From assembly GCA_016926735.1 (NCBI GenBank), contig JAFGOA010000143.1:1-22567 (forward strand): a stretch of DNA of 22,567 nt. Reading direction: 5' to 3'. This document shows, one piece after another, positions 1 to 22,567 of this stretch. The DNA comes from Promethearchaeota archaeon. GTDB taxonomy: Archaea; Asgardarchaeota; Lokiarchaeia; Sigyniarchaeales; SOKP01. Below the pieces are notes generated by a model. The model was not told where the DNA came from and ran no database searches. It saw nothing but the letters and a program-made list of their open reading frames with translations. The position numbers and the translations under genes were made by a program. How positions within the stretch are numbered: position 1 is the first letter of the stretch; each line of letters opens with the position of its first letter.

Positions 1-169
1 AAGATTGAAATTAAGATGTGACCTTCTGACATTAAAGACATAGCAAAATGTTGGTAGCATAGAAAATAGCTTCAAAAAGAAGATTGATATCTACAGAGGT
101 ATTCTTCTGAAGCATTTGATTATTTTTTAGTAGTAATATAGAAAATAGCTTTAACAAGAAGATTTTAAT
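1..169 (+). CRISPR. Trailer end of a CRISPR array: partial repeat 1-11, spacer 12-53, repeat 54-90, spacer 91-132, degenerate repeat 133-169; probably continues left of the window
   Basis: Repeat GTAGCATAGAAAATAGCTTCAAAAAGAAGATTGATAT (54-90) recurs as GTAATATAGAAAATAGCTTTAACAAGAAGATTTTAAT (133-169, 30/37 identical) and as the 3' part AAGATTGAAAT (1-11). Period is exactly 79 bp, with two unrelated 42-bp spacers. A CTTC-AAAAA-GAAG hairpin followed by an 8-nt ATTGAAAT tail is typical of Cas6-processed repeats. No cas genes in the window. Confidence 0.82.
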
Positions 170-258
170 TTTATTTGGATATATCTTTGATTTTTCTTTA
201 AATATAAGGAATGAAATAAAATATGTATAGTTTTTATAACTATACATAAAAAGATAGC

Positions 259-426
259 ATGATAAAAACAGAAAAAATGACAATCGAAGGTCAAAAATTT
301 GATAAAAAAGCCTTAAAGCAATTATTAAAAATAAGAGAATCTTGGGAAAGTTTTTCAAAAGAGAGAGAAATTATTCCAAAACCAGAAAAAACAATGATAT
401 GTAAAAGATGTAAACAACCAAGATAA
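259..426 (+). CDS. 55-aa small ORF, putative RiPP precursor peptide with C-terminal CxxC (MIKTEKMTIEGQKFDKKALKQLLKIRESWESFSKEREIIPKPEKTMICKRCKQPR)
   Basis: Translated by hand (absent from the ORF track): ATG 259 to TAA 424-426. It ends 18 bp before the radical SAM start on the same strand. Helical-looking N-terminal part plus a CKRC tail. Confidence 0.65.
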   Translation: MIKTEKMTIEGQKFDKKALKQLLKIRESWESFSKEREIIPKPEKTMICKRCKQPR

Positions 427-430
427 TTAC

Positions 431-436
431 AAGGAG
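431..436 (+). promoter_or_regulatory. Shine-Dalgarno-like site for the radical SAM gene
   Basis: AAGGAG lies 8 nt before ATG 445, in the short gap after the 55-aa ORF. Confidence 0.55.
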
Positions 437-444
437 TAGAATAA

Positions 445-1773
445 ATGTTAGATATGATCTTTTATGATTTTAAGAGTCATAATTTTCAAAAACTACCTAA
501 AATTACTTTTAATACAGATAATAATCAGTTAAATCCTTATGTTTATTTTTTTTCGTATAATAATCCTCAAAATATAAGAGAAAAATATTATATTGCCTTT
601 TTTCCATATGAAGGATATGCTTGTTTATTTAATCAAGATCAGAAAAACAAGTTAAGTAGATTAGAATATAATTATAAAGATTTTTGCTACCCCTTTATTG
701 TAGATCAATCGAATTATATAAAAAAAAATGAAAAATCTCTAAAAGAAATAAATAGTTTAACTCTAATTATAGGAGATAATTGTAATTCAAATTGTATTTA
801 CTGCTATAATAAAAATCAAGAAACCAGATATAATAAATATAATTTTAAGAATTTCTTGAAAATAATTAAGAAAATATGTAAAAGATATAATATAAAAAAT
901 ATTTTTTTTTTTTCTAATGGTGAGCCCACATTATATTGGGAAAAATTCAGACAAATACTTGATGCTACAAGAAATTTTGATATAAATTATCAATTAACTA
1001 CCAATGGAGTTATTTCAAATCAAGAAGTATTGAATGAAATTTTAATATATAATTTTTCTATTTTAATAAGCATTGACGGAATGGAAAGAATTCATAATTT
1101 CCATAGGCCATTAAAAAAAAATGAAAATAGCTATAATCAAGTGAAGAAATTTATAGAATGGTGTGTAGATAATCTTGATAGGAACAATAAAATATTCTCT
1201 AGAACTACCATAACAAAATATAATGTAGATGATTTAATCCCTATAGCACATTATTTAAGCAACTTAGGTATAAAAAACCAGAGATTTGAAAAAGTCTGGA
1301 ATGTTCCTGAATTAGAACCCAATATTAAGAAATTTATGCATAATATAGTTAAGTTACAGATTTATACTGATTATAATAATATTAATCTAAGTGGATCCTA
1401 TTTTCCTTCTTCCAGTTCACAACATTATACAATTGGATGCAATTCCTTTTCAGGTGAAAATTTAGTTATTTCAGAGAGTGGAGATGTAAGTTTTTGTTTA
1501 TCTCCAAATAAATATACAATCTGGGGTGAAGTTAAAAATCAAAGGGGTCATATAAAATTACAATATTATTCAAAAAAAAAAGATATTGAATCTCAAAGAG
1601 AAATATTAACAAAAAAATGTTATTCATGTCCAATTCAATGTATTGGTCCTTGTATGAATCCTGAGGTAGAATCTAAAAAAGAAAATATGATTTGGTGCAA
1701 TGTAAAATTATGGATTTTAACACAATATTTAAAAAGAAAGTTTGATAAAAGACTAAGTGAATTAAAGAAATGA
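445..1773 (+). CDS. Radical SAM enzyme with SPASM domain (putative peptide maturase)
   Basis: CNSNCIYC (CxxxCxxC), NGEPTL, LTTNG and ISIDG motifs. C-terminal GC...GDVSFC plus CYSCPIQCIGPC...WC auxiliary-cluster cysteines. Confidence 0.93.
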   Translation: MLDMIFYDFKSHNFQKLPKITFNTDNNQLNPYVYFFSYNNPQNIREKYYIAFFPYEGYACLFNQDQKNKLSRLEYNYKDFCYPFIVDQSNYIKKNEKSLKEINSLTLIIGDNCNSNCIYCYNKNQETRYNKYNFKNFLKIIKKICKRYNIKNIFFFSNGEPTLYWEKFRQILDATRNFDINYQLTTNGVISNQEVLNEILIYNFSILISIDGMERIHNFHRPLKKNENSYNQVKKFIEWCVDNLDRNNKIFSRTTITKYNVDDLIPIAHYLSNLGIKNQRFEKVWNVPELEPNIKKFMHNIVKLQIYTDYNNINLSGSYFPSSSSQHYTIGCNSFSGENLVISESGDVSFCLSPNKYTIWGEVKNQRGHIKLQYYSKKKDIESQREILTKKCYSCPIQCIGPCMNPEVESKKENMIWCNVKLWILTQYLKRKFDKRLSELKK

Positions 1774-3827
1774 AATATAATTCGAAGATTGGATTAAAAG
1801 CCAGAAATTTAATAAAATTAAAATCAATTATTCCTATTCCAAATTTTATTACAATTGATCCAGAGTTATTTCTTCAAATTTATAATAATTTTGAGATTTC
1901 AAATGAATTAAGTCCTGATAGACCTGATGAAATTAAAATAGTTTCAGAAGAAGCTATAAAGAAAGTACATAACATCCCTTCTGATATATTAAACATAGTT
2001 ATAAAAGAAATTATCGACGCTCAACTTCAAGAACCGCTTATAATACGGTCATGTGCTTCAATAGAAGATCAAGATATTAAATATAATATTTTAGCAGGAA
2101 TTTTTGAGTCAATAGGTCCGATTAATGGGAGAAAGGAAATAGAACAGGGAATTTTAACTGTAATAAAATCTCTCTATTCTCCAAAAGCTATATTTCAAAT
2201 GTTAATAATGGGTATTTCGATTAAATCTGTATTAATGGGTATTATTATCCAAGAATATATTATAGGGGAATATTATGGTGTAGTATTTTCACATAATCCT
2301 CTAACTGGAGAAAAACAATTAATAATTGAATATTCTGAAAAACCTGAAGGAGTCACTTTAGGAAGTGGGGAATCAAAGATAATATATGGATCTGATGATT
2401 TTGATACCAATAATTATAATTTAAACATACAGATTATTTCACAAATTAAAAAATATATTAATATTTGTTTGAATTTACTGAATCATCCAATAGATATGGA
2501 GTTTGTTATTAAAAATAACGAATTATATATATTACAAGTAAGAGAATTGATATTACATAGTCAAAATAAAAAAGATGAAAAGATTGATAAGAGTTTTTTA
2601 AATATTGCTGAAGGAATTGTATCTTCTCCAGGATTTTGCATAGGTATTGGTAAGTATATAGATTCTTATTCCGAAGAAATTATTGAAAGAGCGAAAGATA
2701 ATGAAATTATACTCTCTGAAGTACTGGATTTGGGGATCCTCCCATGGATTGCAAATGCTAAAGGTTTTTGTACAATAGCTTCAGGATTTGCATCACATGC
2801 TTCTATTATTGCTCGTCAAATGAGAAAACCCATGTTAACAGCTTTAAATATATCCAGAGATCAATTAAGATTATTAGATGAGAAGAAATTTATTTTAAAT
2901 GCTACAGCATCTAAAGGATACATATTATCCACTAATGAAATTAAAGATTTAATTAATAAAGAGAGGGAATTAGATTTTTATTTTCTAAATTGGACATTAT
3001 CAGATCTATTTTCATATAGATTAGATAATATCAAATCGATTATTTTTAAAAAAAACCATTTGCTATTATTTGAAAAACCGGAAGAAGTGATAATTTTTTG
3101 TGATCTTGAAGAAAGTACTCATTTAATAGATCCTATTAAAATCTATTTCAAATCTCTTTATTCCAATAAAATAATTAAATTTGGATATATTGATGAGTAT
3201 TATGAAATATGGCCTGTAATAGTGATATATCGTTCAAATAAAGAAGATTTTAAATTGCTTGGAATTATTAAGGAACTTTTTGAAGAATTAAAATTTGATG
3301 AGATAAAAAGTAAAATTCAAAAATTAAAGAATGAGATTAATAAATTACATATAAATTTACAAAATAAAATTACATTGAGTTCATTTGACCAAATGAATAA
3401 TCTACAATTCTTATATGATATAATCCAACAAATTAGACTTAAATCTACAACGCTTACCGCAATAAATCGAATATTATTTGACTTTGGAGATCGTTCACTT
3501 AGTGAAATATTAAAACATAAATTTGAAGATCCTGCAATTATTTTATCTCAATTAGAACAAGGAATACCACTTAAAAGTATGGGAATTCAAGAACCAAGTT
3601 CTTTTTTAGTCTTAGAATTCTATTTAAAACTTACAAAATTAAAAAATAGCATGGAAATACGATTTGATGAAGATAAATTAAATCAGTATAATATTATATA
3701 TGATAAAATACAAAAACTCTCAAAATTATATAGAAAGGATTTTGGTGCATGGGATATTATTCTCTTTAAAATATCGAAAAGTCTTAATATCAAAAATTAC
3801 ATATTTGACTTCGAATACAATGAATGA
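1770..3827 (+). CDS. PEP-utilising/dikinase-like enzyme: PPDK N-terminal ATP-grasp domain, phospho-His swivel domain, unknown C-terminal domain
   Basis: IGLKARNL, IIRSCASIED, AGIFES, QEYI..GVVFS, PIDMEF and LYILQVR (PPDK_N). GFASHASIIARQMRKP is the His-phosphocarrier motif. ATGA overlap with the radical SAM stop codon. Confidence 0.88.
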   Translation: MKYNSKIGLKARNLIKLKSIIPIPNFITIDPELFLQIYNNFEISNELSPDRPDEIKIVSEEAIKKVHNIPSDILNIVIKEIIDAQLQEPLIIRSCASIEDQDIKYNILAGIFESIGPINGRKEIEQGILTVIKSLYSPKAIFQMLIMGISIKSVLMGIIIQEYIIGEYYGVVFSHNPLTGEKQLIIEYSEKPEGVTLGSGESKIIYGSDDFDTNNYNLNIQIISQIKKYINICLNLLNHPIDMEFVIKNNELYILQVRELILHSQNKKDEKIDKSFLNIAEGIVSSPGFCIGIGKYIDSYSEEIIERAKDNEIILSEVLDLGILPWIANAKGFCTIASGFASHASIIARQMRKPMLTALNISRDQLRLLDEKKFILNATASKGYILSTNEIKDLINKERELDFYFLNWTLSDLFSYRLDNIKSIIFKKNHLLLFEKPEEVIIFCDLEESTHLIDPIKIYFKSLYSNKIIKFGYIDEYYEIWPVIVIYRSNKEDFKLLGIIKELFEELKFDEIKSKIQKLKNEINKLHINLQNKITLSSFDQMNNLQFLYDIIQQIRLKSTTLTAINRILFDFGDRSLSEILKHKFEDPAIILSQLEQGIPLKSMGIQEPSSFLVLEFYLKLTKLKNSMEIRFDEDKLNQYNIIYDKIQKLSKLYRKDFGAWDIILFKISKSLNIKNYIFDFEYNE

Positions 3828-3863
3828 TTGTTGAAATAAGTATATTTATATTTACTTTATATA

Positions 3864-3900
3864 TTATTATAGAAAATAGCTTCAAAAAGAAGATTGAGGT
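3864..3900 (+). repeat. Solitary CRISPR repeat copy downstream of the rSAM/PEP-enzyme operon
   Basis: 3869-3897 ATAGAAAATAGCTTCAAAAAGAAGATTGA is a 29-bp exact match to 59-87 in the same orientation. No neighbouring repeat at +/-79 bp. Confidence 0.9.
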
Positions 3901-4052
3901 TGTTTTTTACAGGAGATAGGAAATATACCAAATGAGGATATTTTAAAAATTCATAAATAGTCTTTACTATCCATTTAAAATACTTATATATAAACGATTA
4001 TTAGGATAAATACATATGATAAATATAAGTAATATAGTTGATTGTGAAGATT

Positions 4053-4166
4053 ATGAAAGTCTTGAATAAAGATGATATTTTCAAACTTTTCAACCAACAT
4101 AGAAATCAATTGAAGAATAAGGGAACATATTTTTATTATTTTGGTAATAAAATTGAGACATTATAA
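4053..4166 (+). pseudogene. Possible truncated N-terminus of an MNT-type nucleotidyltransferase (MKVLNKDDIFKLFNQHRNQLKNKG...)
   Basis: 37-aa ORF whose first ~24 residues resemble the amphipathic N-terminal helix of minimal nucleotidyltransferases. It has no GS..DxD motif and runs into the 3' end of the opposite-strand gene. Confidence 0.35.
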
Positions 4167-4726
4167 GTACCAAGATTTTGTCCTACTATTGTCTTTATCC
4201 AATTATTATTATTAATTATTTTATTAAAATAATTATAATCTGATGGTGATAATGATTTTTTGAGCAAATCTAAGTCTTCTATGATTGGAAATTCGGGGAA
4301 ATCTGTTAATTTTGCATTAGGTGATATTCCTTTAAAATTTAATACCAATTCCAGTACTTTAAGATAATCATTATTATATTTTTTTAAAGACTTAAAATAA
4401 CCTTGAACTGTAGATGGCTTAACATTAAATCTTTTAGCTATATCAGAAATATTAACTCTAAGTGCTTTTAATTGAAGTGAAATTTCAATCTTTCGTGCCC
4501 TTGAATTAATATTACTTTTGTTTTTAATTTTATTTTCTATCGGAATTAATTCAATCAATTTATGATTATATAACCAATTTAATAATTTAGCATTATTACT
4601 TTTTTGTTTGATTAAAGTATTGGATATTTTAATTGGAATATTATCTTTGATTGCTTTATCAATTATTTTTAAAAAGTCTATAAATGGTTTTTTAAGTGAT
4701 TTTATTTCAATGAAATTTGAATTCAT
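4136..4726 (-). CDS. Hypothetical protein with helix-turn-helix motif
   Basis: 196-aa ORF starting 3 bp after the ATPase stop. NISDIAKRFNVKPSTVQGYFKSL is HTH-like. Confidence 0.65.
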   Translation of the reverse strand: MNSNFIEIKSLKKPFIDFLKIIDKAIKDNIPIKISNTLIKQKSNNAKLLNWLYNHKLIELIPIENKIKNKSNINSRARKIEISLQLKALRVNISDIAKRFNVKPSTVQGYFKSLKKYNNDYLKVLELVLNFKGISPNAKLTDFPEFPIIEDLDLLKKSLSPSDYNYFNKIINNNNWIKTIVGQNLGTYNVSILLPK

Positions 4727-4729
4727 TTT

Positions 4730-6760
4730 TTATTCCGGTTCCTCTTTTATTATATTTATAAGTTCCTTAAAAACTTGGATCATTAAACTCTCTGGATTAT
4801 TTTTTATATCTGATTTATCAAAATAATCCCAATTAAATTCTACTCGCTCATTTTTTTCTTTAATTATATTATGTTGTTTAAGATATTCAAGTGCCTCATC
4901 AAAAGAATTTTTTAGTAAGGGTTGTTTTATTAGATTTTTAATTGCATTGATTGTTCGGTATGAATAAACTTTATTTTTATTTCCCAAACAAATTATTATT
5001 TCTATAGCTGTTCTTTTCGAAGTTTCATTAATACTTTTTAATTCTGTTAATAAATTGAGATATGATTCATTAGGAAAAGAGATAGTTGGTTTAATTGGTT
5101 CTTCAGAAGATTTTATTATAGTTTGAGTTTCTTCTTCAGTTGGAATTTCTTCTTCAGTAGGAAATAAATTAGTTAGTTTTCCATGAAAATCTTTATTCAT
5201 TAATCTCAACAATTTATCAAAATCTTCAAATTTTTCATTAAGTTGAGAATAATTAATCTTTCCAAGGCCAACAAGACAGTTTAATAGCGTTTGATCGTTG
5301 ATAATTATTGGAATAATTAATTGTATATCTATGTCAGGATCGATATATCCAAAATTTTTCCATTTATGAATACATTCACTAACATATTCCTCAGTTAAAT
5401 CTTTACAAAAGAGGAAAAAAATCACTTTTGAATTTTTATTTTTTACACAATTAATTACTTGTTTTGATTTACCCAAATCAAATGATTCTGGATTGCTAAA
5501 TGACTTAATTTCAGCATATAACTCTATTTTACCTCCTTTAACGGCCATAAATTTACCATCTATTAACTTACCTTCTCCAACATCAACATGTTTTTTAATA
5601 AAATGAAAGTTCAGAAAATTTAAGTAACTAGCAAAAATCGGTTCAATTATCTTTCCAATAGTTAAATAATGAGATCTATGCTTTTCTGCTGTATTATATT
5701 CATTTTGACCATGTTTTATTTCATCTGTGAGATTAATAAATGATCTTATAGAGGATATTATTGCTTGATTTGCTTTTCTCCTTGATAATTTTTTATCTAT
5801 TTTATTTTTCAAGGTTAGTAAAAATGTATTGAAAATTTCATCATCAGCTTTTTTATAGGCTTTTTCCAATATAATAAGCCATTTTAGCATAGCTTCTTCC
5901 GCTTCATCATCTTGATATACTCCTTGTTCTCGTATATGTACATAAGGTCCTGAAGAAGAAACTTTCATCATTTCTGAGGATATTCTCTGTATTCCTGGAG
6001 CTCTATCACTCTGATCGCTCCTAATCGAATTATAGACTCTTGGAGTTAGACAAAATATTTGGTATAATCGAAAATTTGAAAGTCTATCTAATAACTTTCG
6101 AAAAAAATACTGTCGTTTTAAAAAATTTTTACTCCATATGGATTCGTCCTCTAATTTTGATAACCAATCATCGCATTCATCATACATAAATAAAAAAGCG
6201 ATTTTATATTTTGAAACAAATTCTATTATATCAAATACTATTTTTAATAATCTTTCTTCATCAATTAAAGGTAAATGAGAAATCTCAGTTCGAATATTTG
6301 AAATTTTCATATCTATTCCAGGAGAACTTTCAATAATTCTCTCAAGTTCATTTAGATATTTATGAATTTTATCTAAATGTTCGGGAGCATTTTTATTTTT
6401 TCTAAATTCTACAAGTAAATTTAAAAAATTCTCAAATGCATTTTGGTCATCTTTAAAATCCTTAGTTCCTTTACATAATTCTAGCTGTTTTGTTAATATT
6501 TGTGCCGCTTCTTTCTCAATTTGTTCACCTAAAAAAGTTGCGGTTAGATCTGTGGAACCATTAAAAACTACCGGGATAATTACAGAATAAGGGGGAATAC
6601 TACGATTTCTATTATTATTTATGATACTCTTTATTAATTCTATATATTGAGTCTTTGAACCTCCGTAATCTGATTCATAATATTGGGCGCCAGTTTCATT
6701 TTTATCATTAATTGCGATTCTATTAATATTACTTTCAAATTCTCTAACACCTTTTTTCAT
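4730..6760 (-). CDS. P-loop ATPase-like protein fused to a PD-(D/E)xK nuclease-like domain and probable C-terminal winged helix; frame is open upstream to 6940
   Basis: Divergent Walker A SDYGGSKT and Walker B FLFMYDE. GKIIEP...LIDG...YAEIKSF fits the E...D...ExK restriction-endonuclease pattern. The C-terminal FDEALEYLKQHNIIKE is wHTH-like. Confidence 0.7.
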   Translation of the reverse strand: MKKGVREFESNINRIAINDKNETGAQYYESDYGGSKTQYIELIKSIINNNRNRSIPPYSVIIPVVFNGSTDLTATFLGEQIEKEAAQILTKQLELCKGTKDFKDDQNAFENFLNLLVEFRKNKNAPEHLDKIHKYLNELERIIESSPGIDMKISNIRTEISHLPLIDEERLLKIVFDIIEFVSKYKIAFLFMYDECDDWLSKLEDESIWSKNFLKRQYFFRKLLDRLSNFRLYQIFCLTPRVYNSIRSDQSDRAPGIQRISSEMMKVSSSGPYVHIREQGVYQDDEAEEAMLKWLIILEKAYKKADDEIFNTFLLTLKNKIDKKLSRRKANQAIISSIRSFINLTDEIKHGQNEYNTAEKHRSHYLTIGKIIEPIFASYLNFLNFHFIKKHVDVGEGKLIDGKFMAVKGGKIELYAEIKSFSNPESFDLGKSKQVINCVKNKNSKVIFFLFCKDLTEEYVSECIHKWKNFGYIDPDIDIQLIIPIIINDQTLLNCLVGLGKINYSQLNEKFEDFDKLLRLMNKDFHGKLTNLFPTEEEIPTEEETQTIIKSSEEPIKPTISFPNESYLNLLTELKSINETSKRTAIEIIICLGNKNKVYSYRTINAIKNLIKQPLLKNSFDEALEYLKQHNIIKEKNERVEFNWDYFDKSDIKNNPESLMIQVFKELINIIKEEPE

Positions 6761-7218
6761 ATTTTCTGAGAGTATTAAAACCGTTTCTAAATCTTCTTTA
6801 TATCCCCCACTTTGTAAGTGTTCTGGTTTTAAAATAGACGTTCCCTCATATTCTAATACATCTAGGATTCTTTTTGCTATATCTCGATTTATATTTCCTA
6901 AATTAATTTCAAGTTGTCTATATTTTTTTTTTAATAACGTCTATAATCCCTTTTTATTATTTTAATGGGTATATGATTATAAATTGTCCTTTTATTAATA
7001 TATTAAATAGGACCTTAATAAAGCTTTTTTAATAATTTAATTTTTTTAACCTAATTTGGAATAATCATTTCTTTTTTCTCTTTAGAATAGAAGTCAGCTT
7101 TGATATTAGTATTCAAAATAATAATCCTTATAAATCAAAATTTTTAACAATTATATATCTAAAAAAAGACTCCAGAGGAAATATAATTTATCATTAAATG
7201 ATATTTAAGTGATTTTAG

Positions 7219-8727
7219 ATGAATGATAGAATCAATATTACGTTATTGGGTGGTGTAAATGAGGTTGGAGGGAATACTTTTTTATTAGAAGATTTTGGTT
7301 ATGATATAAAAATTTTAATTGATTTTGGCGTTAAAATTGATAGATACTTTAGATATTATCCAAGAAAAAAAGCACCATCTACAATTAATGAATTAATAAT
7401 GAATAATCTAATTCCAAATGATGATTTACTTCCAATTGATGATCTCTATACTCATTCTTGGTCGAATATAAAAATAAAAAATACTTCTATAAAAATCAAA
7501 GAACAGATTTCATTAGATCAATTATATCCTTCGAATTTAGATGGAATTCTAATATCCCATGCGCATAAAGATCATTATTTTGGAATTTCATTCATCAATC
7601 GTTCAATTCCAATCTATACGGGAAAGGTAACGAAAAAGATAATTAAAGCATTTTATAAATCGGAAATTCATAAATTAGATAATAATTTCAAGGGATTAAA
7701 ATGGAGAACGTTTAAAACTGGTGATATAATAAATATTAAAGATTTAAAAATAATACCTTTTCATGTTGATCATTCTGTTCCAGGAGCTTATGGATTTATT
7801 ATATATTCTTCTGTAGGAATTATTGTCTATACAGGTGATTTTCGTATGCATGGTCCATTATCTAATATGACAAGAGAATTTTTAGAACAGATTAAGACGA
7901 ATAATATATTCCTCCGAAGTAATACTGCTGATGATAAGCAAAAAGTTTTAATTTCTAAGGGTGTAAAGGTTTTATTATGTGAAGGAACTCGAATTCATAA
8001 GGGGATTGTTGAATCTGAAGAAAGCGTAGAAAATAATTTGGAAAAGTTGTTTCAAAATAATCCTTTTAATTTTATATTGGTAAAATACGATAGAACAGAT
8101 TGGGATCGATTCCGAACATTTTCCCAAATAGCAAAAAACCATAATTGGAAATATATTATCACTGAAAAGGATGCATATTTTTATTATTTATTAAATAAGT
8201 ACGGTTTGCAAAATACTATGAAGGATCCTAATATTATTAAAGACGATCATATTTATATTGTCATCAACGGAGATGTAAAATACATTTGGCAAGAAAAAAT
8301 CCGTCAAATTATCTATAAGAATCAAAAAGGAGCTAGATTTTTAAAATATTCGGATTTATATGATATTGATGGTAATTTCTTTTTTTATTTAACAAATATC
8401 AATAGAAAGCTTATCAAAAATCTTAATTTTAAAAAAACGGGATTGTTTATATCTTCAAGTATTGATCCGTATAGTGAAGAATTCTATGATAATACAAATA
8501 CAATTTATGCGAAACTTCAAGAATTTGGAATTCCTTGCTATCGTATTCATGCGTCTGGACATGTTCTAATTCATGATCTTATTAACTTTGTTAAATCCAT
8601 TAATCCTATGCATTTAATTCCTGTCCACACAGAATATTCTGAATTTATTAAACTTTTATTTTCAAAATATGATATTGATACAATCATTGGAGAGAAAAAT
8701 AAAATTATATCTTTTAATGCTGATTAA
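7219..8727 (+). CDS. Metallo-beta-lactamase/beta-CASP fold hydrolase, RNase J-like
   Basis: LLGGVNEVGGN, ILIDFG, SHAHKDH (HxHxDH), VDHSVPGA, YTGDFR, CEGT, HASGH and PVHTE motifs. Confidence 0.9.
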   Translation: MNDRINITLLGGVNEVGGNTFLLEDFGYDIKILIDFGVKIDRYFRYYPRKKAPSTINELIMNNLIPNDDLLPIDDLYTHSWSNIKIKNTSIKIKEQISLDQLYPSNLDGILISHAHKDHYFGISFINRSIPIYTGKVTKKIIKAFYKSEIHKLDNNFKGLKWRTFKTGDIINIKDLKIIPFHVDHSVPGAYGFIIYSSVGIIVYTGDFRMHGPLSNMTREFLEQIKTNNIFLRSNTADDKQKVLISKGVKVLLCEGTRIHKGIVESEESVENNLEKLFQNNPFNFILVKYDRTDWDRFRTFSQIAKNHNWKYIITEKDAYFYYLLNKYGLQNTMKDPNIIKDDHIYIVINGDVKYIWQEKIRQIIYKNQKGARFLKYSDLYDIDGNFFFYLTNINRKLIKNLNFKKTGLFISSSIDPYSEEFYDNTNTIYAKLQEFGIPCYRIHASGHVLIHDLINFVKSINPMHLIPVHTEYSEFIKLLFSKYDIDTIIGEKNKIISFNAD

Positions 8728-8934
8728 TTGTTTCCTTTCTCAATTATTTATTACTTATAAAAAAATGATGATAATTAATATATTAAACTTCTTTTTTCTA
8801 GTGGATTTTAAAAAATTTTTTTTTGTTCCTTTATATCTCTCTACTAGTGGTTACAATTTTAATACTTATGATATATATAATGTTTTTAATTTTTAAGCAA
8901 AAGGATTATATATTTAATATGAAAAACTAAGAGT

Positions 8935-9366
8935 ATGAAATTAGAAAGTAATGATTTTAGAAATAATGAAATGATTGATAAAAAATTTACATGTCAAGGA
9001 GAAAATATATCACCTCATCTTAAATGGGAAGATGTTCCTGAAAATACTAAAAGTTTTGCTATATCTTGTGAGGATCCAGATGTTTCTTCTGATATATGGA
9101 TACATTGGTATATTTGTGATATTCCATTAAATCAAAGAGAAATACCTCAAGGAGGACCTGTTCTTGGAAGTATTATTAAAAATGATTTTACAGAATTAAA
9201 TTATAGTGGACCATGTCCTCCTAAAGGAATACATCATTATATTTTTACAATATATGCTTTAAGTAAAAAAAAACTCCATAATGTTGATACGAGTAATTTT
9301 AAAAATCTAATTAATAACTATACTATTGAAAAATCAGAATTAGTTGGATTATATAAAAAACAATAA
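8935..9366 (+). CDS. YbhB/YbcL family (PEBP/Raf kinase inhibitor-like) protein
   Basis: TCQGENISPHLKW, EDPD...WIHW and YSGPCPPKG.HHYIFTIYAL motifs. Confidence 0.92.
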   Translation: MKLESNDFRNNEMIDKKFTCQGENISPHLKWEDVPENTKSFAISCEDPDVSSDIWIHWYICDIPLNQREIPQGGPVLGSIIKNDFTELNYSGPCPPKGIHHYIFTIYALSKKKLHNVDTSNFKNLINNYTIEKSELVGLYKKQ

Positions 9367-9499
9367 TTATTCAATTATTCTATACAAAAAAATTTCTTAA
9401 TGTAATATTATACTAAATACATTTAATCGTTTTGTCAAAATAATTAATATTTTTTTGTCATTACTTTTTTTTTAATTGTTTTATATAGATTAAATTAAA

Positions 9500-9961
9500 A
9501 TGTGTGACTTTAAATATATAATATATATGGATAAAGAAAGAATTAAAAGATATAAAGAAAAACAGGAATATTTTAATAAAGTGTTTGAGAATCTGATTGA
9601 TTGGATAAAAGACATTACAGATGATGATTTTGTATATAGACTAAATCTTCATGATCAATTTTCAATTTACCATGCATATCAAATTTTAATAGAGATTTCT
9701 GCAGATTTATCTGCTATGATATTGAAAGATATAAAAATACTCCCTAAAGATGATTATGTTAATTTTGATGAATTAGCAAAATCAAATATCCTAAATAAAG
9801 ATGTAGCTTATCACTTAAAGCAAGCAAATGGATTACGAAACCATATTGTTCATGGTTATAATGGTTTAAATGAATCAATTGCATTTAACGAGATAAAGAA
9901 GTATATTCCATATTTTAAAGAATTTAGAGAAGAGATTAATAAATGGTTGAAAAAAAACTAA
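9500..9961 (+). CDS. HEPN (DUF86/HepT-like) RNase toxin; the true start may be ATG 9527
   Basis: LRNHIVHGY matches the RX4H(x)Y HEPN motif. Overlaps the downstream MNT gene. Confidence 0.88.
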   Translation: MCDFKYIIYMDKERIKRYKEKQEYFNKVFENLIDWIKDITDDDFVYRLNLHDQFSIYHAYQILIEISADLSAMILKDIKILPKDDYVNFDELAKSNILNKDVAYHLKQANGLRNHIVHGYNGLNESIAFNEIKKYIPYFKEFREEINKWLKKN

Positions 9962-10338
9962 TAGAACAAATTAGAAATGATTTTACTTTAATTATAGAAA
10001 AAAAAGACATTATCGGTATTTTAATATATGGCTCATATTCAAAGAATCAACAAATAAATCGGAGTGATATTGATATCTGTATTGTAGCTCCAAATGAAGA
10101 TTCTATTGAATTATTAGATTTAATAGCCGGTAATGTAGATATAATGAAGAAAAAATATGATGTTAGAATTTTTTCTGAACTACCATTATTTATGAAAATT
10201 CAAATTATAAATGATGGGATATTGATTTATACTCTTGATAAATTTGATTTATATGAATTTTTTTATAAATATCGAAAATTATGGAATGATCAGCAAAATA
10301 GACAAGAACTATCCAAAGAAGAATTACTGACTCTTTAA
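9943..10338 (+). CDS. Minimal nucleotidyltransferase (MntA-like antitoxin)
   Basis: ILIYGSYS...SDIDICIV is the GS-x10-DxD Pol-beta motif. Paired with HEPN. Confidence 0.9.
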   Translation: MVEKKLIEQIRNDFTLIIEKKDIIGILIYGSYSKNQQINRSDIDICIVAPNEDSIELLDLIAGNVDIMKKKYDVRIFSELPLFMKIQIINDGILIYTLDKFDLYEFFYKYRKLWNDQQNRQELSKEELLTL

Positions 10339-10345
10339 TTAATTA

Positions 10346-10382
10346 AACTTCTTAAAAATAACTTCAAAAAGAAGATTGATAA
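10346..10382 (+). repeat. Second solitary CRISPR repeat copy, just after the MNT stop codon
   Basis: 10355-10381 AAAATAACTTCAAAAAGAAGATTGATA matches 63-89 at 26/27 positions. The 5' part of the repeat is diverged; the hairpin is intact. Confidence 0.82.
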
Positions 10383-10707
10383 ATTACATTTAGTTCATGA
10401 AATTTGGATTTTGCTAAACTTCCTTTAATGAATGATAACTGTCCTATCATTGAATTATAAGATTATTAACATATAAAATATCGATTTTAGTAGAAAAATT
10501 AAATTCTCAAATAATATTCAAAAGAAAGAATATCAATTGATTCTAATTTTAAATATTTATAAATTGTATATTTTATCAGAGAATTTTCGAATAGAAAGAA
10601 AAAACAATTCAATTTTACTCAGAAAATAATCAGTAGTAACCAATAGTTGCAAAAGTAATTTTAGAGTAAATAGATATATTATTTTGATTTTCTTTATTAT
10701 TATTATA

Positions 10708-10845
10708 AAAAGTATTAATCCTCAACATTTAATCCCTATTCATACTGAACATTCTGAATTCTTTAAAGTGTTGTTTTCAAAATATAATATCAATGTAATT
10801 ATATCTAAAAAAAATGAGAAACTAAGTTTCAATTCATCCAATTAA
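10708..10845 (+). pseudogene. Orphan diverged copy of the 3' end of the MBL/RNase J-like gene
   Basis: Translates to KSINPQHLIPIHTEHSEFFKVLFSKYNINVIISKKNEKLSFNSSN*, versus KSINPMHLIPVHTEYSEFIKLLFSKYDIDTIIGEKNKIISFNAD* at 8593-8727 (29/44 identical, ungapped). No start codon at the homology boundary. Confidence 0.88.
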
Positions 10846-11218
10846 TGATACTGGAATTAATCCAGAAAATAATATTTAATTTGCTAAGAAAAATGTTTAA
10901 AATTAGCTATTTTATCCAAATAATGTAGTATTTTCAAAATACTTTAATATAATTCATCTATTTCAGAAAAAAGAAGAAAAAAGAGCCGAAATTCGAAGAA
11001 AAATAAAAGGGAAAGAAAAATTAAACTGTTTTTAGTTTAATAGAGGGCGAAATCCAATGTTAAACCTTCGAATTTGTGATCTCCTTCCATTAAATATAAT
11101 CTAAATTAACATATAAATATGCATGTATTTTAGATCAGAAATAGAAATATTTTTAATTTAAAAAAATCTGTTTTTTTTTATATTTTTGTTCAAATACAAA
11201 AAATATCGAAATATTTAA

Positions 11219-12394
11219 TCAACTTTGTTGAACCAATTTAAGACATTCTTGGTAAAAATGACTACCGTAATTATTATTTGAATGAATTGAAGATTTTATT
11301 GTCTCATTCTTTTTTTTGGTTCTTCTTCCCCTCATTAAATCTACAAATGCTTCTAGTCGTGTTCTAAATCCTTCTATTCCACTTTGTTCATCGAATGAAA
11401 AGTAGATTATTGGTAAGTCGTATATTCCTTTTAGTTTATTTGTAATAATTGTTCTGGCAGTTACTTCTGGCATACAAGTAAAAGGATATGAATGAACAAA
11501 ACCGTCAAATCCAGCTTTAGCGTTGTCTATATACTGTCCGATTACCCAAACGCATTCTCCTCCAATATCCATTGGCATATATGGTTTTGCAAGATGTTCT
11601 AACCATTTTCGATGATAATTTAAATGAAATTTATGAGCAATCCAATCCCATAAACTTAAGCACTGATATATTTCTACACCCATTTCTCCTAACTTTCTTC
11701 GAATATCTAAATTAACATATGGTTCTAATGAAATATATATTTCTCCAGCAAGACCTACTTTTAGAGGTTTACGTGTTTTATCTATATCTAAATGTTCAAA
11801 ATCATTCTTAATAACAGATCTAAATTCTCTAAGTCCTTTATTAGTATTTGTTTCATCTAATTTATGAAGTAAACTATTTACTATTTTTGTTGTATCTCCC
11901 TGATTTCTTTCATATGCCCTAAAGATTCCTTCTGCGGTTTGAATATCTTCAAGATATTTTGCTTTTTTTAAAAAATAAAGAACTGATTTCACGAATTTTG
12001 GATATAGAGAAAAACTTGATTTACCGGATATCTTGAATAGGGTCTGAACCCATTGAAAATTTAATAAATCTGCTTGATCCAAAGGTATCAATCTGAATTT
12101 GTCATAACCGGCATCTCTTAAGATTCTTTCCTGAACACTTGCATAAAAACCAAATCTACAAGGACCACAGTCAATTGCCATTATAATTGTATCAGCACCT
12201 TTGTCTAATGCACTTTTAAGTTCTCCTAATGTAGGTTTAAATGGAAAACAAACAAATTCAGGACTATGCTTTACGCCAAATTTTACTAGTTCCCTATTTG
12301 CGGGTTCAGGTAAAACTACTTCCACACCAAGATTTTCAATTAATGTTTTGAAGGCCACCCATGAAGTTCCCATCCTTGGGAATGTTGCTCGCAT
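11219..12394 (-). CDS. 2-hydroxyacyl-CoA dehydratase (HGD-D)-like Fe-S protein resembling the PlsR/Ger reductase module
   Basis: CFPFKPTLG, CGPCRFGFY, KVGLAGEIY, PFTCMPE and FDEQSG..GFRTRLEAF motifs. Confidence 0.82.
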   Translation of the reverse strand: MRATFPRMGTSWVAFKTLIENLGVEVVLPEPANRELVKFGVKHSPEFVCFPFKPTLGELKSALDKGADTIIMAIDCGPCRFGFYASVQERILRDAGYDKFRLIPLDQADLLNFQWVQTLFKISGKSSFSLYPKFVKSVLYFLKKAKYLEDIQTAEGIFRAYERNQGDTTKIVNSLLHKLDETNTNKGLREFRSVIKNDFEHLDIDKTRKPLKVGLAGEIYISLEPYVNLDIRRKLGEMGVEIYQCLSLWDWIAHKFHLNYHRKWLEHLAKPYMPMDIGGECVWVIGQYIDNAKAGFDGFVHSYPFTCMPEVTARTIITNKLKGIYDLPIIYFSFDEQSGIEGFRTRLEAFVDLMRGRRTKKKNETIKSSIHSNNNYGSHFYQECLKLVQQS

Positions 12395-12599
12395 ATTTTA
12401 ATAACCTTAGTTAAAAATAAATTTTGTTATTTTATTTATAAGAACTATTCTTGAAAATACTACATTTGTAAAATTATTATCGAATTAAGCTATTTTTAGT
12501 AAAATGTAATTGTTTATTAAAATAGTAATCTAATTAAATAAAAATATTTTATTTAAAAAAGTTGGGATAGAAACCAAACATTTATAAAAAAAAATATCA

Positions 12600-13061
12600 T
12601 TAATCCTCTAAATAGACTTTAATATTATTGATAAAGTCTTGTATTTTTTGTTCTTGTCCCTCCTCAGCAGGTCCTTTCATACTCTTCATTTTTACTTCTA
12701 AGACTTCTGGATAGACATTTTCAATATGCTTTGCATTTCTTATTGTTTTCACCATCCCCTTTTTAAATAATCTCTTGGGCTTTAATCTATGAGTATAACA
12801 TATTATCGTTTTAGGAATTGGTTCCTTTCTATTAGTATCTATTTCTTCAACAAACTTTTTCATTTCTCTATCTACTCCAAATTGCATTATCCTAGTAGTT
12901 AAAATGAGCCCATAAAGGTTATCTGTATCATTGTTAAGATTAAAATCACCTATTCGTTTAATTTTAACATCAAACTTCTCGCTAAGGCCTCTAGCTAGTC
13001 TTTCTGCTAAAATTCTTGAATTCCCATAAAGAGAATTATGAATAATATATATATTCTTCAT
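12600..13061 (-). CDS. Flavodoxin-like protein (paralog 2)
   Basis: N-terminal IIHNSLYGNS..LAE flavodoxin phosphate-loop pattern; 153 aa. Confidence 0.72.
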   Translation of the reverse strand: MKNIYIIHNSLYGNSRILAERLARGLSEKFDVKIKRIGDFNLNNDTDNLYGLILTTRIMQFGVDREMKKFVEEIDTNRKEPIPKTIICYTHRLKPKRLFKKGMVKTIRNAKHIENVYPEVLEVKMKSMKGPAEEGQEQKIQDFINNIKVYLED

Positions 13062-13084
13062 TCTTTTTCTACTCTTTATAATAA

Positions 13085-13546
13085 TTAACTTTTTAAAAAT
13101 ATCTTTAGGTTATTAATATATTCATTAATTTTTCGTTCTTGTCCTTCCATAATGGAACCTCTATTTCCATCAACTGTTACTTCTAGATAATTAGGATAAA
13201 TACTCTTGATATTATTTAATTTTCCTAATGTTTTATCCATTCCTTTCTTGAAATGTTCTCTCCATTTCATTTCATGCATGTAGAATACTGCCGTTTTAGG
13301 AATAGTTTTTTTTCTATAAGAATCAATTTTTTTAATAAATTTCCTTATTTCCAAATTTGGTCTAAGTGAAATAATCCGAGTAGCGATAATTAGTCCATAA
13401 AGGCCATTTATATCACGCTCAAAGTCAATATCTTTTATATGGTCAATTTTCGTTTCAAAGTCATTTTTGAGGCCCTCAAAAATCGTTTGTGTTACGCCTT
13501 TTGAATTCCCAAATCGAGAATTATGAATAATTAATATTTTTTCCAT
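13085..13546 (-). CDS. Flavodoxin-like protein (paralog 1)
   Basis: IIHNSRFGNS motif; 153 aa; aligns without gaps to its neighbour at about 40% identity. Confidence 0.72.
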   Translation of the reverse strand: MEKILIIHNSRFGNSKGVTQTIFEGLKNDFETKIDHIKDIDFERDINGLYGLIIATRIISLRPNLEIRKFIKKIDSYRKKTIPKTAVFYMHEMKWREHFKKGMDKTLGKLNNIKSIYPNYLEVTVDGNRGSIMEGQERKINEYINNLKIFLKS

Positions 13547-13738
13547 TTTTCTATATCTTTAATAAATCAATTTTAATTTGATATATTTATTGATTAAAAT
13601 TTTAGTTTTTTATATAATTTCTTTAGTCCAATTTTTAATAAATAATCTTATATAATAGATATGTAATACTATATGATTTACGAAGTATTGAATAGAATAA
13701 AAATAAGATATAGCATAAAAATTATAATAATAAAAACA

Positions 13739-14773
13739 TTATACCTTAATTTTAGATTTTTCTTGTTGGAATTTTAGCTCGATTTTTTTTTTTTTCCGTT
13801 TAATCATATCAACAAAACTTTCAATACGGGTCAACATACCTGCTTCCCCTGAATGTTCATCCATTATAATTGCAAGATAAGGAAGTCCAACAACTTTCAT
13901 ATCTCTCATGATCAATTCTGAGATCAAACTATCTGGACCACATGCAAAACTAATAAGAAATATAACTCCATCGATTTCATTTCTTCCTTCCGTAAGAAAA
14001 TATCTAATAGCTTGCATTATTTCCTCTTCATGTCTCCAATAGTTCCTTAATTTATTATTAACAATCACAGGTGTTTTAAAAACAGATTCAGGCATATTCT
14101 CAATTGTAAGAACATCTACCTGTCTATCACTTAGTTTTTTTTGAAAATCTAAGTTAATAAAGGTATCAAATAGATTATATCCATGACCAAGCAATAATAA
14201 TCTTATATCATTTTGAGTCTTTTGTTTTGGTAATTTAAAAGGTATATTTCGATTTACGAGTCTTAGAGCATAATTAACTGGAGCACCTTCTTTTAGAAAA
14301 CTTAAATATTGATTATAATAATTTTTAGCTCTATTATATGCCTCAAGTGATCTTGATCTACTTAATCCTAACTGTTTTCCAAGTTCTACAGCAGAATATG
14401 ATATTGGAAATTCTTTTACATTTACTTCAAAATTTAGAATTTTAGGGATATTTGGTAAAATTTTAATTACATCTGGAAGTGAAAGGAATTTTGGACAAAA
14501 ATATGCGTCTTTAACTTCTGCAATATATCTTGGAACAAATATAAAATCTAAATCCTGATGATTTGTGATTAAGTTTAGCACATGACCATAGTATATTTTC
14601 ATTGGGATGCATAGTTCTCCAAAACCTTGTTGGACACCCTTTTCAACAATTTTTTTATTTGTTAGAGGGCTTAATACGATTTCTACGTCCATTTCTTCTA
14701 ATATTTTTTTCCAAAAAGGAAAATATCGATAAAAATGTAATGCCCTTGGAATTCCTACTTTTAATTTATTCAT
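13739..14773 (-). CDS. DUF2229 / acyl-CoA dehydratase activase-related Fe-S protein (PlsA/Ger-like module)
   Basis: KVGIPRAL..Y..FPFW, LCIPMKIYYGHV, FVPR..YFCPK, FACGPDS and DEHSGEAGMLTRIESF motifs. Confidence 0.85.
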   Translation of the reverse strand: MNKLKVGIPRALHFYRYFPFWKKILEEMDVEIVLSPLTNKKIVEKGVQQGFGELCIPMKIYYGHVLNLITNHQDLDFIFVPRYIAEVKDAYFCPKFLSLPDVIKILPNIPKILNFEVNVKEFPISYSAVELGKQLGLSRSRSLEAYNRAKNYYNQYLSFLKEGAPVNYALRLVNRNIPFKLPKQKTQNDIRLLLLGHGYNLFDTFINLDFQKKLSDRQVDVLTIENMPESVFKTPVIVNNKLRNYWRHEEEIMQAIRYFLTEGRNEIDGVIFLISFACGPDSLISELIMRDMKVVGLPYLAIIMDEHSGEAGMLTRIESFVDMIKRKKKKIELKFQQEKSKIKV

Positions 14774-14810
14774 TTTTCTCTATGCTACCGAATTTTAGGA
14801 TTAGTTTTAT

Positions 14811-16520
14811 TTATATGTTTGGATTATTATAAACTAAAAGATCTTTTATTCTTTCCATTAGGCTATTTGTTAACCGTTTTAATTCTTTATAATCGGGTAT
14901 TGGTTTATCAAAATATTGAGCGTGTTCCATAAATGGTTTCCCTGCTTGAAAGGTGGCTCCTTTTCCACAATATAATACTTTTGAATATTTTGGAAAAGTA
15001 TTTTCTGTTCCTGTTATCCCTACAGGTATTATTGGAACTTTAGTTTCAATTGCTAGTCTTATAGCACCCGTGTGAGGCTCAAGAAGTTCTCCTCCGCCTC
15101 TAGAAGACGTTCCTTCTGGATATATCATGACTAAATTACCTTTTCGAAGTAAATCTCTTGCAAAATTATAACTTTCTCTATCTCCTTCTCCTCTTTTTAA
15201 TGGAAAAGCGCTATGTGTTCGAATCCATGCGTTAACAATAGGTATTTGAAAAAGCTCTTGCTTAGCCATTTGCCATAAAATTCTATTTTTATCTTTAATA
15301 ATACATTTTGCATTGAGAATAACATCCCATTCAGAATTATGGTTAGAGCAAATAATAGCTGGGCCTGTGTCCGGTACATTTTCATAACCAAATGATTGAT
15401 ATGGAAAGAAATGATCTGTGAGAAAATTAACAATTATATGATTGAATCTCCATGCTAATTCATGAAGAACATCTTTAAGGCCAAATTCATCCAAGACTTT
15501 CATGAAAGTAATCCATGCGTCATCAATTGATTGTAAGATATAATGTTGATAATATTTCATCCAATAGTTAAAATCTTTTGATTTTTGTTCTTCTTTTTTT
15601 TTATCTTTTGGAGATCCAATTGAAAGCTCTTCTTTTTTCTCTTTAAAAGATCTTTTAATTTTTGAAAAATTACCTCTTCCTTCAAGTAAATCAAGTATCT
15701 TTAATCTTAGATCTGCAGTTAATTGTTTTGCTACTTTAGGTGTTAATTTTCCTTTATATTCATCATAATAAATTGCTTTTCCTACTCGTACACGAACTTG
15801 AACAGGAGTTCCGATTAAATTTCCTTTTGGAAGGGCATATTTTGAGCCAAGAATGGCCATAGGTACTATAGGTACACCACATTCAGCCGCTAACCGAACA
15901 GCTCCTGTTTTAAAGTCCCCCATTTCTCCATCCATACTACGTGTTCCTTCCGGAAATAATCCGATCCATTCTCCTTCTTGGATCTTCTTTTTAGCATAAG
16001 CCCATGCTTTCTCTACAGATTCTTTATTACCCCTTTCTCCTAATGAAAAAGCACTTAAATTTTTAAATAATGTTCGAACAATTGGTGTTTTAAAATTATC
16101 ATCTTTACTCATATAATTAATTTTACTATTACAGGCACATCCTGTAAAAAATGGATCTAGATGACTTTCATGATTACTTACAACAATACCTCCTCCATAG
16201 TCAGGAAAGAGTTCTCCATCTTCATATGTTGCATCATATCTCCACATTAATCGGGCTGCCTGCTTTACCCAAATATTAGCGGCCCACCATTGAAGGCGTT
16301 GTTCTTTTTCAACTAATCCAAAATGTTCAATTATTTTATGATAAAAATCATTTAGAGGATCAATAGGATTGTATTTCAATAAGTTATATAGAAAATTTTG
16401 ATGAGGTTTCTTCCATTGTATCTCATGAGAAACCACTTGCTCTTCTTCTTCATGCTCTGCTATTGATTTCTCTTCTATCTCTTTTTCGATTTTATCTAAA
16501 ATGGTTTTTTCAATAACCAT
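14811..16520 (-). CDS. Tandem double-domain PlsC-family (lysophospholipid) acyltransferase
   Basis: Domain 1: SNHESHLD, FPEGTRS, FKTGAVRLA, VPIVP. Domain 2: SNHNSEWD, YPEGTSS, HTGAIRLA, VPIIP. Both HX4D motifs are intact. Confidence 0.92.
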   Translation of the reverse strand: MVIEKTILDKIEKEIEEKSIAEHEEEEQVVSHEIQWKKPHQNFLYNLLKYNPIDPLNDFYHKIIEHFGLVEKEQRLQWWAANIWVKQAARLMWRYDATYEDGELFPDYGGGIVVSNHESHLDPFFTGCACNSKINYMSKDDNFKTPIVRTLFKNLSAFSLGERGNKESVEKAWAYAKKKIQEGEWIGLFPEGTRSMDGEMGDFKTGAVRLAAECGVPIVPMAILGSKYALPKGNLIGTPVQVRVRVGKAIYYDEYKGKLTPKVAKQLTADLRLKILDLLEGRGNFSKIKRSFKEKKEELSIGSPKDKKKEEQKSKDFNYWMKYYQHYILQSIDDAWITFMKVLDEFGLKDVLHELAWRFNHIIVNFLTDHFFPYQSFGYENVPDTGPAIICSNHNSEWDVILNAKCIIKDKNRILWQMAKQELFQIPIVNAWIRTHSAFPLKRGEGDRESYNFARDLLRKGNLVMIYPEGTSSRGGGELLEPHTGAIRLAIETKVPIIPVGITGTENTFPKYSKVLYCGKGATFQAGKPFMEHAQYFDKPIPDYKELKRLTNSLMERIKDLLVYNNPNI

Positions 16521-16716
16521 AATTTGTTCACTTCACTAAATTATTAATAAGGATAATAATATTGAAAACCTTAAAAGTTATATTTATTTAAATAGCTATT
16601 TGTTTAATTTAAGATTTTAGGTATATAACATCTGAAACTATAAAAAGCTAATAAAAAGATTGCAAATCTGTATAGTATGATTTATTAAGAATATCTAAAA
16701 CAAATAATAATAAAAA

Positions 16717-17469
16717 TCACCTTTTAATTTTAGATTCTATATCGAAAAGAGTAAAAAGGTCAATGATACTATCGAGAATTAAATCTGGTTGATAATCTAA
16801 TAATAAATTTTTATCACTAATTCCACTTGAAATTCCTATTGTCCATATTCCTGCTTCTTGACCTGTTTCAATATCTGTTGGCATATCCCCAATCATTAAG
16901 AATGAATTTTTATCTAATTTTCTATATTGATTGAATATAGGTTCTAATGCTGCTGGATCTGGTTTTAACGAGGGAACTTTATCTGCGCCATATACTCCCT
17001 TAAAGAATTTATTAATTCCCTTTTCTTGCAAATGATTGAGTATATTTTCCGTTTGGCTATGAGATATTATATAAAGATCATATTTTTTTTTTAGATTAGA
17101 AAGTAAAGTCTTAACACCCGGGAAAAATGGTGCTTTTCTCTCATATTCAAGATATTTTGCATATATCCTAGATGCTATTTCCAATTTTCTTATATAATCA
17201 AGATGTTCAAGTGACTTCATAAATTTAAAAATTTTATGTGATTGTAAAATAATCTTCGGAATTGGATATCCTTGTATTGATTCTAAAATTGAACCAATTT
17301 CTTTTAAAGCTAAATCAATATCAGTTTTTATGTTAAGTTCTTCAAATATTTCTATTATAGATTTCCTTAATATCTCTTGTATATCTAACAAGGTACCATC
17401 AAAATCAAAAATAATAATTTTTATAGAATTTGATTTGATCCAATTAACCAATTGATTTTCGTTTTCCAT
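16717..17469 (-). CDS. HAD-superfamily phosphatase (phosphoglycolate phosphatase-like)
   Basis: IIFDFDGTLLD, KPDP and MIGDMPTDI motifs. Confidence 0.92.
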   Translation of the reverse strand: MENENQLVNWIKSNSIKIIIFDFDGTLLDIQEILRKSIIEIFEELNIKTDIDLALKEIGSILESIQGYPIPKIILQSHKIFKFMKSLEHLDYIRKLEIASRIYAKYLEYERKAPFFPGVKTLLSNLKKKYDLYIISHSQTENILNHLQEKGINKFFKGVYGADKVPSLKPDPAALEPIFNQYRKLDKNSFLMIGDMPTDIETGQEAGIWTIGISSGISDKNLLLDYQPDLILDSIIDLFTLFDIESKIKR

Positions 17470-17644
17470 ATTAAAATATAATTAATTTAAATAATAAAGA
17501 CAAAATTCTCTTTTCTTTTTTTTTATTACATGTTAAATTATATGTGAAAAATCAAAAAAGTTAAAATATTAGCTTATTAATTTATTTATTAGTTTTAATT
17601 TTAATTTAAATTTTCTAGACAAAAATCAACGTGATAGTAAAGAT

Positions 17645-19528
17645 TTGGCATTTATGCATGATCATTTCTATTCTAATGAAAGATCTTTAGATTATTTTAA
17701 TTCAATTCCCTTTCCAATGCATATTTGGAAAATGGAAGATGATATTTTATTATTATTTGGGTATAATGAGACTGCTTTTTTAACTACTAAAGGGAAAATT
17801 CATGATTTTTTAGGAAATAGCGCAAAAATTTTCTATAAAAATCATCTTTATATTTTAAAAGATCTTAGAAATTGTATTGAAAAAAAAATAGAAATAATAG
17901 ATGAAATTAAAATAAAATCTAAGAAATTTAAAAATCCTACCTACTTTATCTTTTATTTTAAATATATAGAGCCAGATTTAGTTTCTGTTTTGATAGAAGA
18001 TATTACTCTTTTTAAAAACACAGAGTCTTCTTTAAAATCTGAAAGAGAAAGAGCTAACCTGTATTTAAATACAGCAGATATAATAATATTAGCATTGGAT
18101 ATAGAAGGGAATATTATTTTATTAAATAAAAAAGGATATAAAGTCTTGGGATATCAAGAACATGAGTTAATTGGGAAGAATTGGTTTGAATGTTTTATAC
18201 CTAAATCTAATAGAGAAGAAATTTTTAAAGTTTTTAAAAAGATTATATCAGGGGATATTAAACCAGTTGAATATTATGAAAATCTTATTATTACGAAAAG
18301 TGGTAAGGAAAAAATAATTGCATGGAATAATCAAATATTATATGGAAAAAATAGAGAAATTATAGGTACTATCAGTTCGGGAGAAGATATAACGCTAAAA
18401 AAATCAACAGAGCAAAAATTAGAAGAAAGTGAAAACAAATTCAAAAAAATCATAGAAAATATGCCAATTGGGGTTCATATGTATTTACGTGATAAACAAG
18501 GAAATTTAATTTTTTCAGGATCAAATTCTGCTGCAAACAAAATACTTGGACGTAATTTTGATAAATATATTGGAAATAATATCGAGGATATAATATCTGA
18601 GGCTTTATTTTTAAAATTATCTCAAAAATTTAAAGACGTAGCTAAAAGTGGGGGTTTTTTTCATAGAGAAAAATTGTCTTATGAGAATGGTTTTTTTAAT
18701 GGTGTACTTGATACAATAAATTTTCAAACTTCACCAAACCAAATGGTCTCTTTATTTATGGATATTACAGATACAATTAAAGCAGAAAGAAAAATAAAAA
18801 ACTCAATGAAAAAATATAAAAATGCATACAACAAAGCAGAGTTTTATAGAGATCTTTTTACACATGATATAAATAATATTTTACATAGCCTTTTATTAGC
18901 AACAGAGATCACCAGAAAAACAATTACCAATAAAAATAATCTAAAAGAATATGATCAATTCTTTAGAATGATGAGTGAACAAATCGAAAGAGGAAAAATT
19001 CTGGTGAAAAATATTAATAAATTATCATTATTGGATGAAAAAGAAATGACTATTGCTCCTATTGAATTAATAAATCCTCTGAAGAAAATGATTGATCGAA
19101 TAAAAGAAATTTATAAACTTAAGAACATGGTTATAGAGACAGAAATACCCTCTGTAGAGATTTATATTAATGGAAATGATTTTATAATTGATATTTATGA
19201 AAATCTGCTTTTTAATTCAATCAAACATAACAAAAATGATCCAATTAGAATTAAGGTAAAAATATTTAAAACAAAGATAAAAGATGACGATTTTGTGAGA
19301 TTAGAATTTGTAGATAATGCTAAGGGAATTCCTGATATAGAAAAAAAAAAAATATTTGCAAAAAATAAAGATGTCGTCATTAAAACAAGAAGGATAGGAA
19401 TAGGTCTTTCTATTGTTAAAAAAATAGTTAATAGGTTTAAAGGTAAAATTTGGATCGAAGATCGAATAAAAGGTAATTATAAAGAAGGATCTTCCTTTAT
19501 ACTTATTTTTCCTATTATACAAAATTGA
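17645..19528 (+). CDS. PAS-domain sensor histidine kinase; start TTG 17645 or ATG 17654
   Basis: PAS repeats (LNKKGYKVLGY..ELIGKNWF; NSAANKILG). H-box FTHDINN, N-box NLLFNSIKH, DNAKGI and GIGLSIVK. Confidence 0.92.
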   Translation: MAFMHDHFYSNERSLDYFNSIPFPMHIWKMEDDILLLFGYNETAFLTTKGKIHDFLGNSAKIFYKNHLYILKDLRNCIEKKIEIIDEIKIKSKKFKNPTYFIFYFKYIEPDLVSVLIEDITLFKNTESSLKSERERANLYLNTADIIILALDIEGNIILLNKKGYKVLGYQEHELIGKNWFECFIPKSNREEIFKVFKKIISGDIKPVEYYENLIITKSGKEKIIAWNNQILYGKNREIIGTISSGEDITLKKSTEQKLEESENKFKKIIENMPIGVHMYLRDKQGNLIFSGSNSAANKILGRNFDKYIGNNIEDIISEALFLKLSQKFKDVAKSGGFFHREKLSYENGFFNGVLDTINFQTSPNQMVSLFMDITDTIKAERKIKNSMKKYKNAYNKAEFYRDLFTHDINNILHSLLLATEITRKTITNKNNLKEYDQFFRMMSEQIERGKILVKNINKLSLLDEKEMTIAPIELINPLKKMIDRIKEIYKLKNMVIETEIPSVEIYINGNDFIIDIYENLLFNSIKHNKNDPIRIKVKIFKTKIKDDDFVRLEFVDNAKGIPDIEKKKIFAKNKDVVIKTRRIGIGLSIVKKIVNRFKGKIWIEDRIKGNYKEGSSFILIFPIIQN

Positions 19529-19551
19529 AATTCCCTTACCTAAAGGAATTT
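19528..19551 (+). terminator. Possible hairpin at the kinase 3' end
   Basis: AAATTCC-N10-GGAATTT inverted repeat directly at the stop codon. Weak evidence in AT-rich DNA. Confidence 0.3.
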
Positions 19552-19671
19552 GTATTCTCGCATTTATATAGTATAAATGTAATTTAAATAATTTTAGTTG
19601 TATATGTTAATAAAAATATTAAATATAAATAAAATTCCTAATTTATTATATTTATAATAGAATTTTAAGGT

Positions 19672-21867
19672 TTGAAGATGCCTATAATAACTAAAATAGA
19701 AATAAAATTAGCATATTTAAACCTGATCAAACATCCTATTCGAACTTTTTTCGCTTTATTAGCTATAATTTTAGGCGTAGGGATTTTCTTCTCTGTTAAT
19801 GTTGCATCGGACTCTTTAGCAGAGTCCTTACAGAATAATTTGGATCCCATTGAATTCGGGAATGTAGATCATTGGATAATGCTTTTTAGAGGAATTCTTA
19901 TGATCCTTTCGGGAATTTCTTTAATAGTTTGCGTTATTATTATAAAAAATCTTTTAGAAATGTCAAAAGAAGCTCAAATATACGAATTAGGGTTATTACG
20001 TGCTATAGGAACTTCTAAAGGAAGTATCTTTTCAATATTTTTTATACAAATTGTAATAATCACACTTGTAGGGGTATTATGCGGTTTAATTTTAGGATAT
20101 TTCTTATCATATCTTTTTTTTGGTCCATTAAAATCTGTTTTAAGTAATATAGCTTCTTTAGAAACTAATTTTAATGTTCAGTTATATATATCCCCATTCA
20201 CCTTTATAATATCTATTCTAATGGGATTAATCATACCATTATTGTTTAGCATTATACCCACTTTATCAGCTACAAGAATTAATATTCTATATGCTTTATA
20301 TCCTCATATTAGAAATAAAAGAAATAGTAAGCTGACTAAAAATCATATTTCTATTTTAAAATCAATCTTCTCTCTGATCTTAATTATTTTTGGAATACTA
20401 TTAAACCAAATGGGGTATTCAGGGCTTCTTAATTTCTCTAATAATCCCACAATGGAATCTAATATTTCTATAATTTTTCTTTTTCTTGCAGGGTTAATTT
20501 TTATCTCAGGATGTATTCTTTTAGGTTCGATTTTTTTCTCTGCTATTTCATGGGTTGCATCATCAATTCTCAAACCTGTACTATTAAAAATTAAAAAAAT
20601 CTCATATAGAAATATAATTAAGAATATGAGAAGATCAAGAAATGCATTCCTTATGATTTCTCTTGGGTTATCATTTTTAATTTGCATAACTATTGCTTTA
20701 TCATCAATAAATGCGGGTATTTATCCCGGAGCAAGAATGCGTCTTGGAGGAGATATAAGGTTGGGCACTCAGTGGAGTGGTTCCCAAACTTATATCCCTA
20801 TAAATACATCTCAAAATTTGTTAAAAATTGATGATGTTTCTTATGTATGTGAGGTAAAAAATTCTCTAGATGGAAATGAGACTTATTGTGATGATTATGG
20901 AAAAGGAGAATATGAAAATGTGCAAATTTTTGTAATAAACACTACTGCATATGCAAAAATGCATTCAAAAATTTCATATAAGAAATTTTATGGAGATCTT
21001 TCTTTTTCTGAATTTATTCATCAATTAGATCTTGAAAAAACAATAATACTACAAGATAAACTGTCAAAATTAGTTAATAAAACTATAGGTGATAATGTTA
21101 TTATTGAAACAAAAAGTAATTCCTTCTTTCCTGCTCTAAAGGAGAATTTTACAATTAAGGGAATATGTAATATTTTACCCGGAATCGGACCTACATTCGA
21201 GGAATATGGTGGTATTAATAGATATGCTGCTATTATTTCTTGGGATAATTATTTTAACATAACAGGCGAACAATATAATGAAACAACTTGTAATTTTTGG
21301 ATTAATTGCGATAATATTGATAATGCTAATTTAGTTCTTTCTGATATTAGTGTGCTCTATCAATCTTTAGGGGCACCATGGAATTCTATTAATTTTAATT
21401 ATACTTGGACATATCGTTCTATTATAATGGATACAATTCAAGTAAAGGAAGTAATTAATTTAATTCAAATTGTAATAATAAGTATTTTATATATGGCTTT
21501 AATAATTTCTATGTTTGGATTAATTACATCTATGATTATGGGTGTATATCAACGTAATAATGAATTAGGAATATTTAGAGCAATTGGAACTTCTAAAATA
21601 CAAATTATGCAATTAATTGCTGGGGAAATTCTAATAATTAGTTTATCGGCGATTTTAATAGGTATTATCTCTGGAATTTTAACGGGAATCCTTTTAACAA
21701 ATATTCCTTTTATGGCTTATGTATTATTTATATTTACTATTAATTGGAATGAGATCTTCTATATATCCATGTTTATGTTAGGGTTAAATCTGATAGGATC
21801 ATTAATTCCTGCTATTAAGGCAGTTAAAATAGATGTTATAGAAAATATTCAAAGGAGAAGTATATAA
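19672..21867 (+). CDS. ABC transporter permease, FtsX/MacB/LolC family; start may be ATG 19678
   Basis: RTFFALLAIILGV, two FtsX-type motifs (ELGLLRAIG, ELGIFRAIG) and many TM helices. Confidence 0.92.
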   Translation: MKMPIITKIEIKLAYLNLIKHPIRTFFALLAIILGVGIFFSVNVASDSLAESLQNNLDPIEFGNVDHWIMLFRGILMILSGISLIVCVIIIKNLLEMSKEAQIYELGLLRAIGTSKGSIFSIFFIQIVIITLVGVLCGLILGYFLSYLFFGPLKSVLSNIASLETNFNVQLYISPFTFIISILMGLIIPLLFSIIPTLSATRINILYALYPHIRNKRNSKLTKNHISILKSIFSLILIIFGILLNQMGYSGLLNFSNNPTMESNISIIFLFLAGLIFISGCILLGSIFFSAISWVASSILKPVLLKIKKISYRNIIKNMRRSRNAFLMISLGLSFLICITIALSSINAGIYPGARMRLGGDIRLGTQWSGSQTYIPINTSQNLLKIDDVSYVCEVKNSLDGNETYCDDYGKGEYENVQIFVINTTAYAKMHSKISYKKFYGDLSFSEFIHQLDLEKTIILQDKLSKLVNKTIGDNVIIETKSNSFFPALKENFTIKGICNILPGIGPTFEEYGGINRYAAIISWDNYFNITGEQYNETTCNFWINCDNIDNANLVLSDISVLYQSLGAPWNSINFNYTWTYRSIIMDTIQVKEVINLIQIVIISILYMALIISMFGLITSMIMGVYQRNNELGIFRAIGTSKIQIMQLIAGEILIISLSAILIGIISGILTGILLTNIPFMAYVLFIFTINWNEIFYISMFMLGLNLIGSLIPAIKAVKIDVIENIQRRSI

Positions 21868-22567
21868 TGAAAATTAAATCTAATGATATTAAAGATGATT
21901 TTGTTTTACAACTAGATAATGTTTACAAAACATATCAATTGGGAAAATCAATTATTCATGCGGTAAATGGAATAAATTTAAATCTTAAAAAAGGAGAATT
22001 TATATCAATAATGGGTCCTTCTGGCTCTGGAAAGACTACTTTATTAAATCTTATAAGTGCATTAGATAAACCATCTAAAGGAAACGTCTTTATCAACGGC
22101 AAAAACACAAATAATATGAACGATAAGTCTTTAACTCATTTAAGGAGATACGAAATTGGTTTTATATTTCAATTTTTTAATTTAATTCCCGTACTTACAT
22201 GTTATGAAAATATAGAACTACCATTATTTATAAGTGGAATTGGAAAATCAGAAAGAAAACTTAGAGTTGAAGAATTACTTAATAAACTTGAATTAAGTAA
22301 ACATCGTAATCATCGACCAAATGAGCTATCAGGAGGACAACAACAAAGAGTTGCTATTGCAAGAGCTTTAGTTAACAAACCGAGTATTGTATTAGCTGAT
22401 GAGTTAACTGGTGATTTAGATTCAAAAACTGGAATTAAGATAATGAAATATTTACAATCACTAAATAATTCTGAATTTCAGACAATAATTATTGTTACTC
22501 ATGATATAAACATAGCTAAAATGACTAATTCTGTGTTTGAAATTAAAGATGGTAAATTTATAAATTC
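21867..22567 (+). CDS. ABC transporter ATP-binding protein, LolD/MacB type, running off the window end
   Basis: Translated by hand from ATG 21867, which overlaps the permease TAA: GPSGSGKTT Walker A, LSGGQQQRVAIARAL signature, LADELTGDLD and VTHD. Confidence 0.93.
   Translation, partial: MKIKSNDIKDDFVLQLDNVYKTYQLGKSIIHAVNGINLNLKKGEFISIMGPSGSGKTTLLNLISALDKPSKGNVFINGKNTNNMNDKSLTHLRRYEIGFIFQFFNLIPVLTCYENIELPLFISGIGKSERKLRVEELLNKLELSKHRNHRPNELSGGQQQRVAIARALVNKPSIVLADELTGDLDSKTGIKIMKYLQSLNNSEFQTIIIVTHDINIAKMTNSVFEIKDGKFIN

Follow-up and report, generated by a model that had tools for sequence, protein, structure and literature searches.

Single copies of a CRISPR array repeat stand directly behind the stop codons of two separate operons in a sediment Promethearchaeota (Asgard) MAG (G000; 3.88 Mb, 26% GC), and the question is whether they are regulatory elements, sites of cassette exchange or remnants of an array. 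The stretch of DNA analyzed (the window, 22,567 nt) carries the first copy at 3864-3900 on the + strand, 36 nt past the stop of a gene coding for a PEP-utilising enzyme (ORF end 3827). This copy has the handle ATTGAGGT and 5 differences from the 37-nt consensus (GTAACATAGAAAATAGCTTCAAAAAGAAGATTGAAAT) of the neighbouring type I-B array, and 29 nt of it (3869-3897) match window 59-87 and eight array repeats of contig C173 exactly. The second copy (10346-10382, + strand, handle ATTGATAA) begins 7 nt past the stop of an MNT antitoxin gene (ORF end 10338). It is truncated at the 5' end, being recognisable from ca. 10355 with the first ~9 positions replaced, and shows 11 differences from the consensus over 37 nt; 26 of the 27 positions at 10355-10381 are identical to the in-window repeat at 63-89. 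A previous sequence-only reading had therefore placed both lone sense-strand repeats, their distances to the stops and their 29-bp and 26/27 cores correctly. It had also noticed that CTTC-AAAAA-GAAG-ATTGA is kept better in both copies than in the terminal repeat of the array, and this is the case, since both contain the motif and the terminal repeat (133-169) reads CTTTAACAAGAAGATTTT instead. Chance matches are not a concern: with up to 2 mismatches allowed, an 18-nt repeat core matches the 3.88-Mb genome at 16 sites, whereas the reversed pattern gives 1. Misassembly, raised at the time as a possible source of the copies, is contradicted by the independent assemblies of sister species that carry the repeat at the same two places. 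Both copies resemble the array consensus and lie on the same strand as the array. No second repeat was found by local alignment in the 235-300 nt downstream of either one. The best scores there were 20 (copy 3864) and 23 (copy 10346), with null 95th and 99th percentiles of 22 and 25, and the score of 23 falls within a 231-nt element (10409-10639, + strand) that is multicopy in the sister species and whose sole other match in G000 is 75% identical over 81 nt (C112). The genes upstream contain no further repeat either, and the regular alternation of repeat and spacer is absent. By sequence and position, both copies qualify as standalone repeat units (SRUs), i.e., matches of at least 16 bp to an array repeat, outside the array, intergenic and in a CRISPR-cas neighbourhood; their position is kept in close relatives, with retention limited to the genus.

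The repeat had been described as reappearing alone twice. Both copies are real, but they are not the only strays, as more were found on C45, C133, C93, C173 (two decayed copies) and in the cas operon on C225. The solitary copies are the final repeat units of a co-oriented chain formed by the array, a toxin-antitoxin (TA) module, decayed repeats, cargo, a mini-array of three repeats, the radical SAM (rSAM)/PEP operon, the first lone repeat, cargo with HepT-MNT and the truncated lone repeat. The cas operon on C225 ends with a leader and first repeat, and its putative continuation is C173, where 10 repeats are followed by a PIN/MazE pair, 2 decayed repeats, cargo, and a leader with one repeat. 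The tail of C173 is the head of the window (83 nt, exact). There the mini-array begins with the 3' end of its repeat 1 (1-11; the remainder and the leader are on C173, with the repeat at C173:5398), followed by spacer 1 (12-53, between two repeats, no exact match in IMG/VR), repeat 2 (54-90, handle ATTGATAT, 2 differences from the consensus), spacer 2 (91-132, by its position between repeats) and the degenerate terminal repeat, with 5 differences and a weakened stem. All the window repeats (at 54, 133, 3864 and 10346) are on the + strand. Such a spread of one repeat family over several short arrays in one locus resembles Leptospira interrogans Lai, which reportedly has seven I-B arrays, split or multiple between cas operons (PMC9372919). 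A Cas6 gene is located on another contig, at C49:5764-6639; it matches PF10040, is 64% identical to the Cas6 within the cas operon of a relative, and adjoins another HEPN-MNT pair.

Downstream of the mini-array, on the + strand, a 55-aa ORF with no family match (259-426), possibly a precursor peptide, is followed by the rSAM/PEP genes, a radical SAM/SPASM-like maturase (445-1773; PF04055 at 1.2e-17) whose best NCBIfam matches are peptide maturases, every one below the cut-off, and the PEP-utilising enzyme (1770-3827; profile matches to PPDK_N and the mobile domain), which is present in 2 of 121 genomes of the family. A decayed copy of the mini-array and the 55-aa ORF was detected by alignment and tblastn at C173:1964-2285. 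The cargo between the lone repeats starts on the - strand with a pair of proteins (4136-6760), one of 196 aa with a weak HTH and one of 676 aa that belongs to no known family; in genome G001 this pair sits on a different contig with no repeat within 1.5 kb. It continues on the + strand with an RNase J-like beta-CASP metallo-beta-lactamase (7219-8727), of whose 3' end there are fragments at C173:3980-4341 and window 10694-10845 (+ strand), a PEBP/YbhB-family protein (8935-9366) and the HepT toxin (9500-9961) and MNT antitoxin (9943-10338), both identified by profile matches.

Comparison of genomes and paralogues shows that homology ends at the repeats or within ~15 nt of them. Window 1572-3895 aligns with G001:C81 12945-15276 at 79% identity, the alignment extends into the repeat, and in G001 two more repeats follow, so that the place orthologous to copy 3864 holds three repeats with two unrelated spacers. 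At the other lone copy, window 9708-10379 matches G003:C3 1-673 at 96% and stops inside the repeat. G003 has the same truncated repeat after MNT (handle ATTGAAAT); only 13 of the next 40 nt are identical, and the sequence 3' of the repeat is a gene fragment. On the far side, homology to G001:C39 begins at window 10398, 15 nt past the repeat. Within G000, the duplicate of window 58 onward begins inside a repeat at C173:1967, and the leader-plus-repeat paralogues of C45 and C173 diverge immediately after the repeat. In G000 as well as G002, a PIN/MazE pair is flanked by repeat groups, fragmentation of the array with intervening cargo is found also in G001, G002 and G020, and cargo between repeat groups, often TA pairs, is present in several genera. 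The idea that the repeat serves as a recombination site for gene cassettes thus gains comparative support from the breaks in homology and the cargo between repeat groups, but not in an integron-like form. Cassette borders do coincide with a repeated site, as expected of integrons. However, no site-specific recombinase was found beside the cassettes, since the window, C173 and C225 contain no integrase or recombinase domain beyond the trace of a weak XerD-like match (C225:424-1824; E 0.0013, with 18 bits where the cut-off is 330).

The explanation that we favor, at a probability of roughly 0.6, is that recombination at repeats, in a hotspot of cargo shuffling, gave rise to the solitary repeats as fragments of an array or standalone repeat units. 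We infer the mechanism solely from where the borders lie. A resident type I-B array would have been fragmented, leaving standalone repeat units that mark the edges of cargo segments, and the region would have been repeatedly rearranged by recombination between repeats, segmental duplication and cargo insertion. Through short homology at the 37-bp repeats, recombination would move, duplicate or delete the intervening DNA, and TA and defence cargo would be retained in the hotspot. Copy 3864 may represent the leader-side repeat of a mini-array that in G001 still holds three repeats, and copy 10346 may be a scar that lost its first ~9 bases at the junction beside the MNT stop. If read-through of the operons transcribes the copies, the cognate Cas6 (C49) would probably bind them and cut after GAAG; this putative cutting is probably to be regarded as a by-product until shown otherwise. 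Three observations count against such array fragments. Both copies, like the one in G003, keep an intact hairpin and cut site (GAAG|ATTGA) while other positions vary, both are unusually close to stops (36 and 7 nt) compared with most other array fragments, which lie 80-850 nt from the neighbouring gene, and the repeats are co-oriented with the operon at all five independent repeat-bearing HepT-MNT loci (the window, C45, G001:C36, G005 and G052), which hints at co-transcription rather than random scars. It should be noted that the intact hairpin and cut site may partly reflect how the copies were found.

The intact stem and cut site and the co-orientation with HepT-MNT also speak for a rival idea, that the solitary repeats are functional Cas6 sites in operon 3' UTRs, i.e., sites cut by the cognate Cas6 8 nt from the repeat 3' end, whose binding or cutting sets mRNA stability. 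For HepT-MNT, the fate of the antitoxin mRNA could be tied to Cas6, or the TA mRNA could be tagged like a giant crRNA, as a CreTA-like safeguard of CRISPR. The genome does have a cognate Cas6, beside another HEPN-MNT pair, and there is a precedent in the solitary repeat found 11 nt after acrIC5, on one transcript (PMC10651486). We nevertheless consider this function rather unlikely, as repeat and operon occur without each other, which weakens the idea of Cas6 processing of mRNA 3' ends. Among the 29 related HepT-MNT loci of other genomes, a repeat-like site lies within ~1.5 kb at only 3 and is absent at the remaining 26, the three repeat-bearing loci fall at three different places in the MNT tree, and a paralogue of MNT on C184, 94% identical up to the stop, is without a repeat. 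Conversely, the PEP gene of G001 has 3 in-frame stops and its rSAM gene is reduced to the last 66 codons, and the three repeats still follow this dead operon. The repeat after MNT also changes faster than the gene (24 of the 3' 28 nt identical between G000 and G003, against 614 of 638 coding positions) and is, on this alignment, not specially conserved. Nor was the proposed enrichment of sense copies just 3' of stop codons found, as the upstream gene is in sense orientation at 12 of 19 array fragments and divergent at 7. A related possibility, that HepT-MNT and other cargo operons between co-oriented repeats are co-transcribed and cut by Cas6 to give mRNAs with a 5' tag of crRNA type, a 3' hairpin bound by Cas6, or both, with the repeats doubling as cassette exchange sites, appears unlikely.

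Two further explanations concern copy 3864. This copy could be a live minimal array, a short leader with one repeat and no spacer, still able to take up spacers, and a leader and one repeat suffice for spacer uptake in E. coli. The three repeats and two unrelated spacers at the orthologous place in G001 speak for it, as does the full leader paralogue with a single repeat on C45. The AT-rich 26 nt upstream (3838-3863, + strand) bear a weak likeness to the end of the leader in both the main array and the mini-array (3838-3897 against C225:19395-19457, 81% over 64 nt, and against C173:5383-5431, 84% over 49 nt), which is not decisive in such low-complexity sequence. However, most of the leader must be missing, as the copy lies only 36 nt from the PEP stop, the handle ends in altered bases (GAGGT), degeneration in G001 is strongest in the repeat nearest the gene, the opposite of an active leader end, and the proposal is inapplicable to the truncated copy 10346; it is quite unlikely. 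Alternatively, copy 3864 might have evolved into a stem-loop or terminator at the 3' end of the rSAM/PEP operon. The canonical repeat stem has only 4 bp (-2.5 kcal/mol, predicted fold), whereas the run TGTTTTTTA at 3901-3909 (+ strand), together with the changed handle, folds onto the repeat's 5' half in a predicted alternative hairpin of 16 bp. Two handle changes (AAAT to AGGT) and TGTTTTTT extend the alternative TTCAA/TTGAA pairing to this length, and the fold energy predicted for the 88-nt context is -17.3 kcal/mol (z -2.9), a stability matched by 2 of 200 shuffles. Yet G001 does not share this pairing, T-runs readily find partners in A-rich repeat halves at 26% GC, and archaeal termination is not known to need more than a T-run, all of which makes a terminator highly improbable.

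Very unlikely, too, is a role of each repeat with its 3' sequence as a crRNA-like guide (similar to CreA, CreR or s479) that represses a promoter by partial complementarity. Guides of this kind are described for I-B systems, and one candidate exists in this same system, a CreA-like element inside the cas operon on C225 (13366-13270) with a 15/16 seed match beside CCA, a score reached by 1 of 500 shuffles. The solitary copies, however, do not have two repeat-like arms around a spacer of 20-60 nt, their 5' handles are altered, a T-run begins 2 nt after copy 3864, and what would be the spacer in G003 is a gene fragment. In the CRISPR neighbourhood, the 18-nt prefix that follows copy 3864 had a best match of 14/18 and the one that follows copy 10346 a best match of 16/18; with shuffled spacers these scores were reached in 161 and 5 of 200 trials, respectively, so that after four tests neither is convincing, and no promoter target with a seed and PAM stood above the shuffled controls there for either copy. 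The sequences 3' of the copies had no exact match in IMG/VR. Least probable of all is that the repeats are RNA anti-CRISPRs or Cas6 decoys on mobile cargo. Racrs, host-repeat mimics right after a gene, are known (PMC10651486), and the cargo is patchy among genomes. Against this, the window has no integrase, capsid or other mobile-element hallmark, the repeat core was found in 0 viral contigs of IMG/VR, and the copies lie within the CRISPR flank of the host itself, in array orientation.

Array fragments or standalone repeat units produced by recombination at repeats are of a kind already described, so that the suggestion of a CRISPR-coupled regulatory or cassette system not yet described is not borne out. 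Shmakov et al. 2023 (PMC10120712) reported mini-arrays and standalone repeat units next to TA cargo in CRISPR-cas "hotspots of gene shuffling", and ascribe the origin of stray copies to the recombinogenic nature of repeats. As in those cases, our copies are intergenic, outside the array of a type I locus and adjoined by TA modules and other cargo, and many are partly degraded and some single. In contrast to the cases in the passages compared, the window copies are without a spacer-like guide with a target, lie downstream rather than upstream of cargo operons, and belong to an Asgard archaeon. The nearest parallel to their position is RacrIC1, 11 nt after acrIC5 on the same transcript, which is bound and cut by a Cas6-type enzyme (Camara-Wilpert et al. 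2023, PMC10651486). Both are solitary sense repeats a few nucleotides past a stop, but Racrs are borne by phages and plasmids and inhibit the host system, whereas the window copies are chromosomal, beside their own array, with no viral copy found in IMG/VR. CreTA/CreA (per PMC10120712) and s479 of Haloferax (Markle et al. 2021) are I-B archaeal repeat RNAs that Cas6 matures and Cascade employs in regulation or addiction to the system. CreA itself is presented there (PMC10120712) as two degenerate repeats around a spacer matching a nearby promoter, inside the cas operon; all of these features are absent from the window copies, and the element that fits is the one on C225.

These data document a known theme, CRISPR flanks as hotspots of gene shuffling in which array fragments and lone repeats border TA and defence cargo, in an Asgard genome and several related genera, and add border-by-border evidence of rearrangements at repeats. 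For annotators, they are a caution that lone repeats past stop codons are not necessarily regulators. Should the co-orientation with HepT-MNT reflect processing of the TA transcript by Cas6, a protein TA module would be coupled to CRISPR in a new way. Were these operons indeed co-transcribed with the repeats and cut, a protein TA would be under Cas control, as a protein-TA analogue of CreTA, and the cell would depend on Cas6 or Cascade.

Two copies of the CRISPR array repeat, which is 37 nt long (GTAACATAGAAAATAGCTTCAAAAAGAAGATTGAAAT) and present in 10 copies on contig C173 of the same genome, stand alone within the window, on the same strand as the array repeats. The window itself starts within one array repeat, with another at 54-90 and a degenerate terminal one at 133-169. 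The first lone copy (3864-3900) begins 36 nt past the stop of ORF 1770-3827, coding for a PEP-utilizing enzyme, and has five differences from the consensus, with positions 3869-3897 being a 29-nt exact match to array repeats. The second (10346-10382) begins 7 nt past the stop of ORF 9943-10338, the MNT gene of a HepT-MNT toxin-antitoxin (TA) pair; its first ca. 9 bases are replaced, and 10355-10381 are identical to 63-89 at 26/27 positions. A decayed second repeat was sought in the sequence following each copy, and none was present. The sequence-only reading had described positions, distances to the stops and strand accurately, and the misassembly that it considered as a possible source is excluded by orthologous copies in sister species. 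With up to two mismatches, an 18-nt repeat core has 16 matches in the genome (3.88 Mb, 238 contigs, 26% GC; a search of sequencing runs gave a sediment metagenome as the best DNA source match) versus 1 for a backwards control. Since these copies were retrieved with the central core as the probe, their position-wise conservation profile is not taken as a sign of selection.

The last 83 nt of C173 are identical to the first 83 nt of the window, so the two contigs abut, and their repeats form a co-oriented chain. Read in array orientation, it starts on C173 with ten repeats, PIN/MazE genes on the opposite strand, two decayed repeats (C173:1963 and 2038), a copy of a 55-aa ORF, a TnpB fragment, a CitMHS transporter, a beta-CASP 3' fragment and a PIN pair, again on the opposite strand. 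A leader with three repeats runs from the end of C173 to window position 169, followed by the 55-aa ORF, a radical SAM (rSAM)/SPASM gene, the PEP-utilizing enzyme and the lone repeat at 3864. After it come two opposite-strand genes, an RNase J-like beta-CASP gene, a 75-aa ORF, PEBP, HepT, MNT and the truncated repeat at 10346 and, beyond this, a 231-nt multicopy element, a beta-CASP fragment and housekeeping genes. Window 58-382, with both repeats and most of the 55-aa ORF, has an older duplicate at C173:1967-2285, and the beta-CASP 3' end is present three times in the genome. The cargo is not distinct by GC content (0.21 to 0.27 versus 0.21 to 0.34 further along). The 231-nt element (10409-10639) is noncoding, lacks obvious terminal inverted repeats and may represent a MITE or a gene for a small RNA; it occurs in at least eight places in G001 and six in G003, both sister species (70 to 88% identity), with only a weak and partial second copy in the genome of the window.

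Both lone repeats are found at orthologous places, and relatedness ends at or next to them. Window 1572-3895 aligns with contig C81 of G001 at 79% identity, and the alignment extends into the repeat, next to which G001 has two more repeats and two unrelated spacers; beyond these there is no relatedness to the window. The genes that follow the 3864 copy in the window are on a separate contig in G001, and no repeat lies within 1.5 kb of them. The PEP gene is present in only 2 of 121 family genomes, with no relatives found in named genomes by the related-locus search, and the G001 version has three in-frame TAA codons and an rSAM gene reduced to its last 66 codons. Between the array and this decayed locus, the G001 contig also has a type III-like module (L014, 701-11979) with a Card1-like CARF nuclease, a Cas10-like protein and three large RAMP proteins, associated with the same repeat family; that Cas10-like gene, used as the query, found no homologue in the genome of the window. 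As for the 10346 copy, window 9708-10379 is 96% identical to contig C3 of G003, which has the same 5'-truncated repeat with the consensus handle (the last repeat bases), ATTGAAAT. The next 40 nt are unrelated to the window (13/40), and downstream there is an 83-nt fragment of a gene that is intact elsewhere in G003. On contig C39 of G001, homology to the window begins only at 10398. Repeat and operon are separable, a second MNT copy (contig C184) being 94% identical up to the stop and having no repeat. Between the window and G003, the repeat (24/28 identical) is no better conserved than the gene (614/638).

The repeat family, with a variable loop, was detected in 15 of 41 sampled relatives, the genome of the window included, and genes lie between repeat groups in several of them. 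G002 has PIN/MazE between groups of three and two repeats, ParE between two groups and XPB-Bax1 between another two; one G001 contig (C36) has HepT-MNT-DUF3024, an IS1 fragment and a methylase interspersed with four groups, of which three are single repeats and one is a pair, and in G020 such genes occur on three contigs. One G020 locus (L017, contig C20, 326-1017) is an array with a 692-bp “spacer” containing a 200-aa ORF of no known family and flanked by a 21-nt direct repeat that includes the ORF start codon; recombination of a short spacer with its own protospacer, carried by a small circular DNA, would give such a structure. MNT relatives were found in 54 of the 121 family genomes. Among the loci returned, most HepT-MNT copies are without repeats, and a repeat-like site lies within ca. 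1.5 kb at 3 of 29 nonself MNT loci (the backwards control gave one match over all loci). The repeat is downstream of MNT in G003 and ca. 290 nt upstream in G005; in G052, a leader and two repeats with a spacer between them lie upstream, and 225 nt downstream there is a degenerate repeat. In an MNT tree of 27 rows, from which G017 (two stops), G015 and G012 (both short) were left out, these three occupy separate, partly well-supported places, so the association must have arisen or been lost several times. At all five independent repeat-bearing loci (the window, contig C45, G001:C36, G005 and G052), repeats and HepT-MNT operon are co-oriented, a small-number hint that we cannot explain away. The genome of the window has in total four HepT and eight PIN matches, several of them beside repeats, which agrees with the published finding that CRISPR loci are enriched in TA genes.

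Other stray copies were found in this genome. C45 has a single repeat whose leader is paralogous to that of C173 over more than 100 nt. This leader-repeat unit (C45:1-420, minus strand) is bracketed by two ca. 75-nt direct repeat copies, after which comes the region upstream of a second HepT-MNT copy. The corresponding site in G003 (L078, contig C297, 1760-1960) has one copy of the 75-nt sequence and neither leader, repeat nor TA, indicating that the whole C45 unit is an insertion. A sequencing-read joint, 3897>9465, is accounted for by this paralogue (a repeat, then the HepT upstream region). A second one, 94>57, in which 36 other letters intervene, comes from a repeat-spacer-repeat unitig not assignable to the window array. 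On C133, a perfectly matching 27-nt stretch from the 5' part of the repeat (10006-10032), on the strand opposite to a PIN gene, provides the last codons and stop of that gene, with the junction falling inside the repeat, just ahead of the last stem base. A further stray copy is on C93.

The type I-B operon is on C225, on the strand opposite to the array, with a leader and first repeat at the contig end, and codes for a 437-aa unknown protein, cas1, cas2, cas4, a beta-CASP protein, cas8b (two ORFs), two cas7 genes, cas5 and cas3. The nearest named Cas1 relatives are from Promethearchaeota MAGs (69 to 74% identity) and an uncultured archaeon (84%). cas6 is not among these genes; a 291-aa Cas6 (PF10040) is coded on C49, next to a HEPN-MNT pair and XPB-Bax1, and its 64% identity to the Cas6 closing the same operon in a relative indicates that a cognate Cas6 exists in this genome. 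PF01881 gave only subthreshold chance matches (that on C118 being a transporter and a transposase), and the match obtained with TIGR01877 was the Cas6 belonging to another, unrelated I-B system. This second system (C182:1860-13103) is complete from cas6 through cas1; its 30-nt repeat, unrelated to that of the window, occurs in 41 copies, and its spacers, by eye, seem GC-richer. It may come from a contaminating organism (the assembly is rated 4.8% contaminated). A ca. 390-aa beta-CASP/metallo-beta-lactamase protein with a weak NCBIfam likeness to the type VII Cas14 beta-CASP lies between cas4 and cas8b in all four Promethearchaeota I-B loci checked (C225:13862-15031, minus strand; L041:12186-13355; L042:4779-5963; L039:2920-4083), and an unknown ca. 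440-aa protein, without a Pfam family in any of the three, precedes cas1 in this genome, L041 and L042. Between the C225 beta-CASP gene and cas8b, downstream of a small ORF, two degenerate repeats 60 nt apart surround a 23-nt spacer-like piece (L010, C225:13366-13270, minus strand). A relative whose Cas1 is 69% identical has this cas-internal element at the equivalent position (L042:6451-6547), and in G001 the element has three arms (L047, contig C194, 40-200). In the genome of the window, the first 16 nt of its spacer match, at 15/16, an opposite-strand site ca. 370 nt upstream that adjoins CCA and immediately precedes a tiny ORF (ATG GAT AGA AAA GTT TAA), a score reached by 1 of 500 shuffles; the L042 match is only 12/16, although its flank is likewise ATCCA. 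The element appears to be an Asgard archaeal regulator of the CreTA/CreR type. The best genome-wide match of this spacer, 21/23 with a query one base out of register, is window 13576-13598 (minus strand), intergenic and upstream of a flavodoxin-like gene (13085-13546, minus strand), and may be due to chance (the next best are 20/23 and 19/23).

Could the lone repeats serve the genes that they follow? Camara-Wilpert et al. 2023 (PMC10651486) describe solitary repeats processed by Cas6f, one of them 11 nt after a gene and on the same transcript, and Markle et al. 2021 describe, for a I-B archaeon, an sRNA that is matured by Cas6 and bears a handle of the crRNA type. A Cas6-dependent 3'-UTR function, with the predicted cut after GAAG in the hairpin, is unlikely here. 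The enrichment of sense repeats just past stops, expected by the sequence-only reading, was not found, and its other suggestion, a recombination site for cassettes, did agree with the comparison of genomes. Among 27 repeat groups on contigs from five genomes (that of the window, G001, G002, G003 and G020), an ORF of 70 aa or more lay upstream of 19; it was in sense and ended before the repeat in 12 and was divergent in 7 (two-sided binomial, ca. 0.36). Two of the 12 groups are orthologous to the lone repeats of the window. A stop as near as 36 nt is seen solely for the two lone repeats themselves, for their orthologue in G003 and for the cas-internal element. A protein TA cassette coupled to Cas6 or Cascade, to which the 5/5 co-orientation would be relevant, appears rather improbable. 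A search of sequencing runs with window 3300-10900 gave no RNA match, the two metatranscriptome runs from the same study having almost none of its sequence words. On window 1-11200, the four runs compared gave only short contigs and the RNA runs among them 0 and 2 chance-sized pieces, which bears on neither expression nor recombination.

That the 3864 copy is a live zero-spacer array is very doubtful, its own handle being altered, although the repeats and spacers that follow its G001 counterpart would speak for it. Guides of crRNA type are very unlikely: for the 36 nt after each lone repeat, no convincing target was found in the whole genome or, with shuffled controls, in the CRISPR neighborhood, and exact-match scans of IMG/VR with the repeat core, one real spacer and both postrepeat stretches gave no matches, so that the search for guide targets gave no support. 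The canonical repeat hairpin has a predicted 4-bp stem (-2.5 kcal/mol), and the repeat also permits TTCAA/TTGAA pairing, predicted to be lengthened to 16 bp in the 3864 copy by its altered handle and the following TGTTTTTT (z of -2.9 for the 88-nt context). This extended pairing is absent from the G001 counterpart, and a terminator is highly improbable. An RNA anti-CRISPR (Racr), for which solitary repeats would be the expected form, is the least probable of these readings.

The simplest account of all the data, to which we give a probability of about 0.6, treats the lone repeats as pieces of the array that sit at cargo segment borders. Passages of Shmakov et al. 2023 (PMC10120712) report standalone repeat-like sequences, single repeat units and mini-arrays in 12 to 15% of loci, as well as TA cargo in “hotspots of gene shuffling,” and give the recombinogenic nature of repeats as the source of such copies. 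On these passages, the earlier view that such a system is undescribed does not hold and, together with those of Camara-Wilpert et al. and Markle et al., they place the lone repeats within an already described kind; our literature search found no published report in Asgard archaea, a weak negative. Any Cas6 cutting would then be incidental. The dispersed 37-bp repeats would recombine with one another, and this process, along with duplication and insertion, would keep reshuffling this CRISPR flank, in which TA and defense cargo would build up.

What the first reader, a model, noticed from the sequence alone, without database searches (positions are those of the whole stretch)
259..3827. Candidate novel RiPP system: CxxC peptide + radical SAM/SPASM + PEP-utilising dikinase-like enzyme
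Seen: an unannotated 55-aa ORF ending MICKRCKQPR is followed by an SD site, a SPASM radical SAM gene and a translationally coupled PPDK-N/phospho-His enzyme. Established: SPASM rSAMs often crosslink small upstream peptides (thioether or C-C bonds), and PPDK-N/His-swivel architectures outside central metabolism (e.g. rifampin phosphotransferase) phosphorylate specialised substrates. Inference: the peptide is crosslinked at its Cys residues and further phosphorylated or activated. No protease or dedicated exporter is adjacent.
Basis: partly seen in the sequence, partly recalled or inferred. Interest (0 to 1): 0.78.

Follow-up and report, generated by a model that had tools for sequence, protein, structure and literature searches.

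The report
Rare archaeal peptide-modification gene cassette
A rare three-gene cassette in an Asgard-type archaeon (a small cysteine-tailed peptide gene, a radical-SAM enzyme and an unusual phosphate-transferring enzyme, wedged between CRISPR repeats) probably makes a modified peptide of a kind not yet described, but the case rests on one intact copy.

Summary
The 55-codon ORF (259-426), an AAGGAG 8 nt before the radical SAM gene (445-1773) and an ATGA overlap with a PPDK_N/His-swivel gene (1770-3827) are all present.

The small ORF is a real gene. Its codon usage matches true genes, and a 55-aa homologue at 62% identity keeps the tail MICKRCK.PR.

The rSAM has CX3CX2C plus a full 7-Cys SPASM pattern, and its nearest relatives are peptide maturases. 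The dikinase-like enzyme keeps the ATP-grasp residues and His343. In place of a PEP/pyruvate barrel it carries a helical C-terminal domain with no clear match.

- The host looks like an Asgard archaeon.
- The cassette lies between CRISPR repeats.

The cassette is very rare: 2 of 400 genomes of the phylum, and one of those copies is decayed.

The RiPP reading is plausible but unproven. Support is a weak-pass complex prediction. Against it, no RRE was detected and no protease or exporter is nearby. A paralogous small ORF sits before an unrelated gene.

The rSAM + PPDK-type pairing was not found among 66 distant loci or in four literature searches.

Verdict: candidate new variant of rSAM-RiPP systems, confidence about 0.4.

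The parts
1..169 (+). Trailer end of a CRISPR array. It holds the last 11 nt of one repeat (1-11), a near-perfect 37-nt repeat (54-90) and a degenerate terminal repeat (133-169), with 42-nt spacers.
   Evidence: Repeat family D1. The same 37-nt repeat forms a 10-repeat array on contig C173, at spacings of 75-79 nt. A type I-B cas operon lies on C225, whose end carries the repeat.
191..258 (+). Conserved promoter block upstream of the small ORF. It holds a TATA-like TTTAAATATAA (197-207) and an 8-bp-stem palindrome (225-245).
   Evidence: The block is conserved in all four aligned copies: window, C173, C38 and G001. The hairpin or palindrome appears in the fold. The promoter function is inferred, not shown.
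259..426 (+). Small ORF of 55 aa and pI 9.9. The N-terminus is variable (1-22), the middle is conserved (IRESWE ... PKPEK.M, about 23-46) and the tail ICKRCKQPR holds two Cys. It is the candidate precursor peptide.
   Evidence: coding statistics; 55-aa homologue P0158, 62% identity, tail conserved; alignment.
431..436 (+). Shine-Dalgarno-like AAGGAG, 8 nt before the rSAM start.
   Evidence: The motif is enriched before starts in this genome.
445..1773 (+). Radical SAM enzyme of 442 aa. It has a roughly 105-aa N-terminal extension, CX3CX2C at 113-120 and a 7-Cys SPASM-type C-terminal region (332-418).
1770..3827 (+). PPDK_N (ATP-grasp) plus PEP-utilizers His-swivel enzyme of 685 aa. His343 lies in the motif ASHASIIAR. 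Residues of about 400-685 form a helical C-terminal domain with no recognised fold match. The start overlaps the rSAM stop (ATGA).
3864..3900 (+). Solitary CRISPR repeat 37 nt after the operon's stop codon. The core 3869-3895 is identical to the array repeat and both ends are degenerate.
   Evidence: In G001 three degenerate repeats follow the decayed operon at the same relative place.

Best explanation
This is a self-contained three-gene peptide-modification cassette in an Asgard-type archaeon. It appears to be transcribed from one promoter upstream of the small ORF.

The 55-aa product is the substrate. Its conserved middle (IRESWE...PKPEK.M) would act as the recognition or leader part. The basic two-Cys tail (ICKRCKQPR) would be the core.

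The SPASM radical SAM enzyme would bind the peptide and use a 5'-deoxyadenosyl radical to install a crosslink in the tail. A Cys-sulfur-to-carbon thioether is most likely, because its nearest families (PapB, SCIFF/CteB, SkfB) do this.

The translationally coupled dikinase-type enzyme would take a phosphate from ATP onto His343. Through its novel helical C-terminal domain it would pass that phosphate to the peptide or to its crosslinked product, either as a phosphorylation or as a phosphoryl activation of a group for a further reaction.

Shown: gene order and coupling, coding reality and conservation of the small ORF, and intact catalytic motifs of both enzymes. Inferred: the substrate identity, the type of crosslink, the phosphoryl acceptor and co-transcription.

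The cassette is accessory. It lies between CRISPR repeats and is decaying in relatives.
For: Anatomy:
- The small ORF, an AAGGAG site, the rSAM and the ATGA-overlapped dikinase-like gene follow each other on one strand. An 18-nt gap separates the first two genes.
- SD-like sites mark only a minority of starts here: AAGGAG before 21 of 1993 long ORFs against 2 of 1993 at a control distance. That would suit translation of the rSAM as a downstream cistron (inference).
- The only conserved promoter-like block lies upstream of the small ORF.

The small ORF is coding:
- Its codon score is 0.453. True genes score 0.345 +/- 0.132, and 0.44% of 900 spurious ORFs reach its score.
- A chance ORF of 55 or more codons on the + strand arose in 0.16% of 5000 shuffles.

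Conservation of the small ORF:
- P0158, from another assembly, has the same 55-aa length, 62% identity and the tail MICKRCKKPR.
- The rSAM fragment of a related lineage is 75% identical.
- In G001 a deletion runs from just after the small ORF's ATG into the rSAM 3' end. The small ORF therefore belonged to the ancestral module.

The rSAM:
- It has CX3CX2C and all 7 SPASM Cys.
- About 105 residues precede the cluster motif, as in the aligned peptide maturases P0004-P0006.
- The best NCBIfam alignments are PapB (2.2e-25, residues 102-405), SCIFF maturase, HxsB, CefB, Nif11 maturase, YhhB and CcpM (the last from residue 31).
- The best solved relatives are 8vpo (1.7e-10; the entry is cited in a paper whose abstract concerns an RS-SPASM RiPP cyclopropylglycine synthase, PMC10878394, seen in the search listing), SkfB and 5wgg.

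The dikinase:
- K10, R93, E99/D100, Q161, E244, Q256, R258 and H343 are invariant in an alignment with 9 distant relatives.

Complex prediction of rSAM with peptide: weak support.
- Score 0.48 (runs 0.69, 0.00, 0.48). The best of 3 controls scored 0.02.
- The mark was reached by 116 of 157 solved complexes and 2 of 215 mismatched pairs. At 0.60 or under it was reached by only 18 of those 157 and by both mismatches that passed.
- The runs agree in at least 17% of contacts, and the partner's pLDDT is at least 35.
Against: - A full-length paralogue of the small ORF lies on C38 (37% identity, same promoter block, different tail with one Cys). It sits 85 nt upstream of a membrane-anchored right-handed beta-helix protein, not a maturase. 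The promoter plus small ORF could therefore be a module independent of the enzymes.
- No RRE/PqqD-like domain was detected in the rSAM N-terminus by Pfam, even at E up to 10. The AlphaFold model of that part is unusable: mean pLDDT 54, and residues 1-47 are below 50.
- The Pfam SPASM model does not hit. All NCBIfam peptide-maturase scores lie far below their cut-offs, for example PapB at 89.6 against 340. The second-best hit is a protein maturase (tungsten cofactor oxidoreductase maturase), and anSME also scores.
- No protease, exporter or immunity gene is adjacent.
- The conserved tail has no conserved hydroxyl residue for a conventional phosphorylation.
- The complex prediction is only a weak pass, and one of its three runs scored 0.00.
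- Only one intact copy exists, so co-occurrence cannot be tested.
- The position among CRISPR repeats and toxin-antitoxin genes would equally suit a defence function.
Confidence: 0.4

Rival explanations
1. The two enzymes form an accessory pathway on a non-peptide substrate, such as a small molecule, nucleotide or lipid. It may be linked to defence, given the CRISPR and toxin-antitoxin surroundings. On this reading the small ORF is an unrelated small basic protein or regulatory upstream ORF that travels with a portable promoter module.
For: - The promoter plus small ORF occurs three times in the genome. One copy precedes a beta-helix gene. Another follows a degenerate CRISPR repeat and is cut short next to a TnpB-type fragment.
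- The cassette is flanked by CRISPR repeats. HepT/MNT and PIN/MazE pairs lie nearby.
- In G001 the decayed copy lies between RAMP genes and a three-repeat mini-array.
- As recalled for the family, and in line with the abstracts listed, characterised PPDK_N/His-swivel enzymes outside central metabolism act on small molecules (rifampin, prodiginine precursors, hydroxyphenylethanones).
- PADLOC gives a pVip hit for the rSAM core (7.8e-16).
Against: - The pVip and viperin matches cover only the generic rSAM core (residues 109-301 and 109-263) and lie far below the family cut-off (49.4 against 180 bits). The peptide-maturase alignments extend through the SPASM region.
- The dikinase-like protein has no PADLOC hit.
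- The tail of the small ORF is strictly kept in the homologue while its N-terminus drifts.
- The rSAM has an SD-like site directly after the small ORF, and no conserved promoter of its own was seen.
- G000 has no homologues of the G001 RAMP genes at E <= 1e-5, so there is no fixed link to a type III system.
Confidence: 0.25
2. The rSAM is a maturase of a protein rather than of the small peptide. The client could be the dikinase-like enzyme itself. The analogy is anaerobic sulfatase-maturing enzymes or the tungsten-cofactor oxidoreductase maturase, each paired with the protein it matures.
For: - The second-best and sixth-best NCBIfam hits are protein maturases: W_rSAM_matur at 4.1e-19 and anaerobic sulfatase maturase at 4.5e-15, the latter covering residues 109-414.
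- The two genes overlap by ATGA, which suits a fixed stoichiometry.
- The dikinase-like protein has five Cys residues, one of them (C334) nine residues before His343.
Against: - By recall, anSME-type enzymes lack a long N-terminal extension; this was not tested here. In line with that, the sulfatase-maturase alignment starts at model position 7 and at residue 109 of this protein. This protein has about 105 extra residues, like the aligned peptide maturases.
- None of the 66 distant PPDK_N loci has an rSAM neighbour, so the enzyme family does not generally need such a maturase (with the control).
- This reading leaves the conserved Cys-tailed ORF unexplained.
Confidence: 0.12
3. The cassette is a decaying remnant with no present function. 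Its open frames would merely reflect recent acquisition.
For: - In the sister species G001 the rSAM is almost wholly deleted and the dikinase gene carries several stops.
- A second copy of the 5' end in G000 itself is truncated.
- A short contig of another metagenome joins 1340 to 4134, skipping the rest of the operon.
- The known fragments of relatives are short.
Against: - In G000 all three frames are open over 55, 442 and 685 codons in a genome of 26% G+C, where stop codons are frequent.
- All catalytic motifs are intact.
- Codon usage of the small ORF is gene-like.
Confidence: 0.08

Closest known systems
RS-SPASM RiPP maturases: PapB (ranthipeptides), SCIFF maturase/CteB, SkfB, and the cyclopropylglycine synthase family behind PDB 8vpo
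   Same: - CX3CX2C plus a 7-Cys auxiliary-cluster region.
- An N-terminal extension of about 100 residues.
- A small Cys-containing ORF directly upstream on the same strand.
- These give the best family and solved-structure matches.
   Different: - Scores lie far below every family cut-off (PapB 89.6 against 340 bits).
- The middle Cys spacing is CX2CX3CX3C, not the usual CX2CX5CX3C (the usual form is recalled).
- No RRE was detected.
- The partner enzyme is a PPDK-type dikinase. This pairing was not found in the literature searches made.
Rifampin phosphotransferase (RPH) and the prodiginine ligases PigC/RedH/HapC, which are PPDK_N + His-swivel enzymes acting on specialised substrates
   Same: - An ATP-grasp PPDK_N domain and a phospho-His swivel domain.
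- A third, substrate-specific domain in place of a PEP/pyruvate barrel (abstracts of PMC4844700 and PMC13534948 as listed).
   Different: - The domain order here is ATP-grasp, His domain, then a C-terminal helical domain. By recall, RPH carries the His domain at its C-terminus; this was not tested here.
- Scores are far below the cut-offs (RPH 39.3 against 999; PigC 63.7 against 1300).
- The C-terminal domain has no clear structural match.
- It is paired with an rSAM.
Phosphoenolpyruvate synthase and pyruvate phosphate dikinase
   Same: The best sequence matches in PDB and NCBIfam cover the ATP-grasp and His domains, and the catalytic His motif is kept.
   Different: No PEP/pyruvate-binding TIM-barrel domain is detected, and 685 aa compares with about 800-880 aa for the solved chains listed. 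The gene is accessory and found in 2 of 400 genomes of the phylum.
Protein-maturing SPASM enzymes: anaerobic sulfatase maturase and tungsten-cofactor oxidoreductase maturase
   Same: They share the SPASM architecture and have comparable E-values. Each is encoded next to its client protein (recalled).
   Different: This enzyme has a long N-terminal extension and a small Cys-tailed ORF upstream. Scores are far below the cut-offs (68.9 against 380; 55.6 against 349).

Membership tests
Radical SAM superfamily | CX3CX2C cluster motif and a Radical_SAM domain above the Pfam cut-off | tested here: met
   CNSNCIYC at residues 113-120. PF04055 scores 65.1 bits against a cut-off of 29.5.
SPASM subfamily | Seven-Cys pattern CX9-15GX4C ... 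CX2CX5CX3C ... C for two auxiliary 4Fe-4S clusters (pattern recalled) | tested here: inconclusive
   C332-x13-G-x4-C351, C392-x2-C-x3-C-x3-C403 and C418 are present, with x3 where x5 is usual. The PapB model aligns through residue 405. Pfam SPASM PF13186 gives no hit even at E up to 10. The model of this region is of low confidence.
PapB-type ranthipeptide maturase, SCIFF maturase and the other NCBIfam peptide-maturase equivalogs | Score above the curated family cut-off | tested here: not met
   PapB scores 89.6 against 340, the SCIFF maturase 59.4 against 425 and HxsB 63.4 against 370. The protein resembles these families but is a member of none.
RiPP biosynthetic cluster | A genuine small precursor gene next to the maturase | tested here: met
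   The ORF is coding by codon statistics. It is conserved at the same length, with the same tail, in P0158. Its role as a precursor is not shown.
RiPP biosynthetic cluster | A leader-binding RRE (PqqD-like) domain or protein | tested here: inconclusive
   There is no Pfam hit in residues 1-105. The AlphaFold model has pLDDT below 50 over residues 1-47 and 80-99. The CcpM maturase model aligns from residue 31.
RiPP biosynthetic cluster | The maturase binds and modifies the peptide | tested here: inconclusive
   The complex prediction gives weak support only: 0.48 against a best control of 0.02, and one run of three scored 0.00. Modification itself cannot be tested with these tools.
RiPP biosynthetic cluster | A leader protease and/or exporter in the cluster (common, not obligatory) | tested here: not met
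   None lies between the flanking CRISPR repeats. The neighbours are an HTH protein and a 676-aa protein with no Pfam match above cut-off, both on the other strand. The only ABC transporter in the window is about 16 kb away.
PEP-utilising / PPDK-type dikinases | PPDK_N ATP-grasp domain plus a PEP-utilizers mobile domain with the catalytic His | tested here: met
   PF01326 scores 83.6 bits (cut-off 27) and PF00391 scores 32.5 bits (cut-off 23.1). H343 and the ATP-grasp residues are invariant among 10 aligned sequences.
PEP synthase / PPDK proper | C-terminal PEP/pyruvate-binding TIM-barrel domain and a family score above cut-off | tested here: not met
   No such Pfam domain appears in residues 386-685. 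NCBIfam PEP synthase scores 75.5 against 598. The C-terminal domain is modelled as helical.
Rifampin phosphotransferase | NCBIfam equivalog score | tested here: not met
   RIF_Ptrans_rph scores 39.3 against 999, and the alignment covers residues 45-185 only.
Prokaryotic viperin (defence rSAM) | Family score, and alignment beyond the generic rSAM core | tested here: not met
   NCBIfam viperin_w_prok scores 49.4 against 180 and covers residues 109-263 only. The PADLOC pVip hit covers 109-301.

The most novel reading that the evidence does not exclude
This would be a new class of archaeal ribosomal peptide natural product. A SPASM radical SAM enzyme crosslinks a two-Cys basic tail. A PPDK-type His-swivel dikinase with a novel helical substrate domain then phosphorylates or phosphoryl-activates the peptide. 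That would be the first enzyme of this superfamily acting on a peptide. The whole system is carried as a cassette bounded by CRISPR repeats in an Asgard-type archaeon. The repeats may move it by recombination, and it may be used in conflict with viruses or competitors.
Probability: 0.2. Interest if true: 0.8.

Novelty: new variant of a known kind. Interest (0 to 1): 0.55.

Why it matters
If the reading is right, three things would follow:
- Chemistry: a new enzyme class (PPDK-type dikinase) would be added to RiPP tailoring chemistry.
- Acceptor: the tail has no conserved hydroxyl residue, so a phosphoryl acceptor other than Ser, Thr or Tyr may be involved.
- Host: it would be a candidate modified peptide from an Asgard-type archaeon. 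Four searches of the paper library gave no description of an rSAM plus PPDK-type pairing.

The position between CRISPR repeats, kept in two species, also raises the question of whether CRISPR repeats serve as recombination sites for accessory cassettes.

The practical limit is that only one intact copy is known and the organism is uncultured. Heterologous expression is therefore the only route to a test.

Tried and rejected
Searches for relatives of the gene pair or of the peptide that found none:
- JGI metagenome contigs with the rSAM (576 pattern hits, none confirmed) and with a degenerate pattern for the peptide tail (0 matches).
- Species-representative genome contigs with the dikinase (29 pattern hits, none confirmed).
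- IMG/VR viral contigs with either enzyme (none confirmed).
- Profile search with the peptide family: only the window's own, P0158 and the C38 paralogue.

Distant PPDK_N relatives:
- 66 loci were fetched.
- No rSAM neighbour was found by tblastn or by an HMM over 2779 ORFs.
- The HMM found four other ORFs besides the window's own rSAM in G000, so it works.

Structure:
- The rSAM model is too poor to judge an RRE or the SPASM fold (mean pLDDT 54).
- The dikinase C-terminal model (pLDDT 74) gave no Foldseek match at E <= 0.001 (best 0.087).
- VIA-align gave only generic helical matches with Z below 8 (best 7.9, rmsd 2.9, 79 residues aligned). This does not show that the fold is new.

Profiles:
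- Neither PqqD nor SPASM hits by Pfam at E up to 10.
- PADLOC gives only a generic pVip hit for the rSAM and nothing for the dikinase.

RNA:
- Rfam finds nothing relevant in 1-4300 (one snoRNA-like match at E 0.87).
- The 225-450 RNA folds at z = -2.67, mostly because of the 225-245 hairpin.

Expression:
- No RNA holder is listed.
- The one RNA run laid had no contig on the stretch. This is no evidence either way.

ESM Atlas:
- The rSAM gives generic radical SAM clusters.
- The peptide's best look-alikes are ribosomal S14/S29e fragments at 0.86, below the 0.9 line, so this is a lead only.

Other points:
- The sigma-70 promoter scan is not meaningful for an archaeon.
- The archaeal 16S model found no rRNA in the assembly, so the anti-SD sequence could not be read.

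Tools not available:
- The search of earlier findings.
- The listing of cluster members.
The contigs behind P0002, P0003, P0008 and P0158 could therefore not be inspected.

A fixed link to a type III CRISPR system was considered and dropped. G001 has RAMP genes upstream, but G000 has no homologue of them.

Full report
**What is there**

On the + strand of the window lie four features in a row:
- A 55-codon ORF (259-426) whose product ends MICKRCKQPR.
- An AAGGAG at 431-436, 8 nt before an ATG.
- A 442-aa radical SAM gene (445-1773).
- A 685-aa gene (1770-3827) whose start overlaps the rSAM stop as ATGA.

Pfam gives Radical_SAM for the first enzyme (65.1 bits). For the second it gives PPDK_N (83.6 bits) and PEP-utilizers (32.5 bits).

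**Organism and surroundings**

The genome (G000) has 3.88 Mb in 238 contigs and 26% G+C. It carries these hallmarks:
- Ribosomal protein S4e, which among the 14 control genomes rings only in the four archaea.
- Four actin-family genes, the best at 443 bits.
- Gelsolin-domain genes, which ring in none of the 14 controls.

I read it as an Asgard-type archaeon. Its name is not known to me.

- Upstream: window 1-169 is the trailer end of an array. It holds a partial repeat at 1-11, a repeat at 54-90 and a degenerate terminal repeat at 133-169.
- Downstream: a solitary repeat sits at 3864-3900, 37 nt after the operon's stop.
- Elsewhere in G000: the same 37-nt repeat forms a 10-repeat array at the start of contig C173. 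It also ends contig C225, which carries a type I-B cas operon: Cas8b-like in two pieces, two Cas7, Cas5, Cas3, Cas4, Cas2 and Cas1.
- Toxin-antitoxin pairs lie nearby: HepT/MNT at 9500-10338 in the window, and PIN/MazE on C173.

**The small ORF is a real gene**

- Its codon score against this genome's long genes is 0.453. True-frame 55-codon windows average 0.345 (sd 0.132). Spurious ORFs of 45-70 codons average -0.035, and 0.44% of those 900 reach its score.
- An ORF this long on the + strand arose in 0.16% of 5000 shuffles of the 277-nt region, and in 2.5% on either strand.
- A predicted protein from another assembly, P0158, has the same length and 62% identity. Its N-terminal third has drifted, but the stretch from IRESWES to the tail is nearly constant (MICKRCKKPR against MICKRCKQPR).

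The ORF has two more copies in G000:
- C173, 2073-2285: 91.6% identical in DNA to window 168-382. It again sits directly after a degenerate CRISPR repeat. It breaks off at codon 41 next to a Cas12f/TnpB-type TNB-domain fragment (62.6 bits). I read it as a truncated duplicate of the cassette's 5' end.
- C38: full length, 37% identical. It shares the promoter block and the middle motif, but its tail differs and holds one Cys. It lies 85 nt before a membrane-anchored right-handed beta-helix protein.

The family was not found beyond these copies:
- In 135 genomes of the taxonomic family, 9 had a match at E <= 0.01. Only G000's three copies score above 20.1 bits; they score 110, 99.9 and 76.4 bits.
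- The profile search of 5.8 billion proteins returned only the window's own, P0158 and the C38 copy.

**The promoter block**

A block of about 65 nt upstream of the ATG (191-258) is conserved in all four aligned copies, better than the ORF itself. It holds:
- A TATA-like TTTAAATATAA (197-207).
- A perfect 8-bp-stem palindrome (225-245), which could be an operator.

No comparable conserved block precedes the rSAM. The rSAM instead has the AAGGAG site. In this genome AAGGAG lies at -16..-4 of 21 of 1993 long ORFs, against 2 of 1993 at a control distance. I infer one transcript that starts before the small ORF. This is not shown.

**The radical SAM enzyme**

- It has CX3CX2C at 113-120 and seven further Cys in the SPASM arrangement: C332-x13-G-x4-C351, C392-x2-C-x3-C-x3-C403 and C418.
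- About 105 residues precede the cluster motif, as in the three distant relatives aligned with it.
- The best NCBIfam alignments are peptide maturases: PapB at 2.2e-25 over residues 102-405, then the SCIFF maturase, HxsB, CefB, the Nif11 maturase, YhhB and CcpM. Two protein maturases also score (tungsten-cofactor maturase at 4.1e-19, sulfatase maturase at 4.5e-15).
- Every score is far below its family cut-off.
- The best solved relatives are 8vpo (1.7e-10, residues 99-431), SkfB, a ChlB radical SAM domain and 5wgg. Entry 8vpo is cited in a paper on RS-SPASM cyclopropylglycine synthases of RiPPs (PMC10878394; I saw only the search listing with the start of its abstract).
- Pfam's SPASM and PqqD models do not hit.
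- The AlphaFold model from a 5-row alignment is too poor to judge an RRE (mean pLDDT 54).

**The dikinase-like enzyme**

- In an alignment with nine distant relatives of 620-720 aa, the ATP-grasp residues and His343 (ASHASIIAR) are invariant. The enzyme therefore looks catalytically competent.
- The domain order is ATP-grasp, His swivel, then a C-terminal domain of about 290 residues.
- That last domain has no Pfam family above cut-off and models as a helical bundle (pLDDT 74).
- It has no Foldseek match at E <= 0.001 and only generic helical VIA matches with Z below 8.
- By sequence the nearest solved chains are PEP synthases and the entries 5fbs and 5hv1, all matched only in the N-terminal two domains.
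- All NCBIfam scores (PEP synthase, PigC, RedH, RPH) lie far below their cut-offs.

**Distribution and decay**

The specific C-terminal domain was searched at two taxonomic levels:

| Level | Genomes with a match | Threshold | Strong matches |
|---|---|---|---|
| Class | 8 of 161 | E <= 0.01 | G000 (613.9 bits), G001 (378.8 bits); the rest 22 bits or less |
| Phylum | 2 of 400 | E <= 1e-4 | G000, G001 |

In G001, of the same genus, the locus is a wreck:
- A deletion joins the small ORF's ATG region to the last 62 codons of the rSAM.
- The dikinase gene is split by several stop codons.
- Three degenerate CRISPR repeats follow it, and three RAMP genes lie upstream.
- G000 has no homologue of those RAMP genes.

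In the large protein libraries the rSAM has only two close relatives, both fragments at 75-76% identity. The dikinase has one fragment at 56% and G001's own piece.

Short low-depth contigs from three sediment or salt-marsh runs of two other studies lie on parts of the operon at 80-99% likeness:
- One joins 1340 to 4134.
- One joins 3842 to 4134, with 55 other letters between.
- One fits from 378 onwards, after unlike sequence.

The cassette is therefore a rare, mobile and often decaying accessory element.

**Is the peptide the substrate?**

For:
- The position and coupling of the genes.
- The invariant Cys tail.
- The maturase-like rSAM with its N-terminal extension.
- A weak pass in the complex prediction: score 0.48 (runs 0.69, 0.00, 0.48) against a best control of 0.02. 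This mark was reached by 116 of 157 solved complexes and 2 of 215 mismatched pairs. At 0.60 or under it was reached by only 18 of the 157 and by both passing mismatches. Contact agreement is at least 17% and the partner's pLDDT is at least 35.

Against:
- The C38 paralogue sits before an unrelated gene.
- No RRE was detected.
- There is no protease or exporter.
- The tail has no conserved hydroxyl residue for the second enzyme.
- Only one intact example exists.
- None of 66 distant PPDK_N loci has an rSAM neighbour (with the control).

**Most likely mechanism (about 0.4)**

The middle of the peptide is recognised by the rSAM, which installs a radical-mediated crosslink in the two-Cys tail. A thioether is most likely. 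The dikinase-type enzyme takes a phosphate from ATP onto His343 and passes it, through its helical domain, to the peptide or to its crosslinked form.

Rivals:
- A two-enzyme pathway on a non-peptide substrate, perhaps defence-linked, with the small ORF as a separate promoter-borne module (0.25).
- The rSAM as maturase of a protein such as its neighbour (0.12).
- A remnant without function (0.08).

**Comparison and novelty**

The cassette works most like an RS-SPASM RiPP cluster. It is a member of none of the curated maturase families. The second enzyme is a member of the PPDK_N/PEP-utilizers superfamily, but not of PEP synthase, PPDK, RPH or PigC.

Literature searches:

| Terms | Papers holding the terms |
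|---|---|
| 'radical SAM' + 'PEP-utilizing' + 'RiPP' | 0 |
| 'radical SAM' + 'pyruvate phosphate dikinase' + 'precursor peptide' | 1, on PQQ synthesis in Acetobacter (judged unrelated from its title and abstract) |
| 'SPASM' + 'PPDK_N' | 0 |
| Any two of RiPP, PEP-utilizing enzyme, phosphoenolpyruvate synthase, rifampin phosphotransferase, peptide phosphorylation | 47 held two terms; none of the 20 listed describes such a pair, by title and abstract |

Two further papers were consulted:
- PMC13635244 (passages read) states that ranthipeptides were only recently reported in archaea.
- PMC11291487, the Asgard defence survey (passages read), mentions no dikinase.

I class the finding as a new variant of a known kind, with moderate interest. 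The pairing and the host are unusual, but the evidence is thin and comes from a single intact locus.

Noticed in passing
window 1-169 and 3864-3900; G000 C173:1-735; C225:19429-19455: The contigs break inside CRISPR arrays that share one 37-nt repeat. The rSAM cassette sits between an array's degenerate terminal repeat and a solitary repeat, like an oversized spacer. In G001 the decayed cassette is likewise followed by three degenerate repeats.
   Followed up: partly
L022 (G000 C225:4000-19464), 9863-11032 (-): A 389-aa metallo-beta-lactamase/RMMBL (beta-CASP-like) gene lies inside the type I-B cas operon, between the cas4 gene and the Cas8b-like gene. A related 502-aa RNase J-like gene lies in the window at 7219-8727.
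   Followed up: no
L021 (G000 C173) 2045-2582: This is a second, truncated copy of the degenerate repeat, promoter and small ORF (92% DNA identity). It ends at codon 41 beside a Cas12f/TnpB-type TNB-domain fragment (62.6 bits), upstream of a CitMHS transporter gene.
   Followed up: partly
L099 (G000 C38:9000-18237) 6328-7966: A paralogous small ORF has the same promoter block but a different, one-Cys tail. It lies 85 nt before a 458-aa membrane-anchored right-handed beta-helix protein.
   Followed up: partly
window 225-245: A perfect 8-bp-stem palindrome (GTATAGTT N5 AACTATAC) lies between the TATA-like box and the small ORF's ATG. It is partly kept in the other copies and could be an operator, perhaps for the HTH protein at 4136-4726.
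   Followed up: no
window 4136-6760 (-): Two overlapping-to-adjacent convergent genes lie here. One is a 196-aa protein with weak HTH matches. The other is a 676-aa protein with no family above cut-off in Pfam, NCBIfam or PADLOC. Contigs of two other metagenomes join the operon region to position 4134, just beyond the HTH gene's end, so 4134 looks like the island's boundary.
   Followed up: no
window 9500-10338: A HepT-like RNase and an MNT nucleotidyltransferase pair (a toxin-antitoxin type) have overlapping genes.
   Followed up: no
L111 (G001 C81:4000-21103) 47-5268: Three RAMP-superfamily genes (type III-like) lie upstream of the decayed cassette in G001, separated from it by two membrane proteins. 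No homologues were found in G000.
   Followed up: partly
G000 C4:45356-46468, C125, C100, C202; C16:1906-2412: Four actin-family genes and several gelsolin-domain genes occur together with archaeal ribosomal protein S4e. The host therefore looks like an Asgard archaeon, with a G+C content of 26%.
   Followed up: partly

What the first reader, a model, noticed from the sequence alone, without database searches (positions are those of the whole stretch)
11219..17469. Candidate plasmalogen/alkyl-ether lipid locus: HAD + double PlsC + split PlsA/PlsR(Ger)-like modules + flavodoxins
Seen: six co-oriented genes, with the acyltransferase only 37 bp from the DUF2229 gene. Established: anaerobic plasmalogen synthase (PlsA/PlsR of Clostridium perfringens) and the related glycerol ester reductase Ger are built from activase, DUF2229 and 2-hydroxyacyl-CoA dehydratase-like domains and reduce acyl-ester glycerolipids; PlsC-type enzymes make those esters. 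Inference: the locus builds fatty-acyl glycerolipids and reduces them to (vinyl) ethers, with flavodoxins as electron donors. If the host is an Asgard archaeon this bears on the lipid divide. The ATP-dependent activase subunit is not in this window.
Basis: partly seen in the sequence, partly recalled or inferred. Interest (0 to 1): 0.75.

Follow-up and report, generated by a model that had tools for sequence, protein, structure and literature searches.

The report
Lokiarchaeal acyltransferase plus ether-reductase-like cluster
Loki-type Asgard archaea keep bacterial-style lipid acyltransferase genes next to a three-part iron-sulfur enzyme related to the bacterial enzymes that turn ester lipids into ether lipids, which gives an unproven but testable route to non-archaeal lipids in close relatives of eukaryotes.

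Summary
The six co-oriented genes are real and the host is a Lokiarchaeia-type Asgard archaeon. Four belong to a cluster conserved across the class: HAD, double PlsC, Red1-like, Red2-like, then an activase and a His-less PlsC-like gene; here the last two lie on contigs C49 and C163. PlsC directly precedes Red1 in 57 of 64 informative loci, mostly one family, and lies within 3 kb in 11 of 15 loci from other families, against 0 of 15 paralogous trios. The flavodoxin-like pair is a local insert (1 weak hit in 67 loci), not part of the system. The reductase matches PlsA/Ger Red1, Red2 and Act2 and not HgdAB/BcrBC, but falls in a separate 'split' clade with one activase; I found no report of that form being assayed. 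Best reading (0.5): acyl-glycerolipid synthesis followed by ester-to-ether reduction; acceptor and product are open, since no G3P source, PlsY or ACP was found. Asgard PlsC and Ger homologues are each in print; I found no paper on their linkage. This scan reported the same cluster before on other genomes.

The parts
16717..17469 (-). HAD-superfamily phosphatase (250 aa, motif I DFDGTLLD); conserved member of the cluster, substrate unknown
   Evidence: Pfam HAD_2 1.7e-27; upstream on the same strand in 37 of 45 loci with enough flank, directly before PlsC in 31 of 45; also present in the other-order version of the cluster
14811..16520 (-). Tandem two-domain PlsC-family acyltransferase (569 aa); both domains keep HX4D (H117/D122, H394/D399) and (F/Y)PEGT
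   Evidence: PF01553 x2, TIGR00530 169 bits over cut-off 103; PDB 5kym PlsC E 6.6e-17; alignment of 10 orthologues; two separate genes in family f2, part of a three-domain protein in f4-f6
13739..14773 (-). DH1: Red1-like subunit (DUF2229+HGD-D, 344 aa) with three invariant Cys (55, 93, 278)
   Evidence: Hits the Red1 region of 14 of 14 fused ~1400-aa proteins at E 8e-31 to 2e-17; the three Cys are present in 65 of 65 aligned rows, 21 of 21 fused
13085..13546 (-). Flavodoxin-like ORF 1 (153 aa): local insertion, not a conserved part
   Evidence: Sub-threshold Pfam; one weak opposite-strand hit in 67 loci; the same pair (90% identical) is on another contig than the cluster in same-genus G152
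12600..13061 (-). Flavodoxin-like ORF 2 (153 aa, 43% identical to ORF 1): local insertion
   Evidence: relative L040 aligns to both flanks but not to this stretch
11219..12394 (-). DH2: Red2/PlsR-like subunit (391 aa) with three invariant Cys (49, 79, 307). In relatives it is followed by the activase (here G000 C49:876-1907) and a His-less PlsC-like gene (here G000 C163:2718-3395)
   Evidence: hhalign to the C-terminal part of the fused Listeria protein: probability 98.2, E 4.8e-14, 302 columns, against 4.0 and 0.8 for two HgdAB-type subunits; Cys in 33 of 33 rows; AlphaFold2 pLDDT 89 and HadBC/DCCP/BzdNO fold, TM about 0.5

Best explanation
The locus is the front part of a Lokiarchaeia-wide lipid cassette. 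The two PlsC domains transfer acyl chains (most likely from acyl-CoA) to a glycerophosphate-type acceptor; the HAD removes a phosphate from a precursor or product; DH1+DH2 form a two-cluster [4Fe-4S] heterodimer that, fed single electrons by the ATP-dependent activase homodimer (C49), reduces the acyl ester to an alkyl or vinyl ether as PlsA/PlsR and Ger do. Shown: genes, motifs, homology, conserved linkage, activase. Inferred: heterodimer and homodimer assembly, lipid substrate, ester reduction, product. The electron donor is a general ferredoxin or flavodoxin, not specifically the two inserted ORFs.
For: PlsC immediately upstream of DH1 in 57 of 64 loci; within 3 kb in 11 of 15 loci from five other families of the class although the acyltransferase architecture changes, and in 0 of 15 loci of the paralogous trio. 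The linked trio forms one clade (SH-aLRT 97 and 99) and is single-copy in 94 (DH1) and 92 (DH2; one genome has two) of 129 family genomes. DH1, DH2 and the activase map onto Red1, Red2 and Act2 of fused PlsA/Ger-type proteins; the CxxCxNxC activase tail is in 41 of 41 split and 20 of 21 Act2 rows, 0 of 6 HgdC rows. A two-activase PlsA-type gene lies next to DH1 in 8 of 37 loci. In cultured bacteria, 4 of 5 strains for which only split sets are listed make plasmalogens or monoethers (PMC13274423 Table S7), and 8 of 13 single-activase strains do (PMC13159169 Table S21).
Against: The split trio is a clade apart from every fused enzyme in my trees (SH-aLRT 99) and has one activase where tested enzymes have two; PMC13159169 says it is unclear whether one activation domain is functional, and 4 of the 13 single-activase strains show no ethers (1 unknown). 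Bacterial split trios showed no PlsC neighbour in 0-of-62 fashion and often lie beside spoVAD (31 loci). The activase tree does not resolve split+Act2 against split+HgdC (65/37; p-AU 0.29). This genome gave no GpsA, PlsY, ACP or above-cut-off GlpK; strong GlpK-like hits occur in only 14 of 61 genomes of the order. The one published lipid analysis of a cultured Lokiarchaeon reported only phytane and biphytanes after ether cleavage (PMC7015854). In this genome the cluster is broken into three contigs.
Confidence: 0.5

Rival explanations
1. The cluster is lipid-related but the trio works on a CoA thioester, not on a glycerol ester: it dehydrates or reduces an acyl-CoA (for example to tailor scavenged chains or to make a fatty aldehyde or alcohol) that the acyltransferases then use.
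For: All solved relatives of the DH2 fold act on CoA esters or small molecules (HadBC, BzdNO, MbdON, DCCP); the split clade is distinct from fused PlsA/Ger; a daughter trio inside the linked clade is fused to a DHCR24-like FAD domain, showing that chemistry can be re-tooled.
Against: Sequence kinship is to PlsA-type Red1/Red2, with none detectable to HgdAB; no CoA-transferase or acyl-CoA dehydrogenase recurs among the 45 commonest neighbour clusters as far as I labelled them (most were not scanned against Pfam); split-only bacteria mostly make ether lipids.
Confidence: 0.2
2. The cluster salvages or remodels bacterial lipids taken from the sediment (dephosphorylation, trans-acylation of lyso-lipids, ester/ether interconversion) rather than building lipid from glycerophosphate.
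For: No GpsA, PlsY, ACP or bona fide GlpK found here; only one AMP-binding enzyme was scored (2 candidates); several fairly complete genomes (G160, G171, G198, G206) lack PlsC, DH1 and DH2 orthologues, so the set is dispensable.
Against: Two intact acyltransferase domains are kept across the class; PlsC accepts both glycerophosphate stereo-forms of lyso-PA (PMC13400652 abstract), so G3P is not strictly needed; no lipase or transporter is a fixed neighbour.
Confidence: 0.14
3. The products are neutral or storage lipids (HAD turns phosphatidic acid into diradylglycerol; the third, His-less PlsC-like protein acylates or binds it), or the acyltransferases acylate a non-glycerol acceptor, and membranes stay purely isoprenoid.
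For: A phosphatase and a third PlsC-fold domain are fixed members (15 of 37 loci; fused in f4-f6) while no CdsA or head-group gene is; only isoprenoid chains were reported for the cultured Lokiarchaeon.
Against: The third domain lacks the catalytic His; CarS and two CDP-alcohol transferases exist elsewhere in the genome and might accept the product.
Confidence: 0.11
4. DH1/DH2 are an amino-acid-fermentation 2-hydroxyacyl-CoA dehydratase or benzoyl-CoA reductase and the PlsC neighbour is incidental.
For: Same fold family; weak HGD-D hits; Lokiarchaeia ferment amino acids.
Against: The genome has a separate HgdAB+HgdC set on C33 that does not hit any of 14 fused PlsA-type proteins or the DH2 profile; linkage to PlsC is class-wide.
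Confidence: 0.04

Closest known systems
Anaerobic plasmalogen synthase PlsA/PlsR (C. perfringens CPE1194/1195; single-gene forms in Enterococcus, Lactococcus, Bifidobacterium, Listeria)
   Same: Act-Red1-Red2 parts list; three Cys per Red domain shared with the fused Listeria, Collinsella and Fusobacterium proteins; CxxCxNxC tail on the activase
   Different: Three separate proteins, one activase instead of two, about 23-26% identity in Red1 to the fused bacterial records, separate clade; linked to acyltransferases.
Glycerol ester reductase Ger (Thermotoga maritima, Desulfatibacillum alkenivorans)
   Same: Same Pfam domains (PF01869, PF09989, PF06050); Ger homologues already reported in Lokiarchaeota and Heimdallarchaeota (PMC13159169)
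   Different: Ger is a fused BBD.. protein; fused ~1400-aa forms exist in other Asgard genomes but not in this one. PMC13274423 says Ger and PlsA cannot be told apart from sequence. T. maritima Ger was not in my trees.
Split single-activase sets ('architecture 3a', B+D+H) of Moorella, Caldicellulosiruptor, Thermoanaerobacter, Fervidicola
   Same: Three-gene form; bacterial metagenome loci show the same DH1-DH2-activase order at 29-43%, 29-40% and 50-57% identity and share a clade with the Loki trio
   Different: Only correlated with ether lipids, not assayed in the papers I saw; no PlsC neighbour in 62 bacterial loci. The named strains' sequences could not be fetched, so their clade is inferred from architecture.
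PlsC / LPAAT acyltransferases (T. maritima PlsC, PDB 5kym); Asgard PlsC homologues
   Same: HX4D and PEGT motifs in both domains; Loki PlsC already reported (PMC6737245, PMC6431249; function open per PMC9385802)
   Different: Tandem fusion, no PlsY/PlsX-type partner found, accompanied by a His-less third domain and a reductase trio
2-hydroxyacyl-CoA dehydratases HadBC/HgdAB, benzoyl-CoA reductase BzdNO/BcrBC, DCCP
   Same: Fold (Foldseek E 2e-7, TM about 0.5, 10-16% identity) and ATP-driven activase
   Different: No significant profile match; activase tail absent in HgdC; the genome's own HgdABC set lies elsewhere

Membership tests
PlsA/PlsR/Ger reductases | Red1 domain (DUF2229+HGD-D) with three cluster-ligand Cys | tested here: met
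   C55/C93/C278 in 65 of 65 rows
PlsA/PlsR/Ger reductases | Red2/PlsR domain with three Cys | tested here: met
   C49/C79/C307 in 33 of 33 rows; hhalign 98.2
PlsA/PlsR/Ger reductases | ASKHA activase of the Act2 type | tested here: met
   G000 C49:876-1907, TIGR00241 199 bits, Cys tail, colinear with the cluster in L040; outside the window
PlsA/PlsR/Ger reductases | Two activation domains (BB) fused to Red1, as in all enzymes tested | tested here: not met
   One stand-alone activase; no fused form in this genome
PlsA/PlsR/Ger reductases | Branches within the fused PlsA/Ger clade | tested here: not met
   Split 44 rows against fused 21 rows, SH-aLRT 99; activases likewise. C. perfringens and T. 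maritima enzymes not in the tree
PlsA/PlsR/Ger reductases | Converts glycerolipid acyl esters to vinyl or alkyl ethers | not testable with these tools
   Only indirect: synteny and strain correlations
Split single-activase (architecture 3a) sets | Separate B, D(H) and H genes in one clade with bacterial trios | tested here: met
PlsC/LPAAT acyltransferases | HX4D and (F/Y)PEGT motifs, PF01553/TIGR00530 over cut-off | tested here: met
PlsC/LPAAT acyltransferases | Acylates lyso-phosphatidic acid | not testable with these tools
   Acceptor unknown; no PlsY or GpsA found
HgdAB/HadBC/BcrBC | Sequence kinship along the whole subunit | tested here: not met
   hhalign probabilities 4.0 and 0.8; best PDB sequence hit E 0.003 over 60 residues for DH1, none for DH2
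HgdAB/HadBC/BcrBC | Shared fold | tested here: met
Flavodoxins as dedicated donors | Conserved linkage to the reductase | tested here: not met
   1 of 67 loci, opposite strand, 33%; separate contig in G152
Flavodoxins as dedicated donors | Flavodoxin fold with FMN site | tested here: inconclusive
   Five homologues all hit flavodoxin models below cut-off; single-sequence model unusable, pLDDT 40

The most novel reading that the evidence does not exclude
Lokiarchaeia have carried, since their common ancestor, a complete route to fatty-acid-derived ether lipids on an archaeal backbone: lacking a G3P source, the tandem PlsC acylates glycerol-1-phosphate or the free hydroxyl of geranylgeranylglyceryl phosphate, and the split reductase then turns the ester into an ether, giving n-alkyl or hybrid isoprenoid/n-alkyl ether lipids in the membrane of close relatives of eukaryotes. 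It would also be the first function for the widespread split PlsA-like clade.
Probability: 0.2. Interest if true: 0.9.

Novelty: new variant of a known kind. Interest (0 to 1): 0.6.

Why it matters
Reviews state that the role of Lokiarchaeal PlsC is unresolved (PMC9385802) and that how eukaryotes came to bacterial-type membranes is an enigma (PMC12872458); one study judged archaeal PlsC patchy and unlikely to work in membrane synthesis (PMC6431249). Here PlsC is in 137 of 153 genomes of the class and sits in a fixed cassette with a PlsA/Ger-related reductase, including in three single-contig genomes (G129, G132, G137). That names a small gene set to express and specific lipids to look for, and predicts why ester lipids might be missed: they may be converted to ethers. 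It also offers a test of the unassayed split clade. It does not show that eukaryotes inherited the route: with the window's PlsC as query only weak hits were found in other Asgard classes.

Tried and rejected
Flavodoxins as part of the system: rejected. Amino-acid-fermentation dehydratase: rejected. C33 activase as partner: rejected, it sits with its own HgdAB pair and lacks the Cys tail. C84 acyltransferase as part of the pathway: rejected, contig looks bacterial. FAD domain of the daughter trio as an alkylglycerone-phosphate synthase: not supported, AGPS hits are weak (E 2.5e-5) and the Atlas points to DHCR24-like oxidoreductases. Co-loss test: inconclusive; of 20 family genomes without the double PlsC, 19 lack DH1 but 10 keep DH2, as expected from assembly gaps. 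G1P dehydrogenase search: PF13685 gave no hit at E<=1e-15 in 0-of-61 fashion across the order and only an Fe-ADH here, although PMC6737245 reports a divergent Loki G1PDH, so the blank says little. Activase tree: position of the split clade unresolved. Expression: no RNA holder listed; three same-study RNA runs gave only 19-50-base pieces. Sigma-70 promoter and terminator scan: 61 against 50.2 expected, not applicable to archaea. Hydropathy: no transmembrane segment in any of the six proteins. DH1-DH2 complex prediction: no verdict, the job never ran. Atlas search of the C-terminal extension of the long HAD: no usable hit. Single-sequence fold of the flavodoxin-like protein: unusable.


Full report
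OBSERVATION. The six genes are present as described, all on the - strand, with gaps of 196, 37, 192, 23 and 205 bp. Domain calls: HAD_2; PF01553 twice; DUF2229 plus weak HGD-D in both 13739-14773 (DH1) and 11219-12394 (DH2); flavodoxin models only below cut-off. The window is contig C190 of G000 (3.88 Mb, 99.3% complete, 4.8% contaminated). The named hits among the 120 best DH1 relatives are nearly all Lokiarchaeota/Promethearchaeota or other Asgard labels at 72-89% identity; of 67 GTDB loci, 42 are titled Promethearchaeota, 12 other Asgard phyla, 12 'archaeon' only, 1 a bacterium (the odd labels at about 75% identity are probably mislabelled bins, my inference). The genome has archaeal GGGP synthase, DGGGP synthase-like and reductase genes together on C62, and CarS.

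THE CONSERVED UNIT. Annotating the 67 loci against window proteins: PlsC lies directly upstream of DH1 in 57 of 64 loci with at least 400 bp of flank and somewhere in the locus in 61; HAD is upstream in 37 of 45; of 37 loci with 3.5 kb downstream, 24 have the DH2 orthologue, 21 the activase, 15 a short PlsC-like gene, 8 a two-activase PlsA-type gene with a 460-470-aa partner. These loci come almost all from one family and are not independent. I therefore fetched 39 further regions, chosen from the listed part (150 of 503 matches shown) and. Of 15 orthologous trios from five other families of the class, 11 have PlsC within 3 kb upstream, 2 begin at a contig end inside or at the HAD, 2 lack it. 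Architecture varies (two PlsC genes in f2; a three-domain 870-aa protein plus a 490-aa HAD in f4-f6) while the linkage stays. Control: 15 loci of a paralogous Asgard trio (DH1 28-35% identical) have no PlsC hit, and families f12 and f17, rich in DUF2229 (30 of 31, 10 of 10), gave no hit to the window PlsC (0 of 31, 0 of 10). PF01553 is in 137 of 153 genomes of the class; DH1 and DH2 orthologues in 94 and 92 of 129 family genomes.

THE MISSING PARTS. G000 has two DUF2229 matches, both in the window, and three BcrAD_BadFG matches. C33 is an HgdC beside an HgdAB pair; C4 lies among sugar genes; C49:876-1907 is a 343-aa activase with a Cys-rich tail. One contig of a relative with 89% DH1 identity (L040) is colinear first with C190, then C49, then C163, so the C49 activase and the C163 PlsC-like gene are the displaced rest of this cluster. 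LAGLIDADG-like and MerR/resolvase ORFs lie at the facing ends of C49 and C163. The third PlsC-like protein keeps the motif-I Asp but not the His.

FLAVODOXINS. One weak, opposite-strand hit in 67 loci. Homologues occur in 64 of 153 class genomes with varied neighbours in the 11 loci inspected; the same pair is on a different contig from the cluster in G152. They are a recent insertion. They might serve as donors, as any flavodoxin might, but nothing singles them out.

WHAT THE REDUCTASE IS. DH1 hits the Red1 region of 14 of 14 fused Asgard proteins, DH2 hits 9 of 14, the C49 activase scores best on Act2, and the genome's HgdA/B hit none. Against named records, the DH2 profile aligns over 302 columns to the C-terminal part of the fused Listeria protein (probability 98.2) but not to two HgdAB-type subunits. 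That this Listeria protein is PlsA rests on its architecture and on the review PMC9702350, not on an assay I saw. Three Cys per subunit are invariant and shared with fused forms; the activase tail is in 41 of 41 split, 20 of 21 Act2, 0 of 21 Act1 and 0 of 6 HgdC rows. The DH2 model (pLDDT 89) has the HadBC/DCCP/BzdNO fold. However, trees place all split forms, bacterial and Asgard, apart from all fused forms (SH-aLRT 99, quick LG+G4, quick tree in place of an unfinished careful one), and the ATPase core cannot decide whether split activases are nearer Act2 or HgdC (p-AU 0.29). The PlsC-linked Loki trios form one clade (97 and 99) that also holds a daughter trio fused to a DHCR24-like FAD domain. 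So: it is built like PlsA/Ger, it is not a member of the tested fused branch.

DOES THE SPLIT FORM MAKE ETHERS? Indirectly. In Table S21 of PMC13159169, 8 of 13 'architecture 3a' strains have alkyl or vinyl ethers, 4 have none, 1 is unknown (three further rows marked B but architecture 1 were left out as ambiguous). Table S7 of PMC13274423 lists only split sets for five strains, four of which make plasmalogens or monoethers; the text notes the correlation and that Ger and PlsA cannot be told apart by sequence. I could not fetch those proteins. In 62 metagenome loci found with one clostridial DH1 (many short, biased to Bacillota-like hosts) the order DH1-DH2-activase recurs, no PlsC hit was found, and spoVAD is a neighbour in 31. 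The acyltransferase linkage is thus a Lokiarchaeia feature in my sample.

PATHWAY GAPS. Not found in G000: PlsY, GpsA, ACP (0 of 4 genus genomes), GlpK over cut-off (best 234 of 590 bits; strong hits in 14 of 61 order genomes). One AMP-binding enzyme, two CDP-alcohol transferases and one marginal CTP_transf_1 hit were found. PlsY and PlsC of bacteria accept both glycerophosphate stereo-forms (PMC13400652 abstract), so G1P-based or hybrid acceptors are chemically plausible; chimeric lipids were proposed for Lokiarchaeota before (PMC6737245). The only lipid data I saw report phytane and biphytanes after ether cleavage and state that ester-lipid genes were lacking (PMC7015854); PMC13400652 remarks that this method might overlook ester lipids.

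MECHANISM. Most likely (0.5): acylation by the two PlsC domains, dephosphorylation by the HAD, ATP-driven one-electron reduction of the ester to an alkyl or vinyl ether by DH1/DH2. Rivals: CoA-ester chemistry feeding the acyltransferases (0.2), salvage or remodelling (0.14), neutral lipid or other acceptor (0.11), unrelated fermentation enzyme (0.04).

WHAT IS IN PRINT. Ger homologues in Lokiarchaeota and Heimdallarchaeota (PMC13159169: outline, passages, supplement part 7, Table S21); Asgard PlsC/PlsY (passages of PMC6737245, PMC6431249, PMC9385802, PMC13400652, PMC13037920); PlsA/PlsR (abstract and passages of PMC12838417, first third of PMC9702350); passages of PMC12872458 and of two preprints (preprint supplements closed). 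Jackson et al. 2021 and Villanueva et al. 2017 were seen only as cited. Nine full-text searches gave no listing or passage that describes the PlsC-reductase linkage or an assay of the split form; the library lacks most subscription papers, and Data S2 of PMC13159169 was not held. This scan reported the same cluster on other genomes; those notes were read after my own synteny result and are not counted as support.

VERDICT. A real, class-wide cassette; parts known, combination apparently undescribed, function unproven. New variant of a known kind; interest 0.6.

Noticed in passing
L073, L077, L080, L087, L103 (e.g. L077:11790-16566): A second trio nested in the PlsC-linked clade has Red1 fused to an N-terminal FAD_binding_4 domain; the Atlas's nearest clusters are named Delta(24)-sterol reductase-like (0.97). 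It often inserts right behind DH1.
   Followed up: partly
L049, L050, L057, L067, L096, L100, L102, L103: A two-activase PlsA-type gene (865-985 aa) with a 460-470-aa partner lies downstream of DH1 where DH2 and the activase have moved away: two ether-reductase-like systems side by side.
   Followed up: partly
L113, L115, L116, L117, L119 (families f4-f6): The acyltransferases are fused into one three-domain 870-aa protein and the HAD carries a 245-aa C-terminal extension with no Pfam or Atlas match; a LarA-family gene lies between them in L116.
   Followed up: partly
L162-L223 (bacterial metagenome loci): Split DH1-DH2-activase trios of Bacillota-like hosts often follow the sigma-factor/spoVAD/GerA-family sporulation region, hinting at a role in spore membranes.
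   Followed up: partly
G000 C84:1-3637 (L261): The genome's only other PF01553 hit lies on a 3.6-kb contig with an EPSP-synthase/MurA-like fragment and a lipoprotein-like ORF; probably a bacterial contaminant.
   Followed up: partly
G000 C160:61-2111 (L161); L237, L238: A third flavodoxin-like gene converges on a group B1 [FeFe] hydrogenase in three genomes of the genus.
   Followed up: no
L112:4114-4890: A PEMT/ICMT-family methyltransferase lies between the PlsC pair and DH1 in G138.
   Followed up: no
L045 (G155): The double-PlsC gene is tandemly duplicated, giving four acyltransferase domains before DH1.
   Followed up: no
window 9500-10338 (+): HepT/MntA-like toxin-antitoxin pair just below the NCBIfam cut-offs, at the point where the cluster breaks off.
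   Followed up: no
window 445-3827 (+): Radical SAM protein (PapB-like maturase hits below cut-off) overlapping a PPDK_N/PEP-utiliser protein with a long unannotated C-terminus.
   Followed up: no
window 4136-6760 (-): A 676-aa ORF with no Pfam or NCBIfam match followed by an HTH protein; not scanned against defence-system models.
   Followed up: no
61 genomes of the order: No strong PF13685 (G1P dehydrogenase-type) hit in any, though GGGP synthase is present in this genome; the source of the glycerophosphate backbone is unclear.
   Followed up: partly
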